A stretch of DNA of 64,000 nt. Source: an uncultured Candidatus Saccharibacteria bacterium. Lineage in GTDB: Bacteria; Patescibacteriota; Saccharimonadia; Saccharimonadales; Saccharimonadaceae. A program made the translations under genes and the position numbers. Within the stretch, counting starts at the first letter, position 1. Every line of letters starts with the position of its first letter. The notes under the pieces are model-generated. The model was not told the origin of the DNA. It saw only the letters and a list, made by a program, of their open reading frames with translations, and did not search any database. This document shows, one piece after another, positions 1 to 64,000 of the stretch. The stretch lies in NCBI GenBank assembly GCA_964558365.1, contig CAZLCC010000010.1:5361-69360 (forward strand), in the 5' to 3' direction.

Positions 1-86
1 TAATAAACTTCTGCAGAAGAGGGCGGATCGCTTGCAGAGTAAAAGTAGCTGATTTCTTTTAGCATAGGCGCTATACTAGTAGACGT

Positions 87-575
87 ATGAACAGTAATTT
101 TCTTGTGCCTTTAATTGCCGATGGTCTAATTGTTCTTATCGTTTTGATAGGGGTATACGCGCTCATTCGCTATGTTCCAAAAAAACAGCGCTATGCAACG
201 TATTGCTGCGTTTTAATGGCGGGGCTTACCTCTCTACTGATTGCAAAACTAGCTGGCGCAGTTTATCAACCTAGTGCGGTGCGGCCATTTGTAGAGCTTG
301 GCGTTTCGCCACAAGCTGCCTACATGAATAACCCCGGCTTTCCGTCAGACCATACACTACTTGCAGCGGCAATTACCTTTGCCGTGTTGTTTGCTGCAAA
401 ACAGCGAAAATTAGGACTGCTACTTGCAGGTTTAACAATCCTTATGGGCATTGGGCGAGTGGTAGCGCTGGTTCACACGCCAACCGATATTTTGGGCGGA
501 ATCCTTTTTGCTGCGATAGGCGCATTGTGGTATTTTCAATTACCCCAATATAAAACTACAAAGTTGCGTAAATAG
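87..575 (+). CDS. PAP2-family phosphatase (undecaprenyl-diphosphatase-like), integral membrane
   Basis: Shows the three acid-phosphatase motifs in order: RP (AVRPF), PSDH (PSGH-like) and RVVALVHTPTD (Rx5Hx3D). Has multiple TM helices. A TATACT -10 lies 9 nt upstream of the ATG. Confidence 0.75.
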   Translation: MNSNFLVPLIADGLIVLIVLIGVYALIRYVPKKQRYATYCCVLMAGLTSLLIAKLAGAVYQPSAVRPFVELGVSPQAAYMNNPGFPSDHTLLAAAITFAVLFAAKQRKLGLLLAGLTILMGIGRVVALVHTPTDILGGILFAAIGALWYFQLPQYKTTKLRK

Positions 576-633
576 AACGCTATATTTAATATAATTTTCT
601 CTTTTTGCGCAAAAGTGATATAATATAAGTATT

Positions 634-1155
634 ATGCAAGAAAGTGTAGCACAAGACCAAGCGCGAAAAGAGGTGGAAGAGTCTTTGCAAAAGTCGCAAA
701 GAATTATTGATATGAACTGGGCACAACTAAGCCGAGTAGCGCTTGTGGGCGCTGTAATTGGCGCGCTAACTTGGGGCCTTGCAATTTTGCTTCAGAATAT
801 TCTTATTGAGCCACTATTTTGTCGTTCTGCGGGTAACGCCGCAATTTGTGGCAACACACAGGGCATCGCATTTAATGGGGCTGCTGTTTTAATGGGGATA
901 GCTGGTGTGGCGGCTCTCGTGAAGCTTGCTGTGTATCGTCCATTGATTATTACTATTGCGTCTGTGGCTACTCTATGGGGCGCACAAGCGTGGCTAGGTG
1001 AGCTTTCTTGGTTTGCAAGCGTTGTTTGGCTGGCTCTTTTCTACGCGGTTTCTTACGCGCTATATTCTTGGGTTGTTCGAATATATAACTTGCCACTTGC
1101 AGTTTGTGTTGCGATTGTCATTATTATTGCAACGCGGTTGGTCATAACTAGTTAA
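634..1155 (+). CDS. hypothetical integral membrane protein (about 4 TM)
   Basis: Long ORF with hydrophobic helices. TGATATAAT extended -10 at 616-624. No recognisable family motif. Confidence 0.6.
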   Translation: MQESVAQDQARKEVEESLQKSQRIIDMNWAQLSRVALVGAVIGALTWGLAILLQNILIEPLFCRSAGNAAICGNTQGIAFNGAAVLMGIAGVAALVKLAVYRPLIITIASVATLWGAQAWLGELSWFASVVWLALFYAVSYALYSWVVRIYNLPLAVCVAIVIIIATRLVITS

Positions 1156-1173
1156 AGCCCGTATACTATAGCT

Positions 1174-2262
1174 ATGGAGCTAGCTATTTTTATTATTCTT
1201 ATTGCCGTGTTGGTGATTGGGTTTGGAGTAACGATTTTTATTCTTTCTCAACGCTTAAAAGACTTGCAGCAGCGTGGGGCAGCTGAACTTATTAAGCAAG
1301 ATGTTGTAGAGTTAACGCGTGGTGTGGGCGAGCTTCGAGAGAACTTGCAAAAAACAGTTGATACTCGCTTAGAACATAGCCATGCGTCAATGCAAAAACA
1401 GCTTAGTCAAAGTGCAAAGTTGGTTGCTGATGTAACTCAGCGCCTAACAAAGCTTGATGAGACGAACCGTCGAGTAGTAGATGTGGCTGATGAACTGAAA
1501 ACACTGCAGAACGTTTTGCAAAACCCAAAACAGCGTGGAGTATTTGGCGAATATTATCTAGAATCAGTTTTAAATAATGTGCTGCCGCCAGGGCGCTTTA
1601 AAATGCAGTATAAGTTTAAAGATGGGGAGATTGTTGATGCGATTATTATCTTAGAAGATAAGCAAATCCTGCCGATTGATAGCAAATTTAGTTTAGAAAA
1701 TTACAATCGTTTCATTGAAGAAAAAGATAAAACTCAAAGGTTGAAGTTATTGAATCAATTAAGGACGGATTTAAAGAAACGTATTGATGAAACAAGTAAG
1801 TATATTCGCCCGAATGAAAACACGATGGATTTTGCGTTCATGTTCATTCCAAGTGAGGCGCTGTATTACGATCTTCTTATAAACCAAGTTGGTGCCGGCA
1901 CGAGTGCATCGCGCGATCTGATTGAGTATGCTTTTAGAGATAAGCGAGTGATTATTGTAAGTCCAACCAGTTTTATGGCATATCTTCAAACGGTTTTGCA
2001 AGGTTTAAGAAGCTTGCAAATTGAATCTCAGGCAAAAGAGATTCAAAAGCGAGTAGGTGATCTCGGTAAGCATCTTGGCTCATATGATACGTATATGCAC
2101 AAGCTTGGAAACAGCCTTTCCACAACAGTCAATCACTTCAACACAGCTCACAAAGAGCTAAAAAAGGTAGATAAAGACGTGATAAAGATTAGTAAAACAA
2201 CGCCAGCGATTAAATCGCTGGTCGTTGATAGGCCGCATAGAGATGATGAGCTAGCAGATTAA
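1174..2262 (+). CDS. rmuC: DNA recombination protein RmuC
   Basis: N-terminal TM helix, long coiled coil and a C-terminal nuclease-like core (RGVFGEYYLESVL, FMFIPSEALY), as typical of RmuC. Confidence 0.8.
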   Translation: MELAIFIILIAVLVIGFGVTIFILSQRLKDLQQRGAAELIKQDVVELTRGVGELRENLQKTVDTRLEHSHASMQKQLSQSAKLVADVTQRLTKLDETNRRVVDVADELKTLQNVLQNPKQRGVFGEYYLESVLNNVLPPGRFKMQYKFKDGEIVDAIIILEDKQILPIDSKFSLENYNRFIEEKDKTQRLKLLNQLRTDLKKRIDETSKYIRPNENTMDFAFMFIPSEALYYDLLINQVGAGTSASRDLIEYAFRDKRVIIVSPTSFMAYLQTVLQGLRSLQIESQAKEIQKRVGDLGKHLGSYDTYMHKLGNSLSTTVNHFNTAHKELKKVDKDVIKISKTTPAIKSLVVDRPHRDDELAD

Positions 2263-2673
2263 TTAGCGTTTGAAATTTACAACTCGGCGAACAGTACCAT
2301 CATACTTACTATTAACGATCACAAGTACTTTCACGGATTTTGGCTTTTTCCCCCCGAGCCGTTTGAGATATATTTTCTTACCTCTTATATCGGTCCCACC
2401 ATAACATGATCCTGGGTCAGCCTGGAGATCACCATACCACCCCCAGCAGAAGCTAGTATTTGGGTTTGCAATGTCTCTAGGGTATCTAACTTTTGCTATT
2501 AAACCCCAATTACCATTTTTGCCGTAGATTTTTCCTCTTTTGACAATCCCCACAGAAGCCGCTTCTGTGGTTGGCGCAATAATTGTTATTAAACTAAGAC
2601 ACATCATTAGTGCAGTAGCAAATAGAGCGATAACTTTGAAATTATGCTTGCTAAGGATAATTTGTGAAAACAT
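2263..2673 (-). CDS. small secreted hypothetical protein
   Basis: N-terminal signal peptide (hydrophobic core ending in TEA-AS). Gly/Trp/Tyr-rich mature part. No family recognised. Confidence 0.55.
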   Translation of the reverse strand: MFSQIILSKHNFKVIALFATALMMCLSLITIIAPTTEAASVGIVKRGKIYGKNGNWGLIAKVRYPRDIANPNTSFCWGWYGDLQADPGSCYGGTDIRGKKIYLKRLGGKKPKSVKVLVIVNSKYDGTVRRVVNFKR

Positions 2674-2763
2674 TTTTCTTTCCTTTTACTGTTTTTATTT
2701 TAACTAATAATGACCTTAGTATACATAATTATTAAAAAAGCACAAGCATTTTTTAAAGAATAA

Positions 2764-2787
2764 AAATAGCCCCGAAAGGGGCTATTT
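2764..2787 (-). terminator. rho-independent terminator of the aquaporin gene
   Basis: Perfect 10-bp stem AAATAGCCCC/GGGGCTATTT with a GAAA loop. On the minus strand it is followed by a U-rich tract, 20 nt after the stop codon. Confidence 0.7.
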
Positions 2788-2807
2788 AAATAAAAGCTAC
2801 TTGTAAA

Positions 2808-3560
2808 TTATTTACGTCGCTTTAAGAGTTTGTGTACTTGGTTTACGTCGTCAAGTAGCACTTGGTAAACGATGAAACCAGCAGCTGCACCAACGAGTGG
2901 GGCAAAGAAGTAAACTGCTAGTGGCCATGTATCCCAGTTGATAGCCTGTAGTGCAACAGCAACTGCAGGGTTTAGGATCGCAGCGCTACCAGAGATGATA
3001 AGGCCTAGGAAAAGACCACCACCAACGGTGAAAGCTGCCGCCATTCGTTCTTTCTTCTCGCGCAAGGCGCTTGCAACGGCAAAGCCAAAAATACCAGCAC
3101 CAAGCATTTCAGCGAAGAATGCATACCATTCTTTTCCTTCTGTAATTGCTTCTGCTTTAAATAGCTCTGCTGCAGTTGCCTGGCCAGTTAATGGATTCAT
3201 TTGTCCTGGTTGACCATTAACAAGCCACTGTAATACTACGAGTGCAAGCATTGCACCGAGCACTTGCGCAACGATATAACCGAGTGCACGCAATGTTGTT
3301 ACACGGTGTGTTACCCATGCACCAAAAGTGATAGCTGGGTTAACGTGTGCACCTGAAAGCTGACCAACTGCAAGTACGATTGCAACAAGTGCAAATAGTA
3401 CAAAAATTGGTTGACCGCTCACAGAGATTACAACCGCTGCTAATATAAATGTGCCGATAAACTCACCAAGTAGCGCTCCTAATGGAGTGCGGAAAATGAT
3501 GTTGTTATCTTTGGCACTTTTGGCTGACGATGCTTTTGCACCAGTCTTTTTAGTCGCCAT
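2808..3560 (-). CDS. MIP-family channel (aquaporin/glycerol facilitator)
   Basis: Two NPA boxes (HVNPAITF and ILNPAVAV) and six TM helices. Start moved to the ATG at 3560 (MATKK), which is preceded by GAGGAGGG. The upstream ORF extension looks non-coding. Confidence 0.85.
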   Translation of the reverse strand: MATKKTGAKASSAKSAKDNNIIFRTPLGALLGEFIGTFILAAVVISVSGQPIFVLFALVAIVLAVGQLSGAHVNPAITFGAWVTHRVTTLRALGYIVAQVLGAMLALVVLQWLVNGQPGQMNPLTGQATAAELFKAEAITEGKEWYAFFAEMLGAGIFGFAVASALREKKERMAAAFTVGGGLFLGLIISGSAAILNPAVAVALQAINWDTWPLAVYFFAPLVGAAAGFIVYQVLLDDVNQVHKLLKRRK

Positions 3561-3660
3561 AGAGTTCTTACCCTCCTCTAATTTATTACTTATATATACG
3601 AGGGCAGTATAGCATATTGTTGCCTTAAGCGGTATATTAATAATAAGAAAAGGGGATAGA

Positions 3661-3891
3661 ATGGGATTATTTTTACGACAGAACGAAGACAGGAGTAAGC
3701 TACAGTCTCGGCTGGCAAGTGAGCTCAAAGGCAAATTGAGTGAACAGCAGAAAGTTGACTCTCCAGAAGTTGATCCGCAATTTTTAGAAGATAATCACAA
3801 AGCAACACCAGCAAGTATGGTGATGCTTGTGTTAGGCGTTATTTTGGTCGTAGCATTTATTGTATGGTTTATAATTTATTCGGCTAATTAA
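3661..3891 (+). CDS. small tail-anchored membrane protein, hypothetical
   Basis: 76-aa ORF with a charged N-terminal part and a single C-terminal TM helix. Directly precedes the next gene. Confidence 0.45.
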   Translation: MGLFLRQNEDRSKLQSRLASELKGKLSEQQKVDSPEVDPQFLEDNHKATPASMVMLVLGVILVVAFIVWFIIYSAN

Positions 3892-3893
3892 TC

Positions 3894-4748
3894 ATGACAG
3901 AAGAAATAAATAAAACGCCAAATCAGCAAGAAAATAAAGAAGAAAATATTTTTATTGCTAATCCTGAGCCACCCAAGAAAGCAAAAACGAATACTGTGCT
4001 TTTAGCGGTGATAGCAACTATTACTTTTGTCATAGTTATCGTGGTCGCTATAATGCTCTGGTCTTTAAGTGCGGCCAACCAAGCAGCAAAAAAACATGAA
4101 CTTGCAGCGCAAGAACAAGTTTCAGGCTTGCAAGTCGCGCTTGATATTTTAAAGCCAGATCAAGTAGTAAATAATAAAAGTTTAGAACCGATATTACAAA
4201 AGATAGAAGAGTTGAAGCCGCCTAAACTAAGCAGTGTTTTCTTTGCTTCAACGCTCAGCGCGCAGTATAGGGTGGCAGAAGAAACAAACCAACAGGTTCA
4301 GAAACATTACGATTCTTTGCGTGAATATGTGGAAGACGCTGTACTTTCGGTTGAATTTAGCGATCAAATGAATAAAGTTCAAGCAGAGGCAAAAAATGCT
4401 GTAGAGGGCACACAGACACAAAATGCTGCTTCACTCCGTTCGCTTTCAGGCACTTACGGCAAGCTCGAGCAGCAGATTTTAGATAGCAATGCGCCCAGCC
4501 AATTTCAAGATCTTCAAGCGCAAATCGCAGAGCTATATGATGAGCAGGCTGATAATTATCAAAATTGGGCTGAGGCGGTTGAGCAAAATAAACCCGAAGA
4601 GATAGCAGAGATTCAAAAAGATATTGCCGAGAATAATAAAGATATAGAAGATCTAACCAGCGACGCAACATATATAGAACAATTCGAAGCATCATATAAA
4701 AACTTAGAAAAACAACAAAAAGCATTAGAAAAACGGCTGAATTCTTAA
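3894..4748 (+). CDS. membrane-anchored coiled-coil protein, hypothetical
   Basis: One N-terminal TM helix followed by a Q/E/K-rich helical region. No family motif. Confidence 0.6.
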   Translation: MTEEINKTPNQQENKEENIFIANPEPPKKAKTNTVLLAVIATITFVIVIVVAIMLWSLSAANQAAKKHELAAQEQVSGLQVALDILKPDQVVNNKSLEPILQKIEELKPPKLSSVFFASTLSAQYRVAEETNQQVQKHYDSLREYVEDAVLSVEFSDQMNKVQAEAKNAVEGTQTQNAASLRSLSGTYGKLEQQILDSNAPSQFQDLQAQIAELYDEQADNYQNWAEAVEQNKPEEIAEIQKDIAENNKDIEDLTSDATYIEQFEASYKNLEKQQKALEKRLNS

Positions 4749-4793
4749 AGCATAGCAACACTGTAATGCCTGATGTATACTAAATGGTAAGTT

Positions 4794-5810
4794 ATGAAAG
4801 AAGTTGAGGCGCTTAAAAAAGAGTTGCTTGCCCGTGTTCAAACAGAAAAAGAGCCACGGCGAGTTTTGCGCGCACCAGAAATTAAAGCGCTGTATGCCAA
4901 GCTGCCAAACTTAGATGCAAAAGAAAAAGCTGCGTTTGGGCAGGCGGTCAACCAACTTAAGCAAGAAGTCCAGCAAGCGATAGAAAAAAGGGAAGATGAC
5001 GCAGAGCAGGCAGAGCTTGCGCCGATTGATGTGACGGCTCCGTGGGATACCAACACTCATTTTAAAGACCGCCCTTCCCTACTCTCTACTGAAAATGGCA
5101 CGCAGCATCCGCTTACTCGTGAGCTAGAAAATGTTATCGATATCTTTACTCGTATGGGGTTTGAGGCGGTGGAGTCGCGACAAATTGACGATGATTACCA
5201 TATGTTCACCAGCCTTAATTTTCCAGAAAATCATCCAGCAAGAGACGACTACGATACCTTTAGAACAGAAGAAGGTTTTGTGCCTCCAGCGCATACCAGC
5301 ACCATGCAGAACCGCATTTTGAAAGCAGGGAAGAAGAAGCTGGAAGATGGTGGAAATATAGCAAGCATTAGTTATGGTCGGGTATTTAGAAACGAAGATG
5401 TTGACGCCACTCACGAGCACACATTCTATCAAGTTGAGGGTGTGTTTGTCAGCGAAGATGCAAGTTTGAGTCAAATGCTCGGCACGCTTCGTAGCTTTTT
5501 TGAAACGTATTATGGGCAGAAGCTAAAGATTAAAACTCAGCCTGCCTACTTCCCTTTTGTCGAACCTGGTCTAGAATTTGCTATTGAAAAACCAGCTGCG
5601 CTTGGCGGTAAGCCTGGCGAATGGCTTGAAATGCTTGGTTGTGGCATGATTCACCCAAATGTTTTAAAAATGGCGGGAATTGATCCGGAAAAATATCGTG
5701 GCTTTGCCTGGGGCGGTGGCGTAGAGCGCCTTGTGATGCTTAAATACGGCATTGAAGACCTTCGCCATTTTGAATCTGGAAAATTAGCGTTTTTGAGGAA
5801 GTTTGTATGA
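4794..5810 (+). CDS. pheS: phenylalanine--tRNA ligase alpha subunit
   Basis: Class II aaRS core motifs (FRNEDVDATHEHTFYQVEG, GFAWGGGVERL). Followed by pheT. Confidence 0.95.
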   Translation: MKEVEALKKELLARVQTEKEPRRVLRAPEIKALYAKLPNLDAKEKAAFGQAVNQLKQEVQQAIEKREDDAEQAELAPIDVTAPWDTNTHFKDRPSLLSTENGTQHPLTRELENVIDIFTRMGFEAVESRQIDDDYHMFTSLNFPENHPARDDYDTFRTEEGFVPPAHTSTMQNRILKAGKKKLEDGGNIASISYGRVFRNEDVDATHEHTFYQVEGVFVSEDASLSQMLGTLRSFFETYYGQKLKIKTQPAYFPFVEPGLEFAIEKPAALGGKPGEWLEMLGCGMIHPNVLKMAGIDPEKYRGFAWGGGVERLVMLKYGIEDLRHFESGKLAFLRKFV

Positions 5811-6316
5811 GTGAAGTAATTCCTATTGTAGATGATCAAGATAAATTGATTGCTTATAAAGATCGTAAAGCAGTTGACTATACTAAAGATATATTTCAGT
5901 CATCTGCTTTGTGGGTTGTTAACTCTAATGGTGATATCTTACTGGCGCAGAGAAAGTTAACCAAAAGCAAAGATCCTGGTAAGTGGGGTCCAGCAGTCGC
6001 AGGCACGGTTGAAAAAGGCGAGGATTACGAAACGAATATTTACAAGGAAGCGGAAGAAGAGATTGGTCTCACTGGTTACAAATTTGAAAAGCTAGCTAAA
6101 GAAAAGCTTTCTGCTCCATATCCCTATCCACAGTTTGTGCAATGGTTTCAGGTGACCGTGGATAAGCCGATTGATTACTTCACCGCTCAACTGGAAGAGG
6201 TAGAAAAGATTGAATGGGTAGGGCGTAATTGGTTAATGAAAGATGTCCAGGAAAATCCAGAGAAATACATAACTAGCATGGGTCGGGCTCTGACGTTTTT
6301 AAGGAGATCTACATGA
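5807..6316 (+). CDS. NUDIX hydrolase
   Basis: Nudix box GTVEKGEDYETNIYKEAEEEIGL (Gx5Ex7[RK]EAxEEIG). Its start overlaps the pheS stop (ATGA). Confidence 0.85.
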   Translation: MSEVIPIVDDQDKLIAYKDRKAVDYTKDIFQSSALWVVNSNGDILLAQRKLTKSKDPGKWGPAVAGTVEKGEDYETNIYKEAEEEIGLTGYKFEKLAKEKLSAPYPYPQFVQWFQVTVDKPIDYFTAQLEEVEKIEWVGRNWLMKDVQENPEKYITSMGRALTFLRRST

Positions 6317-8805
6317 TAATTTCACTAAATTGGCTAAAGCAGTTCACTAGTATTAACAGTTCGGTTGATGAATTAGCGACGCTAATTGGCGCGCGATTGG
6401 TTGAGATTGAAGAAGTAATTGACCTTGGTAAGAAATATGAAGATGTGATTGTGGCGAAAATCATGAGTGTTGAAAAGCACCCAGATGCAGATAAATTGCA
6501 TGTGGTACAGATTGATGACGGTGACAAAGCAAAAAGTGTGAAGCGACTAGAAAACGGCTTGGTGCAAGTGGTGTGCGGCGCGCCGAATGTGAAAGAGGGC
6601 ATGTTGGTTGCGTGGCTTCCACCTGGTGCTGCTGTGCCAGAAACGTTTGAGAGTGAACCGTTCGTGCTTGAAGCGCGCAAACTTCGGGGTGTGGTGAGCA
6701 ATGGCATGTTGGCAAGCGCCAAAGAGCTTGATTTTGGCGATGATCACACTGGGATTATTGAGATCGATAAAGACGCAAAACCAGGGGATTCTTTTGCAGA
6801 AATGTATGAACTAAATGACTACTTACTTGATATTGAAAATAAATCACTAACGCACCGGCCAGATTGCTTTGGCGTAATTGGCTTTGCCAGAGAAGTGGCA
6901 GCCATTCAGGGTAATGATTTTGAAACGCCAAAATGGCTAATGCAACTTGAGCCAAAACTAGCTGAAAAAGTAGCTAAAGACGACATGAACATTTCTGCAA
7001 AAGTTGAGAATGCTGACATTTGTGAGAGATATCAAGCGGTAATACTGAGCGGCGTGAATGCAAAGCTCCACTCGCCTCTTCAAATTCAAAGCTATTTAGC
7101 TCGAATTGGCATGAAGCCGATTAGCGCTGCGGTTGATACGACAAACTATTTAATGGCGTTAACTGGTCAGCCGCTGCATGCATTTGATTACGATAAATTT
7201 GTGTCAGTGAGTTCCACCAAAAAAGCAGATATTGTAGTACGTGAAGCAAAGAAAGGCGAGAAGTTAACATTGCTTGATGGGCGAGAGATTGAGCTTGCTG
7301 CTAGCGATATCATCGTTTGTGCTGGTAAAACGCCAGTTGCACTCGCAGGAGCAATGGGCGGCGCTAGTACGGAAGTTGATGAAAATACAAAAAATATTTT
7401 ACTTGAAAGCGCAACATTTGATCTGTATCGTCTTCGCACAACACAAATGCGACATGCAATTTATAGCGAAGCAATTACGCGATTTACAAAAGGGCAGTCT
7501 GCCGCACAAACTGCGCCGGTGCTGGCGAGCGCCGTGCGAATGCTCTGCGATATTACAGGCGCAAAACGGGCGAGCGATGTGGTTGACGTGCGCGAAAAGG
7601 CCAAGACTACAAAACCAATTGTGGTATCAATTTCAAAGATTGAAAAAACTTTAGGCGTTGACTTAGAGCTTGATGAAATTGCCGAGCCACTTGAGGTAGT
7701 AGAATTTACGCTGAACGTAGTGAACGAAGATATTGAAGTGACGCCACCATATTGGCGTGGCGATATACATATCGGCGAAGATGTGATTGAGGAAATTGGT
7801 CGTATCCGCGGATTTGACTCAATCTCCCCTACTCTGCCGCGCCGTGGATTTGAGGCTGTGCGACCAAGCGAGTTTGATGAATTTCGTTCTCGTTTGCGTC
7901 AAATTTTGGTGCGAGCTGGTGCGAATGAAGTACTGATGTATAGCTTTATTCACGGTGATATTTTGAAAAAAGCTGGTCAAGATCCAAAAAATTCATATCG
8001 AATCACCAACTCAATTAGCCCGGATCTGCAATACTATCGCCAAAGCTTAACGCCGAGTCTATTGAGCTTAGTGCATTCAAATGTTAAAAACGGTTTTTCT
8101 AGTTTTGCATTGTTTGAAATGAACAAAGCTCATAACAAGGTTCATGGCTTAAACGATGAAGGCGTTCCTGGCGAAATTAATATGCTTGCAGCTGTCATAA
8201 CGAGCAAAAAGCCAAAAAGCGGTGCGCCGTATTATCAAGCGAGAAAACTGCTAGAATATGTCGGTGATTATTTGGGACTGAAGCTTGAATATAAGCAACT
8301 AGAAAAAGATCTAAAATATCCAGTAACTGAGCCTTTTGATTATCGACGTTCGGCGATGGTGTATGATCAGCCGTCTGGTGAATTTGTGGGCATGATAGGC
8401 GAATACAAACGGTCGGTAATTAAAAACTTTAAATTGCCTGAATATAGCGCTGGACTTGAACTAGATCCAGAAGGGTTATTAAAAGCCGTTAAAAAACAAG
8501 CGAACAGCTACAAACCACTTAGCCGTTATCCTGGAACATGGCAAGATATTTGCTTCCAGCTAAAGCCAGAGCAAACATACGGCGAAGTAGTAGCTGAGAC
8601 AGAAAAAGTGCTTGAAAAAGAAGAGTTAGAATGGAGTATTTTACCGACAGATATCTATCAGCCTGAAGATGGCGCATATAAAAATATTACAATTAGAATT
8701 CACCTAACAGATCATACAAAAACGATTACTTCAAAAGAGGCGAATGAAGTAGTTGCAAAAGTTGTTGCGAGCGTGACAAAAACACTACACGCAAAAGTAA
8801 TCTAG
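6313..8805 (+). CDS. pheT: phenylalanine--tRNA ligase beta subunit
   Basis: N-terminal tRNA-binding OB domain, B3/4 and B5 domains, and a C-terminal anticodon-binding domain. 830 aa. Confidence 0.95.
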   Translation: MIISLNWLKQFTSINSSVDELATLIGARLVEIEEVIDLGKKYEDVIVAKIMSVEKHPDADKLHVVQIDDGDKAKSVKRLENGLVQVVCGAPNVKEGMLVAWLPPGAAVPETFESEPFVLEARKLRGVVSNGMLASAKELDFGDDHTGIIEIDKDAKPGDSFAEMYELNDYLLDIENKSLTHRPDCFGVIGFAREVAAIQGNDFETPKWLMQLEPKLAEKVAKDDMNISAKVENADICERYQAVILSGVNAKLHSPLQIQSYLARIGMKPISAAVDTTNYLMALTGQPLHAFDYDKFVSVSSTKKADIVVREAKKGEKLTLLDGREIELAASDIIVCAGKTPVALAGAMGGASTEVDENTKNILLESATFDLYRLRTTQMRHAIYSEAITRFTKGQSAAQTAPVLASAVRMLCDITGAKRASDVVDVREKAKTTKPIVVSISKIEKTLGVDLELDEIAEPLEVVEFTLNVVNEDIEVTPPYWRGDIHIGEDVIEEIGRIRGFDSISPTLPRRGFEAVRPSEFDEFRSRLRQILVRAGANEVLMYSFIHGDILKKAGQDPKNSYRITNSISPDLQYYRQSLTPSLLSLVHSNVKNGFSSFALFEMNKAHNKVHGLNDEGVPGEINMLAAVITSKKPKSGAPYYQARKLLEYVGDYLGLKLEYKQLEKDLKYPVTEPFDYRRSAMVYDQPSGEFVGMIGEYKRSVIKNFKLPEYSAGLELDPEGLLKAVKKQANSYKPLSRYPGTWQDICFQLKPEQTYGEVVAETEKVLEKEELEWSILPTDIYQPEDGAYKNITIRIHLTDHTKTITSKEANEVVAKVVASVTKTLHAKVI

Positions 8806-8845
8806 CTTGGTATAATAGAAAAACATGAAACGATAAGGAGGGAAT

Positions 8846-9421
8846 GTGGCGACTACAAAGACACAGAGGGTTGGTATTTGGATAATTGCGATTGTTATGT
8901 TGGTAAGCACCATTGCGATGTTTCTTGGAATGATTTTAGCAAATCAGAACCAGGCTAAAGATAGCCAAGACCAAGCAGATACGCAAAAACAACTAGAGGA
9001 ATATCAGAAGAAACTTGAAGAGCAGGCGAAAGCGAATGCAGCTGCGTCTGAGCCACTAGATGGATACAGCGCTTCTTCTTTTGATGCAGCGAGTGTTAAA
9101 AAGTTGCAGGTACAAGAGTTGAAGCCTGGTACTGGCAAAGCAGCAGCTGAAAATAGCACTGTATCTGTAAACTATTTTGGCTGGACACCAAACGGTAAAA
9201 TTTTTGATAGTTCAAAAAAGAATGGCAAAGTAGAGCCGATAGAGTTCCCTCTTAACCAAGTTATTAAAGGTTGGACTCAGGGGCTTACGGGCGTAAAAGA
9301 AGGTGCGGTAGTAAAACTTACTATTCCAGCCGATCTTGCATATGGTGAACAGGGCAGCCCACCAAATATTCAGCCTAATGAGCCCCTAGTATTTATTGTA
9401 GAAATGAAGAAAGTACAATAA
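8846..9421 (+). CDS. FKBP-type peptidyl-prolyl isomerase, membrane anchored
   Basis: C-terminal FKBP domain (VSVNYFGW..GKIFDSS..IKGW..IPADLAYG). N-terminal TM helix. GTG start 5 nt after AAGGAGGG. Confidence 0.85.
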   Translation: MATTKTQRVGIWIIAIVMLVSTIAMFLGMILANQNQAKDSQDQADTQKQLEEYQKKLEEQAKANAAASEPLDGYSASSFDAASVKKLQVQELKPGTGKAAAENSTVSVNYFGWTPNGKIFDSSKKNGKVEPIEFPLNQVIKGWTQGLTGVKEGAVVKLTIPADLAYGEQGSPPNIQPNEPLVFIVEMKKVQ

Positions 9422-9509
9422 ATACAACATATAGCGTATTGCATTATTAAATAAACACCATATATAATAAAAAGAACCACGCCAAGCAAAATAGAAAGAG
9501 AGGGAAAAC

Positions 9510-9761
9510 GTGTCAAAAAATATTACTATTTACACCACAAATACCTGTGCGTATTGTTCAATGGTAAAGAAATACCTTACTACTAAGGGTCATGAATACA
9601 AGGAAGTAAATCTTGATGAACGGCCAGAAGAGCGACAAAAAGCGATCGATCTTAGCGGCCAAATGACTGTACCAATTACAGTTATTGAGAATGAGGGCGG
9701 ACAGCCAAGTATAGCAGTCGGCTGGAATCCTGGAAAATTAGCAGCAGCTTTAGGATCTTAG
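9510..9761 (+). CDS. glutaredoxin-like protein (NrdH/Grx family)
   Basis: 83 aa with a CAYC redox motif in a thioredoxin-fold context (ITIYTTNTCAYCSMVKKYL). Sits upstream of trxB. Confidence 0.75.
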   Translation: MSKNITIYTTNTCAYCSMVKKYLTTKGHEYKEVNLDERPEERQKAIDLSGQMTVPITVIENEGGQPSIAVGWNPGKLAAALGS

Positions 9762-9768
9762 GTTAGTA

Positions 9769-10695
9769 ATGGCAGAAAAAATACATGATGTTGTTATGAT
9801 TGGTGCTGGCCCGAGTGCGCTGGCGGCAGCGGTTTATACAACCAGAGAAGATATTGAAACACTGTTGCTTGAAAAGAATGTAATTGGTGGTTTGGCGGCG
9901 ATTACAGATAAGGTAGATAATTACCCTGGTTTTGCGGAAGGCATCGGCGGTTTGCAACTTGCTGAACAGCTTCAGGCTCAGGCAGAGCGTTTTGGCGCGA
10001 AGATAGATTTTGGAGCAGTTGAAAAAATTGAAGAAGCAGGTGAGCACAAAACCATTAAAACTGACGCTGGTGATTTTAAGGCTAGGGCAATTCTTGTTGC
10101 AACTGGCAGCGATTATAAAAAAATCGGCGTACCAGGTGAAGAAGAGTTTTATGGAAAGGGCGTTCATTACTGCGCAACATGCGACGGAGCTTTTTATAGA
10201 GGTAAAAAACTTGTTGTTGTGGGTGGTGGAAACTCTGCGGTGCAAGAAGCGTTATTTTTAACGCGTTTTACAACGCATATTGATCTTTTGGTGCGTAGCA
10301 CAATTAAGGCAAGCGAAGTGTTGCAGCACGAGCTAGATGAATTTGTAAAACAAGGAAAGATTACGGTTCATTTACAAACTACAACAGATGAAATTGTTGG
10401 CGAAGATGGCAAAGTAAATAAAGTCATCGCCACAAAAAATGGTGAGAAAACTGAAATTACTACCGACGGTGTCTTTATTTTTGTTGGGCTTTTGCCAAAT
10501 ACGCAGTTTTTAGAAAATAGCGATATTAAGCTTGATGAATTTGGCTTTATTAAAACAGATAACAAGCTAATGACCTCAATACCGGGGGTTTTTGCCAGCG
10601 GAGACGTGCGAAGTGGCGCTACGATGCAAATCGCCAGTGCGGTTGGCGAAGGCGCAACAGCGGCGCTTAATATGCGTGAATATTTAGAGAAATAG
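9769..10695 (+). CDS. trxB: thioredoxin-disulfide reductase
   Basis: FAD motif GAGPSALAAA, redox-active CATCDG, and NADPH motif GGGNSAVQEA. Confidence 0.9.
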   Translation: MAEKIHDVVMIGAGPSALAAAVYTTREDIETLLLEKNVIGGLAAITDKVDNYPGFAEGIGGLQLAEQLQAQAERFGAKIDFGAVEKIEEAGEHKTIKTDAGDFKARAILVATGSDYKKIGVPGEEEFYGKGVHYCATCDGAFYRGKKLVVVGGGNSAVQEALFLTRFTTHIDLLVRSTIKASEVLQHELDEFVKQGKITVHLQTTTDEIVGEDGKVNKVIATKNGEKTEITTDGVFIFVGLLPNTQFLENSDIKLDEFGFIKTDNKLMTSIPGVFASGDVRSGATMQIASAVGEGATAALNMREYLEK

Positions 10696-10705
10696 TAGTT
10701 TTCTT

Positions 10706-11698
10706 TTACGCAATATACTTTTTATAAAAAGATTCTAGCTGAGAAATAATTTCTGGGTTGATTGTTTTTAGCGCGACTTCTTTTGTTCCCAACTTAACAC
10801 CGCTATAGGCAAAATTATGTGAACCGGCCAATGCAATTTTTGTACCATCTTTTAAAGTGAAGATAACAAATTTTGCATGAATGTAAGTATCTTTTTTATA
10901 AATAGTTTTAAGACCAGTTCGCAGCATGCTGGATTTAATTAAAAGTTTGCTATTTATATCTGTAGCAATTCTGGGTGGATTAAAATAAATTTTTGAAGGT
11001 GTATTTTTTAGATACTTTACTAATTTTCCGGTTGGGCAATATTGAGAAACGAACAAGATTTCTTTTGATTGTTCTGCTAATTTGCATGCCTGGTCATAGA
11101 TAGGCGAGTCTTGTTTTTTGCCACTATCAATCAATACATCGCCAAAAGGAAGCGCCGCTTTTAGTCCGTCGTAACAAACGCCCTTTTTATCACATTCAAT
11201 AATTTTCTTTTGCTCTTTAATCAAAATATCGGCAAGTTCTTTATTGTGTGTTTTAAACATATAGTCAGTGTGGCCAATGCCTTTTTTATAAAGATTTACT
11301 CCGCCGAAGCAATATACAATATCATCTACCACAAACCACTTAATGTGCGTAACGCCCGAAAATGGGTTAAGTGTCGGTAGGCCGTCGTGTAAAACATGCG
11401 TTTTTGCTCCTGCGCTTGCTAAGCCAGAGAGCATTTTAGTGGTAACAACCGACGGCGTCTTTTGTTTTTTTCTAGGTGAAAAAGCGCCACTAAGTTCGCT
11501 ATAAGTAAACGCATCAATAGTGATGTTTGTCTCTAATCCTCTTTTCGCACCTTTTTTTATTGCTTCAATTAATTCTTTTGTTTCAGAATCTTTAGTTATC
11601 ACAAGTGTTAAAGAATAAGCTCTTTTTCGAGCTTTTTTTATTTCAGACGTAACATCTTTTACATATTCACGGCTGGTAAGAAGGGCAAAATTACTCAT
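10706..11698 (-). CDS. phospholipase D-like (two HKD motifs) protein
   Basis: Two HKD motifs: HIKWFVVDD and HAKFVIF...GSHNF. No TM helix. Confidence 0.8.
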   Translation of the reverse strand: MSNFALLTSREYVKDVTSEIKKARKRAYSLTLVITKDSETKELIEAIKKGAKRGLETNITIDAFTYSELSGAFSPRKKQKTPSVVTTKMLSGLASAGAKTHVLHDGLPTLNPFSGVTHIKWFVVDDIVYCFGGVNLYKKGIGHTDYMFKTHNKELADILIKEQKKIIECDKKGVCYDGLKAALPFGDVLIDSGKKQDSPIYDQACKLAEQSKEILFVSQYCPTGKLVKYLKNTPSKIYFNPPRIATDINSKLLIKSSMLRTGLKTIYKKDTYIHAKFVIFTLKDGTKIALAGSHNFAYSGVKLGTKEVALKTINPEIISQLESFYKKYIA

Positions 11699-11770
11699 AC
11701 AGGTAGCCTCATTATAAGGTATAATAAGAAAAATAAAGTGAATTAAGTAAGAAAAGGAGATTCTTTAGTT

Positions 11771-12301
11771 ATGGCTGATTTTAATAAAGTTTTAAAACCT
11801 GGTGATTATGAAAATGGCGTAGTGAATACGGTTGTTGAAATTCCTGAAGGCTCGATGCTGAAAGTTGAATGGGACCGCGAACGAGCAGTTTTTATGCTTG
11901 ATCGTGTTGAGCCAAGTATTTTTGCAAAACCAGTTAACTATGGGTTTATTCCACAAACACTTGATGAAGACGGCGACGAGCTCGATACACTTGTGGTATG
12001 CGATGAGCCGATTCAAACTGGCGTGTGGCTTGAAGCGAAAATCATTGGTGTTTTAAAGTTTGAAGACGACGGCGAAGTGGATGACAAGATTGTTGTCGTT
12101 CCGGCAGATGATCGAAATACGGGTAATAACATTGACTCTCTTGAAGATCTTGGTGATCGCTGGAAGCAAAAAATTGAGCACCACTTTAGCCATTACAAAG
12201 ACTTGAAGCGCCCGGGCACAACAATTGTAAAAGGTTGGGGCGATAAAGAAGAAGCAAGGAAAATTATTGCTGAATCTATTGAACGCTGGAATAAGCGCTA
12301 A
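11771..12301 (+). CDS. ppa: inorganic pyrophosphatase (family I)
   Basis: Family I motifs VVEIPEGS..K.E, YGFIPQT..DGDELD. 176 aa. AAGGAG SD. Confidence 0.9.
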   Translation: MADFNKVLKPGDYENGVVNTVVEIPEGSMLKVEWDRERAVFMLDRVEPSIFAKPVNYGFIPQTLDEDGDELDTLVVCDEPIQTGVWLEAKIIGVLKFEDDGEVDDKIVVVPADDRNTGNNIDSLEDLGDRWKQKIEHHFSHYKDLKRPGTTIVKGWGDKEEARKIIAESIERWNKR

Positions 12302-13860
12302 GATCTTTCTTTAGTTTTTTCCTTTGTTTGCTTTTTTTGAGCAGATTTCTGGCGTAATCGATTGGTTGCGCCAGTTATAATTGTGCTCATTATTCCTTCT
12401 TTTTTAAGCTGTGCGCGAAGTTTATTTTTAGCATGAGAAGTGACAACAAGATCTAGCCAATCCTTTTTTGGCTTTACGAGTCTTCTGGTTGTTACCTCAA
12501 TCACATCGCCAGCTTTTAGTTTTGTGTCAAAAGAAGCCATTTTGCCATTGATCTGAAAACTATACGCATGCTTACCAATATCGCTATGCACAAGATAGGC
12601 AAAGTCGAGTGGAAATGCGCCTTCGGGAAGATTGTAAATATCACCTTTTGGTGAATAGACAAAAATTCTGTCATCAAAAAGATCAACCTTTAATTGATCG
12701 AAGCCAATAGTTTGGTCGCTTTTTAATTTTGAGGCAACCTCTTGAAGCTCGGTGATCCATTGCAGCTGCGGTGGCAATGCGCTAGCTTGTCGTTTTTTAT
12801 AATCTTTACTTTCTTTTTGCGCGTGGTAATGAAAGGTGGCCGCGAGCCCGCGCTCAGCATATTCGTGCATTGCTTTTGTGCGCACCTGAAATTCAACTAT
12901 TTGCTGATTTGGTGTTAAAACAGTAGTGTGTAGGCTTTGATAGCCGTTTGGTTTTGGAGTAGCAACATAATCTTTAATGCGCTGAATCATTGGCTGATAC
13001 ATACTATGCAAAAGCCCAAGCACGCGGTAGCAATCTTCTTTGTTGTTAACAACAATTCTTAGTGCAATCAAATCATAAATATCATCAATATTGTCGTCTA
13101 CTTTGGCAAGCTTTTTATGCAGGCTGTAGATACTTTTAATCCGTCCATCAAGCGTGTGTGAAATATTCTCAGCATCAAGCAGGTCGTTTACTTCTTGGCG
13201 TACAACGGCAAGCTTTCGATGAGATTTTCCTAAGCGATCTTTAAGAAGTTTTTTAAGCTTTTTATATTCTTTTGGTTTTATATACGAAAAGGCAATTTCT
13301 TCAATTTGCATACGAATTCGACCCATACCAAGCCGATCTGCCATTGGAGCAAAAACCGCAAGAGATTCTCTAGCGATCTTCGTTTGTTTTTCTTTGGGCA
13401 TATATTTAAGCGTTTGCAAATTGTGCAGCCTATCTGCAAGTTTAATAATCACCACTCGAATATCTTGCCCAACGGCAATTAGAAGCTTGCTTAAGTTATC
13501 GTGCGTTTGGGGCAAATAGCTATGAATATCGCGCATACCAGAACGAGCTTGCCCAACTTTTGTAACACCATCAACCAAAAAAGCAATAGATTTGCTAAAT
13601 TCTTTTTCAAGATCTTCAATCGTAACATCAGTATCCTCGGCGGTATCGTGCAAAACCCCGGCAACAACACTATCAATATCCATTCCCCAGTCAATTAAAA
13701 TATCTGCCACGTTTAAACAGTGGGTGATATATGGGTCACCGCTTTTTCGTTTCTGACCTTCATGTGCTTTGGTGGCGAAATCAATCGCTTTTTCAAGCTC
13801 AGCTATTTGCTCTTTATGATAGTGCAGTTTGGCATTTTCTAATAATTGCTGCTTTTTCAT
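12298..13860 (-). CDS. rel: bifunctional (p)ppGpp synthetase/hydrolase (RelA/SpoT homolog)
   Basis: HD hydrolase domain (HDTAEDT), synthetase domain (YQSLHTTV) and TGS domain. Start placed at the ATG at 13860 (MKKQQ) rather than the upstream TTG at 13932. Confidence 0.9.
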   Translation of the reverse strand: MKKQQLLENAKLHYHKEQIAELEKAIDFATKAHEGQKRKSGDPYITHCLNVADILIDWGMDIDSVVAGVLHDTAEDTDVTIEDLEKEFSKSIAFLVDGVTKVGQARSGMRDIHSYLPQTHDNLSKLLIAVGQDIRVVIIKLADRLHNLQTLKYMPKEKQTKIARESLAVFAPMADRLGMGRIRMQIEEIAFSYIKPKEYKKLKKLLKDRLGKSHRKLAVVRQEVNDLLDAENISHTLDGRIKSIYSLHKKLAKVDDNIDDIYDLIALRIVVNNKEDCYRVLGLLHSMYQPMIQRIKDYVATPKPNGYQSLHTTVLTPNQQIVEFQVRTKAMHEYAERGLAATFHYHAQKESKDYKKRQASALPPQLQWITELQEVASKLKSDQTIGFDQLKVDLFDDRIFVYSPKGDIYNLPEGAFPLDFAYLVHSDIGKHAYSFQINGKMASFDTKLKAGDVIEVTTRRLVKPKKDWLDLVVTSHAKNKLRAQLKKEGIMSTIITGATNRLRQKSAQKKQTKEKTKERS

Positions 13861-13977
13861 GTATTCACTAGTATAACAATTAAAATAATTCTCGAGAGTT
13901 TTTCTGTTATTTTCTCTATTTTTCGTATACAATATAAGTAATTATGCTAACGCTTAATAAAGGGGCAGAATAAAAAT

Positions 13978-15000
13978 ATGGCAAAAAAGAACATAGCAAT
14001 TAATGGGTTTGGGCGCATTGGCAGAAATGCTTTTAAAATTGCGTTTGAAAGAAGTGACATTGAAATTGTTGCAATTAACGATTTAACAGATACGAAAACA
14101 TTGGCGCATCTTTTAAAATATGACACAAATTATGGCATTTATGAGCACGATGTAAAACACGATGAAACAAGTATTACGGTAAAAGGTCATAAAATTAAAG
14201 TGTTTGCAGAACGCGACCCGGCAAAGCTTCCCTGGAATGGTTTTGGGGTTGATGTGGTGATTGAATGTACGGGACTTTTTACTGACCCTGAAAAAGCAAA
14301 AGTGCACATAACAGAAGCCGGCGCAAAAAAGGTGATTTTAAGCGCACCAGCAAAGAATGACGATGCTGACACGATTGTTTTAGGGGTAAATGAGGATAAA
14401 ATCGAAGGTGCTTCAGATGTCATTAGCAACGCGAGCTGCACGACGAACTGTATTACTCCTGTTATGGCGGTACTTGAAAGTAATTTTGGCATTGAAAAAG
14501 CAATGATGACAACTGTTCATAGCTACACTGCAGATCAGCGCCTGCAAGATGCTCCGCATAAAGATCCACGTCGCATGCGCGCAGCAGCAGAAAGCATTAT
14601 TCCAACCAGCACCGGCGCGAGTATTGCGGCGGGCAAAGCGCTGCCAGCAGTTGATGGTGTGTTTGGTGGGTTGTCTCTTCGTGTGCCTACGCCAGTGGTG
14701 AGTATTAGCGATTTTGTAGTGGTAACAAAGCGTGATACTACTGTTGATGAAGTGAAGCAGGCATTTAAAAAAGCTGCAAAAGAGCCATTTTATCAGGGAA
14801 TTTTGGCAGCGACTGAAGAAGAGCTTGTCTCGAGTGATTTTAAAGGAGACAGCCACAGCGCAACCGTAGACTTGCCTTTAACAAACGTAGTTGGTGGCAA
14901 TTTGGTAAAAGTTGTTGCGTGGTATGACAACGAATGGGGATATAGCAATAGACTTGTTGAACTAACGGCTGATGTTGCAAATAGCCTGGAGAAAAAATGA
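13978..15000 (+). CDS. gap: glyceraldehyde-3-phosphate dehydrogenase
   Basis: NGFGRIGR NAD motif, catalytic SNASCTTNC, and WYDNEWGYS C-terminal signature. Confidence 0.95.
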   Translation: MAKKNIAINGFGRIGRNAFKIAFERSDIEIVAINDLTDTKTLAHLLKYDTNYGIYEHDVKHDETSITVKGHKIKVFAERDPAKLPWNGFGVDVVIECTGLFTDPEKAKVHITEAGAKKVILSAPAKNDDADTIVLGVNEDKIEGASDVISNASCTTNCITPVMAVLESNFGIEKAMMTTVHSYTADQRLQDAPHKDPRRMRAAAESIIPTSTGASIAAGKALPAVDGVFGGLSLRVPTPVVSISDFVVVTKRDTTVDEVKQAFKKAAKEPFYQGILAATEEELVSSDFKGDSHSATVDLPLTNVVGGNLVKVVAWYDNEWGYSNRLVELTADVANSLEKK

Positions 15001-15449
15001 AAATTTATCTTGGCGCAGACCACCAAGGCTTTCATATGAAAGAAGACATGGAAAAATATCTTCTTGAAAATAAGTATGATGTTGAAGATGTTGGCGATAA
15101 AGTACTTGATAAAGATGACGACTTTCCAGAGTTTGCGCATCGCGCGGTAGCAAAAGTGCTTGCCAGCGAAACAGACGATGCAAAAGCGATATTAATCTGT
15201 GGCGGCGGACAAGGCATGGCAATGGCGGCGAATCGATTTAAAGGCATTCGTGCGAGTGTGATATGGGATGCATTTGAAGCTAAGATGACACGAAATGATA
15301 ATGACAGTAATGTTTTGTGCTTGTCTTCAAGAATTCTGGAAAACGATGCAAAAGAGTGGCAAGATATAGTTGAGACGTGGCTAAAAACACCATTTGCAAA
15401 TGCAGATAGATATAAACGTCGCAACCGCCAGATAGATGAATTGATATAA
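14997..15449 (+). CDS. rpiB: ribose-5-phosphate isomerase B
   Basis: LacAB/RpiB family pattern (IYLGADHQGF, ICGGGQGMAMAANR). Overlaps the gap stop. Confidence 0.9.
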   Translation: MKIYLGADHQGFHMKEDMEKYLLENKYDVEDVGDKVLDKDDDFPEFAHRAVAKVLASETDDAKAILICGGGQGMAMAANRFKGIRASVIWDAFEAKMTRNDNDSNVLCLSSRILENDAKEWQDIVETWLKTPFANADRYKRRNRQIDELI

Positions 15450-15458
15450 AAAGGAGAT

Positions 15459-15938
15459 ATGAAAATGGTAAAGAAAACAGCAAAAAAGAAGACAAAGAAA
15501 AAGGCAGCAACACCAAAGCATTTATCAATGCATGCGCTGCTAGACTCACTCAGTTTTAGCGGTACTGTAGGGCGAACGTTACTTGTAACGTTCTTGGCGC
15601 TTATTTGTTTTATTTTAGTAGTTTTGCATGTGCAAACAGAACCTAGTGGCGAAAGCGGTTTGATCGGCGGCGGACTTCTTTATCTTTCGCTAGCTGTTTT
15701 TGGTTTTGCGGTTTTTGATGCAGCATATGTATGGCTACAGCACCTGCATTCACTTCCGGTTTTACTTGATAGAATTGTTTTATTTCTTGTTGAACTTGGC
15801 GCAGTGGCGCTATTCATCATGCCGTTTATTTTAGAGATGTCGCTTAACCAACTTTACGTAAATGTATGGTTGCCGCTTGGTATGGCACTTGTGCTGCTTG
15901 TGCGATATATAACAGGAGTACTTTTTTCAAAGGAATAA
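15459..15938 (+). CDS. hypothetical integral membrane protein
   Basis: Lys-rich N-terminus followed by 4 TM helices. Embedded between rpiB and the rpe-like gene. Confidence 0.55.
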   Translation: MKMVKKTAKKKTKKKAATPKHLSMHALLDSLSFSGTVGRTLLVTFLALICFILVVLHVQTEPSGESGLIGGGLLYLSLAVFGFAVFDAAYVWLQHLHSLPVLLDRIVLFLVELGAVALFIMPFILEMSLNQLYVNVWLPLGMALVLLVRYITGVLFSKE

Positions 15939-15941
15939 CAG

Positions 15942-16577
15942 ATGAGTATAATTTGCCCTACAATTTTGGCAAGTGACTTGGCTTCTTTTCAAGAGCAAGC
16001 TCAGCGTCTTCAGCCATTTGCTTCTCGGGTGCAGATTGATCTTGCAGATGGAGATTTTGCGCCAACACAAACAATCGGTCCGGCAGAAGTTCGCTGGCCT
16101 GAAAATTGGGCAGTTGATATTCATCTTATGTATCGTCGTCCAATCGAGCAGCTTGAAGCGCTTGCAAGCTTAGCGCCGCAACGAGTGATTATTCATGCAG
16201 AGGCCGAAGGCGATTTGTTAGGAGCTGTTCAATATTTGCAAAAAGTTGGTATTAAAACTGGAATTGCATTGCTTAGGAGTACGGTGCCAGAAAGCGTGCG
16301 GGAGCTTATTATGGCGGTTGATCACGTATTAGTTTTTAGTGGTGATCTTGGAAAATATGGTGGCAAAGCAAATCTTCTACAGCTTGAAAAGGTGAGAATT
16401 GTTAAAAAAATGAAGCCAGAACTTGAAATTGGCTGGGACGGCGGTGCGAATTTAGATAATGTGTATACGTTGGCGCTTGGTGGTGTTGACGTAATAAATG
16501 TTGGTGGCGCAATAGCAAATTCGAAAAATCCTGCCGGCACTTTTGCACAACTTAGTGAAGAGATAAAACCGAGGTAA
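15942..16577 (+). CDS. ribulose-phosphate 3-epimerase-like TIM-barrel protein (divergent)
   Basis: Matches Rpe in length and layout (ICPTILASD..., GWDGGAN, INVGGAI). However, the usual H-x-D-V-M-D-G-H-F-V-P-N metal motif reads IDLADGDFAPT. Confidence 0.65.
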   Translation: MSIICPTILASDLASFQEQAQRLQPFASRVQIDLADGDFAPTQTIGPAEVRWPENWAVDIHLMYRRPIEQLEALASLAPQRVIIHAEAEGDLLGAVQYLQKVGIKTGIALLRSTVPESVRELIMAVDHVLVFSGDLGKYGGKANLLQLEKVRIVKKMKPELEIGWDGGANLDNVYTLALGGVDVINVGGAIANSKNPAGTFAQLSEEIKPR

Positions 16578-16585
16578 TAGAAAAA

Positions 16586-17446
16586 ATGAGTGGGCAATTA
16601 TCAATTAGTCAGATTGAAAAAAAAGCGAATACTATTCGTCAAGATATTATAAAAATGCTTGAGCATGCGGGGAGCGGACATAGTGCAGGGCCACTTGGAC
16701 TAAGCGATATTTTTGCCGCGCTTTATTTTAATATTCTTAAATATGACCCTAAAAAACCAAACTGGAATGAGCGAGACATCCTGCTTTTAAGTAACGGGCA
16801 TTGCGTGCCTGTGCAATATGCAGCCATGGCAGAAGCGGGTTATTTTGAAAAAGAGGAACTGATGACGCTTCGCAAGCTTGGCTCGCGCTTGCAGGGGCAT
16901 CCTGAAAGAACAAAGCTACCAGGAATTGAAACTACTAGCGGACCGCTTGGATGCGGTTTGAGTCAGGCGGGTGGTATGGCGTATGTTTTGCAGAATATAG
17001 ATAAAATTAAAAATCGTTGGGTGTATGTGGTTATGGGCGATGGTGAGCTTGATGAGGGTAATATTTGGGAAGCTGCGATGTTTGCTGGAAAGAATAAACT
17101 ACATAACATCATTGGTATTGTTGATAGAAATAATATTCAGATTGATGGCAATACAGAAGACGTAATGCCACTTGAGAACTTAAAAGATAAATGGGAATCG
17201 TTTGGGTGGCATGTGCAAGAAATAGACGGGCATAATGTTGAAAGTATTATTGACGCAGCAAGTATGGCGCGGGCGATTGTTGAAAAACCAAGCGTTATTA
17301 TTGCGCACACAATTCCGGGCAAGGGTGTTGATTTTATGGAATATGATTATCATTGGCACGGTGCTCCGCCAAATAGCGACCAAGCCAAAGAAGCGCTGAA
17401 GAAACTACGCAGCTTGAATGGAAAGATAGTAGGTGAACATGAGTGA
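16586..17446 (+). CDS. transketolase, N-terminal (TPP-binding) subunit
   Basis: GSGHSAGPLG and GDGELDEGNIWEA TPP motifs. 286 aa. Overlaps the next subunit gene. Confidence 0.9.
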   Translation: MSGQLSISQIEKKANTIRQDIIKMLEHAGSGHSAGPLGLSDIFAALYFNILKYDPKKPNWNERDILLLSNGHCVPVQYAAMAEAGYFEKEELMTLRKLGSRLQGHPERTKLPGIETTSGPLGCGLSQAGGMAYVLQNIDKIKNRWVYVVMGDGELDEGNIWEAAMFAGKNKLHNIIGIVDRNNIQIDGNTEDVMPLENLKDKWESFGWHVQEIDGHNVESIIDAASMARAIVEKPSVIIAHTIPGKGVDFMEYDYHWHGAPPNSDQAKEALKKLRSLNGKIVGEHE

Positions 17447-18428
17447 TTTTCATTTAAATCCAGATTTGTTTGAAGAAAGTGTAAAGCAAGAGCCAATCCG
17501 AAAAGGGTTTGGACGTGGCTTGCTAGAGGCCGGAAAAAAAGATGAAAATATTGTGGCTTTGTGCGCTGACCTTACAGACTCTACGCAGATGAGCCTGTTT
17601 AGAGATGAATTTCCGCAGCGTTTCGTTGAAATTGGCGTAGCTGAGCAAAATCTTGTAACCGTTGCCAGCGGTATGGCGGCGATGGGTAAAATTCCATTTA
17701 CGAGTAGTTATGCAGCCTTTAGCCCAGGAAGGAATTGGGAACAAATTCGCACGACGATTGCACTGAATGATCAGCCGGTAAAAATTGTTGGCTCGCATGC
17801 GGGCATAAGTGTTGGACCTGATGGTGCAACACACCAAATGCTTGAAGATATTGCTTTGATGCGTGCGCTGCCAAACATGATGGTAATTGCACCTGGCGAT
17901 AGCGTTGAGGCTGAAAAAGCGACGCTTGCTATTGCGGCAAGTGGAAAGCCAGCATATCTGCGGCTTGCACGCGAAAAAACACCGATTTTTAGCACTGAAA
18001 AATCTCCCTTTAGCTTAACAAAGGCGTATCTTTTACGAGAAGGGCGAGATGTTACGATGCTCGGCACGGGCACGATGACATATCAGCTGCTTGTTGCGGC
18101 GAGAATCCTCGCAGGCTATGGTGTTGAAGCAGAGGTTGTGCATGTTCCGGTTATTAAACCACTAGATGAGCAGACAATTTTAACAAGCGTTGCTAAAACA
18201 AGAAGAGTCGTGACAGCAGAAGAAGCGCAAATTAACGGTGGTTTTGGTGGTGCAATTGCAGAGCTATTGAGTGAGAGGCTGCCATCACCACTAAAGCGCA
18301 TTGGCATGCAGGATCATTTTGGCGAATCTGGAAAGCCTGATGAATTATTAAAACAGTTCGGGCTAACTGGGGCATTAATTGCACCGGTAACACATGAGTT
18401 TGTATTGGCGCATAAAAGACCAAAATAA
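17433..18428 (+). CDS. transketolase, C-terminal (pyrimidine-binding) subunit
   Basis: FVEIGVAEQNLV and GPDGATHQ motifs. 331 aa. Split tkt arrangement. Confidence 0.9.
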   Translation: MNMSDFHLNPDLFEESVKQEPIRKGFGRGLLEAGKKDENIVALCADLTDSTQMSLFRDEFPQRFVEIGVAEQNLVTVASGMAAMGKIPFTSSYAAFSPGRNWEQIRTTIALNDQPVKIVGSHAGISVGPDGATHQMLEDIALMRALPNMMVIAPGDSVEAEKATLAIAASGKPAYLRLAREKTPIFSTEKSPFSLTKAYLLREGRDVTMLGTGTMTYQLLVAARILAGYGVEAEVVHVPVIKPLDEQTILTSVAKTRRVVTAEEAQINGGFGGAIAELLSERLPSPLKRIGMQDHFGESGKPDELLKQFGLTGALIAPVTHEFVLAHKRPK

Positions 18429-18440
18429 AAAGGAGGAAAC

Positions 18441-19352
18441 ATGGGACTATCTATTAGTGAAATTAGAGAAAATACACTGCGAGCGCGCCACTTAATGCAG
18501 CGCTCTCGGCAGCAGAAGTTTGCTGTTGGTGCGTTTAATATTGATAATCAAGAAACGCTAATTGCAGTTGCGTTGGCGGCGCAGGCAAAAAATTCACCTG
18601 TTCTTGTGGAGCTAAGTCACGGAGAAGTAAAAGCTTTGGGGCTCCAAAATGTTCGCGATATGGTCGATAACTATAGCAAAGAATATGGTGTTGAGATGTA
18701 CATTAATCTTGATCACAGCCCAACCGTCGAAGATGCCAAGCGAGCAATTGATGTTGGATATGAGTTTATCCATATAGATATATCTCAGGCAAATCACGAT
18801 GCAACAGATGACGAAATTGTTGAAAAAACCAAAGAAGTTGTTGAATATGCAAAGTTCACGGGAGCATTAGTTGAAAGTGAGCCGCACTATTTTGGTGGTA
18901 GCAGTAACGTGCATACTGAAACAATAAACTACGAAGAAATTAAAAAAACATTTTCAACGCCAGAGGATTCAAAAGAGTTTGTGCAAAAAACAGGCATTGA
19001 TACATTTGCGGCAGCTGTCGGAAATCTACATGGTAAATATCCGGTGCCAAAACAACTAGACCTAGAATTACTCGCAGAGATTCGAGGAGCAATTGACTGC
19101 CAGATCAGTCTTCATGGCGGCAGTGGAACGCCACTAGAATATTTTGAAAAAGCAGCTAAAATTGGCGTAAGTAAAATCAATATTAATAGTGATATGCGTT
19201 TTGTATTCAGAAAAACTTTAGAAAAAGTTTTGGCAGAAAATCCAAATGAATATGCAGTAGTTAAGTTAATGCCAGAAGTTTATAAAGCAGTTCAGGCTGT
19301 GGTAGAAGAAAAAATTGAGGCATTTGGCAGTGCGGGAAAGGCAGTTATTTAG
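18441..19352 (+). CDS. fba: class II fructose-bisphosphate aldolase
   Basis: FBA_II pattern: AFNIDN, NLDHS, HIDIS, LHGGSGTP. Confidence 0.9.
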   Translation: MGLSISEIRENTLRARHLMQRSRQQKFAVGAFNIDNQETLIAVALAAQAKNSPVLVELSHGEVKALGLQNVRDMVDNYSKEYGVEMYINLDHSPTVEDAKRAIDVGYEFIHIDISQANHDATDDEIVEKTKEVVEYAKFTGALVESEPHYFGGSSNVHTETINYEEIKKTFSTPEDSKEFVQKTGIDTFAAAVGNLHGKYPVPKQLDLELLAEIRGAIDCQISLHGGSGTPLEYFEKAAKIGVSKININSDMRFVFRKTLEKVLAENPNEYAVVKLMPEVYKAVQAVVEEKIEAFGSAGKAVI

Positions 19353-20327
19353 ATGAGTAATCAGCCAATTATGCTTGCAATTGGCTCGGCTGTGCAAGAT
19401 GTATTTTTAAGTAATAGCGATGCATTTAAGCCAGTGTGTGTTAATCCGGGTGAATGTTTTGAACAGTTGCCGCTTGGCGCAAAGGCGGATGTGAATAATA
19501 TTGAATTTAGCACTGGCGGTGGGGCAACTAACGCTGCGGTTACGTTTGCTCGGCAGGGCTTAGAGAGCATTTTTATGGGAACAGTAGGTCGTGACCCTGC
19601 TGGCGAGGCGGTACTAGCCGATCTTGATAAAGAAGGGATTAACACGGCTCATCTTTCTTATTCAGAAAAGTATAATACAGGCTATTCAACATTGCTTCTT
19701 GCACCAAATGGTGAGCGTACGATTTTAACTTATAGGGGCGCCTCAACGCATTACGATGTAAATAATTTTAACCTTAGTGAATTAACGCATGTTGATTGGC
19801 TGTATGTTTCAAGCATGGCAGGCTCGATGGAAGTTTTAACAGCTATTTTCGAGCAAGCAAAAACCATGAACGTTAGCGTTGCCTTTAACCCAGGGAAGGG
19901 CGAATTAAAAGAATCTCAAAAATTAAAATCTTTGCTTGAGGATGTTGATGTGTTGTTGCTTAATAAAGAGGAGCTGCAGTCTATTGTTGAAGGACAGACA
20001 CTTGAAGAGCTCGTGCGTCATGCACGTCATTATTGCTCAGTTGTTATTGGCTCAGACGGACCCAATGGAGTGGTTGCGACAGATGGCAAAGAGGTTGTTT
20101 CGGCTGGTATGTATGAAGATGTGCCAGTTGTTGATAGAACAGGAGCTGGCGATGCATTTGGCTCGGGTTTTGTGAGTCAGTGGGCGCAGGGCAAAACTTT
20201 GCAAGAATCAATTATTTTTGCCAGTGCTAATTCTACATCAGTTGTTTCATATATTGGCGCTAAAACAGGTATTTTACAGCAAGGTGTTGATCTTCATGAT
20301 ATGCCAATTGAGTCAAAACCATTTTAA
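19353..20327 (+). CDS. PfkB-family carbohydrate kinase
   Basis: Ribokinase-fold signatures GGGATNAAV and DRTGAGDAFGSGF. Starts 1 nt after the fba stop. Confidence 0.85.
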   Translation: MSNQPIMLAIGSAVQDVFLSNSDAFKPVCVNPGECFEQLPLGAKADVNNIEFSTGGGATNAAVTFARQGLESIFMGTVGRDPAGEAVLADLDKEGINTAHLSYSEKYNTGYSTLLLAPNGERTILTYRGASTHYDVNNFNLSELTHVDWLYVSSMAGSMEVLTAIFEQAKTMNVSVAFNPGKGELKESQKLKSLLEDVDVLLLNKEELQSIVEGQTLEELVRHARHYCSVVIGSDGPNGVVATDGKEVVSAGMYEDVPVVDRTGAGDAFGSGFVSQWAQGKTLQESIIFASANSTSVVSYIGAKTGILQQGVDLHDMPIESKPF

Positions 20328-20367
20328 CGGTATACTTTAGTAAAACATAAGCAGGATATAATACAGG

Positions 20368-21627
20368 GTGGCAAAATTTTTACGTGATCTTTTAAATGCC
20401 GAGGAACCAGTTTTTAGTCTTTCTTTACGGCAGCTTGAAAAAGCGAGCGGACATCAGGGCGTTGACGCGAAGCTCATTGGTGAGATAATTAAAAAAACAC
20501 ATCTTAGCATGCGAGAGCTAGGGCTTGATCAGCAAAATACAACTGGTAGAGAGCTTTACCACGCTTTGCTTGCGCGAGTTGAAGCTGATAATAAGCGAGT
20601 AACAGAACGTATTGGTGGTAATGACCCAAGCGATATTAGGCAAATGGTTCCGCTGATGGTTGCAGCTGTTAACAAAATGAAAATTAATAAAAAAGTGTGG
20701 GTTTTAAAGCGCTCGGTTGCAAAAGAATTACTACGCAAAATGCCGCCAAAAAAGTTAATGAAACACCTTGGCTATACGTCGGTTGATGCCATGCTCTCAA
20801 AAGAGAATATCGATGAAGTATATGTAGCACTTCGTTTTTCTGAGGGTGAAGATTGGCTGAATAAATATAACGAACTTTTTAAATCTATTACTCCAAGCGA
20901 TTTTGAAACTCGCGATATTAGCATTGTGGTGATGGATCACGACAAGTATGTTGACCTTTCTGAGAAATTTACTAAGAAAAAACTACATAATGTTACGCAT
21001 ACCAAAGAAATGGGAATTATTGTTGTTTTGCCAATGCATCAAGAAAAGATGAAAGGAATTACGTTAAAAACCCTACCGCTACTTTTTCATTACATTAATG
21101 AAATTAGGCTTTATTCTGCATTTTTTAAACTGAAGCAAGTTAATAAAAACTTTGGTGAAACAGTTGTTGAGACGCTTATTGCCGATCCTGGAACGGCAAG
21201 CCAAATGGCAGGTCAGCACGTTCATTGGCGCGTTATTCAGCGTTATTTTGGTCGCCCATCTATTAAAGATAACAAGCATCCAGAAGCTTTTCAGCCTCAT
21301 GTGCAGCCTGAAGATTTGCACTGGCGTCGTGCAGAAGAAATGCTTTATATGCTTGATCAAGATATGAAATTTTGGCAAGACAAAGACTATGTCGGCATAA
21401 TATTCGATGGAGCGCCCGTTACACTTAATTTTATTGATATAAGCTTTAGTTATTCAAACGAAGAAAAATACGAAGATCGTTATTATTACCATTTTCAGGA
21501 AAGCTTATGGAACGAGATTTTTATGCGATATATGGGGCAAAAAAATCTTGAAAATCAAATTCTTAAGCAGCTTGATAATGACATGATTGCTCCTGAAAAA
21601 CTGAAAGTTGCAAAGGATAATAAATGA
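20368..21627 (+). CDS. hypothetical protein, 419 aa, no recognisable family
   Basis: Long intact ORF with a GTG start 6 nt after a TATAAT box. Soluble with mixed composition. Overlaps the next gene by 4 nt. Confidence 0.6.
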   Translation: MAKFLRDLLNAEEPVFSLSLRQLEKASGHQGVDAKLIGEIIKKTHLSMRELGLDQQNTTGRELYHALLARVEADNKRVTERIGGNDPSDIRQMVPLMVAAVNKMKINKKVWVLKRSVAKELLRKMPPKKLMKHLGYTSVDAMLSKENIDEVYVALRFSEGEDWLNKYNELFKSITPSDFETRDISIVVMDHDKYVDLSEKFTKKKLHNVTHTKEMGIIVVLPMHQEKMKGITLKTLPLLFHYINEIRLYSAFFKLKQVNKNFGETVVETLIADPGTASQMAGQHVHWRVIQRYFGRPSIKDNKHPEAFQPHVQPEDLHWRRAEEMLYMLDQDMKFWQDKDYVGIIFDGAPVTLNFIDISFSYSNEEKYEDRYYYHFQESLWNEIFMRYMGQKNLENQILKQLDNDMIAPEKLKVAKDNK

Positions 21628-22226
21628 GCAAGTATCAGATTTGTGTGTCTGGCGCTGCAGCTGGCGAGACAGTTGAGACATCGCAAAAGCTAGCGTATAA
21701 GCTTGGTGCGGCAATTGCAAAAAGCGGCCACACGCTAACAACTGGTGCAACTGTAGGTTTGCCGCAGCATGCAGCTAAAGGCGCAAAAGATAACGGGGGG
21801 CTTTCAATCGGCTTTTCTCCAGCAGCTTCTATTCGTGAGCACGTAAAGTCCTATCGTCTGCCAGTAAAAGAGTTTGATTACATTAATTTTACGAATATGG
21901 ATTATGTAGGTCGAGATGTTTACTTAGTGCGTAGCAGTGATGCAGTGATTACGGTTGGCGGTCGGATGGGAAGTTTACACGAATATACCACCGCGCTTGA
22001 AAGCCATAAGCTATGTGCGGTGCTGCTTGGTAGTGGCGGCTTGGCAGATTTTGTGCCAAAAATCATGGATACACTACCGGCGCCAGTTGGAACACAGCTC
22101 ATTTATGATACAAATCCAGAAAGATTAGTAAAGCAAGTAATTAAGCGACTTGATACAAAATATGCAGATTTTAAAGATATGATAAAAAGCCTTGAAGAAC
22201 GCCCAAAGAAAACTGGACGAGGATAG
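21624..22226 (+). CDS. TIGR00725/LOG-like (SLOG superfamily) Rossmann-fold protein
   Basis: ICVSGAA N-terminal strand and VGGRMGSLHE, which resembles the LOG PGGxGTxxE motif. 200 aa. Confidence 0.7.
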   Translation: MSKYQICVSGAAAGETVETSQKLAYKLGAAIAKSGHTLTTGATVGLPQHAAKGAKDNGGLSIGFSPAASIREHVKSYRLPVKEFDYINFTNMDYVGRDVYLVRSSDAVITVGGRMGSLHEYTTALESHKLCAVLLGSGGLADFVPKIMDTLPAPVGTQLIYDTNPERLVKQVIKRLDTKYADFKDMIKSLEERPKKTGRG

Positions 22227-22251
22227 TATAATTAGGTAAAGGAGAAAGATA

Positions 22252-22527
22252 ATGGCAAAAAAACAGCAACAAGGTTTTGGCATCGTTGAAGTAATTATGA
22301 TTACCGTAACAATTTTAATACTTTGTGCGATCGCATTTGTTACCTGGAGATCTGTTTCCAGTGATAAAAATAAGAATGATCAACAGAATAGCAGCGAAGT
22401 AAAGACGAGTGATAGCCAGTCGTCTCAGAGTAGTGTTAAAAAAGTAACGCCAGAGCAAAAGGCTAAATTTGAAAAAGTAAGACAAAATATCCAAGACGCT
22501 GTAAAGAAAAAGCAAATTGGGAACTAA
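22252..22527 (+). CDS. short prepilin-like protein (type IV pilin N-terminal signal)
   Basis: KKQQQG/FGIVEVIMI fits a class III signal (G at -1, F at +1, E at +5) followed by a hydrophobic helix. The tail is short, S/Q/K-rich and low in complexity. AAGGAG SD. Confidence 0.6.
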   Translation: MAKKQQQGFGIVEVIMITVTILILCAIAFVTWRSVSSDKNKNDQQNSSEVKTSDSQSSQSSVKKVTPEQKAKFEKVRQNIQDAVKKKQIGN

Positions 22528-22575
22528 TCGAACTTATTTGGCGCGAGGTCGACAGAACTACCGTATAATAGATAT

Positions 22576-24549
22576 GTGAGTCATAAATTTAAGCTAAAGA
22601 CAGAATATCAGCCAACAGGTGATCAGCCGATTGCGATTAAGCAGTTAGTCGATGGACTGAGTAGCGACGAGAAAGAGCAAACGCTCCTTGGCGTTACCGG
22701 TTCTGGCAAGACGTTTACAATGGCAAACATTATTGCTGAGCGTCAAGTTCCAACACTTATCCTTGCTCATAACAAAACGTTAGCCGCACAGCTTTTTTCA
22801 GAATTTAAGGCGTTTTTTCCTGAAAATGAAGTTCACTATTTTGTAAGTTATTTCGATTACTATCAGCCAGAGGCGTATATCGCGAGTAGCGATACGTATA
22901 TTGAGAAGGATAGCAAGATCAATGAAGAGATTGATCGTTTGCGGCACGCTGCAACGAGCGCACTATTGACGCGCAGAGATACGATTATTGTGGCTAGCGT
23001 GAGCTGTATTTATGGTATTGGAACACCGGATATCTATAACGAGATGTCGATTACAGTTGAAACAAACAAAAAGCAATCAAGAGATAAGTTTATCCGCCGT
23101 TTAACAGATATTCAATATCAGCGCAATGATGTTGATTTTCACCGTGGAACGTTTCGGGTTCGGGGCGATGTGGTTGATATTTTCCCAGCTGGAAGTGAAA
23201 CGGCGTATCGTATTGAATTCTTTGGCGACGAGATTGATCGAATCACGCATATTAATCCGTTAACTGGCGAGATCATTAATGAGCCAAAAAAAGTAACTAT
23301 ATTCCCAAGTAGTCACTATGCAACACCAAAAGAGTTGTTAAAAAATGCAATTACAAATATTAAGTCAGAACTTAAAGAGCGTTTAGATTATTTTGAAAAA
23401 ACAAATAAATTACTTGAAGCGCAACGCTTAGAGCAGCGCACAAAATATGATGTTGAAATGCTTGAAGAAACTGGCTTTGTGAAAGGAATTGAAAATTATT
23501 CACGTTATCTTACGAGCCGAGAACGGGGTGAGCAGCCAGCAACGCTGCTTGATTACTTCCCAGACGACTTTTTGATGATTATTGACGAATCCCATATGAC
23601 AATTCCGCAGGTAAGAGGCATGTATAATGGCGATCGTGCTCGAAAAGAGGTGCTTGTTGAGCATGGCTTTCGTTTGCCAAGCGCGCTCGACAATCGGCCA
23701 TTGAATTTTCAAGAATTCGAAAATCACATCAATAATGTGATTTATGTTTCTGCTACACCCGGAGAATATGAGTTAGAGCGCTCGCCGAAGCCAGCGCAGC
23801 AAGTTATTCGTCCAACTGGTTTGATTGACCCTGAAATCGAAATCAGAAAATCAGACGGGCAAGTTGATGATTTAATTGCCGAGATTCGAGATAGAGTTAA
23901 AAAACGACAGCGCGTATTAGTAACAACGCTAACCAAAAGAATGGCAGAAGATTTAAGCACGCATCTTGAAGAGCTTAATATTAAAACAGCATACATTCAT
24001 TCAGATGTAGATACCCTTGACAGGGGCGATATCCTAAGAGATCTACGACTTGGTGTGTATGATGTGCTGGTTGGCATCAATTTATTGCGCGAAGGCTTAG
24101 ATCTTCCTGAAGTAAGTTTGGTGGCAATTATTGATGCAGATAAAGAAGGTTTTCTTCGCAGCAGCAGCGCGCTTATTCAGATTGTTGGTCGAGCGGCAAG
24201 GCATCAAGAAGGTAAGGTGATAATGTATGCCGACCAAACAACGAAATCTATGCAGCAAGCCATTGACGAAACAGATCGCCGCCGCACTATTCAAGAAGAA
24301 TATAACAAAGAGCATAATATTACTCCAAAAAGTATTGATAAGAAAATTGACGAAGGTTTGCGTGCTATTATTCCAATGAAAGAAGATGAGAAAAAGCCTC
24401 GCATTGACCTGAAGAAAATTCCAAAAGATGAATATGAGAATTTGATAAAAGAATTAACAGGGCAAATGGATTTTGCAGCTGCAAATCTTGAATTCGAAAA
24501 AGCGGCAGAGCTTCGTGATTTGATTGAAGATATTAAATCAAAACTCTAG
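22576..24549 (+). CDS. uvrB: excinuclease ABC subunit B
   Basis: YQPTGDQP N-terminus, GVTGSGKT Walker A, DESH box, and a C-terminal UVR motif (FEKAAELRD). GTG start. Confidence 0.95.
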
Positions 24550-25586
24550 CTTTTAACAGCCACTTTCCCAAGTTGAATTCTTTCCCACTTAACTTTATCT
24601 GGGTTGTTTTTTGTTCTTTCTAGCTCAGATGTGAGCGCCTGCTGTCTCGCGAGCCAAGCATCATATGTCTCAGGCGCTGCACAGTCGAGGTGTGCTGCAC
24701 CTGGCTCATCAAGAAAGTGCATGTTTGGATATTCTGCCAATATTCTCTCCCACTCTTCACCTTGACTCAAGATATCCCCCTTGAATGCTACAACTGATCC
24801 TCTCGCATCTTCTGGCATATGTTTTGCGAAATCTCCTGCAATTCCACTGGTGAGTGTTGGAACGGCTTGCATATGCCTGATTAGATCAGATGGATGAGTT
24901 GAAAAGGTGCTAGGATAGCGTAGTAGGTGATGGAGCGGCAACCTGCCGAGGTGGCGAACGATGGCGGGTTCGCTGAGCGGAATTTTCAGATAGTCGGCAC
25001 TGTGGCGAAGATCTAATCTTTTTGGGAAACATGGTGCAATCAGGTCGCTATAAATAATTGTTTTGTCGTGATCTTTGCTCATTGCATTGAGCCCAAAGCC
25101 GATCATTGCAGCTCTTGATATGCCCTCAACGATGAGTAGGTCTTTGTCTAGACTTTCTTCTTCAGCGGTAAGCTCAGTAATTTTTAGTTGATTGTGACTG
25201 CTTTTAGCTAAATTGGCATGAGAGCCAAACTTAATTTCTGAACCAACAAAATCAACAGGAAATCCAGCTTTCATGAGCGCAAGCATGCGCCTTTTATTAA
25301 GTCCATTTTTACCAGTTAGCCAAGGCGTTGTGGTCGTGATTGGAATATTCGTCGTTGGTTCGGTCGGCAGTCCTGTATCAACTTCATATTCCGAGCCGTC
25401 GCTCATTTTGATTCTTTTTGTGATAATTACTCCTTGAGCATATTCTTTTCGTCTGATTTCAAAGTATGACTCGACCTCACTTTCATAGCCTTCGGGTAAA
25501 AAAACACCCTCTGCTGAGAGAGGGTGTTTTGCCGCGCCAAAATAAGGGCTTTGAGTATTTTCGTAAGACTGGTTTTGAGTTGGCAT
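24546..25586 (-). CDS. hypothetical protein, possibly alpha/beta-hydrolase-like
   Basis: 346-aa intact [14 protein letters not shown] resembles a GxSxG/A nucleophile elbow. Its stop overlaps the uvrB stop (CTAG). Confidence 0.5.
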
Positions 25587-25682
25587 ATCTACATTCTTTT
25601 TGCTTACGTTTTATCTATCATAGTATTTCTAGTGTGCTTTTGTAAACCTAGCTAGCCAAATACTTTTATTGTATTAAAGCGA

Positions 25683-26126
25683 TTAGGGCGTATATTGTTG
25701 TTTTGGTGAGTCTGGAAAATTTACTTCATCCCAGAATGATATTTTTGTTGGCTGAAATACCCAATAGGCGCGCCCTTCAGGGTTAGGCTGCTTCATATCT
25801 TCAAGATTATAGTCCTTAGAGCCAAATTTACTTTGGTATAAATTATGCACGCGCTCTAAATCATCATCAGCTACTTTGTAAGCATTGCCAGTAATTTGTA
25901 ACGCCTGTTTACGCTCAGTATCACGGACCACAGTTACAGCAGTCTTTGGGTTGTTAAGAATTTCTATCGAATGTTGGCGCGACTGATCTGATGTCCAATA
26001 TAGATTAAAGCCATCATCAGCTACAAAATAAACAGTGCATATCCAGGGGCTACCGTTGTCGATAGTTGCAAGTTGAAGGTGTTTGTTGTCAGCTAAATAT
26101 TGCTGGATTAATGTCTTAAGTTCCAT
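25683..26126 (-). CDS. pyridoxamine 5'-phosphate oxidase-like FMN-binding split-barrel protein
   Basis: 147 aa. Pattern LATIDNGSPWICTVYF...LYW is typical of the PNPOx-like / general stress protein 26 family. Confidence 0.7.
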   Translation of the reverse strand: MELKTLIQQYLADNKHLQLATIDNGSPWICTVYFVADDGFNLYWTSDQSRQHSIEILNNPKTAVTVVRDTERKQALQITGNAYKVADDDLERVHNLYQSKFGSKDYNLEDMKQPNPEGRAYWVFQPTKISFWDEVNFPDSPKQQYTP

Positions 26127-26166
26127 GTCTCTATTCTACACTATCCGTTTGCGCTATAATACTTTT

Positions 26167-26457
26167 ATGACACAAATCTCTCGTGATGACGTGCTGCACT
26201 TGGCGCAGCTTTCTAGCTTACAGCTTTCAGATGATGAAACAGATAATTTGCAAGAAGATCTTGCAAATATTTTGACATATATTGAGCAGTTGAAAGAAAT
26301 TGACACGAGCAATGTTGAACCGACGTATCAAGTCACAGGCCTTGAGAATATTGAGCGTGATGATGAGATTATAGATTATGGTTTGTCTCGTAATGATCTG
26401 TTAGCTAATGCTCCTGATAAGCAAGACAATCAAATAAAAGTACCGAAGGTTCTCTAA
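26167..26457 (+). CDS. gatC: Asp/Glu-tRNA amidotransferase subunit C
   Basis: MTQISRDDVLHLAQLSSLQLSDDE is a typical GatC N-terminus. Start moved to the ATG at 26167. Followed by gatA. Confidence 0.85.
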   Translation: MTQISRDDVLHLAQLSSLQLSDDETDNLQEDLANILTYIEQLKEIDTSNVEPTYQVTGLENIERDDEIIDYGLSRNDLLANAPDKQDNQIKVPKVL

Positions 26458-26462
26458 AAATT

Positions 26463-27872
26463 ATGAGCAAAATTGAAGCAATTATTCAGAAGATAGAAAA
26501 TGGCCAAACATCGGCGCGAGAGCAGGTTGAAGCTGCATTAAAAAAGGCAGAAAAACATGCAGGTCATAATGTTTTTTTGAGCTTGTGCACTGAGCGGGCG
26601 TTGGCACGTGCTGATGAGATTGATAAAAAAATACAAAATGGTGAAGATGCGGGCAAGCTTGCAGGGGTGCCGTTTGTTGCAAAAGACAATTTCTTAACAC
26701 ACAACGCACCAACAACCGCTGCGAGCAAGATATTAGAAAATTTTGAAGCGCCATTTCAGGCAACTGCTATTGAAAAGCTAGAAAATGAAGGAGCGATCTG
26801 CATTGGCAAGGCTAATCTTGATGCGTTTGCCCACGGAAGTAGCACTGAAAATTCGGCATTTGGTGTAACAAAAAACGCAGTAGATGAAACGCGAGTTGCG
26901 GGTGGTAGCAGTGGAGGATCGGCTGTTGCTGTAGCGTTGGATATTGCGCCATTTGCACTAGGCACTGATACTGGTGGATCAATCCGCCAGCCAGCTAGTT
27001 TTAATGGCGTGGTTGGCTTGAAGCCAACATATGGAACGGTAAGTCGCTATGGTGTTGTTGCAATGGCGAGCAGCACAGATGTGATTGGACCACTTACTAA
27101 GACGGTGAAAGACAGCGAAATTATCATGAGTATTCTTGCTGGGCAAGATGAACGAGACGGAACGACGCTACCCGATTTTTACAAAATTCAAGAGACTGCC
27201 AGGCCGAAGCAGAAAATTGGCTTAATTAAAGAATTTATAGGCGATGATGTTGAGGAAGAAGTTCGCGCAAAAACTTTGGCTTATGTAGAGAAATTGAAAC
27301 AGCAAGATCACACGGTTGAAGACGTAAGATTGCCAATGGTTCATCATAGCTTGGCGATGTATTATGTGATTGTTCCGGCTGAGATTAGCTCTAACCTTGC
27401 CAGGTATGATGGCGTTCGATATGGCAAAAGAGCCGAGGCTCAAACGCTTGCTGATGTGTATGGCAAAAGTAGAGACGCAGGCTTTATGCCAGAAAATAAA
27501 CGCCGAATTATGATTGGCAGCTATGTGCTTTCTAGCGGTTATTTTGATGCGTATTATCAGCAGGCACAAAAAGCGAGAACAATTTTAATAAAAGAGATGA
27601 ACGATCTTTTTGAAGAATATGATGTATTGATTGGCCCTACTGCCCCAGAGCCAGCATTTAAAATTGGCGAAAATGCAAAAGATCCAGTTAAGATGTATCT
27701 TTCAGACATTATGACAGTTTTTGCAAGCCTCAGTGGCGCACCAGCCATTAGCGTTCCGACTGGAAGCACTAAAGAAGGCTTGCCAATTGGTGTACAGCTT
27801 GTTGGCAATAACAAAACAGACGCCAACCTTTTAGCACTTGCTCGCTCGGTTGAAGGAGGTCAGAATGGATAG
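26463..27872 (+). CDS. gatA: Asp/Glu-tRNA amidotransferase subunit A
   Basis: Amidase signature GGSSGGSAVAVA...GTDTGGSIRQPA. Confidence 0.95.
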   Translation: MSKIEAIIQKIENGQTSAREQVEAALKKAEKHAGHNVFLSLCTERALARADEIDKKIQNGEDAGKLAGVPFVAKDNFLTHNAPTTAASKILENFEAPFQATAIEKLENEGAICIGKANLDAFAHGSSTENSAFGVTKNAVDETRVAGGSSGGSAVAVALDIAPFALGTDTGGSIRQPASFNGVVGLKPTYGTVSRYGVVAMASSTDVIGPLTKTVKDSEIIMSILAGQDERDGTTLPDFYKIQETARPKQKIGLIKEFIGDDVEEEVRAKTLAYVEKLKQQDHTVEDVRLPMVHHSLAMYYVIVPAEISSNLARYDGVRYGKRAEAQTLADVYGKSRDAGFMPENKRRIMIGSYVLSSGYFDAYYQQAQKARTILIKEMNDLFEEYDVLIGPTAPEPAFKIGENAKDPVKMYLSDIMTVFASLSGAPAISVPTGSTKEGLPIGVQLVGNNKTDANLLALARSVEGGQNG

Positions 27873-28278
27873 TCTTATCATAATTATGTTTGCGGCAATT
27901 GTTTTTATTGCTATTTTACTATTGGTGATTATTATGACCACGCGCAAAGCACCAAAAGGAATTGATAGAGAAGAATTTAGGTTAAAATGGCTAAAAATTG
28001 AAGCAAAAATTGGCGATGATGAGTCGGCTAACCAAATGGCGATCATTAATGCTGATAAATTGCTTGACCATGCGCTAAAAGCACGGGGCTTTTCTGGTGA
28101 AACGATGGCAGAGCGAATGAAAAAGGCTGAAAGTCAGTTTAAGGATAAAAAATCAGTGTGGCTAGCGCATAAATTACGAAATCGTATTGTGCATGAAGAA
28201 ATGACAATAAAGCGCTCAGGAACGAAGCGCGCACTTGCTGTTTATAAGCGTGCGTTACGAGATATGGGGGCGTTATAA
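27865..28278 (+). CDS. membrane-anchored protein with HEPN-like RNxxxH motif
   Basis: ATG at 27865 follows GGAGG and overlaps the gatA end by 8 nt. Has an N-terminal TM helix and a helical C-terminal domain with LRNRIVHE (nt 28177-28194). Ends 2 nt before gatB. Confidence 0.55.
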   Translation: MDSLIIIMFAAIVFIAILLLVIIMTTRKAPKGIDREEFRLKWLKIEAKIGDDESANQMAIINADKLLDHALKARGFSGETMAERMKKAESQFKDKKSVWLAHKLRNRIVHEEMTIKRSGTKRALAVYKRALRDMGAL

Positions 28279-28280
28279 AA

Positions 28281-29744
28281 ATGGTAAAGCAAGAAGTTTT
28301 AGATAATTATGAGCCAACAATTGGCATTGAGTGCCATGTGCAGCTAGCAACGAAAACTAAGTTATTTAGTGGTGCGAACAATGATGCCCGAGATGAAGCG
28401 CCCAATACGACTGTGAGCCCTATAGATTTTGGCTTTCCCGGAGTGTTGCCAGTTCTTAATAAAGAGGCTGTTACGCTCGCAATTAAAGCTGGCCTGGCTA
28501 TGAATTGTGAGATTGCAAAAGTGAGCCGTTTTGATCGAAAGCACTATTTTTATCCTGATCTTCCAAAGGGATATCAGACAACTCAGCTGTATCATCCGAT
28601 TATTGGCAAAGGTAAAATTGATATTCCAACACCAAACCATGAGGAATTTACTGTAAGAATTCACCATGCTCATCTAGAAGAAGATGCTGGAAAGCTAACG
28701 CATCCTGCTGGTAAAGAATATAGTTTAGTAGACTTAAATCGAGCTGGAACGCCATTGATTGAAATTGTGTCAGAACCCGATATTCATAGTGCTGAACAAG
28801 CAAAAGCATACGCTCAAGAGCTTTATCTTCTAATGACTTACTCTGGCGTAACGCACGGTGATTTATATCATGGCAACATGCGTTTTGATGTTAACGTTTC
28901 TGTTGCCAAAAAAGGCAGCAAAGAACTTGGCAAGCGAACAGAAGTAAAGAATTTAAATTCATTCAAAAGTGTAGAAAGAGCAGCAGACTATGAAATTAAA
29001 CGCCAGATTGAGATTTTAGAAAAAGGCGATTCAGTAACGCAAGAAACGCGAGGCTGGAACGATGCAAAGCAAAAGACGTTTTCTCAGCGCAGCAAAGAAG
29101 AAGCTCAAGATTATCGCTATATGCCAGATGCCGATATTCCACCAGTCGTTTTAAGTGATACTGTGGTCGAAGATGTAAAAGGTGCAATGCCATTTTTACC
29201 ACCTCAATATCGAGAAAAGTGGGAAGCACTAGGCGTCGATGATTCGGTTATTACTGCACTTTTGCAAGACAAGTCACAGGCAGAAATTATTAGTAAAGTG
29301 CAAGATAAATCTGATGTAGCTACTACGAAGCGAATTGCACATTGGTTTGCGAGCACGTTAGCTTCAGACGATGAATCTAATAGCGAAAAAGAAAGTTTGT
29401 CAGGCGCTTCTGCAGAAAGCTTGATTGGGCTTTCGGAGATGGTAGCAAAAAATGAACTTAGTTCTACTGCAGCAAAAGAAGTTTTCTTAGAATTACTCTC
29501 TGGCAGCAGCCTATCGCCAAAAGCAATTGCTGAAGAAAAAAATCTACTTCAAGTAAGCGACGAAGGTGCGATTGCCAAAATTGTTGATGAAGTGCTCGCA
29601 GATCCAGCTTCGCAAAAAGCAGTGCAAGATATTAAGGCAGGCAATGATAAAGCCATCGGTTTTTTGGTAGGCCAAGTGATGAAACAATCAAAAGGCAAGG
29701 CCAATCCAGCGTTAGCGCAAAAACTAATTCGCGAAAGGATATAA
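28281..29744 (+). CDS. gatB: Asp/Glu-tRNA amidotransferase subunit B
   Basis: GIECHVQL, DRKHYFYPDLPKGYQ, and a C-terminal YqeY-like domain. Confidence 0.95.
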   Translation: MVKQEVLDNYEPTIGIECHVQLATKTKLFSGANNDARDEAPNTTVSPIDFGFPGVLPVLNKEAVTLAIKAGLAMNCEIAKVSRFDRKHYFYPDLPKGYQTTQLYHPIIGKGKIDIPTPNHEEFTVRIHHAHLEEDAGKLTHPAGKEYSLVDLNRAGTPLIEIVSEPDIHSAEQAKAYAQELYLLMTYSGVTHGDLYHGNMRFDVNVSVAKKGSKELGKRTEVKNLNSFKSVERAADYEIKRQIEILEKGDSVTQETRGWNDAKQKTFSQRSKEEAQDYRYMPDADIPPVVLSDTVVEDVKGAMPFLPPQYREKWEALGVDDSVITALLQDKSQAEIISKVQDKSDVATTKRIAHWFASTLASDDESNSEKESLSGASAESLIGLSEMVAKNELSSTAAKEVFLELLSGSSLSPKAIAEEKNLLQVSDEGAIAKIVDEVLADPASQKAVQDIKAGNDKAIGFLVGQVMKQSKGKANPALAQKLIRERI

Positions 29745-29748
29745 AAAG

Positions 29749-30621
29749 ATGAAACGACCAACGAAAGCGATTATTTGTGCGGCAGGTTTGGGGACACGTT
29801 TTTTGCCTCAAACAAAAGCAATGCCTAAAGAAATGTTGCCAATTATAGATAAACCAGTTATTCAGCTGATCGTTGAAGAGGCGGTGGCGGCTGGTGTTAC
29901 AGAGGTTATTATTGTTACCGGAAGTACAAAGCGGCCGATTGAAGATCATTTTGATAGGGCAGACGAACTTGAGAATGAGCTAGAGCAGCGCGGCAAAAAA
30001 GAGTTGGCGCAAAAGTTGAGAGAAGTGGCAGAAATGGCGAATTTTATTTATCTGCGCCAAAAGGGGTCTCCAAAAGGCAACGCGTTGCCGGTTCTTAATG
30101 CTAGGCATTTGATAAGCAATGATGAGCCGTTTTTTGTTTTCTTTGCGGATGACTTTTTTAAATCTGAAGTTCCACGTGCGGCGCAGCTTCTTGATGCGTA
30201 TAAGAAAACGGGTAAATCTGTTATGTCGTTTGCAGAAGTAGCACCAGAAAAAGCAGATCAATATGGCATGGCAAAACCAGGTGAATATAAAGAAGAAGAT
30301 TTATTTACCGTAAAAGGATTGGTTGAAAAGCCAGAACTAGGCACAGAGCCAAGTTTATTAGCACAGACTGGCTGCTATCTTTTAACGCCAGATATTTTGC
30401 CTCTTATTGAAAATCTCCAGCCTGGAAAAGGTGGTGAAATTGTATTAGGAGATAGTATTAGCCAGTTAGCTGAAAAAGACGTAGTGTACGGTAAGAAAAT
30501 TAGTGGAACATGGCATGACGGCGGTAATCCGCTCGGCTATATAAAAGCAGTGATAGACTTTGCTTTGGACAGTGATGAATATAAAGAGGAGCTTTCTCGG
30601 TATTTAAAAAATAGAGTATAA
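29749..30621 (+). CDS. galU: UTP--glucose-1-phosphate uridylyltransferase
   Basis: AAGLGTRFLPQTKAMPKEMLP N-terminal signature, plus VEKP and GxxxD motifs. Confidence 0.9.
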   Translation: MKRPTKAIICAAGLGTRFLPQTKAMPKEMLPIIDKPVIQLIVEEAVAAGVTEVIIVTGSTKRPIEDHFDRADELENELEQRGKKELAQKLREVAEMANFIYLRQKGSPKGNALPVLNARHLISNDEPFFVFFADDFFKSEVPRAAQLLDAYKKTGKSVMSFAEVAPEKADQYGMAKPGEYKEEDLFTVKGLVEKPELGTEPSLLAQTGCYLLTPDILPLIENLQPGKGGEIVLGDSISQLAEKDVVYGKKISGTWHDGGNPLGYIKAVIDFALDSDEYKEELSRYLKNRV

Positions 30622-30653
30622 TAAGAGTATAGCTAAACGAAAGGATAGAAAAC

Positions 30654-30905
30654 ATGAGTGAAGCAGCAGAAATTTTAGTGGTAATACTTTCTATCTTTTT
30701 GGCAATCTTCTTGTTAATTGGCATTATTTTGGGCGTTATGTTGATTCGTGTGTCTAAAAATATTAGCTCAATTACGAGTTCAATTCAGCATACAACAGAG
30801 CAGATTGAAACAGTTGTTGAAAGCGTTTCAAAAGCAACAACTCCAATGATAATTGCAAAAATGATTATGAAACAGTTTAAAGACGGTAAAGATAAAAAAA
30901 AGTAA
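30654..30905 (+). CDS. DUF948/YtxG-like small membrane protein
   Basis: 83 aa with an N-terminal TM helix then a helical S/T/Q-rich segment. Sits next to a YtxH-like gene, as in Bacillus ytxGH. Confidence 0.5.
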   Translation: MSEAAEILVVILSIFLAIFLLIGIILGVMLIRVSKNISSITSSIQHTTEQIETVVESVSKATTPMIIAKMIMKQFKDGKDKKK

Positions 30906-30919
30906 AGGAGCTAAGAGAT

Positions 30920-31228
30920 ATGTCTAAAGGAAAATTTGCACTAGGAGCACTTATCGGCGCGGCTGCAGGGGCTCTTGCGGGAGTATTGGCAGCACCAAAA
31001 AGCGGAAAAGAAACTCGACAAGATATTAAAGATAAGGCGAATAAGGTCAAGAAAGACACAACAAAAAAAGCTGATCAAGTAGCCAAAGAAGCTAAGAAAA
31101 AAGCAGACGCTGTATCTGAAGAAGTAAAAGATACGGTTGATGAAGTGAAATATAAAGCAAAAGATGTGAAAAAGCGAACTGAAGGTGCGGTTGAGGGCGC
31201 TAAAGCTGGTTTTAAGAAGAAGCGATAA
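30920..31228 (+). CDS. YtxH-like general-stress protein
   Basis: GALIGAAAGALAGVLAAPKSGKETR N-terminal motif followed by a K/E-rich helix. Confidence 0.7.
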   Translation: MSKGKFALGALIGAAAGALAGVLAAPKSGKETRQDIKDKANKVKKDTTKKADQVAKEAKKKADAVSEEVKDTVDEVKYKAKDVKKRTEGAVEGAKAGFKKKR

Positions 31229-31238
31229 TAAGGTTTTG

Positions 31239-31520
31239 ATGACGAAGAAAAAAACAGTAGCTGAAAAATTTGCAGATGATCAGGTAAAAGGTGCGCAGCA
31301 AGATCTTGTCGAACAGCTTTTTGATGATCATTATAAGCATCGAGGACGCATTTACCAAGTCAACTTTTTTAGAGGCATAAGTTTTGGCTTTGGCAGTGTT
31401 TTAGGTGCGACAGTGCTGGTGGCGATTCTTTTATGGCTCCTTTCGTTTTTTAATGAGATGCCATTTATTGGAGATGTCGTAAAAAGTACGCAACAAAGTA
31501 TAGAACAACGTAGTCGCTAG
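31239..31520 (+). CDS. small membrane protein, hypothetical
   Basis: Start set at the ATG at 31239 (MTKKK). One or two TM helices (FGFGSVLGATVLVAILLWLL). Confidence 0.5.
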   Translation: MTKKKTVAEKFADDQVKGAQQDLVEQLFDDHYKHRGRIYQVNFFRGISFGFGSVLGATVLVAILLWLLSFFNEMPFIGDVVKSTQQSIEQRSR

Positions 31521-31541
31521 CTGAAATTAAGGGAGAGGTGT

Positions 31542-34500
31542 GTGAGTAAAACGATTTTAAAACCGTCAGATTATGTTCATCTTCATAATCATACGCACCA
31601 TAGCCTTCTCGATGGGCTAACAAAAATTGACGAGCTTATTCTGCATGTTAAAGATCTTGGTATGCATGCTGTTGCTATGACAGATCACGGTACGCTTTCA
31701 GGCGCTATTGATTTTTATAAAGCATGTAAAAAACATGACATCAAGCCAATTATTGGTATGGAAGCCTATGTTGCAGCTCGAAAAATTTCAGACCGCGACC
31801 CAGCAAAAGACAAAGCGCGCTATCATCTTATTCTTCTAGCTATGAATAACAAAGGTTACGAAAACCTTATGCGACTTTCGACAATTGCCAATCTTGAAGG
31901 CATGTATTATAAACCGCGAATTGATCATGAGCTTTTAGAAAAATATAACGAAGGGCTTATTGTTTTGAGCGGTTGCGCTGGTGGCGAACTTGGCGAAGCC
32001 TTGCGCGGCGAAAACTATGAAAAAGCAAAGTCAATTGCTGAATGGTATAAAGGGATTTTTGGTGACAGGTATTATCTCGAGATCCAAGATCACAACGAAT
32101 GGGCAGAACAAGTTAAGATTAACGAAGGAGTTTTTAAACTTTCTGAAGAGTTAAATATTCCAAAAGTAGTAACAGGCGATGCGCACTATCTTAAGCCGGA
32201 TGATCAAGATTCTCACGAGATTTTGCTTTGTGTGGGAACGGGATCGTATCTTAGCGACACGGATCGGATGAGTTTAAAAGATTTTCATCTCCATGTCACC
32301 GATCCAAAAGATGTAATTGAGCGCTGGCAAGATAAATACCCTGATATTGTTCGAAATACTAAAGAGATTGCCGATCGCTGCAATATTGAAATTGAGCTAG
32401 GCAAAATTTTAATCCCAACCTTCCCTACGCCAAAAGGTGAAAGCGAGAAGAGCTATCTTGAAAAGCTTGTATATCGTGGTCTTGCGTGGCGTTATGGCAA
32501 AGCGGAATTTGAAAATAAATTAACAATTGCTGAAGCCAAGAAGCAGCTTCCGAAGGATGTGCTAGAAAGAGCCGAGTTTGAACTTAAGACCATTGAGAGT
32601 ATGGGGTTCAACGGCTATTTTTTGATTATTTGGGACTTCATGGATTGGGGTAAGAAAAGAGGTATTATTTTTGGTCCTGGTCGTGGTTCGGCCGCTGGTT
32701 CAATTATTGCCTACGCTCTTAATATTACAGATCTTGATCCGATAAAATACGACCTTCTTTTTGAGCGATTTTTGAATCCAGATCGTATATCTATGCCCGA
32801 TATTGATATCGATATTCAAGATACTCGTCGTGATGAAGTAATTCAATACTGCGTTGAAAAATATGGTGATGACAAAGTTGCAAACATTGTTACCTTTGGT
32901 CGTATGGCTGCTCGCGCTGCTGTAAGAGATGTTGCACGTGTTTTGCAGGTTCCTTATTCTGATGCGGATCGTCTTGCAAAGCTTGTGCCAGCTCCTGTGC
33001 AGGGTCGCCATATTCCATTAAAAAAGAGTGTTGAAAGTGATGCTGATTTAAGGAATGAATATGAAACAAATGCAGATGCGAAACGCGTTATAGATTTTGC
33101 ATCACGGCTTGAAGGGACGATTCGCTCACATGGTGTGCATGCTGCGGGTGTGGTGATTGCGCCAGATGAAATCGTAAAGTTTACGCCACTTGAAATGGCA
33201 CAAAAAGGTGTTGTATCAACGCAATACCCAATGTTTCCTATTGAAGATCTTGGGCTTTTAAAAATGGATTTTCTCGGGCTTTCAAACCTTACAATTATTA
33301 ACAATGCGCTGAGAATTATTAAAAAGGTATATAAAAATGATATTGAGCTTGCGACGCTGCCGCTTGATGATGAAAAAACATTTGAACTCTTTCAACGCGG
33401 CGACACAACAGGTGTATTTCAGCTGGAATCTGCTGGCATGAAGCGCTACCTAAAGCAGCTTCAGCCAACGGTTTTTGAAGACATTATTGCGATGGTTGCG
33501 CTATATCGTCCCGGACCAATGCAGTTTATTGACGATTTTATTGCAAGAAAGCATGGCAAGAAAAAGATTGAATATCTGCACCCAAAGATGGAAGATGCTT
33601 TGAAGAGTACATACGGAATTTTGGTATATCAAGAGCAGTTTATGCAAATTTCAAAAGATATGGCTGGTTTTACCGGCGGTCAGGCGGATACGCTTCGAAA
33701 AGCTGTTGGCAAGAAGATCATGTCTATGATGAAAGAGGTAAAGCCGCAGTTTATTGAAGGCGCAATTAAGCATAGTGGCGCAGACAAGAAGTTAGTTGAA
33801 AAATTTTGGGATCAGCTAGAAGAATTTGCTAACTATTGTTTTAACAAATCACATGCAGCATGTTATGCAATGATTGCATATTGGACGGCGTACCTTAAGG
33901 CGCATTACCCGGACGCTTTTATGGCAGCTTTAATGACAAGCGACCAAGATGATATCGATCGCTTAGCGATTGAGATTAGTGAATGCAAAAAAATGGGCAT
34001 AAAAGTATTGCCGCCAGATGTTCGCGAAAGCTATGTTGAATTTGCTATTGTTCCAGAAAAAAATGAAATTCGCTTTGGTATGGCTGCGGTGAAAGGTGTT
34101 GGCACGGGGGCGGTAGAAGAAGTTTTGCGCGCGCGCGAAGAAGAGCCATTTAAGAGTATTGAAGATTTTGCGAAACGCGTAAGTACCAGCAAGGCAAATA
34201 AAAAAGCCTGGGAATCACTTATCAAAGCTGGTGCGTTTGATGCTTTCGGTGATAGGTCAGACTTACTATTTAACGTTGAGACACTCCTTGGATTTGCGAG
34301 TAAATTACAAAAAGAAGCAATTAGCGGGCAAGCAGATTTATTTGGTGGGCTAGAGAGCGCTGTTGCGATGCCAAGTGTTGAGTTGCAGCCTGCGCCAACA
34401 AAGCACTCGCCAAAAGAACTTTTAACATGGGAGAGAGAGCTACTTGGTCTCTATTTAAGCTCTCATCCGCTTGATTCTTATGAAACATACTTAAACGAGC

Positions 34501-35150
34501 AAACTGTTTCTTTAAATAGCGTCGGCGAACCACTTGATAACAAAACAATTACCGTCGGCGGAGTTATTAGTTCTATCCGTTCTATTACTACAAAAAGCGG
34601 CAGCAAAATGGCGTTTGTTGGCTTAGAAGACAAAACTGGCGAAACAGAAATTATCGTTTTTCCAAAATTATTTGAAAAAATTGGAGACACTCTAATGCAA
34701 GATTTAGTCGTCTCTATTAAAGGTCGCGTTAACGCAAGAGATAAGAACGGTAATCTTACTGGTGAAGTGAAAATTATCGCAGACGAAATAACACCAATTA
34801 CAGAAGAAGATTTAAAAAACTATACGGTAACGGGTAAAAAAATGAAGACGCCTGCTGGCAAGAAGAGCGTGAAGGCGGAAGTGGCAAAACAAGAAGCACC
34901 ACTAAATATTGCTCCACCAATTGATAAACCAAAAAAGATTTATATTCACATTAAAGATCCGAATGAGCACGAAAAATTACTACAAATGAAGAAGCTTTTT
35001 AATGAATACCCAGGCGATAGTGAAATCATTTTGATGCTTGGTGATGATAAACAGTCAGCTATCCGCCTGCCGTTTAAAGCAGATGCAACGAATGGTCTAA
35101 AAGGTAAGCTAGTCGATATTTATACTGAAAAGTGCGTTGTTTTTAAGTAG
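31542..35150 (+). CDS. dnaE: DNA polymerase III alpha subunit
   Basis: N-terminal PHP domain (HLHNHTHHSLLDG), palm/fingers motifs, and a C-terminal OB fold. GTG start after GGGAGAGG. Confidence 0.95.
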   Translation: MSKTILKPSDYVHLHNHTHHSLLDGLTKIDELILHVKDLGMHAVAMTDHGTLSGAIDFYKACKKHDIKPIIGMEAYVAARKISDRDPAKDKARYHLILLAMNNKGYENLMRLSTIANLEGMYYKPRIDHELLEKYNEGLIVLSGCAGGELGEALRGENYEKAKSIAEWYKGIFGDRYYLEIQDHNEWAEQVKINEGVFKLSEELNIPKVVTGDAHYLKPDDQDSHEILLCVGTGSYLSDTDRMSLKDFHLHVTDPKDVIERWQDKYPDIVRNTKEIADRCNIEIELGKILIPTFPTPKGESEKSYLEKLVYRGLAWRYGKAEFENKLTIAEAKKQLPKDVLERAEFELKTIESMGFNGYFLIIWDFMDWGKKRGIIFGPGRGSAAGSIIAYALNITDLDPIKYDLLFERFLNPDRISMPDIDIDIQDTRRDEVIQYCVEKYGDDKVANIVTFGRMAARAAVRDVARVLQVPYSDADRLAKLVPAPVQGRHIPLKKSVESDADLRNEYETNADAKRVIDFASRLEGTIRSHGVHAAGVVIAPDEIVKFTPLEMAQKGVVSTQYPMFPIEDLGLLKMDFLGLSNLTIINNALRIIKKVYKNDIELATLPLDDEKTFELFQRGDTTGVFQLESAGMKRYLKQLQPTVFEDIIAMVALYRPGPMQFIDDFIARKHGKKKIEYLHPKMEDALKSTYGILVYQEQFMQISKDMAGFTGGQADTLRKAVGKKIMSMMKEVKPQFIEGAIKHSGADKKLVEKFWDQLEEFANYCFNKSHAACYAMIAYWTAYLKAHYPDAFMAALMTSDQDDIDRLAIEISECKKMGIKVLPPDVRESYVEFAIVPEKNEIRFGMAAVKGVGTGAVEEVLRAREEEPFKSIEDFAKRVSTSKANKKAWESLIKAGAFDAFGDRSDLLFNVETLLGFASKLQKEAISGQADLFGGLESAVAMPSVELQPAPTKHSPKELLTWERELLGLYLSSHPLDSYETYLNEQTVSLNSVGEPLDNKTITVGGVISSIRSITTKSGSKMAFVGLEDKTGETEIIVFPKLFEKIGDTLMQDLVVSIKGRVNARDKNGNLTGEVKIIADEITPITEEDLKNYTVTGKKMKTPAGKKSVKAEVAKQEAPLNIAPPIDKPKKIYIHIKDPNEHEKLLQMKKLFNEYPGDSEIILMLGDDKQSAIRLPFKADATNGLKGKLVDIYTEKCVVFK

Positions 35151-35640
35151 AAAGTGCATAGAGCGCGATTCCAGCGGCAACACTTACGTTAAAAGACTCT
35201 TTTTTGCCTTGCATTGGAATTTCTAATAATTCATCGCACTGCTTCATAATATCGTCAGTAATTCCCGACACTTCTTCACCTAAAATAAGGGCTACTTTAT
35301 CTGTTGGTCTATAGTTTGGAAGTAAAATACTTTTTTCGTTTTGTTCTAAGCCTAAAATAGAATATCCTTCATCCCGTAATGTTTTTATGATGACTTGAAT
35401 ATCTTCTTGGTAAGAAAAGTGTACTGTTTTTTCTGCGCCTAATGCTGTTTTACTAATTTGCTGGGTCAGCTTTTCAGAGATGTGAGGTAAGCGAACATCA
35501 TTGTGCATTTTAGGGTATGGTGTATATCCGGTGAGGTATAGTTTTTTAATCCCAAATCCATCGCAGGTGCGAAAAATAGAGCCAACATTATGAGTAGAGC
35601 GAATATTGTGGGTAATAACGATTATTTCTGATTTTTCCAT
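35143..35640 (-). CDS. SpoU/TrmH-family RNA 2'-O-methyltransferase
   Basis: SPOUT motifs NVGSIFRT, LILGEEVSGI, IPMQG..ESFNVSVAAGIALY. Confidence 0.85.
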   Translation of the reverse strand: MEKSEIIVITHNIRSTHNVGSIFRTCDGFGIKKLYLTGYTPYPKMHNDVRLPHISEKLTQQISKTALGAEKTVHFSYQEDIQVIIKTLRDEGYSILGLEQNEKSILLPNYRPTDKVALILGEEVSGITDDIMKQCDELLEIPMQGKKESFNVSVAAGIALYALST

Positions 35641-35695
35641 ACCATCTATTGTAACAGTCGTAAAACCTTATGCTTTTCTGATACAATGTTAGCTA

Positions 35696-37318
35696 ATGGA
35701 CGAGGAAAAGCAAAAAGCGCATTATCGCGATAAAGACGAGAAAAACACGCAGCAACGTGCGGCAATTTTAGGACTTGAATATTTAGATACACGCGGGCTA
35801 ACAGATCAAATTGAACTTGTGCCTCAGCTACTAACCATAGACGAAATGCACAAAGGTCGTTTGGTGCCGCTTTATAATGGCAATGACATAGACCCATTCG
35901 TGTTTGGCGTTACAAATAACACACCGCAGTCAATCACGAACACGCTAAAAGCGAAATATAACGAAAAAGGTCAGACTGCGAAGATGGTGTTGATTAGTAA
36001 CACTGGCTACCGAGAGATGATGCTTCGTTATGATCCGCCAAAAAGAGTAGTATACGAAGATGTAACAATTGCAAAAGAGGGCGATAGTGAAACAATTGCT
36101 GAGGTGTCTAAAACGCTTGAATCTGTTAATACGGATGATATCTTAGACTATCTCATTACGCAGGCCGAGCTATTAGGGGCGAGTGATATTCACCTTGAAA
36201 ATGAACGAGATGAACTTCGTGTGCGCTTTCGTGTTGATGGTGCTCTGCATCCTGTTGCAAAGCTCTCTCATGATAAATATCGTGTCTTGCTTGCGTCGCT
36301 AGCTTCTCGGGCGAATATTTCTACTGCAGCCACAGATGCGCAATCTGGAAGTATGCAGCAGCGCATTGAGAAAGAGGGCAAGGTTATTTTTCTTAATATG
36401 CGTATCGAGGTAATCCCAACTGTCTATGGGCAAGATGCAGTAATCCGACTCTTTAATTTTGATGAATCACTTTTAAATCTCAATAATATTGGGGTGAGCG
36501 AATCCGAGCGGGCGCAGATTGATAAAATTATTCAGCACCCAAGGGGTATGGTGCTGATGGTTGGTCCAACTGGGTCAGGAAAATCCACTACACTTTATAG
36601 TATTATCAATGCACTAAATACAACTGATAGAAAGATTATTACGCTTGAAGATCCGGTTGAATTTCGTGTGCCTGGCGTGAGTCAAATTCCAGTTAATACA
36701 GATGGTGGCTTAAGTTTTGGCGATAAACTCCGAGCAGTTTTGCGGCTTGATCCTGATGTTGTGATGGTTGGTGAAATTAGAGACAAAGATACCGCGCGTA
36801 CGGCTGTACAAGCGTCTATTACAGGGCATTTGGTACTCAGTACCTTTCACGCTAATTCTGCCGCTGCGGCATTTAGCCGAATGATCGACATGATTGGCGT
36901 GAACCCAATATTTAGCACAGCTATCCGTCTTGTTGTTGGCCAGCGACTTGTAAGAAAGCTAGACGACAATAAAGAGGCGTATAAAGCAGATGACGCAACG
37001 AAAGAATGGATAAAAGAGACGCTAAAAGGCTTACCAGAGCATATTGAAAAACCAAACCTTGATGGCGACATCACGCTATATAAGCCTATCGTTTCTGAAG
37101 ATTCGCCATTTGGCTATAAAGGGCGAATTGTTCTAATGGAGCAAATGGTAGTGAATGAAGAAATTCAAAAATATCTTCGTGGTGAATTAGCGGATGTTCA
37201 CACAGAGGCAATTGAACAGACAGCCAAAGAGCAGGGTATGGTAACTATGCTGCAGATGGGCGTTTTAAAAGCGCTTGAAGGCGAAACAACGCTCGAAGAA
37301 GTGAATAGAGTTCTTTAA
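35696..37318 (+). CDS. type IV pilus assembly / type II secretion ATPase (PilB/GspE family)
   Basis: Walker A GPTGSGKSTT, Asp box, Walker B VMVGEIRD and His box LVLSTFH. Confidence 0.9.
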   Translation: MDEEKQKAHYRDKDEKNTQQRAAILGLEYLDTRGLTDQIELVPQLLTIDEMHKGRLVPLYNGNDIDPFVFGVTNNTPQSITNTLKAKYNEKGQTAKMVLISNTGYREMMLRYDPPKRVVYEDVTIAKEGDSETIAEVSKTLESVNTDDILDYLITQAELLGASDIHLENERDELRVRFRVDGALHPVAKLSHDKYRVLLASLASRANISTAATDAQSGSMQQRIEKEGKVIFLNMRIEVIPTVYGQDAVIRLFNFDESLLNLNNIGVSESERAQIDKIIQHPRGMVLMVGPTGSGKSTTLYSIINALNTTDRKIITLEDPVEFRVPGVSQIPVNTDGGLSFGDKLRAVLRLDPDVVMVGEIRDKDTARTAVQASITGHLVLSTFHANSAAAAFSRMIDMIGVNPIFSTAIRLVVGQRLVRKLDDNKEAYKADDATKEWIKETLKGLPEHIEKPNLDGDITLYKPIVSEDSPFGYKGRIVLMEQMVVNEEIQKYLRGELADVHTEAIEQTAKEQGMVTMLQMGVLKALEGETTLEEVNRVL

Positions 37319-38448
37319 ACAATTACTTTTGCAATTGCGGGCACAAGCTCCTTATTCATAATTGAAGGAATAATTTCATCTGGATTTGGATTTTTAACTA
37401 AGCTTGCAATTGTTTCAGCAGCTGCAATTTTATGCTCATCAGTGATTTTTTGCACTCCGTTATCAAGTGCGCCACGAAATATACCAGGGAAGGCAAGTGC
37501 GTTATTCACTTGATTTGGTAAATCGCTTCTACCCGTAGCAAGCACTGCTACGCCAGCTTCTTTTGCGAGCTGAGGACTAATTTCCGGGTTAGGATTTGCA
37601 AGAGCAAATACAATCGGATTATCAGCCATTCTTTTAATGTGTTCTTTTGTTAATAAATCAGCTTTACTAACGCCAATAAAAACATCAGCGTTTTCTAGCG
37701 TATTGCTTAGATCTCCATCAATATTGTTTGGGTTTGTGATGTCTAAGAGCTCTTTCTTTTGGCTATCTAAGCCAGTTCGATTTTGGCTAATTGCCCCTTT
37801 GCTGTCAACCAGAATAATTTCAGGCTTAGCATAGCGATGAAGCAGTTTTGTGATTGCTGTTCCAGCCGCACCAGCGCCAACAATCACAATTTTTGTTTCC
37901 TCAAGCTTTTTTCCCACAACTTTCACTGCATTAATCAGTCCAGCCAAAACAACGACCGCAGTGCCGTGTTGGTCGTCATGAAATACAGGAATATCAAGCT
38001 CAGTTTTTAGTCTTTCTTCAATTTCAAAACACTTTGGTGCCGCAAAATCTTCAAGATTAATTGCGCCAAAACTTGGTGCAATATTTTTAATTGTTTGAAT
38101 AATTTCTTCAGTATTCTGCGTATTAAGCACAATTGGCACAGAATCAATGTTTGCAAAATGTTTAAATAGTAGTGCCTTACCTTCCATTACTGGCATACTG
38201 GCTTTGCCGCCAATGTTGCCAAGTCCCAAAACGGAAGAGCCGTCAGAAATAACTGCTACCAAATTATTCGTCCAGGTATATTCTTTTAACTTATTCGGAT
38301 TTTCGGCAATTGCTTTACTTATGGCCGCTACGCCGGGTGTGTAATAGGCGCTTAATTTTTCTTGATCAATGACTTCATCGCGAAGTTTTGTTGTAATCTT
38401 GCCTTTATTTTTTTTATGAAGTTCTAGGGCCTTTTCATCAATACTCAT
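37315..38448 (-). CDS. maeB: NAD(P)-dependent malic enzyme (short form)
   Basis: YTPGVA, VVSDGSxVLGLGNIG-type motif (VISDGSSVLGLGNIG), and GAGAAG NAD site. Start set at the ATG at 38448 (MSIDEKALE), 10 nt after a TATACT box. Confidence 0.9.
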   Translation of the reverse strand: MSIDEKALELHKKNKGKITTKLRDEVIDQEKLSAYYTPGVAAISKAIAENPNKLKEYTWTNNLVAVISDGSSVLGLGNIGGKASMPVMEGKALLFKHFANIDSVPIVLNTQNTEEIIQTIKNIAPSFGAINLEDFAAPKCFEIEERLKTELDIPVFHDDQHGTAVVVLAGLINAVKVVGKKLEETKIVIVGAGAAGTAITKLLHRYAKPEIILVDSKGAISQNRTGLDSQKKELLDITNPNNIDGDLSNTLENADVFIGVSKADLLTKEHIKRMADNPIVFALANPNPEISPQLAKEAGVAVLATGRSDLPNQVNNALAFPGIFRGALDNGVQKITDEHKIAAAETIASLVKNPNPDEIIPSIMNKELVPAIAKVIV

Positions 38449-38563
38449 ACTAACCAATAGTATATGGTTTTTGCTTTTATAACTAGTTGTTTTTGGGTTA
38501 TTTCTTCTCAAAAATCCTTAAAAAGATTAAGAACTTATGAGAAGGACAGAATATATCCCTGCG

Positions 38564-38592
38564 GGGGACGGAGGTGCAGTTCCTCCGTCCCC
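38564..38592. repeat. perfect 11-bp-stem hairpin (GGGGACGGAGG / CCTCCGTCCCC, 7-nt loop)
   Basis: Read directly from the sequence. Lies 14 nt downstream of the orphan ORF stop on the minus strand. No U-tract on either strand. Confidence 0.85.
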
Positions 38593-38605
38593 ATTCCCCG
38601 AGAGT

Positions 38606-38983
38606 TCAGGGAATTCCAATCGCCAGCACTTTGCTGTGATCGCAGCAAAGTATGACTGACTCTAGGTTAGGGAAGACCTCTTTCAGCTCAGTGTATTCAC
38701 CATTCTTGAAAGTATCTCCCAGTGGCAAATTGATGTTGACCACTGCCACCTGAACATTTTCGGGCTTCTCCTTGGTTGTGGCAGCAAAGACTTTCCCGGC
38801 AGTCTCGAAGGCTTTGCTGCCCGCACCCAAGAGATACTGAACCAGTGTTGCCTGTGGTTCGTCCTCTCCTTTCAGGAAGGCTGCCTTCACATGGCTAGCT
38901 TTCACATGGCGCTGTGCTTCAGAGAGCACTCGTCCATTGAGGACGTCAGCGGCACCGAGAACAACGACTCCTGGCATCTGCAT
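38606..38983 (-). CDS. orphan 125-aa protein of unknown family, compositionally foreign
   Basis: Intact ORF with SD GGAGAGGTGA. G/C-ending codon preference, unlike its neighbours. The last codons lie in a 9-bp-stem hairpin (38628-38651). Confidence 0.6.
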   Translation of the reverse strand: MQMPGVVVLGAADVLNGRVLSEAQRHVKASHVKAAFLKGEDEPQATLVQYLLGAGSKAFETAGKVFAATTKEKPENVQVAVVNINLPLGDTFKNGEYTELKEVFPNLESVILCCDHSKVLAIGIP

Positions 38984-39189
38984 ACCGTCACCTCTCCTCA
39001 GGGTCTATATTCTGTCAAAAATCTATTCAAGCATTGCTGCTCAAACTTTTGTTATCTTAATAATAAACAAAGATAATGTCAATCATCGCCACTTAAACTT
39101 ATAATAATTAACCCCTTTCACATCTGAAGATTTGTGCTATAATGGCTAGTTGAATAGTTAATAATAAAGTTTTAAGCGAGAGAAGAAGA

Positions 39190-39621
39190 ATGAGTTTTGC
39201 ATTAATTCAAAAGGTAAATAATGCCCAGAAAAAGGCGAAAGTAGTTGACGTTCGTACCGGTGACACCGTGCGTGTGCACCAAAAAATTAAAGAAGGCAAT
39301 AAAGAGCGCGTTCAGGTGTTTGAAGGCGTAGTATTGCGTACTGACCGCAAGAATTCGCACACTAGCCGTATCACAGTTCGTAAAGTTGCAAGCGGTATTG
39401 GTGTTGAAAAGAGCTTTTTACTCCACAGCCCATTGGTTGAAAAAGTTGAAGTAACAAAACGAAGTAAAGTTCGCCGCAAGTATCTTAGCTTTCTCCGCGC
39501 ACGAAGCGGAAAAAGCGCTCGTCTTAAGGCAGTTGATTTTGATAAAAAGGCGGTGAATGATGTAAGCGTTCCTGAGCCAAAAGAGCAGCCAAAGGAAGAA
39601 AAGGCTGAAGACAAGAAGTAA
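39190..39621 (+). CDS. rplS: 50S ribosomal protein L19 with K/E-rich C-terminal extension
   Basis: GDTVRVHQKIKEGNKERVQVFEGVV L19 signature. TGTGCTATAAT extended -10 upstream. Confidence 0.95.
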   Translation: MSFALIQKVNNAQKKAKVVDVRTGDTVRVHQKIKEGNKERVQVFEGVVLRTDRKNSHTSRITVRKVASGIGVEKSFLLHSPLVEKVEVTKRSKVRRKYLSFLRARSGKSARLKAVDFDKKAVNDVSVPEPKEQPKEEKAEDKK

Positions 39622-39643
39622 AGCTTTATAAATCTAAAGTCTA

Positions 39644-39673
39644 AAATACTCCGCTAAAAACGGAGTATTTTTT
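39644..39673 (+). terminator. rho-independent terminator of rplS
   Basis: 10-bp stem AAATACTCCG/CGGAGTATTT with a 7-nt loop, running into a T-tract. Confidence 0.75.
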
Positions 39674-39687
39674 ATATACTAAAAAGT

Positions 39688-40593
39688 ATGATTGTTGGAA
39701 TTGATGAAGTTGGGCGTGGTGCATGGGCTGGGCCATTGGTGGTTGGAGCGGTGGCTCTTGGCGGTAATGAGATTGAGGGCTTAACAGATAGCAAAAAGCT
39801 TACAGCTAAAAAGCGACAAACGCTTTCTGGCATTATTCGTGAGGCCACGCCACATATTGGGTTAGGTTGGGTCTCGGCGCAAACGATTGACAAAATTGGG
39901 CTTTCAACGGCACTTAAGGTGGCTGCTAGAAAAGCGCTTGATGAAATTAAAGCAGAATATGATGAGATTATTATTGACGGCACCATTAAGTTGATCGATG
40001 ATCCGCGAGTGTCGACGCTAAAGCAGGCGGATTTGTTGGTACCTAGCGTTTCAGCGGCTTCAATCATTGCAAAAGTGGCAAGAGATTATTATATGCAAAA
40101 AATCTCGGCTGATTATCCTGAGTATGGCTTTGAAAAGCATGTTGGTTATGGCACGAAATTCCACCGCGATGCAATCGCAAAACATGGATCAAGCGATCTA
40201 CATAGAATGAGTTTTTCGCCCATGAATGAAATTGTGGCATCGCCAAAACCAGCAAATAAAAGTATTGGGCAAATAGCTGAAGATGAAGCGGCAAAATATT
40301 TGCAGAATAAGGGCTATAAAATTATTGATAGAAATTGGAAAACGAAATATTGTGAGATTGATATTATTGCCAAGAAAGATAACGTTATTTATTTTGTTGA
40401 AGTGAAATACCGCAGACAAGAAAATCAAGGCGGTGGTATCGCGGCAATTACGCCCAAGAAACTAAAGCAAATGCAATTTGCCGCTACTTTATGGCAAGCG
40501 AATCACTCGCAAATTAGGGAAGATGTGCAACTTGCAGCACTTAGTATGAAAAGTGAGCTACCAAAAGTAGAAAGCTTTTTAAATATTACGTAG
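39688..40593 (+). CDS. rnhB: ribonuclease HII fused to YraN (UPF0102) endonuclease-like domain
   Basis: N-terminal GIDEVGRGAWAGPL, DSKKL and IIIDG RNase HII motifs (aa 1-190). The C-terminal part (from nt ~40267) carries GQIAEDEAAKYLQNKGYKIIDRNWK..CEIDIIA..FVEVKYR, the YraN signature. Confidence 0.85.
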   Translation: MIVGIDEVGRGAWAGPLVVGAVALGGNEIEGLTDSKKLTAKKRQTLSGIIREATPHIGLGWVSAQTIDKIGLSTALKVAARKALDEIKAEYDEIIIDGTIKLIDDPRVSTLKQADLLVPSVSAASIIAKVARDYYMQKISADYPEYGFEKHVGYGTKFHRDAIAKHGSSDLHRMSFSPMNEIVASPKPANKSIGQIAEDEAAKYLQNKGYKIIDRNWKTKYCEIDIIAKKDNVIYFVEVKYRRQENQGGGIAAITPKKLKQMQFAATLWQANHSQIREDVQLAALSMKSELPKVESFLNIT

Positions 40594-43104
40594 CACTGCA
40601 ATAACCTCGGCTTCGTCTTGGCTGAGCCATTCTATTCGCGCAGCGATTTCGCTTTTACCAATAGTAATAGCGCGCTTTAATGATGCATCGCTCATCATTG
40701 GAGTGAAGAACGCGGAATATTCTTCTAGCTGTTCTTTTTTACTCAGAACGCTTCCTAGAATGGTCGGAAATATATCATAGCTTTTGTCGGATCCGTAGGT
40801 CTCTTCGACCCACTTCCAATTTTCTTGTACCCATTGCCAGGTAGTATTGCGGCCATAACGGTTTCTTAGGCAATAAATAAACCAGTGTACAGCATTTTGT
40901 GGTCGAACACGCTTGCTGTCGGTCATAGTTTCTAGCAGGTGCTTAATAGTCTCGGTGCTATTTGTACCAGTGAGGCCAGCAATAATGTCTTCTTGCAGTT
41001 CGCTACTGTGCGTTTCATCGTGCAGATTTAGCAGGTGCTCTACTATTTGTTTTGGATTATCATTATGGCGAACGGCGGCGCTTAGAATGAGCGAACGTAT
41101 TTCGCCATCAATTTTTTCAATGTTATTTTTATGATCATCGTAGACGGCAAGTGCTTGCTTTATGGCATTTTCATCTTCTCCATATATGCTAAGCCCGGCA
41201 ACTGTTGCGCGAAGCTTCGTGTCAGATTCTGGTTCATTTTCTTTTTTCTTCCAGCCGAGTCGTTTAAACTCTTGATGAGCGAGCTTTAGCGCAAGTTTTT
41301 TGAGACCCTGCTCGGCTTTCGTGTCGTTTTCAACAAATATTTTTAGCGTTCCAAAGCTAAAGCCAATCATATCCCAGACAGGCTGAGAAGACTCTTTTTC
41401 GTAGGCTTCTAGAAGCCTAACTAATTCAGCAGAAGCAAGATGCGGTGAGCGCATCAGAAGTGTTGTTTCAAGTAGGAGCCGAAGCCTGTCGACAACGCTA
41501 ATATCTTTATTGCCGACTCGTTGAATCAAACTGGTTCTTGATTCAACGTCGTAGTTGACTATATATTGCGCTTTACCCCCGACATTTAGCTGAAGTGGTG
41601 CCGTTGCTTTAATTGTTAATTCTTTTTCTTTCATAAGCTTAGGAGTAGTTTTATTATTTGCCAAAAGAAGTAGCGGCCATGTTTTTCTTTCATTTGGCTT
41701 TGCGCCAAGTAAAAATTCAGATTGACGCAACGTGTAGCCAGCATCTCTTTTTTCGACGTTTATAACAGGGAAGCCAGATTTTTCGAGCCAAGGAGTAATG
41801 AATGCTGCGGCATCTGGATCAAGCGCTTGCCATAAGTCATTACCCGTAGTGTTCGCGTAGGCGTGCTGTTTAAAATATTTCTTTAGACCATCGCGAAATT
41901 TTTCTTCACCAATATATTCAAGAAGCATTCTAAGCACGGTTGCACCTTTTGCATAGACAATTGCACCGTCAAAAAGCGTTCCAATTTCATCTGGATGGTG
42001 GACCTCGGTTTTGATTGATTGAACGCCAGGATTACTATCTCTTCGTAATGAAGGGAGTGTTTCTGAACTTACAAAATCATCCCAGTGATGCCACTCGGGG
42101 AACAGCGCATCAAGCCCAACAAATTCCATAAGGCTTGCAAAACTTTCGTTAAGCCATAGGTCATCCCACCATTTCATAGTGACGAGATTCCCAAACCATT
42201 GGTGACTTGTTTCGTGAACGATTACTCTTGCGATGCGTTGCCTGGTGCTTACGCCAACGGAATCGTCGGCAATAAGGTAATCTTCGCGGTAGGTAATGAG
42301 ACCCCAATTTTCCATTGCAGCAGATGCGCCGCCACCCATATCTGGCAAAGCGATGTGATCGGCTTTTGGCAAAGGGTATGGAGTTCCAAAATACTCATCA
42401 AAAAAATCAATTGTACGAATTGCGGTATCAAGCGCAAAACGCAAAGATTTCTTAGATTGTGCTGGTGTTGAAAAAATACGAACATCAACATCGCTTCTTG
42501 TTTTTCCTTCAACACAGTGAACCTCTCCTACTGCAAACGCAAGTAGATATGTACTCATTTTCGGGGATTGGTCGAATGTTGTGACGATTTTTTCACCGTC
42601 TTCTATTTGCTTAACGACGGGCATATTACTAAGAGCAGTAACACCAGACTCTGTTTTTAAAGAAAGGTCGAATGTTGCCTTAGCCTCTGGCTCGTCAACG
42701 CAGGGGAACACCTCTCGTGCATGATGGCTTTCAAATTGTGTGGCAAGAAGCTCTTTATTTTTGCCTTTGTGTTTGAAGTAGCAAGGATAGACACCATGAG
42801 CACTATCAGTAATTTTTCCTGAAAAGTGTAGTTCAATTGTATATTTTCCTGGCTCAAGCTCTTCGGGTGTTTTTAATGAAAGCTCATCATTTTCTTTATG
42901 AGATATTTTTGCGTCAAAACTATTTATTGTTGCCTTTTCAATATGTAAGTCTTTTGAATGCAGGATGATATGAGGTGCCTTATGCACCAAAAATCCTTCA
43001 ATAATAGCCGAGCCGCTAAAAGTCCGTTTTTCTCTTTCAAGATCTAGCGATAACCGGTAGTTTTTTGGTTGGAATTGTTCATAGAGTCGAGTAATTGTTT
43101 GCAT
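40579..43104 (-). CDS. pepN: aminopeptidase N (M1 family)
   Basis: GAMEN exopeptidase motif (AAMENWG) and zinc site HETSHQWFGNLVT...WLNESFA. Confidence 0.9.
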   Translation of the reverse strand: MQTITRLYEQFQPKNYRLSLDLEREKRTFSGSAIIEGFLVHKAPHIILHSKDLHIEKATINSFDAKISHKENDELSLKTPEELEPGKYTIELHFSGKITDSAHGVYPCYFKHKGKNKELLATQFESHHAREVFPCVDEPEAKATFDLSLKTESGVTALSNMPVVKQIEDGEKIVTTFDQSPKMSTYLLAFAVGEVHCVEGKTRSDVDVRIFSTPAQSKKSLRFALDTAIRTIDFFDEYFGTPYPLPKADHIALPDMGGGASAAMENWGLITYREDYLIADDSVGVSTRQRIARVIVHETSHQWFGNLVTMKWWDDLWLNESFASLMEFVGLDALFPEWHHWDDFVSSETLPSLRRDSNPGVQSIKTEVHHPDEIGTLFDGAIVYAKGATVLRMLLEYIGEEKFRDGLKKYFKQHAYANTTGNDLWQALDPDAAAFITPWLEKSGFPVINVEKRDAGYTLRQSEFLLGAKPNERKTWPLLLLANNKTTPKLMKEKELTIKATAPLQLNVGGKAQYIVNYDVESRTSLIQRVGNKDISVVDRLRLLLETTLLMRSPHLASAELVRLLEAYEKESSQPVWDMIGFSFGTLKIFVENDTKAEQGLKKLALKLAHQEFKRLGWKKKENEPESDTKLRATVAGLSIYGEDENAIKQALAVYDDHKNNIEKIDGEIRSLILSAAVRHNDNPKQIVEHLLNLHDETHSSELQEDIIAGLTGTNSTETIKHLLETMTDSKRVRPQNAVHWFIYCLRNRYGRNTTWQWVQENWKWVEETYGSDKSYDIFPTILGSVLSKKEQLEEYSAFFTPMMSDASLKRAITIGKSEIAARIEWLSQDEAEVIAVLRNI

Positions 43105-43122
43105 TATTTCATTCTAGCACTC

Positions 43123-43151
43123 TTGCAAAAAAACTGCAGAGGAGCTATAGT
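43123..43151 (+). promoter_or_regulatory. putative sigma-70-type promoter of nusA
   Basis: TTGCAA, 17 nt, then TATAGT, read directly from the sequence. Confidence 0.5.
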
Positions 43152-43165
43152 AAAAGAGTACTTAT

Positions 43166-43191
43166 CCGGCCGCCTGAGGTCGGGTTTTTTT
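43166..43191 (+). terminator. intrinsic terminator-like hairpin in the nusA leader (candidate attenuator)
   Basis: CCGGCC/GGTCGG stem (one G-U pair) with a 6-nt loop, followed by 7 T. Lies between the predicted promoter and the nusA SD. Confidence 0.55.
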
Positions 43192-43218
43192 ATAAGAAAA
43201 TCTAAGGAGATATGAAAT

Positions 43219-44346
43219 ATGAGTAGTGATATTAATGTAAAGCAATTAGCACTTGCAGTGCGAACAATTGCTGAAGAGAAAAACTTGCCAGAAGACACAG
43301 TTTTAGAGGTGATTGAGCAGGCGGTTGCCGCTGCATGGCGACGCGATCATGGTGAGCGTGAACAAGAAGTTCGTGCTGAAATGAATGTAAATACTGGCGA
43401 TACGAAAGTTTTTGTTAGTAAAGAAGTTGTTGAAGAGGTAGCTAATAAAGCAACTGAAATTAGTTTAGCTGATGCTAAAAAATTGAAAAAAGATGCTGAG
43501 ATTGGCGACATAGTTGAGCAAAGTGAAGTTGCAACAACATTTGGTCGTGTGGCTGCGCAAACTGCAAAGCAAGTTGTGCTGCAACGTCTTCGCGAAGCTG
43601 AGCGTGAAGTTGTGCTTGATGAATATGCAGATAAAATTGGCACGGTTATTACAGGCACTGTGCAACGCGTAGAAGCACGCTTGGTGCGTGTAGAGCTTGG
43701 TAAAGCAAGCGGTATTTTACCGGCAAGTGAGCAAATTCCTGGCGAGTATTATTCTCCTGGAACAAGAATTAAAGTGTATCTTAAGGAAGTTGAGCGTGGA
43801 AATCGTGGTCCGCAATTAGTGTTAAGCCGTGCAAATGAACAGTTTGTTGAGCATTTATTCCGCCAAGAAGTTCCTGAAATGGAGACTGGCGCAGTTGAAA
43901 TTAAGGCAATTGCTCGTGAAGCAGGTAAGCGTACGAAACTAGCAGTTGCGTCAACTGTCCCAGGCGTGGATCCAGTTGGTACGTTTGTTGGTGGGCACGG
44001 AACGCGTGTGCAGGCAGTCATGAATGAGATTGGCGAGCAAGAAAAGATCGATATCATTACCTTTGATGAGGATCCTGCAGTGTTTATTACAAATGCAATT
44101 AGCCCAGCTGAAGTGGTAGAAATTAAGATTGAAAAAGGCGAAGAAAAGCGAGCAAAAGTAATCGTCAATGAAGACCAGCAATCAATTGCTATTGGGCGTG
44201 GTGGCCAGAATGTTCGCTTAGCAAGCAAGCTAACGGGTTACGAGCTTGATATCGAAACAGCACAAGCAAAGCTAACGGAAAAGAAACCACGAAAAAACAT
44301 CGAAGATTCATTGCTCAGCGCAGTAGAAGAAACAACTGAAGAATAA
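43219..44346 (+). CDS. nusA: transcription termination/antitermination factor NusA
   Basis: N-terminal domain, S1 domain (GTVITGTVQRV) and two KH domains (GxxG: IGRGGQNVRLA). Confidence 0.95.
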   Translation: MSSDINVKQLALAVRTIAEEKNLPEDTVLEVIEQAVAAAWRRDHGEREQEVRAEMNVNTGDTKVFVSKEVVEEVANKATEISLADAKKLKKDAEIGDIVEQSEVATTFGRVAAQTAKQVVLQRLREAEREVVLDEYADKIGTVITGTVQRVEARLVRVELGKASGILPASEQIPGEYYSPGTRIKVYLKEVERGNRGPQLVLSRANEQFVEHLFRQEVPEMETGAVEIKAIAREAGKRTKLAVASTVPGVDPVGTFVGGHGTRVQAVMNEIGEQEKIDIITFDEDPAVFITNAISPAEVVEIKIEKGEEKRAKVIVNEDQQSIAIGRGGQNVRLASKLTGYELDIETAQAKLTEKKPRKNIEDSLLSAVEETTEE

Positions 44347-44366
44347 AATTAGTAGCAGAAACTAAA

Positions 44367-44393
44367 TTAGCACTCTTGACTAACGAGTGCTAA
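44367..44393. promoter_or_regulatory. CIRCE operator (HrcA binding site)
   Basis: TTAGCACTC-N9-GAGTGCTAA is an exact match to the CIRCE consensus. It overlaps the -35 box and spacer of the clpC promoter. Confidence 0.85.
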
Positions 44394-44404
44394 TTTTCTA
44401 TACT
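44376..44404 (+). promoter_or_regulatory. putative promoter of clpC
   Basis: TTGACT, 17 nt, then TATACT. Confidence 0.55.
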
Positions 44405-44459
44405 ATTAAATAGGTAAAAGTCTTATACAAAAATCATTTTGGAGGTAGTATAGAAACAT

Positions 44460-46934
44460 ATGATGCCTGAAAGTTTTGCAGAATTTGTCGATCGTTTAAC
44501 CGACAACGCGCGCGGAAGTTTACAGCATGCCGAGGCAATTGCAAGAAGCCTAGGTAGCGCATATGTTGGCACAGAACACCTTCTTTTGGGCGTATTAAGT
44601 CAAGATACTTCAGTTGGCGCAAAACTTCTTTCAGATTCTGGCGTAACGCTGCAGCGCGCGCGGTTAGCGCTGAATTTAACCCCAAGAACACTTGTGGTGA
44701 GTACGGGAGCGAAAGGTTTAAGTGAAACAGCAAAGCTAACACTTAAAATGAGTTGGGATGTAGCGCAAGATTTTCATCAAGATTTTTGCGGCACCGAGCA
44801 TATTCTTTATAGTATTTTAAGCCAAAAAAACGCTCGAGCAACAGTACTCTTAAGAGATATGAATATAAATGTTCCAGATCTCTTAAGCGGACTCGAAGAT
44901 TATTTAAATCATCAGCAACGTTCTTTTGATGCGCTTGGTGAAGGGATTGGTAACTTAAAAACAAAGCGAGGTCGTAGTGGTGCGCTTGATACGTATGGAG
45001 TTGACTTAACAGCGCAGGCCCGAGCTGGAGAGCTAGACCCGGTGATTGGCCGCAATGATCAGATTGAGCGACTCGTAACTGTTTTAACGCGCCGAACAAA
45101 GAATAACCCAGTGCTTATTGGTGAGCCTGGGGTAGGGAAGACGGCGATTGTTGAGGGGTTGGCAACACGGATTGCCAAGGAGCAAGTGCCAGAGCATCTT
45201 TTAGATAAAAGAGTAGTTCAGCTTGATCTTGCAGGTATGATTGCTGGCACAAAATATCGGGGTGAATTTGAAGAGCGACTTAAAAAAGTTGTTGCCGAGC
45301 TAACTGAAAACGATCACAATATCGTCTTTATTGATGAGCTTCATTTGTTGGTGGGTGCAGGTGCGGCAGAAGGTGCAATGGATGCAGCGAATATCTTAAA
45401 ACCAGCATTGGCACGTGGTAAATTACGACTTATTGGCGCAACAACACTCGACGAATATCGAAAACATATTGAAAAAGACGCAGCTTTAGATCGACGCTTG
45501 CAATCAATTATTGTGCCAGAGCCAAGCCTGAAAGACACGGTAGATATCCTTAAAGGGCTGCGCCATCATTATGAAACGCATCACAATGTATCTCTTCCAG
45601 ATGATGTAATTGAAGATGCGGTAAAACTAGCCGACAGATATGTTACCGAGCGTTTTATGCCAGACAAAGCAATTGACGTAATTGATGAAGCGGCTTCAAA
45701 AGTTCGAGTAGCACGCGGCACTCAGCCCTCAAAGCTTCGCGATTATAAACGAGAAATTCGCGGTCTCAATGAAAAGATGGAAGACGCAGTGAATGCGGAA
45801 GATTATGAACGTGCTGCGCTATATAAAACGCGCATTAGCCAGATTTCGCAACGGGTTGAAAAGCTTGAAAAAGAAACGCGTAAACAGTCGCAAGTAGTGC
45901 TTAGCACTGATGACATTGCTGCTGCGGTTGCCACAATGACGGGTATTCCAGTGCGCCAAGTTGTCAAATCCGAAGCGAAGCTTTTAAGGAACTTAGAAAA
46001 ACATCTTGGCAAGAATATTATTGGACAAAAAGAGGCGATTGCAAAAGTTTCACGAGCGGTCAGAAGGAGTCGTTCGGGAATTGCCCATGCAAAGCGACCG
46101 ATCGGCTCTTTTATTTTTATGGGTCCAACTGGTGTTGGTAAAACAGAGCTTGCAAAAGTGCTTGCCCGCGAAGTATTTGGCTCTGAAGAAGCGCTTATCA
46201 AAATTGATATGAGCGAATTTAGTGAACGCCATACGGCAAGCCGACTTGTTGGCGCACCGGCTGGATATGTTGGCTATGATGACGGCGGGCAGCTAACTGA
46301 TAAAATTCGCCGCCAACCATATAGTGTTGTACTGTTTGATGAAATTGAAAAGGCGCATCCAGATGTCTTTCAGCTCTTACTTCAGCTTCTTGAAGATGGA
46401 AAGATGACAGATGCAAAAGGCAGAAGTGTTAGCTTTAGTAATACGATTATTATTTTAACGAGCAACTTAGGTGCCGAGCGCATGCAAAAAGAGGTGACAC
46501 TTGGATTCAAGGCTGTAAATAAAAATGACAAGAAGAAGCTTGAAGATTTGCATGAAGAAAACGCAGAAGCAGCCAAAGAGGCTTTGGGCGATATGATGCG
46601 GCCAGAGCTTATTAATCGTTTTGATAGCATTGTGGTATTCCACGCTTTGACTCGGCAAAATGTGAGCAAGATATTTGATCTTCAAATTCACGAGCTTCAA
46701 GAGCGCTTAATGGATAAAGGTCTTAGGATTGTTGTAAGCTCAAGTGCTAAGCGGTGGCTGCTTGACAGAGGCTATGATGTGCGAAATGGTGTGCGACCTC
46801 TCAGACGAGTTATTCAAGATGAGCTTGAACATACAATTGCAGACGGGCTGCTAAAAGGCGACTTTAGAAAAGGCGATGTTTTACGGGCGCACATTAAGCA
46901 GGGGCAATTAAGTGTTGAGGTCGGAGCAGAATAA
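44460..46934 (+). CDS. clpC: ATP-dependent Clp protease ATP-binding subunit ClpC
   Basis: Duplicated Clp_N repeats and two AAA+ modules ([16 protein letters not shown]). Short linker with a UVR-like motif ([10 protein letters not shown]). LGF ClpP-docking loop. Confidence 0.9.
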
Positions 46935-46937
46935 AGC

Positions 46938-47924
46938 ATGAAGAGTTGGTTTGGGCGTTTTATTGCGCTTGCAGTCACAGTTGCTATATTCAGCGGCGTC
47001 ACCTGGGCATTATTCAATTGGCAAAACTTAGTTGATCGCTTCGTTGCTTCAACATATCAACCAAGTAGTGAAATGCAACAGATCGTTGATACGCTGCAAC
47101 TTACAGATGAAGGAAAATTTTATTTTTTTGCTGCCCAACCAGCTTTGAACGATCGTAAAGATTTTAATAATAATTGCAGCCACAGAGACAAAGAAAGTAT
47201 TATTTTAGGCTGCTACGTGCCAATGCAGCATATTTTTATTTTTGATATTGATGACGAAAGACTGACTGGTGTTAAAGAGGTAACATCCGCACACGAAATG
47301 CTGCACGTTGCGTATGATAGGCTTTCAGCTTCGGAAAAGGATGAAGTAAACAAGCTGCTTGAAAGTGAACTTTCATCCATTACTAATGAAGGCTTGCAGG
47401 AAAGATTGGCTGTATATGAAAGAACAGAGCCTGGCGAGAAATTTAACGAGCTTCATTCAATTATCGGCACAGAAATTGCTTCAATAAACCCTGAGCTTGA
47501 AGAGTATTACAAGCAATATTTTGAGGATCGAAAAGCAATTGCTCAGATGGCAAATCGCTATGAGCAGTTATTTAATGAATTGCAGCAACAACAGGAAGGG
47601 CTGGCAGCAGAGGTTGACGCGCTTGCTGTTGAGCTCAATCAGCGTGTGAGCAATTACAATGCGGAAATCGACTCGCTAAACAGTGATATTTCTGACTTTA
47701 ACCAAAAAGCTCGCTCGGGTTATTTTGAAGGTGAAGCTTCATTTAATATTGCAAGAAGTGAGCTGATCACAAGGCAAGATCAACTAGAAAATGAGCGTAG
47801 TGCAATTGAAGGGTTAGAGCAGCGGTATGAGCAAAAGCGCTCACAACTTGAAGCACTCAACAGTGAAGCAGAAAGCTTGAATAAAACCATCGACAGCCGT
47901 CTTGAGCCAGTGCCATCCATTTAA
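46938..47924 (+). CDS. membrane-anchored protein with HExxH motif and long coiled coil, hypothetical
   Basis: N-terminal TM helix, TSAHEMLHVAYD (HExxH), and a Q/E-rich heptad-like C-terminal half. Confidence 0.55.
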   Translation: MKSWFGRFIALAVTVAIFSGVTWALFNWQNLVDRFVASTYQPSSEMQQIVDTLQLTDEGKFYFFAAQPALNDRKDFNNNCSHRDKESIILGCYVPMQHIFIFDIDDERLTGVKEVTSAHEMLHVAYDRLSASEKDEVNKLLESELSSITNEGLQERLAVYERTEPGEKFNELHSIIGTEIASINPELEEYYKQYFEDRKAIAQMANRYEQLFNELQQQQEGLAAEVDALAVELNQRVSNYNAEIDSLNSDISDFNQKARSGYFEGEASFNIARSELITRQDQLENERSAIEGLEQRYEQKRSQLEALNSEAESLNKTIDSRLEPVPSI

Positions 47925-47971
47925 ACGCTTGTGGTATACTTGAGCTAAAGTAGATAGGACGAAAACGAAAC

Positions 47972-48688
47972 ATGATTTCAAAGTTTTTAAGTGGTAAGCA
48001 AAGCGGTTTTACGATTATAGAACTGTTAGTTATTGTTGTCGTGATTGCGATTTTGGCTGGCATTGCAATTGTCGCGTATCCTGCATATCAAGAAAGAGCG
48101 AGAGACTCGAAAAGGAAGGCAGATTTGCATGCTATTGCGGATGCATATAAGGCAGCTTTGGCCGATGGGAATGCAGAGGGTGATTTGCCCAACCCTTTCT
48201 ACCCAAACTTTACGTTAAGTTCATTTGGAAATGGAGCGAATGTAAATGATGACCCGACTATTGCTGGAAATACTGCCGTCCCTAATAATGCTGGTGGCGT
48301 CCTTGGTGGGTTAGGCTATTTAACTGGCACACTGCAAGATCCAAAATGGACAGAATCACCCGACCCTGGCGCATATCACTCCTCTGGCCCAATAATCTAT
48401 TCGGGGTATATATTAATTAAGTGTTTAAACGATAAGGGCTACTACAGTCTTGCTCGACTTGAAACACCAAGTGCTGAAGATATTAGTCGCTATAATAATT
48501 TTATTAATGACGAGGTGAACACAATAGGCAGTAACGGTGCTAATCCTGGAAATACAAATTCTTGCTTCCATACAACACAGGGGGATAATCTTGCAGAATC
48601 TGCCAGTAGTGATGATAACTTTAGGGATTGGGTGCTGGAATTTTTTAGTGTAAACACTGATTACAATTATGTAATTTATATTAAATAG
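47972..48688 (+). CDS. type IV pilin
   Basis: Class III signal KQSG/FTIIELLVIVVVIAILAGIAIVAY with E at +5, plus a globular C-terminal domain with two Cys residues. Confidence 0.8.
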   Translation: MISKFLSGKQSGFTIIELLVIVVVIAILAGIAIVAYPAYQERARDSKRKADLHAIADAYKAALADGNAEGDLPNPFYPNFTLSSFGNGANVNDDPTIAGNTAVPNNAGGVLGGLGYLTGTLQDPKWTESPDPGAYHSSGPIIYSGYILIKCLNDKGYYSLARLETPSAEDISRYNNFINDEVNTIGSNGANPGNTNSCFHTTQGDNLAESASSDDNFRDWVLEFFSVNTDYNYVIYIK

Positions 48689-48691
48689 AAT

Positions 48692-50041
48692 ATGATAAAG
48701 CTAAAATCAAAATACATTTGTCAACAATGTGGGGCGGAGTTTTCAAAGTGGTCAGGTAAGTGCGATAATTGCGGTGCTTGGAACAGCTTATTAGAACAAA
48801 CTACCGAAACGAGCGGAAAATCTGCTGTTTCGCGTAGTCGGGGTAAAAAACTTAAAACAGCTAGCCTAAAAAATATAAAAACTGAGCTTGTGGGCAAGAG
48901 AATTAAAACAAGCTTTAGCGATCTTGACGATGTGCTGGGCGGCGGATTGATGCTAGGCGGAATATGTTTGATGGCCGGGCAGCCTGGCATCGGTAAAAGT
49001 ACGCTTCTTTTGCAAATTGCGGCATATGTGGCGAATCAAAAATCGGTCTTATATATTAGTGGCGAAGAGTCGGAAGGGCAAATTAAACTTCGTGCTGAGC
49101 GGCTAGGGGCAACGAGTGATGAAAAGCTAGAACTTGCTGCTTCAACAAGTGCTGATGATATTGCTACGACGATTAGGGCAGGAAAATATCAGTTGGTGAT
49201 TGTTGATTCTATGCAAACAATGACACTGGCTGAAATTGCCTCTGCGCCAGGGACGGTTAGTCAGATCACAAATTCTAGCAACGTTATTACACGTGCAGCA
49301 AAAGAGACTAACACGGCAGTGGTGCTCGTTGGGCATGTGACGAAAGAAGGAAGTATTGCCGGGCCAAAAGTGCTCGAGCATTTGGTTGACGTTGTATTGC
49401 AATTTGAGGGTGATAGATACGGTGGATTCAAAGTTGTAAGAGCAATTAAAAATCGCTATGGTGCAACAAGTGAAGCGGCGATCTTTGAGATGCTTGATAG
49501 CGGCTTGCAGTTAGTAAAAAACCCATCGGCTGCTTTACTTGCTGAGCGGCAAAATGCCGATGGATCTGTTGTACTCGCAACGCTGGAGGGTAGCCGACCT
49601 TTGCTTGTTGAGATTCAAGCACTTGTGAATCCAACGCATTTCGGCTATCCTAAACGCACGGCAAGCGGATTCGATCTTAATCGCCTTAATCTACTTGTTG
49701 CGGTGCTTGAAAAGCGCACAAAATTGAAATTATCAGATAAAGATATTTACGTAAATGTAGTTGGTGGCTTGAAGTTGCAAGACCCAGCTGCAGATTTAGC
49801 AGTATGTATGGCGATTGCATCTGCAGCTGCAGGAAGGCGCCTGGGCGATGAAGTTGTTGTGTTTGGTGAAGTTGGCTTGGGCGGCGAAATCCGCAGCGTA
49901 CATAGCGCTAGACGACGCATAGACGAAGCAAAGAAGCTTGGCTTTGGCTTTGCTATTGCACCCGGTACAAAACCAAAGCAATCTTTTATTCATGAAGTAA
50001 AAGATATGCGTCAAGCATTTATTAAATATCTCGAAAAATAA
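48692..50041 (+). CDS. radA: DNA repair protein RadA/Sms
   Basis: CxxC-x10-CxxC zinc finger, Walker A GQPGIGKST, KNRYG motif and a Lon-like C-terminal domain. Confidence 0.95.
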   Translation: MIKLKSKYICQQCGAEFSKWSGKCDNCGAWNSLLEQTTETSGKSAVSRSRGKKLKTASLKNIKTELVGKRIKTSFSDLDDVLGGGLMLGGICLMAGQPGIGKSTLLLQIAAYVANQKSVLYISGEESEGQIKLRAERLGATSDEKLELAASTSADDIATTIRAGKYQLVIVDSMQTMTLAEIASAPGTVSQITNSSNVITRAAKETNTAVVLVGHVTKEGSIAGPKVLEHLVDVVLQFEGDRYGGFKVVRAIKNRYGATSEAAIFEMLDSGLQLVKNPSAALLAERQNADGSVVLATLEGSRPLLVEIQALVNPTHFGYPKRTASGFDLNRLNLLVAVLEKRTKLKLSDKDIYVNVVGGLKLQDPAADLAVCMAIASAAAGRRLGDEVVVFGEVGLGGEIRSVHSARRRIDEAKKLGFGFAIAPGTKPKQSFIHEVKDMRQAFIKYLEK

Positions 50042-50055
50042 CAAAAGGAGAAAAT

Positions 50056-50844
50056 ATGGAATTATTTGAAGGGCTTGTTTTAGGCCTATTAATGGTGATT
50101 ATTATCGAAGTTACTTATGACCTTTTCCTTAAGGGGAAGATGAAAATGCAGCGAGGAGGCGGAAAACCTCTATTGGTTGATACATCTACTCTTATAGACG
50201 GAAGAGTTATAGAAGTGGCAAGAGCTGGTTTTTTGCCAGGAGTACTTATTGTGCCTCGAAGCGTAGTGGCAGAGCTTCAGCTTTTAGCAGATGGAGCCGA
50301 TCATGATAAGCGAGCAAGAGCGCGGCATGGGCTTGATGTTATTAAAGAGTTGCAACAAATGAAAGGGGTAACTCTTCAGGTGCTGCAAGACGGAAAGGCA
50401 AAACAAGGCGTTGATGAGCAGCTTCTTGCTCTTGCAAAGCAACACAGGGCATCTATTTTAACGCTTGATTTTAATCTTAATAAAGTGGCACAAGTTGAAG
50501 AGATTGAGGTGCTTAATATTAATGGACTTGCGCAATCGCTTCGCATGTCATACCTTCCTGGGGAGCGCCGAAAATTGCATCTTGTGCAGCGCGGTAATGA
50601 AGCTGATCAGGGGGTTGGCTATCTTGAAGACGGCACAATGGTTGTAGTTGAAAAAGCGAAAGGGCTTGTAGGGAAAGATGTAGAAGTTGAATTTACACGT
50701 AGTTTGCAAACACAAGCAGGCAAAATGATGTTTGCGAAGAATTTGCATGTTAAGAAACCTACTAAACCAAATTCATCTAAAAAATTTGAGAAAAAGCGGA
50801 AGCCAACAAAAGAAGATTCATTGGTAGAGTTAGCCAACCGCTAG
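50056..50844 (+). CDS. PIN and TRAM domain protein (YacL-like)
   Basis: TM helix, PIN domain (LLVDTSTLIDGR..., LTLDFNLNK) and a C-terminal TRAM-like beta domain. Adjacent to radA, as in Firmicutes. Confidence 0.8.
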   Translation: MELFEGLVLGLLMVIIIEVTYDLFLKGKMKMQRGGGKPLLVDTSTLIDGRVIEVARAGFLPGVLIVPRSVVAELQLLADGADHDKRARARHGLDVIKELQQMKGVTLQVLQDGKAKQGVDEQLLALAKQHRASILTLDFNLNKVAQVEEIEVLNINGLAQSLRMSYLPGERRKLHLVQRGNEADQGVGYLEDGTMVVVEKAKGLVGKDVEVEFTRSLQTQAGKMMFAKNLHVKKPTKPNSSKKFEKKRKPTKEDSLVELANR

Positions 50845-50860
50845 TATTTACCCCTAGCCT

Positions 50861-53575
50861 CTAGGGTGTAGGGAGGGTTGGACCGTCACCATCATCATCG
50901 TTACCCTGGTTTGGCGCTGCTGAGATAGAAACTGTTCTTGAGCCGCTACCTTCATATAACGCATTGTCTTTAACGTTTGCGCTAATTGATATGGTGCCAC
51001 CACCAGCGCTACAAGGTGCGTTGACTGTAATGGTTCCAGCTCCGCCTCTATTAGCTACAACGCCGCCGTTAACGCTTACCGTTGCAGAGGTAACGGGGTG
51101 TGTTCCTTGATTCACCTGAACAGTTACGCGGCATGTAGTTGGGTTGATGCGCGAAGCAGAGATATTGGAAACAAATGGCTTGACGTCATTACATTTGTGA
51201 ACATCATCTTCAGCGGTTGCATCGTAGCCGTCAGACGCCATGATGACAGTCTTGCGCGAAACTGGGTCACGAATCTTTTGAACAACGATATCGATTCTTG
51301 CTGGCGCAGGGGTACAATTAGTTGCTCTCTTCTTAGAGACTCTATCAAATGTCATCTTTGTGCCAGTTTGAGCTTGAGATTTGTTATACCAAGAAGGGAA
51401 AATATCGGTTCGACCGCTTACAGTCAGCGTTTGAATACCACTTGGGCGCTTAAACCAGTCGCCAGGCTTCCAGCTACCTTCTTTTTCAAAGATCTCGGTA
51501 TGGATTGGCCCCATAATCTTATTGACTGTTGGACCAACAATGCTTGAAAGGGCGTTGCTCATTGGCGTGGTGTCGTGGTTACCAACCCAAATGCTGAGTG
51601 CTGCTTTTGGCGTGTAACTATTCATCCATAAGTCTTTTGAGAAGTTACCTAAGTTAGAAGTACCAGTTTTGGTTGCTGTTTTTACACCTGGAACGTTAAG
51701 ACCAGAAGCGCCCGCGCCAAATGAAGGTGATCGCGCGCTGTCGTCGCTAAGAATATCACTAAGCATGTATGGAATTTGCGGATCAAGCACTTGCTTGCCT
51801 TCATCCTTCCATTTTTTGATCGTATCACCTTGTGCATTCTTTACCTCAAGAACACTTGAAACAGGCTTATAAACTCCCATACGAGCGAATGTGGCGAACG
51901 CGTTGGCATGTTCGATCTGTTTCAATCCACAACCACCGATTGAAGCGGCAAGTCCAACCTGTTTATCAACACCCTGGGTACAGTAGCTTTTGTCGCCAGT
52001 ATCATGAATAGTCTGCAAAGTTGCATCTCGACCAGTAATATACATAGCTTTTACAGCCGGAATGTTTCGAGATTCAGCGAGAGCACTACGAATAGTCATA
52101 CTGCCTTTGAATCTATTGTCAAAGTTGTTAAGTTCAGCGCCATAAATATTATTTATTGGCTCGTCGGCTAATATCGACCCGGCACCATAGTTTGGTTGTC
52201 CGGCTGGTTTTTCTTTAAATAGAGAAGCGTACACAAAAGGTTTAATACTTGAACCTGGCTGAATGAATGAGTTTGCAGCGTTGTCTTGACCGTAGCCAGG
52301 GTATTCATAGGAACGGCTGCCTTGCATGCCAAGTATTTGCCCGGTTGGCACGTCAACAACAGTTGCTGCGCCGTTATCAAAGTTAGCCGAAGCTGGCAGA
52401 TAAGAATCAAACAATTCTTTCATAGATTGCTCAATCTTTTCTTGAACGCGCCAATCAAGTGTTGTTTTTACTGTTAATCCACCGCGGCCAACTGTTGCTT
52501 TGCCGAGTTGGCTTTCAAGGTCACTTCTTACCATTTGCACGAAATGAGGTGCGCGAATATTCTTAAACTGGTCAGACTCTGGCTTGACAGTATCTAGAAT
52601 GGCGACCTTTTTATTTTTCTCACCTTCTTCTTTAGTAATATATCCTTGCTCAACCATATTATCTATAACTCTATGTTGGCGAGCTATGAGCGCTTTATGA
52701 CCAGCAGGGTTATAGGGGTCATACAATCCTGGCTGCTGAGGGATGCTTGCGAGTAATGCGGCTTCAGCGACGCTAAGGTCTTTAGCATGTTTTCCAAAAT
52801 ATGTTTGTGCTCCAGATTCAACACCATTGCGACGACCACCGTATGGCGATTCGTTTAGGTAAAGTGTTAGAATCTGGTTTTTGTCATACATGCGCTCAAC
52901 TTCAACCGCAAGAATTGCTTCTTTTATTTTTCGAGGAACGCCTCCAAGCCCACGCTGACTGGCTTCATCAGAGAAGAAAACTTGCTTAACAAGCTGTTGC
53001 GTAAGGGTAGAGCCACCCTGCGTACCACCACCGCCAAAGTTATTAATAAATGCACGCGTAATGCCAGTGAAGCTAACGCCGCCGTGTTTATAAAAGTCTT
53101 TATCTTCAATAGCGATCGTTGCCTGCTTCATTGGCTCGGCGATTTCTTTTTCTTTTACTACGAGTTTATAATTGCCATCGCCCTTATCTTCCCATAGCAA
53201 GACATTATTGCGGTCATAATATTTTGTAACAGTTGTCTGCACGCGTTTACTGAGTTCTCCTGGGCGAATTGCATCGAGTTCTCGTCTGAAATAAGCAAAA
53301 AGGGCGCCAAAAACAAGCACCATGAATAAGATGGCCACACCACCGATTTTAAGTGCCATAATGCCGCCTTCACGGCTAAACCAATAGGCGAAGAACCGTC
53401 GAGGGTGCATTCGGTGCAAAGCACGTTTTACGGGGTGCTTTGGAAGAGTCGCAAGATATTCGGCCTTACGACGAGTGCGCATATCTTTCTTGGCACGTCG
53501 ACGAGAAGTAAGATTAGAATAAACGCCTAGGCTACGTCGGGCACCTTTTCTAGATGAACGCCTCTTTTTTATCAC
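50861..53575 (-). CDS. class A penicillin-binding protein (PBP1A-type transglycosylase/transpeptidase)
   Basis: GT51 motifs EDKDFYKHGG, GGSTLTQQ and RKIKEA. Transpeptidase motifs SSIKP, SRN and KTGT. Has a ~200-aa C-terminal extension. Confidence 0.9.
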   Translation of the reverse strand: MIKKRRSSRKGARRSLGVYSNLTSRRRAKKDMRTRRKAEYLATLPKHPVKRALHRMHPRRFFAYWFSREGGIMALKIGGVAILFMVLVFGALFAYFRRELDAIRPGELSKRVQTTVTKYYDRNNVLLWEDKGDGNYKLVVKEKEIAEPMKQATIAIEDKDFYKHGGVSFTGITRAFINNFGGGGTQGGSTLTQQLVKQVFFSDEASQRGLGGVPRKIKEAILAVEVERMYDKNQILTLYLNESPYGGRRNGVESGAQTYFGKHAKDLSVAEAALLASIPQQPGLYDPYNPAGHKALIARQHRVIDNMVEQGYITKEEGEKNKKVAILDTVKPESDQFKNIRAPHFVQMVRSDLESQLGKATVGRGGLTVKTTLDWRVQEKIEQSMKELFDSYLPASANFDNGAATVVDVPTGQILGMQGSRSYEYPGYGQDNAANSFIQPGSSIKPFVYASLFKEKPAGQPNYGAGSILADEPINNIYGAELNNFDNRFKGSMTIRSALAESRNIPAVKAMYITGRDATLQTIHDTGDKSYCTQGVDKQVGLAASIGGCGLKQIEHANAFATFARMGVYKPVSSVLEVKNAQGDTIKKWKDEGKQVLDPQIPYMLSDILSDDSARSPSFGAGASGLNVPGVKTATKTGTSNLGNFSKDLWMNSYTPKAALSIWVGNHDTTPMSNALSSIVGPTVNKIMGPIHTEIFEKEGSWKPGDWFKRPSGIQTLTVSGRTDIFPSWYNKSQAQTGTKMTFDRVSKKRATNCTPAPARIDIVVQKIRDPVSRKTVIMASDGYDATAEDDVHKCNDVKPFVSNISASRINPTTCRVTVQVNQGTHPVTSATVSVNGGVVANRGGAGTITVNAPCSAGGGTISISANVKDNALYEGSGSRTVSISAAPNQGNDDDGDGPTLPTP

Positions 53576-53670
53576 TGTATATAACTCCTTAAAATTTAAA
53601 ATCTACGCACTTCATTATAGCATTACCAGTGTTTGTCACAAATAGATTTTATCGCTACAATACAAAACAT

Positions 53671-54906
53671 ATGAAACTATCTGAAGAACTAAAGTGGCGC
53701 GGGTTTATTAACCAAACAACGCTGAAAGACATTACGGCTCTAGATGAGAAAAAGTGGGTGTGTTATCACGGGTTTGATGCTTCTGCAGATTCGCAAACAA
53801 TCGGTAATTTAGCAGCAATGATGCTCGACAAAACATTTGCTCGTCATGGCCACAAGATAATCTTGCTTGCGGGTGGCGCAACAAGCTTAATCGGCGATCC
53901 GGGTGGAAAAGACAGCGAGCGTCCTTTGCAATCTGAAGATGTAATCACGAAAAACGTAAGCAATGCCGAAAAGCAATTGAGTAAAGTGTTTAAAGATAAT
54001 GATTTCACACTTGTTAATAATCTTGATTGGCTTAAAGATATGAAATTGATCGATTTCTTACGAGACACGGGTAAGCACTTTGGTATGAGCACGCTTGTGC
54101 AGCGTGATTACATCGCGCAGCGGATTGGCAAAGATGGCGCTGGCATTAGCTTTACAGAGTTTAGTTATACACTCTTGCAAGGCTACGACTTTCTTTATCT
54201 AAATGAAAAGTATGGAGTGAATTTGCAACTTGCAGGTTCTGACCAGTGGGGAAATGCGCTTTCTGGAATTGATCTTGTGCGCAAAGTGCGCGGCGAAGAG
54301 GTGCACGCTATAACCTTGCCACTTATTATTAATAAAGCAACCGGCAAAAAATTTGGTAAATCTGAAGACGGCGCGGTGTGGTTAGATGAAAATAAAACCA
54401 GTGTGTATCAGTTCTATCAGTTCTGGTTAAATGTAGATGACGCCGGTGTCGGCGATTATCTTAAGGTATATACCGACATAATGCCAGAAGAATATGATCA
54501 GCTCATGCAAGAATTTAAAGAAAATCCGGCAGGACGCGCGGCGCAGAAAAAGCTAGCATATGAAGTGACAAAATTAGTTCACGGTGAAGACCGAGCAAAA
54601 AGTGCGCTAGCAGTAACAGATGTATTGTTTGGTGGTAAGCAAGTTAATGAGCTTGAAAAAAATGATGTTGCGATGCTAGCAAAAGAAATTCCAGCCACTG
54701 CCTTAGGAAAACAGCTAATCAATATTTTGGTAGAAACCAATTTAGCATCAAGTAAAGGCGAGGCGCGCCGGTTTATTGAAGCAAACGCAGTGAGCATTAA
54801 TGGTGAAAAAGCAAAAGAAGACACAACTATTGAACAAATAGCACTAGTTAAAAAAGGCAAAAATAGTTTTGCTTTGGTGTGCGATGAATCTCTCTACTCC
54901 TCTTGA
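53671..54906 (+). CDS. tyrS: tyrosine--tRNA ligase
   Basis: YHGFDASADS...GGATSLIGDPGGK, KFGKS (KMSKS) and a C-terminal S4 domain. Start set at the ATG at 53671, 9 nt after TACAAT. The HIGH position reads TIGN. Confidence 0.9.
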   Translation: MKLSEELKWRGFINQTTLKDITALDEKKWVCYHGFDASADSQTIGNLAAMMLDKTFARHGHKIILLAGGATSLIGDPGGKDSERPLQSEDVITKNVSNAEKQLSKVFKDNDFTLVNNLDWLKDMKLIDFLRDTGKHFGMSTLVQRDYIAQRIGKDGAGISFTEFSYTLLQGYDFLYLNEKYGVNLQLAGSDQWGNALSGIDLVRKVRGEEVHAITLPLIINKATGKKFGKSEDGAVWLDENKTSVYQFYQFWLNVDDAGVGDYLKVYTDIMPEEYDQLMQEFKENPAGRAAQKKLAYEVTKLVHGEDRAKSALAVTDVLFGGKQVNELEKNDVAMLAKEIPATALGKQLINILVETNLASSKGEARRFIEANAVSINGEKAKEDTTIEQIALVKKGKNSFALVCDESLYSS

Positions 54907-56914
54907 AAATATAAAAGGTGTGGGCAAAAAAACCGCTGAGCTTTTTCAGGCAGCGAATCTTTTAACGGTTGAAGACCTTATTTATTTTTTGCCAAGAAAA
55001 TATGAGGATTATTCTGAAATAACGGCAATTAAAGATATAAAACCTGGCAAAGTAACGATTAAGGCAAAGCTAGAGGATATCAGAACTCGACGAGTTCGTA
55101 GAAGCCTGCATATTACTGAGGCAGTTGCGGTTGACGAAAGCGGAAAAGTGGCGGTTGTGTGGTTTAACCAATCATATAGGGCAAAACAAATTCAGCAAAA
55201 TGAAACATTTTATCTTTCGGGTGAATTTGCTTTTCAAAATAAAAAATATCAGATAGTGAACCCCGGAACAGAAAAAGTCAGCGAAGTACAGGTACAAACT
55301 GGCCGCATATTACCAATTTATAAAGAAATTAAAGGGCTAAAATCGCACATTCTTAGAAAAATTCTTAATGAAATTCGGCCAGTTATTACAATGCTTCCCG
55401 AAACAATGCCGGAACAAATTGTTCAAGAAAACAAGCTTTGCTCGCGGGCAGATTCGCTTTCAGGGCTTCATTTTCCAGAAAGCGCTCAGCAATTAGAAAA
55501 AGCTAAAAAACGATTTGCGTTTGAAGAGTTATTTGCCTTAACACTTGCCAGCGCATATAACAAACAAGAAAACGCAAAACTCAAGAGTTGGCATGTTGCC
55601 TTTCATGAAGCCGATGCAAAAGCATTTGCGGCTAGTCTTCCTTTTAAATTAACAAATGCACAGCGAAAAGCAGTATGGAAAATAATTAACGATTTTCAAG
55701 AGTCTGCGCCAATGAATCGATTGCTTCAGGGCGATGTTGGCTCAGGAAAAACAGTTGTTGCAGGAATGGCAGCGGTGATGGCAGTGAGACAAGGCTATCA
55801 AGCTGCAATTATGGCCCCGACAGAAATTTTAGCAACGCAGCATGCTGAAACGCTAAAGCAATTGCTTGAACCGTTTGATATTAATGTTGCTTTACTCACT
55901 GGTGCAACGCCTAAAAAAGCAAAAGAAGAACTGTATAAACATATTAAAACTGGGCAGGCGCAAATTATTGTTGGTACTCATGCGCTTATTCAAGATGCCG
56001 TTTCGTTCCATAAGTTAGGGTTTGTAGTTATTGACGAACAGCATAGGTTTGGAGTTAAACAGCGTCAACAACTGCTTCATAAAAGTCAGCGAATGCCACA
56101 TGTGCTTACCATGACGGCAACGCCAATTCCTCGCTCGCTCGCCCTCACTGTTTATGGAGATTTGGCGATTTCAATTTTAGATGAAAAGCCAAAAGGGCGT
56201 ACGCCAATTAAAACAAAAATTTGGTCACCAAATAGTCGCGCTAGTTTATATGTGCCAATTGATGAAGAGATTAAGCAGGGTCGGCAAGTGTATGTTGTAT
56301 GTCCGCTTATTGATGAGAATCCTGATAATGAGTTCCGCAGCGTTGAAGCAGAATATAAGCGCCTGCAAGGATCTGTGTTTAAGCATCGACGCATTGGCCT
56401 GCTGCACGGTCAGCTAAAGCCAGAAGAAAAAGAAAAAGTTATGCAGCAATTTAGCGATGGTGAGCTCGATATTTTAGTGAGCACTACGGTGATTGAAGTT
56501 GGTGTGGATGTTCCTAATGCAACGGTAATGTTGATTGAGGGCGCCGATAAATTTGGGCTTGCGCAGCTTCACCAATTACGCGGTCGCGTGGGTCGTTCAA
56601 CGCACCAAAGCTATTGTTATTTAGTGCCAAGCACGAGCGCCGCACCGAGTAAGCGTCTAAGAGAGCTTGAAAGAAGCAACGACGGGTTTTATCTTGCTGA
56701 GGTTGATCTTGAGCTTCGTGGACCGGGAGAGATTTATGGCAAGGCGCAGCATGGGCAGCTAAATCTAAAAATAGCAACGTTAGCTGATACGAAGCTACTT
56801 GCTAGCGCAAAAGAGACGGCCGAGCAATTTATTAAAAAGAAGTATGATCTGCTACAATACAAGAGATTAAAAACGCAAGTGGAACAATACCAGCGCATTA
56901 CAACGCTAAACTAA
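54884..56914 (+). CDS. recG: ATP-dependent DNA helicase RecG
   Basis: Wedge OB domain, GDVGSGKT Walker A, DEQH box and a TRG-like motif. Overlaps the tyrS 3' end. Confidence 0.9.
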   Translation: MNLSTPLENIKGVGKKTAELFQAANLLTVEDLIYFLPRKYEDYSEITAIKDIKPGKVTIKAKLEDIRTRRVRRSLHITEAVAVDESGKVAVVWFNQSYRAKQIQQNETFYLSGEFAFQNKKYQIVNPGTEKVSEVQVQTGRILPIYKEIKGLKSHILRKILNEIRPVITMLPETMPEQIVQENKLCSRADSLSGLHFPESAQQLEKAKKRFAFEELFALTLASAYNKQENAKLKSWHVAFHEADAKAFAASLPFKLTNAQRKAVWKIINDFQESAPMNRLLQGDVGSGKTVVAGMAAVMAVRQGYQAAIMAPTEILATQHAETLKQLLEPFDINVALLTGATPKKAKEELYKHIKTGQAQIIVGTHALIQDAVSFHKLGFVVIDEQHRFGVKQRQQLLHKSQRMPHVLTMTATPIPRSLALTVYGDLAISILDEKPKGRTPIKTKIWSPNSRASLYVPIDEEIKQGRQVYVVCPLIDENPDNEFRSVEAEYKRLQGSVFKHRRIGLLHGQLKPEEKEKVMQQFSDGELDILVSTTVIEVGVDVPNATVMLIEGADKFGLAQLHQLRGRVGRSTHQSYCYLVPSTSAAPSKRLRELERSNDGFYLAEVDLELRGPGEIYGKAQHGQLNLKIATLADTKLLASAKETAEQFIKKKYDLLQYKRLKTQVEQYQRITTLN

Positions 56915-56920
56915 ACAAAT

Positions 56921-57730
56921 ATGTATTCTGGAACAACAATTCATCACGGGTCAGGTCGCCTTATGGGCGTTCATCAGCGTATTGATAGAGTTGCCCGACG
57001 ACAACTGCGCCCATTATTACCTGAGCACGTCTATTTCCCAAAAGCAAAGCAAATTTTACGTTTTGAAGGCGTCAATGGCCCAGACGCAATTAAAAGAAAA
57101 AGCCCAGCGCGCGATGAGCCATGGCACTATCTCGATCCCTCTGACGCAAACGATACGCTACTTTATGAAATGATTCAAGATCATCAAAAGAATCTCACGC
57201 AAGCATTGAAAGACGGTAACGAAGAAAGAGCAGCGTTCGAGGCTGCCTGGATGGCGCATGCTATTGTTGATGGTCTGACGCCAGCACACCACTATCCTTT
57301 AGAAGGAAAGCTAACTGAGCTTCGTGGTGAAGGAATCGAAACTCGCACGAGCTATAAAGAGAAGATTTTAATGCCAGGCATGTCAAAGCGACAAAGGTTA
57401 AAAAATAACTGGGAATTTTGGGGCGCTAAAGGAGTCATGACGACACATGTTCTTTTTGAGCTTGGCGTCGCCACCACAACCGTTCGCATGAAATCGATTA
57501 ACAGTGTTCCCTTAAAACGAGACTTGGCACAGTTGCAAGAAGAAGGATTTATGGCGATGTTGCAAGATTCTGTGCAGCATATTTACGAGCTTAATATGTA
57601 CGAAACGTTTCAAAAGAAAGGTTGGACGCCAAAGCTAGCACGCCAAACACGCGAGATACTTATTCCTCGTATTACTAAGATGGTTGTCTTAGCGTGGTAT
57701 GAGTGCGCTCGAAAGGCATATCACTCATGA
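56921..57730 (+). CDS. hypothetical protein, possible zinc-dependent phospholipase C / S1-P1 nuclease-like fold
   Basis: EPWHYLDP and AAWMAHAIVDGLTPAHH resemble the H-x-D and HxxxDxxxPxH metal-ligand motifs of that fold. This is a weak motif-level call. Confidence 0.45.
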   Translation: MYSGTTIHHGSGRLMGVHQRIDRVARRQLRPLLPEHVYFPKAKQILRFEGVNGPDAIKRKSPARDEPWHYLDPSDANDTLLYEMIQDHQKNLTQALKDGNEERAAFEAAWMAHAIVDGLTPAHHYPLEGKLTELRGEGIETRTSYKEKILMPGMSKRQRLKNNWEFWGAKGVMTTHVLFELGVATTTVRMKSINSVPLKRDLAQLQEEGFMAMLQDSVQHIYELNMYETFQKKGWTPKLARQTREILIPRITKMVVLAWYECARKAYHS

Positions 57731-58287
57731 ATGCTCGCATTATTGCAGGAAAATATGGTGGCAGGACTATTAAAACACCACAAAAAATAACAACGCACCC
57801 AATGGCAGAGCGTGTGCGCGGGTCACTGTTTAACATCATAAATAATGAACTTGAAGGTGCGATGGTGCTCGATGCGTTTGCAGGGTCTGGCGCACTAGGC
57901 TTAGAGGCCTTAAGCCGGGGTGCCAAGCAAGCTTTGTTTATTGAAAAAGATCGAATTGCCCAGAAGGTAATTACGGAGAATATTGCTGCGTTAGGTGTTG
58001 AAAGCCAAGCAAAAGCTATAAAAGCACGAGTTGGCGCGTGGGATTCAACCGCGCCAGAAGAGAGCCAGTTTGATATTATTTTTGCTGACCCGCCATATCA
58101 TGATGTGCAGTTTTCCACAGTAGAAAAATTATTTAAGCGTTTAAAACCAAATGGGCTTATGGTATTATCACATCCAGATAGGGAGTGTGTGCCATCCATC
58201 AATGGAGTTGTTGTGGTGGACAATCGTAGTTATGGAGACGCGGTACTCACTCTCTATCGCCAAGAAAAGAGAGAAAAGTCTGCCTAA
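57727..58287 (+). CDS. rsmD: 16S rRNA (guanine966-N2)-methyltransferase RsmD
   Basis: RIIAGKYGGR, DAFAGSGALGLEALSRGA SAM motif, and the FADPPY catalytic motif. ATGA overlap with the upstream gene. Confidence 0.85.
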   Translation: MNARIIAGKYGGRTIKTPQKITTHPMAERVRGSLFNIINNELEGAMVLDAFAGSGALGLEALSRGAKQALFIEKDRIAQKVITENIAALGVESQAKAIKARVGAWDSTAPEESQFDIIFADPPYHDVQFSTVEKLFKRLKPNGLMVLSHPDRECVPSINGVVVVDNRSYGDAVLTLYRQEKREKSA

Positions 58288-58301
58288 ACTGGCAGTTTTT
58301 T
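58280..58301 (+). terminator. weak intrinsic terminator after rsmD
   Basis: CTGCC/GGCAG stem whose loop contains the TAA stop, followed by 6 T. Confidence 0.45.
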
Positions 58302-58321
58302 GTTATAATACTTTTTGTTGC

Positions 58322-58370
58322 GCGGATGTGGTGGCTGCGTGAAACGTAAGTTTTCTGTAGACACGCTAGT
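58322..58370 (+). pseudogene. partial copy of the tRNA-Leu 5' half (acceptor 5' strand to anticodon-stem 5' strand)
   Basis: GCGGATGTGGTGG (58322-58334) and GTAGACACGCTAGT (58357-58370) are identical to 58394-58406 and 58412-58425 of the tRNA. They are separated by 22 nt instead of 5 nt. No T arm or 3' acceptor strand. Confidence 0.6.
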
Positions 58371-58393
58371 GCGTGGATAGCAAAACAAATCAT

Positions 58394-58478
58394 GCGGATG
58401 TGGTGGAATTGGTAGACACGCTAGTCTTAGGAACTAGTGCCGTAAGGCGTGAAGGTTCAAGTCCTTTCATCCGCACCA
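58394..58478 (+). tRNA. tRNA-Leu (anticodon UAG), CCA encoded
   Basis: Hand-folded cloverleaf: acceptor GCGGATG/CATCCGC, anticodon stem CTAGT/ACTAG with loop CTTAGGA, long variable arm GCC-GTAA-GGC, T arm GAAGG-TTCAAGT-CCTTT, and a terminal ACCA. Confidence 0.9.
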
Positions 58479-58558
58479 TACCAGAATAAGATATAGAATT
58501 CAGGTGCAACACACTTGTTTTTTTATGTATGATTTTGCGGGATGTATATAGTAATTTG

Positions 58559-58828
58559 CTATATATTTGCAATAAATATCTGCACAGGAATATTTACAAA
58601 GAATGATACCCAAACCATATTATCCATATTCTCTACAATCTCACCAGTAAAGAGACCCCATAGACCCATTAGTACAGCAGTTATGGTCCACATGCTAAAA
58701 AACCAATATGCAAGCGTAGGGATTAGCCCACTGAAATGACTGAGCCAGAGTGCTAACAGTCCAGGAATAGCAGCAAACATCATACACCCTAGAAGTATTA
58801 AAATCTTTTTTATTATATCTCTTCCCAT
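58559..58828 (-). CDS. small hydrophobic membrane protein (about 89 aa, 3 TM), hypothetical
   Basis: Start set at the ATG at 58828 (MGRDII), preceded by AAAGG. The upstream part of the ORF covers the structured leader and terminator. Confidence 0.55.
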   Translation of the reverse strand: MGRDIIKKILILLGCMMFAAIPGLLALWLSHFSGLIPTLAYWFFSMWTITAVLMGLWGLFTGEIVENMDNMVWVSFFVNIPVQIFIANI

Positions 58829-58980
58829 TTTGCAACCTTTCTTTTTAAGAAAATTAAAAACGACACCGCAAGGTGTCTTACTTCCATTCACAAACCGGAA
58901 TAATCCGTCTTGTTTATGCGGTGCCGTTTTCAACGGATTACCGCAAAGGATTTGCGTCCGATTTATGATAAAAGTAAGAC
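58829..58980 (-). promoter_or_regulatory. riboswitch-like / attenuator leader with intrinsic terminator (class unknown)
   Basis: TGATATAAT extended -10 on the minus strand (58987-58995). Has a 9-bp closing helix, several mutually exclusive helices, and the terminator GACACC-UUGC-GGUGUC followed by U5 (58856-58877), all ahead of the SD. Confidence 0.45.
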
Positions 58981-59051
58981 TTTCTTATTATATCATTTTC
59001 TATCTGGTATAATATAGTTAAAGGAATGCCCTCATGATAGGGCTTATTTTT

Positions 59052-60881
59052 ATGACAGAAGCAAAAAATATACGAAACATTGCAATTATTGCGCACGTTG
59101 ACCATGGAAAAACAACCATGGTTGATGGACTTTTGAAGCAGAGCAATACTTTTCGTGACAATCAGGCAGAAATGAGCCAAGAGCTTATCATGGACAGCGG
59201 TGATCAAGAAAGAGAACGCGGTATTACCATTACTGCCAAGCAGACGACTGTTTATTGGGATGATATAAAAATTAATATCATTGATACGCCAGGTCATGCG
59301 GATTTTAGTGGCGAAGTAGAGCGAACCCTAAATATGGCAGACGGCGTACTCTTAATTGTTGATGCGCAGGAAGGCCCAATGCCACAAACAAAGTTTGTTT
59401 TGAGTAAAGCACTTGAACTGGGCTTAAAGCCAGTGGTGGTTATAAACAAAATAGATAAGCCTTCGCAGCGAGTTTCTGAGGTTAAAGACGAAATTGATGA
59501 TCTTTTTCTTGAGCTAGCCATAAACGAAGATCAGCTACACTATCCGATATATTATGCGATTGGTCGTGAAGGAAAAGCCTGGAAAGACCTCCCAAGTGAC
59601 TTAAGCGAAAAAGCAGATTTAACACCTATCTTTGAAGCAATTAAAAATGAGATTCCTGCTCCATCTGCAGAAGTCGATAAGCCATTCCAGCTACTTGTGA
59701 CATCACTGCAATACGATAGTTTTCTTGGCAAATATGCCATTGGCCGCATTACTCGTGGTAGTGCAAAAAAGAATATGCCAGTGGTGCTAATCAAAACAGA
59801 TGGTAGCAAGATTTCGGCAAAGATTGAAAAAGTATTTGTAAACCGAGGGCTAAATCGTGAAGAAGTCGAAACAGCGAGTGCAGGCGATATTGTGTCGCTA
59901 ACTGGAATTTCGCAAGCGCATATTGGTGAAACAATTGCCGATGCAGAAAATCCAGAAGCACTGCCTGTGCTTGAGGTTGAAGCGCCAACACTTAGTATGT
60001 ATCTTGGCCCAAACACAAGCCCGCTTAAAGGCAAAGAAGGTGAATTCACCACAAGTCGTCAAATTGGCGATAGGTTAAAAAAAGAACTCGAAACAAACGT
60101 TTCTCTTAGAATAAAAGAAGAAGGAATCGGCTTTATTGTTTCTGGTCGCGGTGAACTTCACTTAAGTGTTTTAATTGAAACACTTCGTCGCGAAGGCTAT
60201 GAGTTTGAAGTTGGTCGCCCGCAAGTGGTGACAATTGAAAAAGATGGCAAAACACAAGAGCCAGTTGAAGAGCTGATGATTGAAGTTGAGTCAGAATTTG
60301 TTGGCACCATTAGTCAAGAATTGGGACAGCGCCGTGCAGAGCTTAAAAAACAAGAACAAACAAGCAGCGGCGCAACGCGCAGCACATACATTATTCCTAC
60401 ACGTGCTTTAATTGGGCTTCGTAATCTTCTTTTAACAGCCACAAAAGGCACGGTTATTATGCATAGCTTGCCGCATGGCTATCAGCCAATGGGCGCTAAG
60501 ATGCAGCAAACTCGCAATGGTGCGCTTGTGGCAACCGAACCGGGTGTTACAACGCCATATGCACTGCAGGCCAGCGAAGCTCGTGGCATTTTGTTTATTG
60601 GCCCAGGAGTCACGGTATATCAAGGCATGATTGTCGGTGAATATAATCGCAAAGAAGACCTTGATGTAAATGTATGTCGCGCCAAGCAACTTACCAACAT
60701 CCGCAGTTCTTCAAGTGATGGCGCAGTCCAGCTAACACCACACACGCAATTAAGCTTAGAGCAGTCAATTGATTTTATTGAAGACGATGAGCTACTTGAA
60801 GTAACACCAAAAAACCTACGTCTTCGAAAGCGCTATTTAGATCCAAACGAACGAAAACGCCACGCAAAAAATAGTGTTTGA
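59052..60881 (+). CDS. typA: translational GTPase TypA/BipA
   Basis: [17 protein letters not shown]1 motif, DTPGH, NKID, and EF-G-like domains. An alternative start at 59034 follows AAAGGA. Confidence 0.9.
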
Positions 60882-60929
60882 GTGCTGCGTAAATTGATTA
60901 AATAGCGTAAATATAGTAAGTTATGGAGT

Positions 60930-61232
60930 AATCACAGAGGGCAACCCTCCCTGCGCTCTTTGTTGATTTATTCTCTCGTGGTTAGCAGAACCGCATTTAT
61001 ACGAGAGAAAGAGATATATTTTTCAGCGCTGGCAGACGGCCACACTCAAAAATGTGTCTCGAACGGCCCCCAGGAGCCTAGCTTAAGCGCCGAACTACTG
61101 TTATTTCCGACTGGGTACCGTGCTCTGGACGATGCGCGGTAATTGGAAGACAGTGGATACATAAGCTAAATCCTGGGACTCTTACGGCCTGTCGCTTTGC
61201 TCTCGTTTTTGAGGGCAGGCGGCAGGCCTTTT
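60930..61232 (+). ncRNA. candidate structured ncRNA of unknown class
   Basis: G+C-rich 354-bp gap between convergent genes. Contains nested helices with G-U pairs that only work in the plus sense. Ends in a 10-bp stem followed by T4 (61186-61232). No credible ORF. Confidence 0.4.
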
Positions 61233-61235
61233 CAC

Positions 61236-61895
61236 TTACTTTTGGCAGTTGGCAATAATCTGCTTCATCGCATCATGCTCGGCTTGAGTTACCCATAAAT
61301 GATATTTTGTTTTTACTGAAATCTGTCGTGAAACATATTGGCAGCGGAACGGCTTATGCGGTGGCAGCCATGTTGCGGCGTCGCCATCGCTTTTTTGCAT
61401 ATTGGCTGGTCCGTCAACAGCTAATAGATTTAAGCCATCGTTTGCTAGCTCTATTCGTTTTTCCATTGTCAGCTGCTGTGCTCCTTTTTGCCATGCGTCT
61501 GAAAGCGCTACCACGTGATCTATTTGCACCTTGCTGCTTGTGCCTTTTCCGCGTTTAAATGCAATTTCTTTGTTCGTATACGGGTCATGCAATATGCCGC
61601 TATCAACTTTGCAATTATCTTCATTAAGAACAATATCTCTTAAATCTCTTTTTAAAATTCTATTTCGCGTATCGCAGCCTAAAGCCGTATCCCATCCGCC
61701 ACCAAATTGCTCACGGGTATAATTCGTTTTTGGCGCACGACCTTTAATCGGTAGTTTTTCAAGCTCTTTGCCGACTTCAGAGGTTTTAATAATTTCATCT
61801 GTCTTTTGCTCCTCAAATTGTGAATAGGCTGCTCCAAAAATAACTAACAGAGCTGTAATAAGCGCTAAAGCAAATCGTCTTTTGCGTTCTTTCAT
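61236..61895 (-). CDS. secreted HNH/DUF1524-type nuclease
   Basis: Signal/anchor helix followed by GGGWDT...CDTRN...IDHVVALSDAW...NLLAVDGPANMQKSD, which is typical of the DUF1524 (GmrSD C-terminal-like) His-Me finger. Its start overlaps the rarA stop. Confidence 0.75.
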   Translation of the reverse strand: MKERKRRFALALITALLVIFGAAYSQFEEQKTDEIIKTSEVGKELEKLPIKGRAPKTNYTREQFGGGWDTALGCDTRNRILKRDLRDIVLNEDNCKVDSGILHDPYTNKEIAFKRGKGTSSKVQIDHVVALSDAWQKGAQQLTMEKRIELANDGLNLLAVDGPANMQKSDGDAATWLPPHKPFRCQYVSRQISVKTKYHLWVTQAEHDAMKQIIANCQK

Positions 61896-63055
61896 TCTTT
61901 TATATCGCTAGGTAAAAAGCCTTTACCTTCTTTTGTATCGGGATATTTTTCATAATCTTTGCCATAGCCTAGGTTTTTCATGAGTTTTGTTGGGGCGTTG
62001 CGTAAATGCAGCGGCACTGGGCTTTCGGGATATCGCTTGGCTAAATCTTGCGCACTGTGCATTAAGTCTGTCACTTGGCGAGATTTCTTAGCTTTTGCTA
62101 GGGCTACGGCGCAGTGAAATAAATTATATTGACACTCTGGCATTCCAATGCGCTCAACTGCGGCGAATGTATCAACCGCTAGACCCAGCGCACCATTGCC
62201 AGCTAGCCCAATATCTTCACTGGCAAAAATAACCATGCGCCGGGCAATGAATTTTGGATCTTCACCCGCTTGTAACATGCGCGCAAGATAATAAAGCGTA
62301 GCCTTTTCGTCGCTGCCGCGCATGCTTTTAATGAATGCAGAAATAACGTTATAGTGCATTTCACCTTTTTTGTCGTAGCCTGGTAGGCGTTTTTGAGCTG
62401 CTGTTTTAATAGTTTCTGGTGTTACTTTTTTATCAAGCGAAAGAGCTAGTTCAAGATTATTTAAAGCAAGGCGCGCATCGCCACCTGAAAGCTCGGCCAA
62501 ATAATCAATCGCTTTAGGTGTTATTCGCTTCAGCGCTTTCTCTTCTTTTAAAGCTCGCTTAATAATGGTAGCAATATCTTCTTTACCGTGCGGCTCTAAA
62601 ACAAGCACGCGACTGCGCGAAAGTAGTGGATTGATAATTTCAAAACTTGGATTTTCTGTTGTAGCGCCAATAAGGGTAATAAGCCCAGATTCAACATGTG
62701 GCAAAAAAGCGTCTTGCTGCGCTTTGTTAAAGCGATGAATCTCATCAACAAATAAAATAGTGCGTTGCTGCAAATTCCAATTTGTTTTTGCCCGCTCGAT
62801 CACCTTTGTAATATCAGCTTTTCCAGAAGTAACTGCACTTAGTTCTATAAAATCAGCCTCAACTTCATTTGCAATAATGCGTGCTAAAGTGGTTTTACCG
62901 CTGCCCGGTGGACCCCATAAAATTAAACTCACCGGCTGTTTATTCTTTACAATTTGTTGCAAAATTTCATTCTCGCCCAAAAGCTGACGTTGCCCAATAA
63001 CGTCTTTTAAAGATTTCGGTCGCATGCGTTCTGCAAGGGGCTCTCTTTGATCCAT
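61892..63055 (-). CDS. rarA: replication-associated recombination protein A (RarA/MgsA)
   Basis: GPPGSGKTT Walker [11 protein letters not shown] Walker B/sensor, and a MgsA C-terminal domain (HLRNAPT). Confidence 0.9.
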
Positions 63056-63089
63056 ACCTTATATTATAGCGTGTTATACTGTAGACACT

Positions 63090-64000
63090 ATGCAGCGCAT
63101 AACCGTCTTGTTGTTATTTGGCGGCGAATCGGCAGAGCACGAAGTGTCTATTGCCTCGGCTCGAAATGTGTTTGCAGCTCTTGATGATGAAAAGTTTGAT
63201 GTAAAGTTGGGTTTTATTGATAAAGCGGGAAAGTGGTGGCTTTTGCCAGCGCTTGAGCAAGTAGTTTCAACGCATGGACATCCGCAACTTGTGCCAGTTC
63301 TTGGCACTGGTCAGCTTACAACATTACCAGAGACGATTACGCTGCAGCCAGATGTTGTTTTGCCAATTCTTCACGGCCCGAACGGTGAGGACGGTACAAT
63401 TCAGGGGCTTGCCAAGCTGCTTCACGTGCCAATTGTAGGTAATGGGGTTGCCGCCTCGGCAATTTGTATGGATAAGGACTTTACCAAGCAAGTGCTTCAA
63501 AAGGCAAACCTCCCAACGGTTGATGGCAAAGTGCTCTATGCTTTTAATAACCATCCGTCATATGAAGATACGAAAGAAAAGTTAGGAGATGTGTTATTTG
63601 TAAAACCGGCTAATCTTGGTTCTTCGGTTGGAGTATATAAAGTCAAAAATCAAGAAGAATGGGAAGACGCGCTAGCCGGAGCATTTTTACATGACGAAAA
63701 AGTGCTTGTTGAGCGCGCGGTAGATGCAAAAGAGCTAGAGGCTGCTGTTTTGGGCGCCAAAAACAATATTGAGGTGAGTGGTGTAGGTGAAGTCAAGCCA
63801 GATGCAGAATTTTATAGCTATGAATCAAAATATGATGCTTCGAGCCAGTCAAAAATAATTATACCGGCAGAAATAGACGAAGCGACGACGGAAAAAATAC
63901 GCGACTACGCAAAGCAGGCATTTCAAGCTGTTGGTGGTGCAGGAATGGCGCGAGTTGATTTCTTTTTAGATGATCAGGGGAAGATTTATATTAACGAAAT
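63090..64000 (+). CDS. ddl: D-alanine--D-alanine ligase (5' partial, runs off the window)
   Basis: Hand translation from the ATG at 63090 gives MQRITVLLLFGGESAEHEVSIASARNV..., later GPNGEDGTIQGLAKLLHVP and an ATP-grasp region. It is absent from the ORF track because there is no stop codon inside the window. Confidence 0.9.
   Translation, partial: MQRITVLLLFGGESAEHEVSIASARNVFAALDDEKFDVKLGFIDKAGKWWLLPALEQVVSTHGHPQLVPVLGTGQLTTLPETITLQPDVVLPILHGPNGEDGTIQGLAKLLHVPIVGNGVAASAICMDKDFTKQVLQKANLPTVDGKVLYAFNNHPSYEDTKEKLGDVLFVKPANLGSSVGVYKVKNQEEWEDALAGAFLHDEKVLVERAVDAKELEAAVLGAKNNIEVSGVGEVKPDAEFYSYESKYDASSQSKIIIPAEIDEATTEKIRDYAKQAFQAVGGAGMARVDFFLDDQGKIYINE

Follow-up and report, generated by a model that had tools for sequence, protein, structure and literature searches.

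What is the G+C-rich segment that lies between rplS and maeB in this Saccharibacteria genome, and what purpose do the inverted repeats around its orphan open reading frame (ORF) serve? Little is understood of gene regulation and gene exchange in Saccharibacteria, ultra-small episymbionts whose genomes are reduced. An earlier reading of the 64,000-nucleotide stretch analyzed here (the window) took the segment for a horizontally acquired cassette, a MITE-like element or a decayed or novel small mobile module. We followed up this reading by computation.

Composition and architecture of the rplS–maeB segment

All features that the sequence-only reading had listed were found where it had placed them, including the inverted repeats and the three hairpins between 38545 and 39016, as well as the strong Shine-Dalgarno (SD) sequence ascribed to the ORF. 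From the promoter onward, the unit comprises the following elements.

39054..39082, minus strand: promoter of the unit, TTGACA-17 nt-TAAGAT, the best sigma-70-like match of the region (10/12)
39025..39046, minus strand: hairpin at the RNA 5' end, UUUGAGCA-GCAA-UGCUUGAA (RNAalifold; also in the MFE fold)
38999..39016, minus strand: left (5') arm, GACAGAATATA + (GA) + CCCTG, conserved and covarying in 10/11 loci
38988..38997, minus strand: SD GGAGAGGTGA, read from the sequence, 4 nt 5' of the ATG at 38983
38606..38983, minus strand: 125-aa ORF, a G+C-rich member of an orphan family with unusually structured RNA
38628..38651: hairpin inside the last codons (inverted-repeat search)
38593..38614, minus strand: small hairpin ATTCCC/GGGAAT over the stop codon (in the MFE fold)
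38564..38592, minus strand: GC hairpin of the 3' UTR with a perfect 11-bp stem (inverted-repeat search), unique in the window
38545..38561, minus strand: right (3') arm, CAGGG + (AT) + ATATTCTGTC (inverted-repeat search and cross-locus comparison)
38504..38544, minus strand: 17-bp AU-rich hairpin immediately next to the right arm, CUUCUCAUAAGUUCUUAA...UUAAGGAUUUUUGAGAAG, with hardly any variation in clade A

The neighbors are the malic enzyme gene maeB (PF00390/PF03949) and rplS, which encodes ribosomal protein L19 (PF01245). The segment had been described as richer in G+C and in G/C-ending codons than its surroundings, and this deviation is significant when computed. The G+C profile (300-bp windows) peaks at 0.54 at 38700-38999, with ~0.36-0.44 on either side. 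The ORF has a G+C content of 0.519 versus 0.417±0.035 for 378-bp windows, which places it in the top 0.17%, and a GC3 of 0.548 versus 0.343±0.030, with a host maximum of 0.414 (48 ORFs of at least 150 aa). It is the sole genuine GC3 outlier among the 63 non-overlapping ORFs compared; a second flagged ORF (63324-63554) was dismissed, being antisense to ddl, which itself runs off the window. We found no recombinase or integrase within ±6 kb of the ORF, in agreement with the earlier remark that neither a transposase nor an integrase is nearby. Rfam searches of the whole window and, with a permissive threshold, of 38300-39300 returned chance-level matches only, and the literature search turned up no relevant account of such an element in Saccharibacteria.

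The ORF is an intact orphan gene

The ORF is a real, intact gene under purifying selection, and its product diverges rapidly. Its family comprises ~14 proteins among the billions searched and is restricted to the lineage. All full-length members keep the frame open over 125-141 codons (the 92-aa P0010 appears N-terminally truncated), protein motifs are conserved across the family, including a pocket with N16-G17, G53, L88-G89-D90, Y97 and F104-P105, and dN/dS amounts to 0.07 for locus L013 versus L099 and to 0.05-0.13 within another allele class. The AlphaFold model (pLDDT 81.7, pTM 0.77) predicts a soluble protein with a flavodoxin-like α/β fold.

That the protein cannot be placed in any family, as first supposed, was borne out by profile and Foldseek searches. 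The best E-values were 0.16 against Pfam, 0.12 against NCBIfam, 0.015 against PADLOC, 0.028 against PHROGs and 0.053 against PDB sequences, none of them significant, and a Foldseek comparison of two AlphaFold models with the PDB and BFVD gave E-values of at least 0.013 for the better model and TM scores of at most 0.44. We rejected the best Foldseek match as a structural relative, the resemblance being generically flavodoxin-like, and none of these searches linked the ORF to a housekeeping family. The giant HYR-repeat proteins P0011, P0013, P0015 and P0016, which surfaced in an exhaustive profile search, were rejected as repeat-inflated.

The unit is patchily distributed and its alleles are exchanged

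The rplS–maeB gap measures 708-742 bp where the ORF is present and just 86-221 bp in ~55 of 80 Saccharibacteria loci. The empty sites whose existence the sequence-only reading had left to be checked are thus found in most relatives. Locus L025 has a maeB 86% identical to that of the window (first 110 aa), yet its gap is 92 bp and the ORF is missing; the carriers L098 and L095 have maeB sequences 77-78% identical to the window. No extra copy of the repeats or of the 29-nt hairpin, whose copy number that reading had likewise left to be checked, appeared in the 64-kb window.

The unit, from promoter to right arm, also occurs after pheT in L094, L096 and L104, and is hence found in at least two genomic contexts. 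Homology between the rplS–maeB and pheT contexts sets in at the promoter, ~65 nt out from the left arm, and extends beyond the right arm. Since it starts at the promoter, the repeats are internal features of the unit and not transposon ends. We detected no clear target-site duplication at the arms (flanks ...ATTTTT|GACAG and CTGTC|CTTCTC); a weak 22-nt direct repeat (77%) flanks the whole unit, well outside the arms. In every assembled carrier contig examined, the segment points the same way with respect to the promoter and the neighboring genes; these are 10 contigs of the window species among the matches listed and single contigs of the remaining alleles, all including one flank or more.

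Comparison of the ORF with its flanks reveals conflicting genealogies. Between L013 and L097, dS in the flanks is 0.26 (rplS) and 0.57 (maeB), whereas the ORF has reached saturation at synonymous sites (pS 0.77) and its products share 42% identity. Between L013 and L098, dS reaches 1.8 in maeB and 0.78 in the ORF, with proteins 88.5% identical. This conflict indicates allele exchange. Similarity along the alignment switches at both arms, and conservation of the non-coding DNA on either side exceeds that of synonymous sites in the neighboring genes. Exchange probably proceeds by homologous recombination in these conserved non-coding flanks. Because synonymous-saturated alleles all stay GC3-rich in low-GC hosts, the G+C excess is not simply that of un-ameliorated foreign DNA.

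Several further leads were followed and dropped. IMG/VR contained neither a match to the promoter pattern nor a relative of the protein. A phage origin was rejected; 69 viral matches to the GC-hairpin pattern are unrelated hairpins with no homologous ORF. Four promoter-pattern matches in JGI metagenomes are chance only. We also discarded P0014 as a recombinant junction: this contig, of 1.4x coverage, runs from the locus into unrelated G+C-rich DNA and is in all likelihood a chimeric assembly.

Our data support the view that the segment is a unit added on, with a separate evolutionary history. In this respect the original proposal of an acquired cassette is supported, whereas its description as a MITE-like or decayed module bounded by terminal inverted repeats (TIRs) is not.

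Complementary arms covary across alleles

The two arms are 100% complementary over 11 nt (38545-38555 and 39006-39016) and carry a further CCCTG/CAGGG extension. Neither is palindromic in itself. The motif has just these two perfect copies in 64 kb and is absent from the other loci fetched (~80 from Saccharibacteria, along with contigs from viruses and metagenomes). When the flanks were shuffled and G-U pairs allowed, a complementary run of at least 11 arose in 26 of 300 shuffles; the 11-nt repeat by itself is only marginally beyond chance, and its significance comes from the comparison across loci.

A helix of at least 11 bp, with compensatory changes, is present at the equivalent position in 10 of the 11 homologous loci. 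In an alignment registered by hand on the ACAG/CTGT core, and thus biased towards structure, 67.8% of the arm cells are paired over the 11 loci versus 28-45% with the partner slid, and double-sided changes affect 11 of 22 arm pairs, a number that none of 500 shuffles reached and that compares with 2-6 in the slid controls. Compensatory changes include U-A, U-G and C-G at one position, A-U versus G-C in L096 and L094, and a matched AA/TT indel that separates one clade from the other. The inner extension of the arms is specific to the allele yet complementary (CCCUG/CAGGG, AUCCCU/AGGGAU, ACACCC/GGGUGU), and L104 has lost the outer arm pairs and has a new inner helix, TCCACA/TGTGGA, instead. Folding of the whole predicted transcript gave an arm pairing probability of at least 0.95 in 11/11 loci (~1.0 in the window), for transcripts that ended at the right arm, which favors pairing of the ends.

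The long-range helix contains five G-U pairs versus four C-A mismatches and thus exhibits no strand asymmetry; a DNA-level need for two matching inverted sites would produce the same covariation. The left arm stops 16-32 nt 5' of the start codon and leaves the SD uncovered, and the right arm lies ~95 bp upstream of maeB. An inner helix between the SD and the post-stop region was not established by RNAduplex on the whole UTRs, the output being swamped by non-specific extended pairing. The unit has conserved complementarity between the leader and the trailer of one gene, of the icaR/hbs type discussed below. A stem over ~450 nt would have to form against co-transcriptional folding and the passage of ribosomes during translation, and at 11-17 bp the helix is on the short side for a classical RNase III substrate.

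Hairpins next to the arms and excess structure of the coding region

All 11 loci for which DNA is available share one architecture: a promoter of the TTGACA-N17-TAAGAT type, the 5' hairpin, the left arm, the SD, the ORF and the right arm, with a GC hairpin between ORF and right arm in some of them only. The promoter is kept in all clade-A and pheT-context loci. The 5' hairpin begins ~2 nt past the predicted transcription start and comprises 9 predicted pairs (RNAalifold, 9 loci), 3 of which show double-sided changes; many are G-U pairs, possible on the sense strand only. The AU-rich hairpin at 38504..38544 has 17 predicted pairs, a loop of variable length and, again, G-U pairs on the sense strand only.

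The stem of the GC hairpin, GGGACGGAG(A/G)...(U/C)CUCCGUCCC, recurs in L094, L096 and L104, where it shows a compensatory A-U/G-C exchange and its loop varies, and is missing from the other clade-A alleles. As no U-tract follows it, this hairpin is not a canonical terminator, and we found no U-tract terminator ahead of the right arm. The sense-only G-U pairs of the 5' and AU-rich hairpins, together with the lack of a terminator before the right arm, indirectly support action at the RNA level and on the sense strand.

The fold of the whole predicted transcript has a z-score of -10.0. The coding region also shows excess structure, with z = -3.0 for the ORF of the window and -1.5 to -6.4 (mean -3.2) for the coding regions of 10 homologues, versus +0.2±1.1 (minimum -2.3) for 39 host coding pieces.

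A transcription unit with a proposed 5'–3' closing stem, and alternatives

We lean, with modest confidence, towards reading the locus as a moron-like transcription unit whose mRNA would be closed by a long-range 5'–3' stem and whose alleles are exchanged between lineages. Its moron-like traits are its own promoter (10/12), the empty sites and a GC3 of 0.55 versus 0.34. Saccharibacteria carry such a unit in variable intergenic spots, here the rplS–maeB spacer. The arms would form the two strands of an 11-17 bp helix between the 5' UTR and the 3' UTR of one transcript, and this closing helix would wrap the entire coding sequence into a highly stable fold enriched in G+C. Where transcription starts, that it reads through the GC hairpin and that both arms occur in one RNA are predictions from the DNA; in vivo pairing of the arms as RNA, and the role of this pairing, are inferred. 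The closing stem, together with the 5' hairpin and the AU-rich hairpin, most likely has one of two tasks. It may define and protect the mRNA ends by providing an RNase III-type processing site, exonuclease-resistant ends and insulation from maeB. Alternatively, it may hold the mRNA in a stable but translationally restrained state. The coding part turns over as exchangeable alleles, whose breakpoints would lie at the conserved arms or close to them.

The arms could instead be DNA sites for a site-specific recombinase of the host, which would swap or flip the promoter-less segment (SD, ORF and hairpin) in the manner of a pdif/Xer-like cassette exchange or an invertible segment. The inverted sites do bracket exactly the segment whose genealogy departs from that of the flanks, the promoter sits just outside the left arm as it would in an on/off switch, and no enzyme need be encoded nearby if a host Xer-type recombinase acts. 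The arms also covary as would two sites of one bound protein, with no preference for G-U over C-A. We nonetheless consider this explanation unlikely, given that a single orientation is seen in all assembled carrier contigs examined, that the dif-like 11-6-11 layout is lacking (each arm is one 11-17-nt element with no second half-site) and that the motif is missing from all other fetched loci. Arms that differ by clade, and in their inner part by allele, while remaining complementary are unusual for protein-recognition sites, and homologous recombination in the highly conserved flanks could account for exchange. Improbable, too, in our estimation is a previously undescribed kind of exchangeable cassette in CPR/Saccharibacteria, with the arms as a signal for cassette turnover or maturation. 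A host recombinase might swap cassettes at the arms, or a hyper-structured mRNA might be excised or processed, conceivably circularized; the G+C enrichment and the excess coding structure would then be part of the mechanism and not a foreign relic. An integron gene cassette was rejected: the unit has its own promoter, no integrase occurs within ±6 kb, and the repeats bracket the ORF in place of a single 3' attC.

One version of the RNA reading likens the unit to hok, with a harmful or tightly dosed protein whose mRNA stays inert through 5'–3' pairing until processed, a principle documented for hok (PMC9841398). Such a lock would suit an extremely structured, stable-looking mRNA with 5'–3' pairing near the SD, and an autonomous unit with patchy distribution and allele turnover. 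The product, however, is a soluble α/β protein of 125-141 aa and not a short hydrophobic peptide, PADLOC and toxin families provide no match, no convincing antisense promoter lies in or beside the ORF, and the arm ends 16-32 nt before the start codon with the SD uncovered; we regard this version as rather improbable. It is very unlikely that the arms are twin operators at which a regulator loops the DNA over the ORF and co-regulates the unit and maeB. Their positions would fit (one in the ORF leader, the other ~95 bp upstream of maeB), as would flanking non-coding DNA conserved beyond the synonymous sites of the neighbors. Against this, the arms are not palindromic, their length and inner sequence vary by allele with complementarity kept, the pheT-context copies retain them without maeB, and the adjacent conserved elements, with their G-U pairs and loops that vary, behave like RNA hairpins. 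If the segment were a MITE-like or decayed transposon, with the arms as TIRs, this would explain a compositionally foreign segment between inverted repeats, the empty sites, the two or more contexts and the weak 22-nt direct repeat (77%) around the whole unit. This idea is already largely refuted and highly improbable: homology runs ~65 nt past the left arm, across the promoter and 5' hairpin, and also past the right arm; the element is single in the window and its motif occurs in none of the other fetched loci; a target-site duplication is absent at the arms; the intact ORF is subject to purifying selection; and no homologue was found among viral contigs. Finally, a G+C-rich island in an A+T-rich genome, with a closing stem and z = -10, might be a structured non-coding RNA gene in which the ORF is fortuitous. 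This is hardly credible in view of the 125-141 codons open in all full-length members, dN/dS values of 0.05-0.13, conserved protein motifs, a confidently predicted fold and the lack of an Rfam match.

Implications and relation to known systems

The locus is a compact, portable expression module that combines a consensus promoter, a 5'-end hairpin, a stem enclosing the ORF and 3' hairpins. This module is almost invariant while the enclosed protein is swapped for alleles 40-50% identical between close relatives. Allele turnover of an orphan α/β protein in a tiny lineage is the signature expected of conflict or host interaction, which makes the protein a candidate for such a factor. If the stem works as inferred, the unit would be a clean natural case of 5'–3' UTR pairing backed by covariation, and it could serve directly as a stability and insulation element when CPR bacteria are engineered.

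Like MITEs, the unit is short, has inverted repeats and lacks a transposase; unlike them, it has an intact, selected gene, internal repeats, a single copy in the window and no target-site duplication. The pdif (Xer) modules of Acinetobacter plasmids are flanked by 28-bp sites, each with two 11-bp arms and a 6-bp spacer, in inverse orientation. As in pdif modules and invertons, the gene of the unit lies between inverted sites with no dedicated recombinase nearby, occurs in several contexts and undergoes allele exchange, but it lacks the 11-6-11 layout, shows no orientation polymorphism in the contigs examined and has sites that vary yet stay complementary. Phage morons are independent promoter–ORF–terminator units between conserved genes, often of deviant G+C content. 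The unit is similarly autonomous, compositionally deviant, located between conserved neighbors and missing in relatives; it differs in residing in a bacterial chromosome between housekeeping genes, with no phage context, no canonical terminator and an enclosing stem. The flanks of 16S and 23S rRNA form RNase III processing stalks, long-range helices that set the mature ends of a segment within a longer transcript. With the unit they share a helix between the sequences around such a segment, of ~0.5-3 kb; the helix of the unit is shorter and encloses a protein-coding mRNA, and cleavage is hypothetical here.

In the hok type I toxin–antitoxin system, the mRNA folds back, its 5' end pairing with its 3' end, and is locked in a compact, very stable form (PMC9841398). 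The unit shares with hok its small size, autonomy and predicted 5'–3' end pairing, whereas it encodes no short membrane peptide, has no evident antisense RNA gene and leaves the SD uncovered by the arm. The Staphylococcus aureus icaR (PMC3868564) and Bacillus subtilis hbs (PMC5737220) mRNAs are regulated by pairing between the 5' UTR and the 3' UTR, which affects ribonuclease access and translation, and the hbs mRNA has a strong SD in addition to its structured 5' UTR (PMC5737220). As in icaR and hbs, the unit has complementary stretches in the leader and trailer of one mRNA. Its predicted helix is longer (11-17 bp) and located upstream of the SD instead of on it; and unlike its counterparts in icaR and hbs, it is conserved and covaries across the alleles of a mobile orphan gene whose coding region is over-structured as well.

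Composition of the orphan gene and conservation of its product

Every feature described in the sequence-only reading was found at the position assigned to it. The module between rplS and maeB comprises, in minus-strand orientation:

Promoter, TTGACA-N17-TAA(G/A)AT, matching 10 of 12 consensus positions in the window
5′ hairpin, beginning about 2 nt past the predicted transcription start
39006-39016 and 38545-38555, perfect 11-nt inverted repeat within the left arm (38999-39016, 5′ of the ORF) and the right arm (38545-38561, 3′ of it)
38606-38983, minus strand, ORF of 125 aa

The G+C content, computed in 300-bp windows, reaches 0.54 at 38700-38999 versus 0.36-0.44 in the surroundings, and the ORF (0.519) ranks among the highest 0.17% of 378-bp windows. 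The GC3 of the ORF is 0.548, whereas host ORFs of 150 aa or longer (n = 48) give 0.343 ± 0.030 and do not exceed 0.414. This substantiates the proposed compositional deviation and makes the ORF the sole genuine GC3 outlier among 63 ORFs. A 76-aa minus-strand ORF (63324-63554, GC3 0.645) was dismissed as an artefact, as the opposite strand carries a D-Ala-D-Ala ligase-like gene (ddl) running off the window end. GC3 remains at 0.49-0.67 in all low-GC hosts despite the ancient divergence of the alleles, so that missing amelioration does not by itself account for the composition; copies residing downstream of pheT have host-like values (0.42-0.47).

Relatives of the protein are rare: four were found among 5.8 billion clustered proteins, about ten true relatives when 1.84 billion representatives were searched exhaustively with a profile, and nine in a second, word-indexed profile search. 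The family spans 125-141 aa, except for the apparently N-terminally truncated P0010 (92 aa), and conserves the motifs LNG, LLGAG, NLPLGD-F and FPNL. An AlphaFold model computed from 14 sequences (pLDDT 81.7, pTM 0.77) features a βαβ flavodoxin-like domain. Neither curated protein families nor solved structures yielded a match, and Foldseek searches of PDB or BFVD with this model returned a best E value of 0.013 and TM scores of at most 0.44, in agreement with the earlier failure to place the ORF in any family. It is nonetheless a real gene, as indicated by dN/dS values of 0.07 between loci L013 and L099 and 0.05-0.13 inside another allele class. We considered P0014 as a recombinant: on its contig (L176 1-707, 1.4× coverage), the initial 34 codons of an L099-type ORF run into unrelated G+C-rich DNA. 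This contig is most likely an assembly chimera.

An autonomous unit inserted in variable spacers

All eleven distinct loci with DNA sequence share one architecture: promoter, 5′ hairpin, left arm, SD, ORF and right arm. The three hairpins previously noted inside the repeat at the 3′ side of the ORF are all there, as an 11-bp GC hairpin and two smaller ones. Four loci (the window, L094, L096 and L104) have the GGGACGGAG-type GC hairpin, its stem showing a compensatory A-U/G-C change and its loop varying. In the window, the GC-hairpin and 11-nt repeat motifs are unique to this unit. No canonical terminator precedes the right arm and no U-tract follows the GC hairpin, so transcription should reach the right arm. 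The left arm and its preceding T's (39011-39018, minus strand) read TTGACAG, a perfect -35 hexamer with no matching -10 element after it.

Relatives of the flanking malic-enzyme gene all come from Saccharibacteria (TM7) genomes. An identical ORF is found on ten contigs from several samples, where the genes run NusA, peptidase M1, RNase HII-YraN, rplS, ORF, maeB, T2SS-E ATPase, SpoU and DnaE, with no recombinase among them, consistent with the remark that no transposase or integrase is nearby. The RNase HII (PF01351) of the window is fused to a YraN/UPF0102 endonuclease-like domain (PF02021; 39688-40593), a fusion kept in related loci.

Of 80 loci from other Saccharibacteria, about 55 have rplS and maeB as divergent neighbours separated by just 86-221 bp, compared with 708-742 bp when the ORF is present. 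The empty maeB-rplS sites sought for the cassette hypothesis are therefore the norm and the ORF-bearing spacer the exception. The unit is carried patchily: L025 lacks an insert, yet its maeB shares 86% identity with that of the window across the first 110 aa, and the carriers L098 and L095 are 77-78% identical in maeB. Unrelated inserts of 364-2220 bp occupy the spacer at 12 of the 80 loci (L016 at 3405-4001, L021, L024, L026, L039, L043, L044, L051, L059, L066, L072, L076). L016 contributes a 105-aa ORF equipped with a strong terminator, and other inserts hold small reverse-strand ORFs or genes of 297-557 aa. The spacer is thus a variable spot across Saccharibacteria. Further turnover at this spot is apparent in one carrier, where a GNAT acetyltransferase gene (PF00583; L106 726-1145) is inserted between the AU hairpin of the module and maeB.

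At empty sites, maeB lies directly behind a TATAAT box. The start is 6 nt after a TATAAT/TATACT box in L017 (3913-4001), L019, L028 and L073, a distance suggestive of leaderless maeB mRNA in these genomes; the window has TATACT at a distance of 10 nt from the maeB ATG.

In L094, L096, L104 and L105, the unit does not occupy the rplS-maeB spacer but follows pheT. Similarity to the window then extends from the promoter to a few bases past the right arm, placing the inverted repeats inside a complete transcription unit. This internal position, the lack of a target-site duplication at the arms and the absence of the arm motif elsewhere in the window or from the other loci compared (about 80 Saccharibacteria loci plus viral and metagenome contigs) argue against a MITE-like, TIR-bounded element. 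The acquisition of a cassette, as put forward in the sequence-only reading, is supported by our data. We found no phage connection, and a JGI metagenome scan returned chance matches only. The unit is an autonomous promoter-to-trailer module, inserted in variable spacers and encoding a selected orphan protein.

Several observations accompany these insertion sites. The pheT gene of the window (6313-8805) is followed by the next ORF after 40 bp (8805-8846), so the pheT-side site used in other lineages is empty here. A 22-nt direct repeat (77% identity; 38468-38489 and 39131-39152) surrounds the whole unit, with one copy overlapping the rplS -10 region, and L011 has a GAAAGGGGTGA/AAAAAGGTGAA pair at equivalent places; the repeat may have been left behind by the insertion or may be coincidental. 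In the pheT context, the module is followed by about 650 nt of non-coding sequence (L094 2089-2715, L104 4480-5135, the start also present in L096 1014-1093), with its own TTGCAT-N17-TAAAAT promoter and GGGGAAG/CTTCCCC-type complementary motifs; two genomes are 72% identical across it. Rfam yielded no match to this sequence even at E=1, the window contains no counterpart of it, and it may be an undescribed structured RNA.

Allele exchange between the arms

Non-coding flanks hardly vary as far as the arms, between which similarity breaks down. L013 and L097 differ by dS of 0.26 (rplS) and 0.57 (maeB) in the flanks, whereas synonymous sites of their ORFs are saturated (pS 0.77) and the proteins 42% identical. 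Conversely, L013 and L098 have a maeB dS of 1.8 but an ORF dS of 0.78 and proteins 88.5% identical. The ORF genealogy is thus incongruent with the flanks, and the sequences point to exchange of alleles between lineages, switching at the arms or close to them. Homologous recombination in the conserved flanks would suffice to explain this swapping; site-specific exchange at the arms is a further possibility. The orphan protein of the unit turns over as alleles.

The arms as two strands of a proposed helix

The bracketing inverted repeats were confirmed as a perfect 11-nt pair. Taken alone, this repeat is only marginally non-random with G-U pairs allowed (reached by 26 of 300 shuffles), so its significance comes from comparing the loci. 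In 10 of the 11, complementarity over 11 bp or more occupies the same place, 16-32 nt 5′ of the start codon and 9-71 nt 3′ of the stop codon. The pair is GACAGAAUAUA/UAUAUUCUGUC in the window, ...AUAC/GUAU... in L013 with a U-G intermediate in L011, and AGAAUACACCC/GGGUGUAUUCU in L095; L094 and L096 have GAGAUUUACGGUACA versus GAGAUUUACAGUAUAG, with a matching partner in each. A matched AA/TT indel separates the arms of the two clades, and L104 has lost most outer pairs and gained a new inner helix (TCCACA/TGTGGA). In an alignment registered by hand on the ACAG/CTGT core, which favours the structure, 67.8% of cells are paired versus 28-45% with slid partners, and double-sided changes affect 11 of 22 arm pairs, a number reached by none of 500 shuffles and compared with 2-6 in slid controls. 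When whole predicted transcripts are folded, the pairing probability of the arms is 0.95 or higher at each locus. Leader and trailer, both conserved, complement each other, and the arms behave like the two strands of a helix.

G-U pairs and C-A mismatches are about equally common inside the helix (5 versus 4), so the helix by itself does not discriminate between sense RNA and a requirement at the DNA level. For the 5′ hairpin, 9 pairs are predicted, 3 of them with double-sided changes and many of them G-U (C-A on the opposite strand); the 17-bp AU hairpin abutting the right arm is almost invariant, with a variable loop length and sense-only G-U pairs. These patterns suggest that the elements on either side of the arms are sense-strand RNA structures which, along with the lack of a terminator before the right arm and the excess folding, favour the RNA reading. 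The predicted 544-nt transcript folds at -226.8 kcal/mol versus -171.1 ± 5.6 for dinucleotide shuffles (z = -10.0), and coding regions alone reach z of -1.5 to -6.4 (mean -3.2) in ten homologues, compared with +0.2 ± 1.1 (minimum -2.3) for thirty-nine 390-nt host coding pieces. The messenger is therefore unusually structured and its G+C enrichment goes with structure; the over-structured coding region and the persistent GC3 excess are the two unexplained properties of the unit.

We propose that, in the transcript, the arms would form a closing helix beside the 5′ hairpin and stacked on the AU hairpin. Without a terminator, this helix could define and protect the mRNA ends, through RNase III-type processing or an exonuclease block, and would insulate the unit from maeB. 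Alternatively, it might keep the mRNA stable and poorly translated.

Comparison with known systems

The processing stalks of rRNA work in a comparable way. Comparable pairing of mRNA ends operates in icaR (PMC3868564) and hbs (PMC5737220), and hok is subject to a similar fold-back inhibition (PMC9841398). The unit belongs to none of these families; it combines the features of a moron-like unit with those of an mRNA that would pair its 5′ and 3′ UTRs.

Follow-up and report, generated by a model that had tools for sequence, protein, structure and literature searches.

An uncatalogued structured leader RNA, a putative transcription attenuator, ahead of variable cargo genes in Candidatus Saccharibacteria

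In ON-type transcriptional riboswitches, among them the pbuE adenine, ZTP and fluoride riboswitches, the closing helix of the aptamer or a pseudoknot competes with an intrinsic terminator. The CI RNA of P4 and the C4 antisense RNA of P1 and P7, both derived from leaders on mobile elements, have loops that pair with sites in the same transcript and control termination or translation. A fixed expression signal ahead of interchangeable cargo is known from phage morons and from the Pc/attI platform of integrons. The HMP-PP riboswitch (thiS motif) has been described as a "terminator-embedded aptamer" (PMC6478431). A literature search found no described regulatory RNA for Patescibacteria or Saccharibacteria. 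The mobile elements of Saccharibacteria are poorly characterized, and inducible systems are lacking in these organisms according to a review (PMC11665869).

Here we describe a leader RNA of ~125 nt encoded on the minus strand of a 64,000-nt stretch of Saccharibacteria DNA (the window). It is a real, previously uncatalogued structured RNA and, to judge from sequence, most likely gates expression of the accessory gene behind it. Like ON-type riboswitches, it is promoter-proximal, has covarying helices with invariant loop and junction bases, and is directly followed by a gene; the 3′ strand of its P1 helix overlaps the 5′ arm of a terminator, and long-range pairing that uses the terminator sequence would block termination. 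Unlike them, it has a competing strand made of the terminator 3′ arm plus the U tract, whose partner is a hairpin loop 55 nt upstream; the genes behind it are functionally unrelated and mobile, and Rfam indicates no sequence or structure match between the two. The HMP-PP riboswitch likewise has a terminator hairpin conserved in sequence through its part in an alternative regulatory structure (PMC6478431). That motif is tiny and tied to thiamin genes (PMC6478431), whereas the present RNA places a 105-nt three-way junction before the terminator and precedes heterogeneous genes. With C4 and CI, the leader shares its setting on an integrase-plus-primase type element or phage, a loop complementary to a downstream site in the same transcript, and a termination decision as the presumed outcome. 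However, its fold differs, its pairing would oppose rather than cause termination, it is divergent from the replication genes rather than ahead of them, and it has no match in Rfam, which bears on C4 and CI only if they are modelled there. The resemblance to morons and integron platforms lies in a constant promoter-plus-leader unit followed by highly variable accessory genes, in one instance within a phage tail module, and in recombination junctions at the 3′ end of the leader. Here, though, what stays constant is a structured RNA that carries its own terminator. The loci also differ from integrons, with neither a tyrosine IntI nor attC arrays, a single cassette region per genome, one RNA copy per locus and a neighbouring recombinase of the large serine type.

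The RNA is preceded by an extended −10 promoter read in the window sequence, TGATATAAT (58987..58995, minus strand). Among 70 distinct upstream regions, T(−15) is present in 58 and G(−14) in 59, and the positions of TATAAT at −12..−7 are kept in 48–66. The box stands 6 nt from the GUCU of the RNA in 49 of the 66 loci with a recognizable TAnnnT box. Based on this sequence pattern, transcription should start ~6–7 nt past the −10 box, at or beside G58980, and the leader is predicted to be transcribed from this conserved promoter.

A hand-checked seed and a covariance model yielded an alignment of 72 homologues, 71 of them distinct, whose covarying fold is a three-way junction composed of P1a, P1b, P2 and P3 (all coordinates on the minus strand). 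In P1a, the 5′ strand GUCUUACUUUU (58970..58980) pairs with the 3′ strand GGAAGUAAGAC (58875..58885), with compensatory changes in 7 of 11 pairs and 98.8% of cells pairing; the last three bases of the 3′ strand, GAC, are the start of the terminator 5′ arm. An internal loop follows, with a variable 5′ side, AUCA (58969–58966), and an invariant opposite strand, UGAAU (58890–58886), which together with the flanking G and GG makes up the invariant GUGAAUGG. P1b is formed by UAAAUCGGA (58957..58965) and UCCGGUUUG (58899–58891); all eight modelled pairs covary and 97.4% of cells pair. The P2 hairpin, CGCAAA-UCC-UUUGCG (58942..58956), covaries at 4/4 modelled pairs (90.3% of cells pair) and bears a conserved UG(C/U)G motif, then G, in its 3′ strand. 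P3 joins GUAAUCCG (58934..58941) to CGGAUUAU (58907–58900), with covariation at 7/7 modelled pairs and 96.8% of cells pairing; AAUCCG/CGGAUU in the window, for example, becomes UCGCCA/UGGCGA in a homologue (L002). The 26-nt P3 loop (58908..58933), with columns mostly conserved at 97% or more, contains the near-invariant block AAACGGCACCGCAUAAAC (58929–58912) and, within it, segment B, AAACGGCACCGCA (58929–58917).

Several of these elements had been noticed in the first-pass annotation of the window. The extended −10 box is where it was reported to be and is kept across homologues, and the proposed closing helix between GUCUUACUU (58980–58972) and AAGUAAGAC (58883–58875) is complementary, its real length being 11 bp. 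The 8-nt segments UAAUCCGU (58940–58933) and ACGGAUUA (58908–58901) are complementary as stated; they are not a pseudoknot or alternative helix, however, but constitute the covarying P3 helix. Although the window sequence allows the nested hairpin GCGGU..CCGUU-GAA-AACGG..ACCGC, it is not conserved, with 74–86% of cells pairing, no better than in shuffles. Conservation of the helices with covariation in homologous loci, named there as a check, is strongly supported across the 71 distinct sequences.

Overall, 96.8% of helix cells pair, compared with 77.0 ± 0.5% in shuffles and 34–39% when partners are slid. Compensatory double changes occur in 26 of the 30 pairs, and none of 500 shuffles matched the alignment on any of five measures. 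G-U accounts for 8.5% of helix cells (174) and A-C or C-A for 0.7% (14), an excess that indicates selection at the RNA level, on the minus strand. The folding energy of a 157-nt stretch is −52.6 kcal/mol, while shuffles reach −31.5 ± 3.6 (z = −5.8; 0/200 fold as well), and constrained single-sequence folding returned the same architecture in 69/69 sequences folded. Three elements show essentially no variation: the extended −10 box, which stands 6 nt before the RNA, the block AAACGGCACCGCAUAAAC of the P3 loop, and the terminator over its full length, loop included. A leader peptide that would begin at the AUG of GUGAAUGG was considered and rejected, as its frame is broken or meets UAG in the GGAUUAGAC and GGCUUAGAC variants.

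In agreement with the initial impression that no known class fits, the 4227 models of Rfam 15 matched only a tRNA-Leu in the window at the gathering threshold, and only chance sRNA, miRNA and snoRNA matches were obtained on the flagged region at E ≤ 10. When 12 diverse homologous loci were searched at E ≤ 1, no model matched the RNA. 6S RNA, SRP RNA, phi29 pRNA, retron msr, guide or bridge RNAs and attC were set aside by reasoning on size, an absent partner protein, the pattern of invariant loop and variable helices, or the lack of an Rfam match.

The terminator, GACACC-UUGC-GGUGUC-G-UUUUU (58856..58877, minus strand), was identified by an independent scan at the position first assigned to it. 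At the sequence level it has the makeup of an intrinsic terminator, with a 6-bp stem of which four pairs are G-C, a loop of 4 and then G-U5. It is present in 72/72 homologues, with a 100% pairable stem and an invariant sequence that extends to the loop UUGC. Its 5′ arm (segment C) was said to overlap the closing helix, and GAC is indeed common to P1a and this arm in 71/71 distinct sequences. Its 3′ arm was likewise said to be able to pair upstream over 9 bp. This complementarity proves to be longer: segment D, UGCGGUGUCGUUU (58870–58858), comprising the 3′ arm and U tract, is complementary to segment B in the invariant P3 loop over 13 bp, with 98.5% of cells pairable. In the window, the arm and the loop show 88% complementarity over 17 nt, or 13–15 contiguous pairs if G-U is counted. 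Within the C4–A13 core of B:D, four one-sided changes keep the pairing via G-U or A-U; only three cells are unpaired, through G-to-A in two sequences and one other case. RNAalifold, run on a sequence-only MAFFT alignment that misaligned P1b, P2 and P3, returned only the B:D helix. Sampling imposed part of the invariance of B and D, since most of D was prescribed by one search pattern and most of B by the other, yet neither segment varied in the homologue set in which it was unconstrained. Across 528 kb of flanks, B has no further conserved complement. Neither B:D nor C:D shows covariation in the alignment of 71 distinct sequences, as the partners do not vary.

Based on these findings, we propose that the RNA belongs to a new family of attenuator-type leaders, a portable promoter plus gated leader for mobile cargo genes, which is the reading we consider somewhat better supported than not. 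In this attenuator model, segment D would have two mutually exclusive partners, the 5′ arm C or the P3 loop segment B. Pairing of C with D would form the terminator and keep the gene off, whereas pairing of B with D would create a 13-bp pseudoknot, prevent termination and allow read-through. The base of P1a would also sequester the first three bases of C, so that a fully closed, folded sensor domain would favour read-through. Some effector that stabilizes or destabilizes the folded domain, be it a small ligand, an ion, a protein or an RNA, may set the ratio between the two outcomes. The pseudoknot would need P3 to fold back along P1, a steric demand that weighs against the model. The switch among B, C and D is suggested by conservation and complementarity, and an expression platform overlapping the closed domain can be recognized, at the sequence level, in the GAC overlap and in the complementarity of the 3′ arm to the P3 loop. 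Calculated for the window, the terminator hairpin alone contributes −8.0 kcal/mol and the B:D duplex −23.0 kcal/mol; the junction with full P1 reaches −32.6 kcal/mol and the junction plus terminator −34.1, and the two states are thus nearly isoenergetic. Invariance of the terminator loop, unexpected in a plain terminator, would be explained if its UGC nucleates pairing with the GCA of segment B. The terminated 125-nt RNA could also have a function of its own.

Matches in the genome collection all come from Candidatus Saccharibacteria MAGs, and one further copy lies on an IMG/VR phage contig. Two gapped DNA patterns run on viral contigs gave almost only chance matches, and nhmmer identified a single true one (L005); BLAST against GenBank phages and PLSDB plasmids returned no match. 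The RNA is sporadic, occurring in 15 of 185,579 species representatives, with exactly one copy per locus and per genome match. As far as sampled, it is restricted to Saccharibacteria (TM7) and their phages and mobile or integrative elements.

In 77 of 78 loci, a co-oriented ORF with an SD begins 16–62 nt past the U tract, which leaves too little space for a separate promoter. In the window, a 27-nt spacer (58829..58855, minus strand) with no promoter-like site found in it carries the SD GAAAGG at 58841–58836, and the predicted 89-aa product, ORF89 (58559..58828, minus strand), reads as a small multi-pass membrane protein. The SD and the ATG at 58828 thereby bear out the initial description of a membrane-protein gene after the terminator. 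The genes behind the RNA number dozens and are mutually unrelated: small membrane proteins (many of them orphans), restriction-modification enzymes, pilins, secreted proteins and a phage moron, with Tsp45I, an EcoRI-like methylase, DUF4352, a T4SS pilin and a type IV pilin among the named products. ORF89 has no Pfam or PHROG family, and PHROGs were uninformative for cargo and element proteins alike. ORF89 shares 42% identity with the gene that follows the RNA in another element (L240); a word-indexed protein search returned only ORF89 itself, and an exhaustive search of 1.84 billion proteins gave a family of six representatives, five of them distant relatives. Half of this family lacks the RNA. 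ORF89 is cargo and no conserved partner of the RNA.

Eighteen loci lie in a small element that encodes a serine recombinase, a primase, a DUF5659 protein and a wHTH regulator and sits beside tRNA-Gly. The large serine recombinase gene adjoins the tRNA, 3–4 kb from the RNA; the RNA diverges from the primase operon, and the regulator gene is divergently adjacent to it. Five loci are found between the tape-measure gene and the tail genes of a phage. Transcription units behind the RNA are short, with one to three genes. From the 3′ third of the RNA onward there is 100% identity among the window, L002 and L003, which are unrelated upstream of it, while L179 and L003 have the upstream side in common and not the downstream side; all these breakpoints fall within the invariant segment. 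In integrase-bearing elements, a conserved upstream module meets a variable downstream module at the terminator.

The first-pass annotation had suggested a riboswitch or attenuator, and the promoter, closed domain, terminator and antiterminator complementarity of that layout are all present. A part that is not supported is a metabolite riboswitch with a transporter. A classical metabolite or ion riboswitch, in which the junction is the aptamer and the downstream membrane proteins export or import the ligand, would agree with an architecture like that of an aptamer, in which covarying helices hold invariant nucleotides at the junction and in the loop, with the ON-switch-like overlap of P1 and terminator, and with the many small multi-pass membrane proteins downstream. 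However, restriction enzymes, methylases, pilins, secreted proteins and a phage moron occupy the same position with no recurrent link to one pathway or transport function, the ORF89 family is found both with and without the RNA, and no Rfam riboswitch matched even at E ≤ 1 to 10. That each genome has one copy, placed in variable or mobile DNA, also points away from a classical metabolite riboswitch. We regard such a riboswitch as distinctly unlikely; its transporter-linked form, and with it the proposal that the membrane protein carries the ligand, is not supported. Downstream genes that lack a common function, unlike those of classical riboswitches, are also a point against the attenuator reading. 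Processive-antitermination or stabilizer leaders of the put, EAR or conAn2 kind, which modify RNA polymerase or guard the 5′ end, offer another reading, with the terminator as the first one overridden. The position of the RNA near the promoter at the head of mobile-element and phage cargo, and a 5′-terminal helix that begins at about +1, are compatible with this, yet units of one to three genes are short for it, the invariance of the terminator loop and of the P3 complement is left unexplained, and Rfam, which covers such leaders as far as they are catalogued there, gave no match; we find it scarcely probable.

A stand-alone trans-acting sRNA of mobile elements is possible, though unlikely. 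Transcription would then normally stop at the terminator, and the stable ~125-nt product would use the P3 loop as a seed for targets elsewhere or for protein binding, and after release its 3′ tail would tuck into the loop. A strong conserved promoter and a terminator do bound a discrete RNA, its copies are single and sporadic, its invariant loop sits in a covarying scaffold as sRNA seeds do, the element carries a divergently oriented regulator gene alongside, and the D-like sequence over the SD in some restriction-modification loci could be a target of the loop. This argument is weakened by the next ORF, whose orientation and spacing are fixed in 77/78 loci with no space left for a separate promoter, and by the finding that the loop has no recurrent complement outside the RNA across the 528 kb of flanks; moreover, a cis role stays compatible with a trans role, and both could hold. 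Alternatively, conservation might act mainly on the DNA. The invariant 45 bp at the 3′ end (GTGAATGG...GGTGTCGTTTTT), which often recur in inverted form a short way downstream, would then serve as a recombination site or homology anchor for cargo exchange, and the RNA fold would be secondary. The window/L002/L003 and L179/L003 breakpoints, the meeting of conserved and variable modules at the terminator, and a D-complement past the U tract that is far commoner than in shuffles all fit. But covariation and abundant one-strand G-U demand selection on RNA, the promoter, U tract and SD spacing are features of RNA and expression, the serine recombinase gene adjoins tRNA-Gly and not the RNA, no second RNA copy flanks the elements, and ordinary homologous recombination would also put breakpoints in the longest identical stretch. 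We therefore give the DNA-level reading little credence.

The finding provides a new, well-supported RNA family whose proposed switch can be tested: one invariant loop would compete for one invariant terminator. The RNA is also a marker for variable cargo loci and for the small integrase-primase element in TM7 genomes, and as a natural, compact promoter-plus-leader module it could be used to express or induce genes in Saccharibacteria. If an effector exists, this would be the first sensory RNA defined in the Saccharibacteria lineage. More speculatively, and in our view rather unlikely, the RNA may be a sensor borne by mobile elements (a new riboswitch or a factor-responsive switch) that reads a cellular or infection-related signal and switches on defence, surface or exclusion cargo, its invariant 3′ end being also the fixed junction for cassette swaps between genomes; if so, it would represent an RNA-gated, integron-like expression platform in an ultrasmall episymbiont.

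Two further observations concern the sequence next to the terminator. A D-complementary segment lies 4–10 nt past the U tract in 40% of loci, compared with 6% of shuffles (≤−10 kcal/mol), and some restriction-modification loci carry a D-like sequence that overlaps the SD of the next gene.

On the minus strand of the window, the extended -10 box TGATATAAT (58995-58987) stands 6 nt upstream of GUCUUAC (58980), which is followed by a stretch of ~105 nt with high self-complementarity. Downstream come the terminator GACACC-UUGC-GGUGUC-G-UUUUU (58877-58856), which an independent terminator scan also reported, a 27-nt spacer containing GAAAGG, and the ATG (58828) of ORF89, an 89-codon gene for a small membrane protein. 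The fold energy of this stretch is -52.6 kcal/mol, compared with -31.5 ± 3.6 kcal/mol for shuffles (z = -5.8), and the window holds one copy of the element. The first-pass annotation had described a riboswitch-like leader here, and this observation of a structured element is confirmed: every pairing that it named was found where it had been placed, and the 9-bp closing helix is real, comprising in fact 11 bp plus a further helix, P1b. That annotation had left the leader without a known class. Rfam 15 gave no family match for the RNA in the window, the RNA region or twelve diverse homologous loci; tRNA-Leu (58394-58475) was the sole match over the window, and a permissive scan of the RNA region returned nothing meaningful. 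The literature searched did not describe any such RNA from Saccharibacteria.

Initial protein searches found no relatives of ORF89; an identical protein is encoded on three metagenome contigs (L001, L002 and L003). L001 matches the window over its full length. From the 3' third of the RNA onward, L002 and L003 show 100% identity to the window. The first ~85 nt of their RNA is unlike the window and includes compensatory changes (for example, AAUCCG/CGGAUU of the window becomes UCGCCA/UGGCGA); the DNA farther upstream bears no relation to that of the window, with a TGnTAnnAT box kept in each. Public collections scanned with short invariant motifs of the RNA yielded 78 instances in total (70 distinct): one true homologue in the viral scan (L005, an IMG/VR phage contig), 62 metagenome loci, and 15 loci among 185,579 species-representative genomes, one per genome and all in Candidatus Saccharibacteria or Saccharimonas MAGs. 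Two further gapped patterns gave essentially chance matches on viral contigs, and neither GenBank phages nor PLSDB plasmids contained the RNA sequence.

Folded singly under constraints, all distinct sequences gave one architecture. Helix P1a (8-12 bp) begins at the first transcribed bases and is separated from P1b (6-11 bp) by an internal loop with an invariant 3' side, G-UGAAU-GG; beyond P1b lies a three-way junction from which two hairpins extend, the short P2 and P3, the latter with a loop of 22-28 nt that contains AAACGGCACCGCAUAAAC. A covariance model built from a 23-sequence seed (95% consistent with the three-way-junction structure) gave exactly one strong match (72.7-150.8 bits) in each of 82 loci, 539 kb in total, the remaining matches being weak antisense echoes of the same site. 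In an alignment of 72 sequences (71 distinct rows), whose fitting to this model is a bias favoring the structure, standard pairs occupied 96.8% of cells, compared with 77.0 ± 0.5% in shuffles and 34-39% with slid partners, and 26 of 30 pairs were changed on both sides; none of 500 shuffles matched the observed value on any of five measures. Despite that bias, the structure is left in little doubt by the slid-partner controls and by how many distinct pair types occur. G-U cells outnumbered A-C/C-A cells by 174 to 14, indicating that the structure belongs to an RNA transcribed from the minus strand.

Two of the earlier pairings took on a different meaning in the alignment. The 8-nt match of ACGGAUUA with UAAUCCGU, read previously as a pseudoknot or alternative helix, turned out to be P3 itself. 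A nested hairpin, GCGGU/ACCGC around CCGUU/AACGG, pairs in only 74-86% of cells and was rejected: it shows no covariation beyond shuffles, is broken whenever the 5' strand of P3 changes, and in the window is 10-12 kcal/mol worse than the junction fold. One RNA copy (L218, 83-209) carries uncompensated substitutions in P1b, P2, P3 and the invariant loop (CACCAC), and its 3' part, together with the downstream Tsp45I gene, matches L181 and L186; this copy is either decaying or a recombinant of mismatched halves.

Amid the freely varying helices, four blocks are conserved at a level of at least 97% in nearly every column: the first four P1a pairs (GUCU/AGAC), GUGAAUGG, a block in the P3 loop, and the complete terminator including its loop, UUGC. 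Why the terminator loop should be invariant is difficult to explain without an alternative pairing or a bound factor. Segment B of the P3 loop, AAACGGCACCGCA (58929-58917), has its complement in segment D, UGCGGUGUCGUUU (58870-58858), which comprises three loop bases, the 3' arm of the terminator and the start of the U tract. B and D are pairable in 98.5% of cells; each search pattern fixed one of the two segments, and the other was still invariant in that set. Four one-sided substitutions in the core keep the pairing through wobble, three cells break it (two by G-to-A changes), and at the A:U end the first A is replaced by U in 11 sequences. Because both partners are invariant, they show no covariation and we infer the pairing from complementarity; RNAalifold, run on a sequence-only alignment, chose the same helix unprompted.

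In every sequence, the first three bases of the terminator 5' arm (segment C) are also the 3' end of P1a. For the window, the calculated energies are -32.6 kcal/mol for the junction with full P1a, -34.1 kcal/mol for the junction with the terminator and a P1a shorter by 3 bp, -8.0 kcal/mol for the terminator hairpin alone and -23.0 kcal/mol for the B:D duplex. We propose that D would have two mutually exclusive partners, C in the off state or B. The C:D off state and the closed-domain state are nearly balanced in calculated energy, and a B:D pseudoknot would shift the balance toward read-through. Helix lengths and linker sizes would, we reason, allow such a pseudoknot provided that P3 folds back along P1; it and termination would be the steps of the switch as we infer it.

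In 77 of the 78 instances, the U tract is followed at a distance of 16-62 nt by the start of a co-oriented ORF that has an SD. The sole exception, L200 (RNA at 6037-6159, minus strand), has no ORF within 70 nt of the terminator, its first sizeable ORF (216 aa) starting 251 nt downstream. Spacers of this length cannot accommodate a promoter, so transcription of the genes must come from the promoter of the RNA by read-through, and this is the chief reason to regard the RNA as a leader or attenuator. The terminated ~125-nt product might conceivably have a function of its own as well; the flanking DNA, 528 kb in total, holds no other conserved complement of the P3 loop. The structured RNA represents a genuine new family and is most likely an attenuator-type leader that gates accessory genes in mobile and variable DNA of Saccharibacteria, and for its mechanism we lean, modestly, toward a switch acting in cis. 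Functionally, it comes closest to ON-type transcriptional riboswitches, where the terminator is in competition with P1 or a pseudoknot. A terminator that is itself conserved in sequence also characterizes the HMP-PP 'terminator-embedded' riboswitch (PMC6478431). P4 CI and P1 C4 RNAs share the mobile-element setting and a complementarity between a loop and a downstream site, and phage morons and integron platforms share a fixed expression unit ahead of interchangeable cargo. In membership tests, the RNA did not qualify in full for any of these families. It has the covarying structured domain of a riboswitch and, at the level of sequence, the overlapping expression platform, and it lacks a recurrent link to one pathway or transport function; unlike C4 and CI RNAs, it diverges from the primase operon; and it has no adjacent IntI tyrosine recombinase and no attC array.

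The genes behind the RNA encode mutually unrelated products: many small two- to four-TM proteins, including a recurrent 57-aa protein and a Zn-ribbon membrane protein, DUF4352, the Tsp45I restriction enzyme, EcoRI-like and other methylases, a T4SS pilin, a type IV pilin and secreted low-complexity proteins. The upstream side is conserved in 18 metagenome loci, and the divergent upstream protein is an OmpR-type winged-helix protein (Trans_reg_C, 33.5 bits in the best-scoring member tested). The order is tRNA-Gly, a large serine recombinase abutting it, a Toprim/CHC2 primase, a 65-aa ORF, DUF5659 and the winged-helix regulator, which diverges from the RNA; one or two small membrane-protein genes follow the RNA. 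This unit, seen at L240 1-5320 (= L257) and in similar form at L248, L222, L197 and 14 other metagenome loci, is a small integrative element in which the RNA heads the variable cargo side. A tRNA repeat (16/18 nt) at L240 8527-8544 is possibly attR-like. In five loci (L005, L185, L224, L233 and L245), the RNA and a 169-aa membrane-anchored protein lie between tape-measure and tail genes, a moron-like position; in the L005 phage or prophage, 35 nt separate the RNA copy (2431-2560, minus strand) from the stop of the 980-aa tape-measure gene that precedes it. The first cargo gene in the L240 element and ORF89 share 42% identity. The ORF89 family has six representatives among 1.84 billion proteins, three with the RNA upstream and three without, so the RNA and the gene are independent modules. 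This independence removes the support for the earlier suggestion that the membrane protein transports the ligand, and the original proposal of a transporter-linked metabolite riboswitch is the less probable one.

In the window, the upstream neighbor of the RNA is the divergent typA (start 59034), and a convergent tRNA-Leu follows the cargo gene; the RNA-cargo-tRNA-Leu order recurs in L003, L174 and L204. The -10 boxes stand back to back: TGGTATAAT (59005-59014, plus strand), an extended -10 box facing typA, and TGATATAAT (58987-58995, minus strand), facing the RNA, form a 10-nt inverted repeat, 9 nt apart. The downstream side of the RNA is common to the window, L002 and L003, and their upstream sides differ; L179 and L003 have the upstream side and the 5' part of the RNA in common and differ in the downstream gene. 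Every breakpoint falls inside the invariant 3' ~45 nt of the RNA. The match between L003 and the window is limited to the segment from this invariant part to the far end of tRNA-Leu, a 100% identical 0.5-kb block (window 58390-58895, L003 ~585-1090; also in L002) with unrelated flanks on both sides in L003, which spans the 3' third of the RNA and ORF89, up to the 5' end of tRNA-Leu(tag) (58394-58475). The block looks like a cassette exchange anchored on two conserved RNA genes, and the shared-side patterns fit homologous exchange of cassettes so anchored; natural competence of Patescibacteria has been mentioned (PMC11665869). A site-specific mechanism is conceivable too, but the RNA being simply an att site is at odds with the location of the serine recombinase gene at the tRNA-Gly end, with elements that have no second flanking copy of the RNA, and with covariation of the RNA type.

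A degenerate complement of D, absent in the window, lies 4-10 nt past the U tract and reaches -10 kcal/mol or lower in 40% of loci versus 6% of shuffles (for example GGACACCG, CACCGCAA and GGCAUCGCA; loci such as L191, L244, L181, L235 and L182). At several restriction-modification loci, its pairing partner is a GGUGUC-like sequence that overlaps the start codon and SD, suggesting that control has a second layer, at translation. L003 carries hairpin-rich, relatively G+C-rich non-coding DNA (1-480; GAAACGGCGTGGCTGGTCGGTGGTTGTTGTC) immediately before the RNA promoter; this stretch, common to L179, L187, L207 and L202 upstream of the RNA, may be another structured element.
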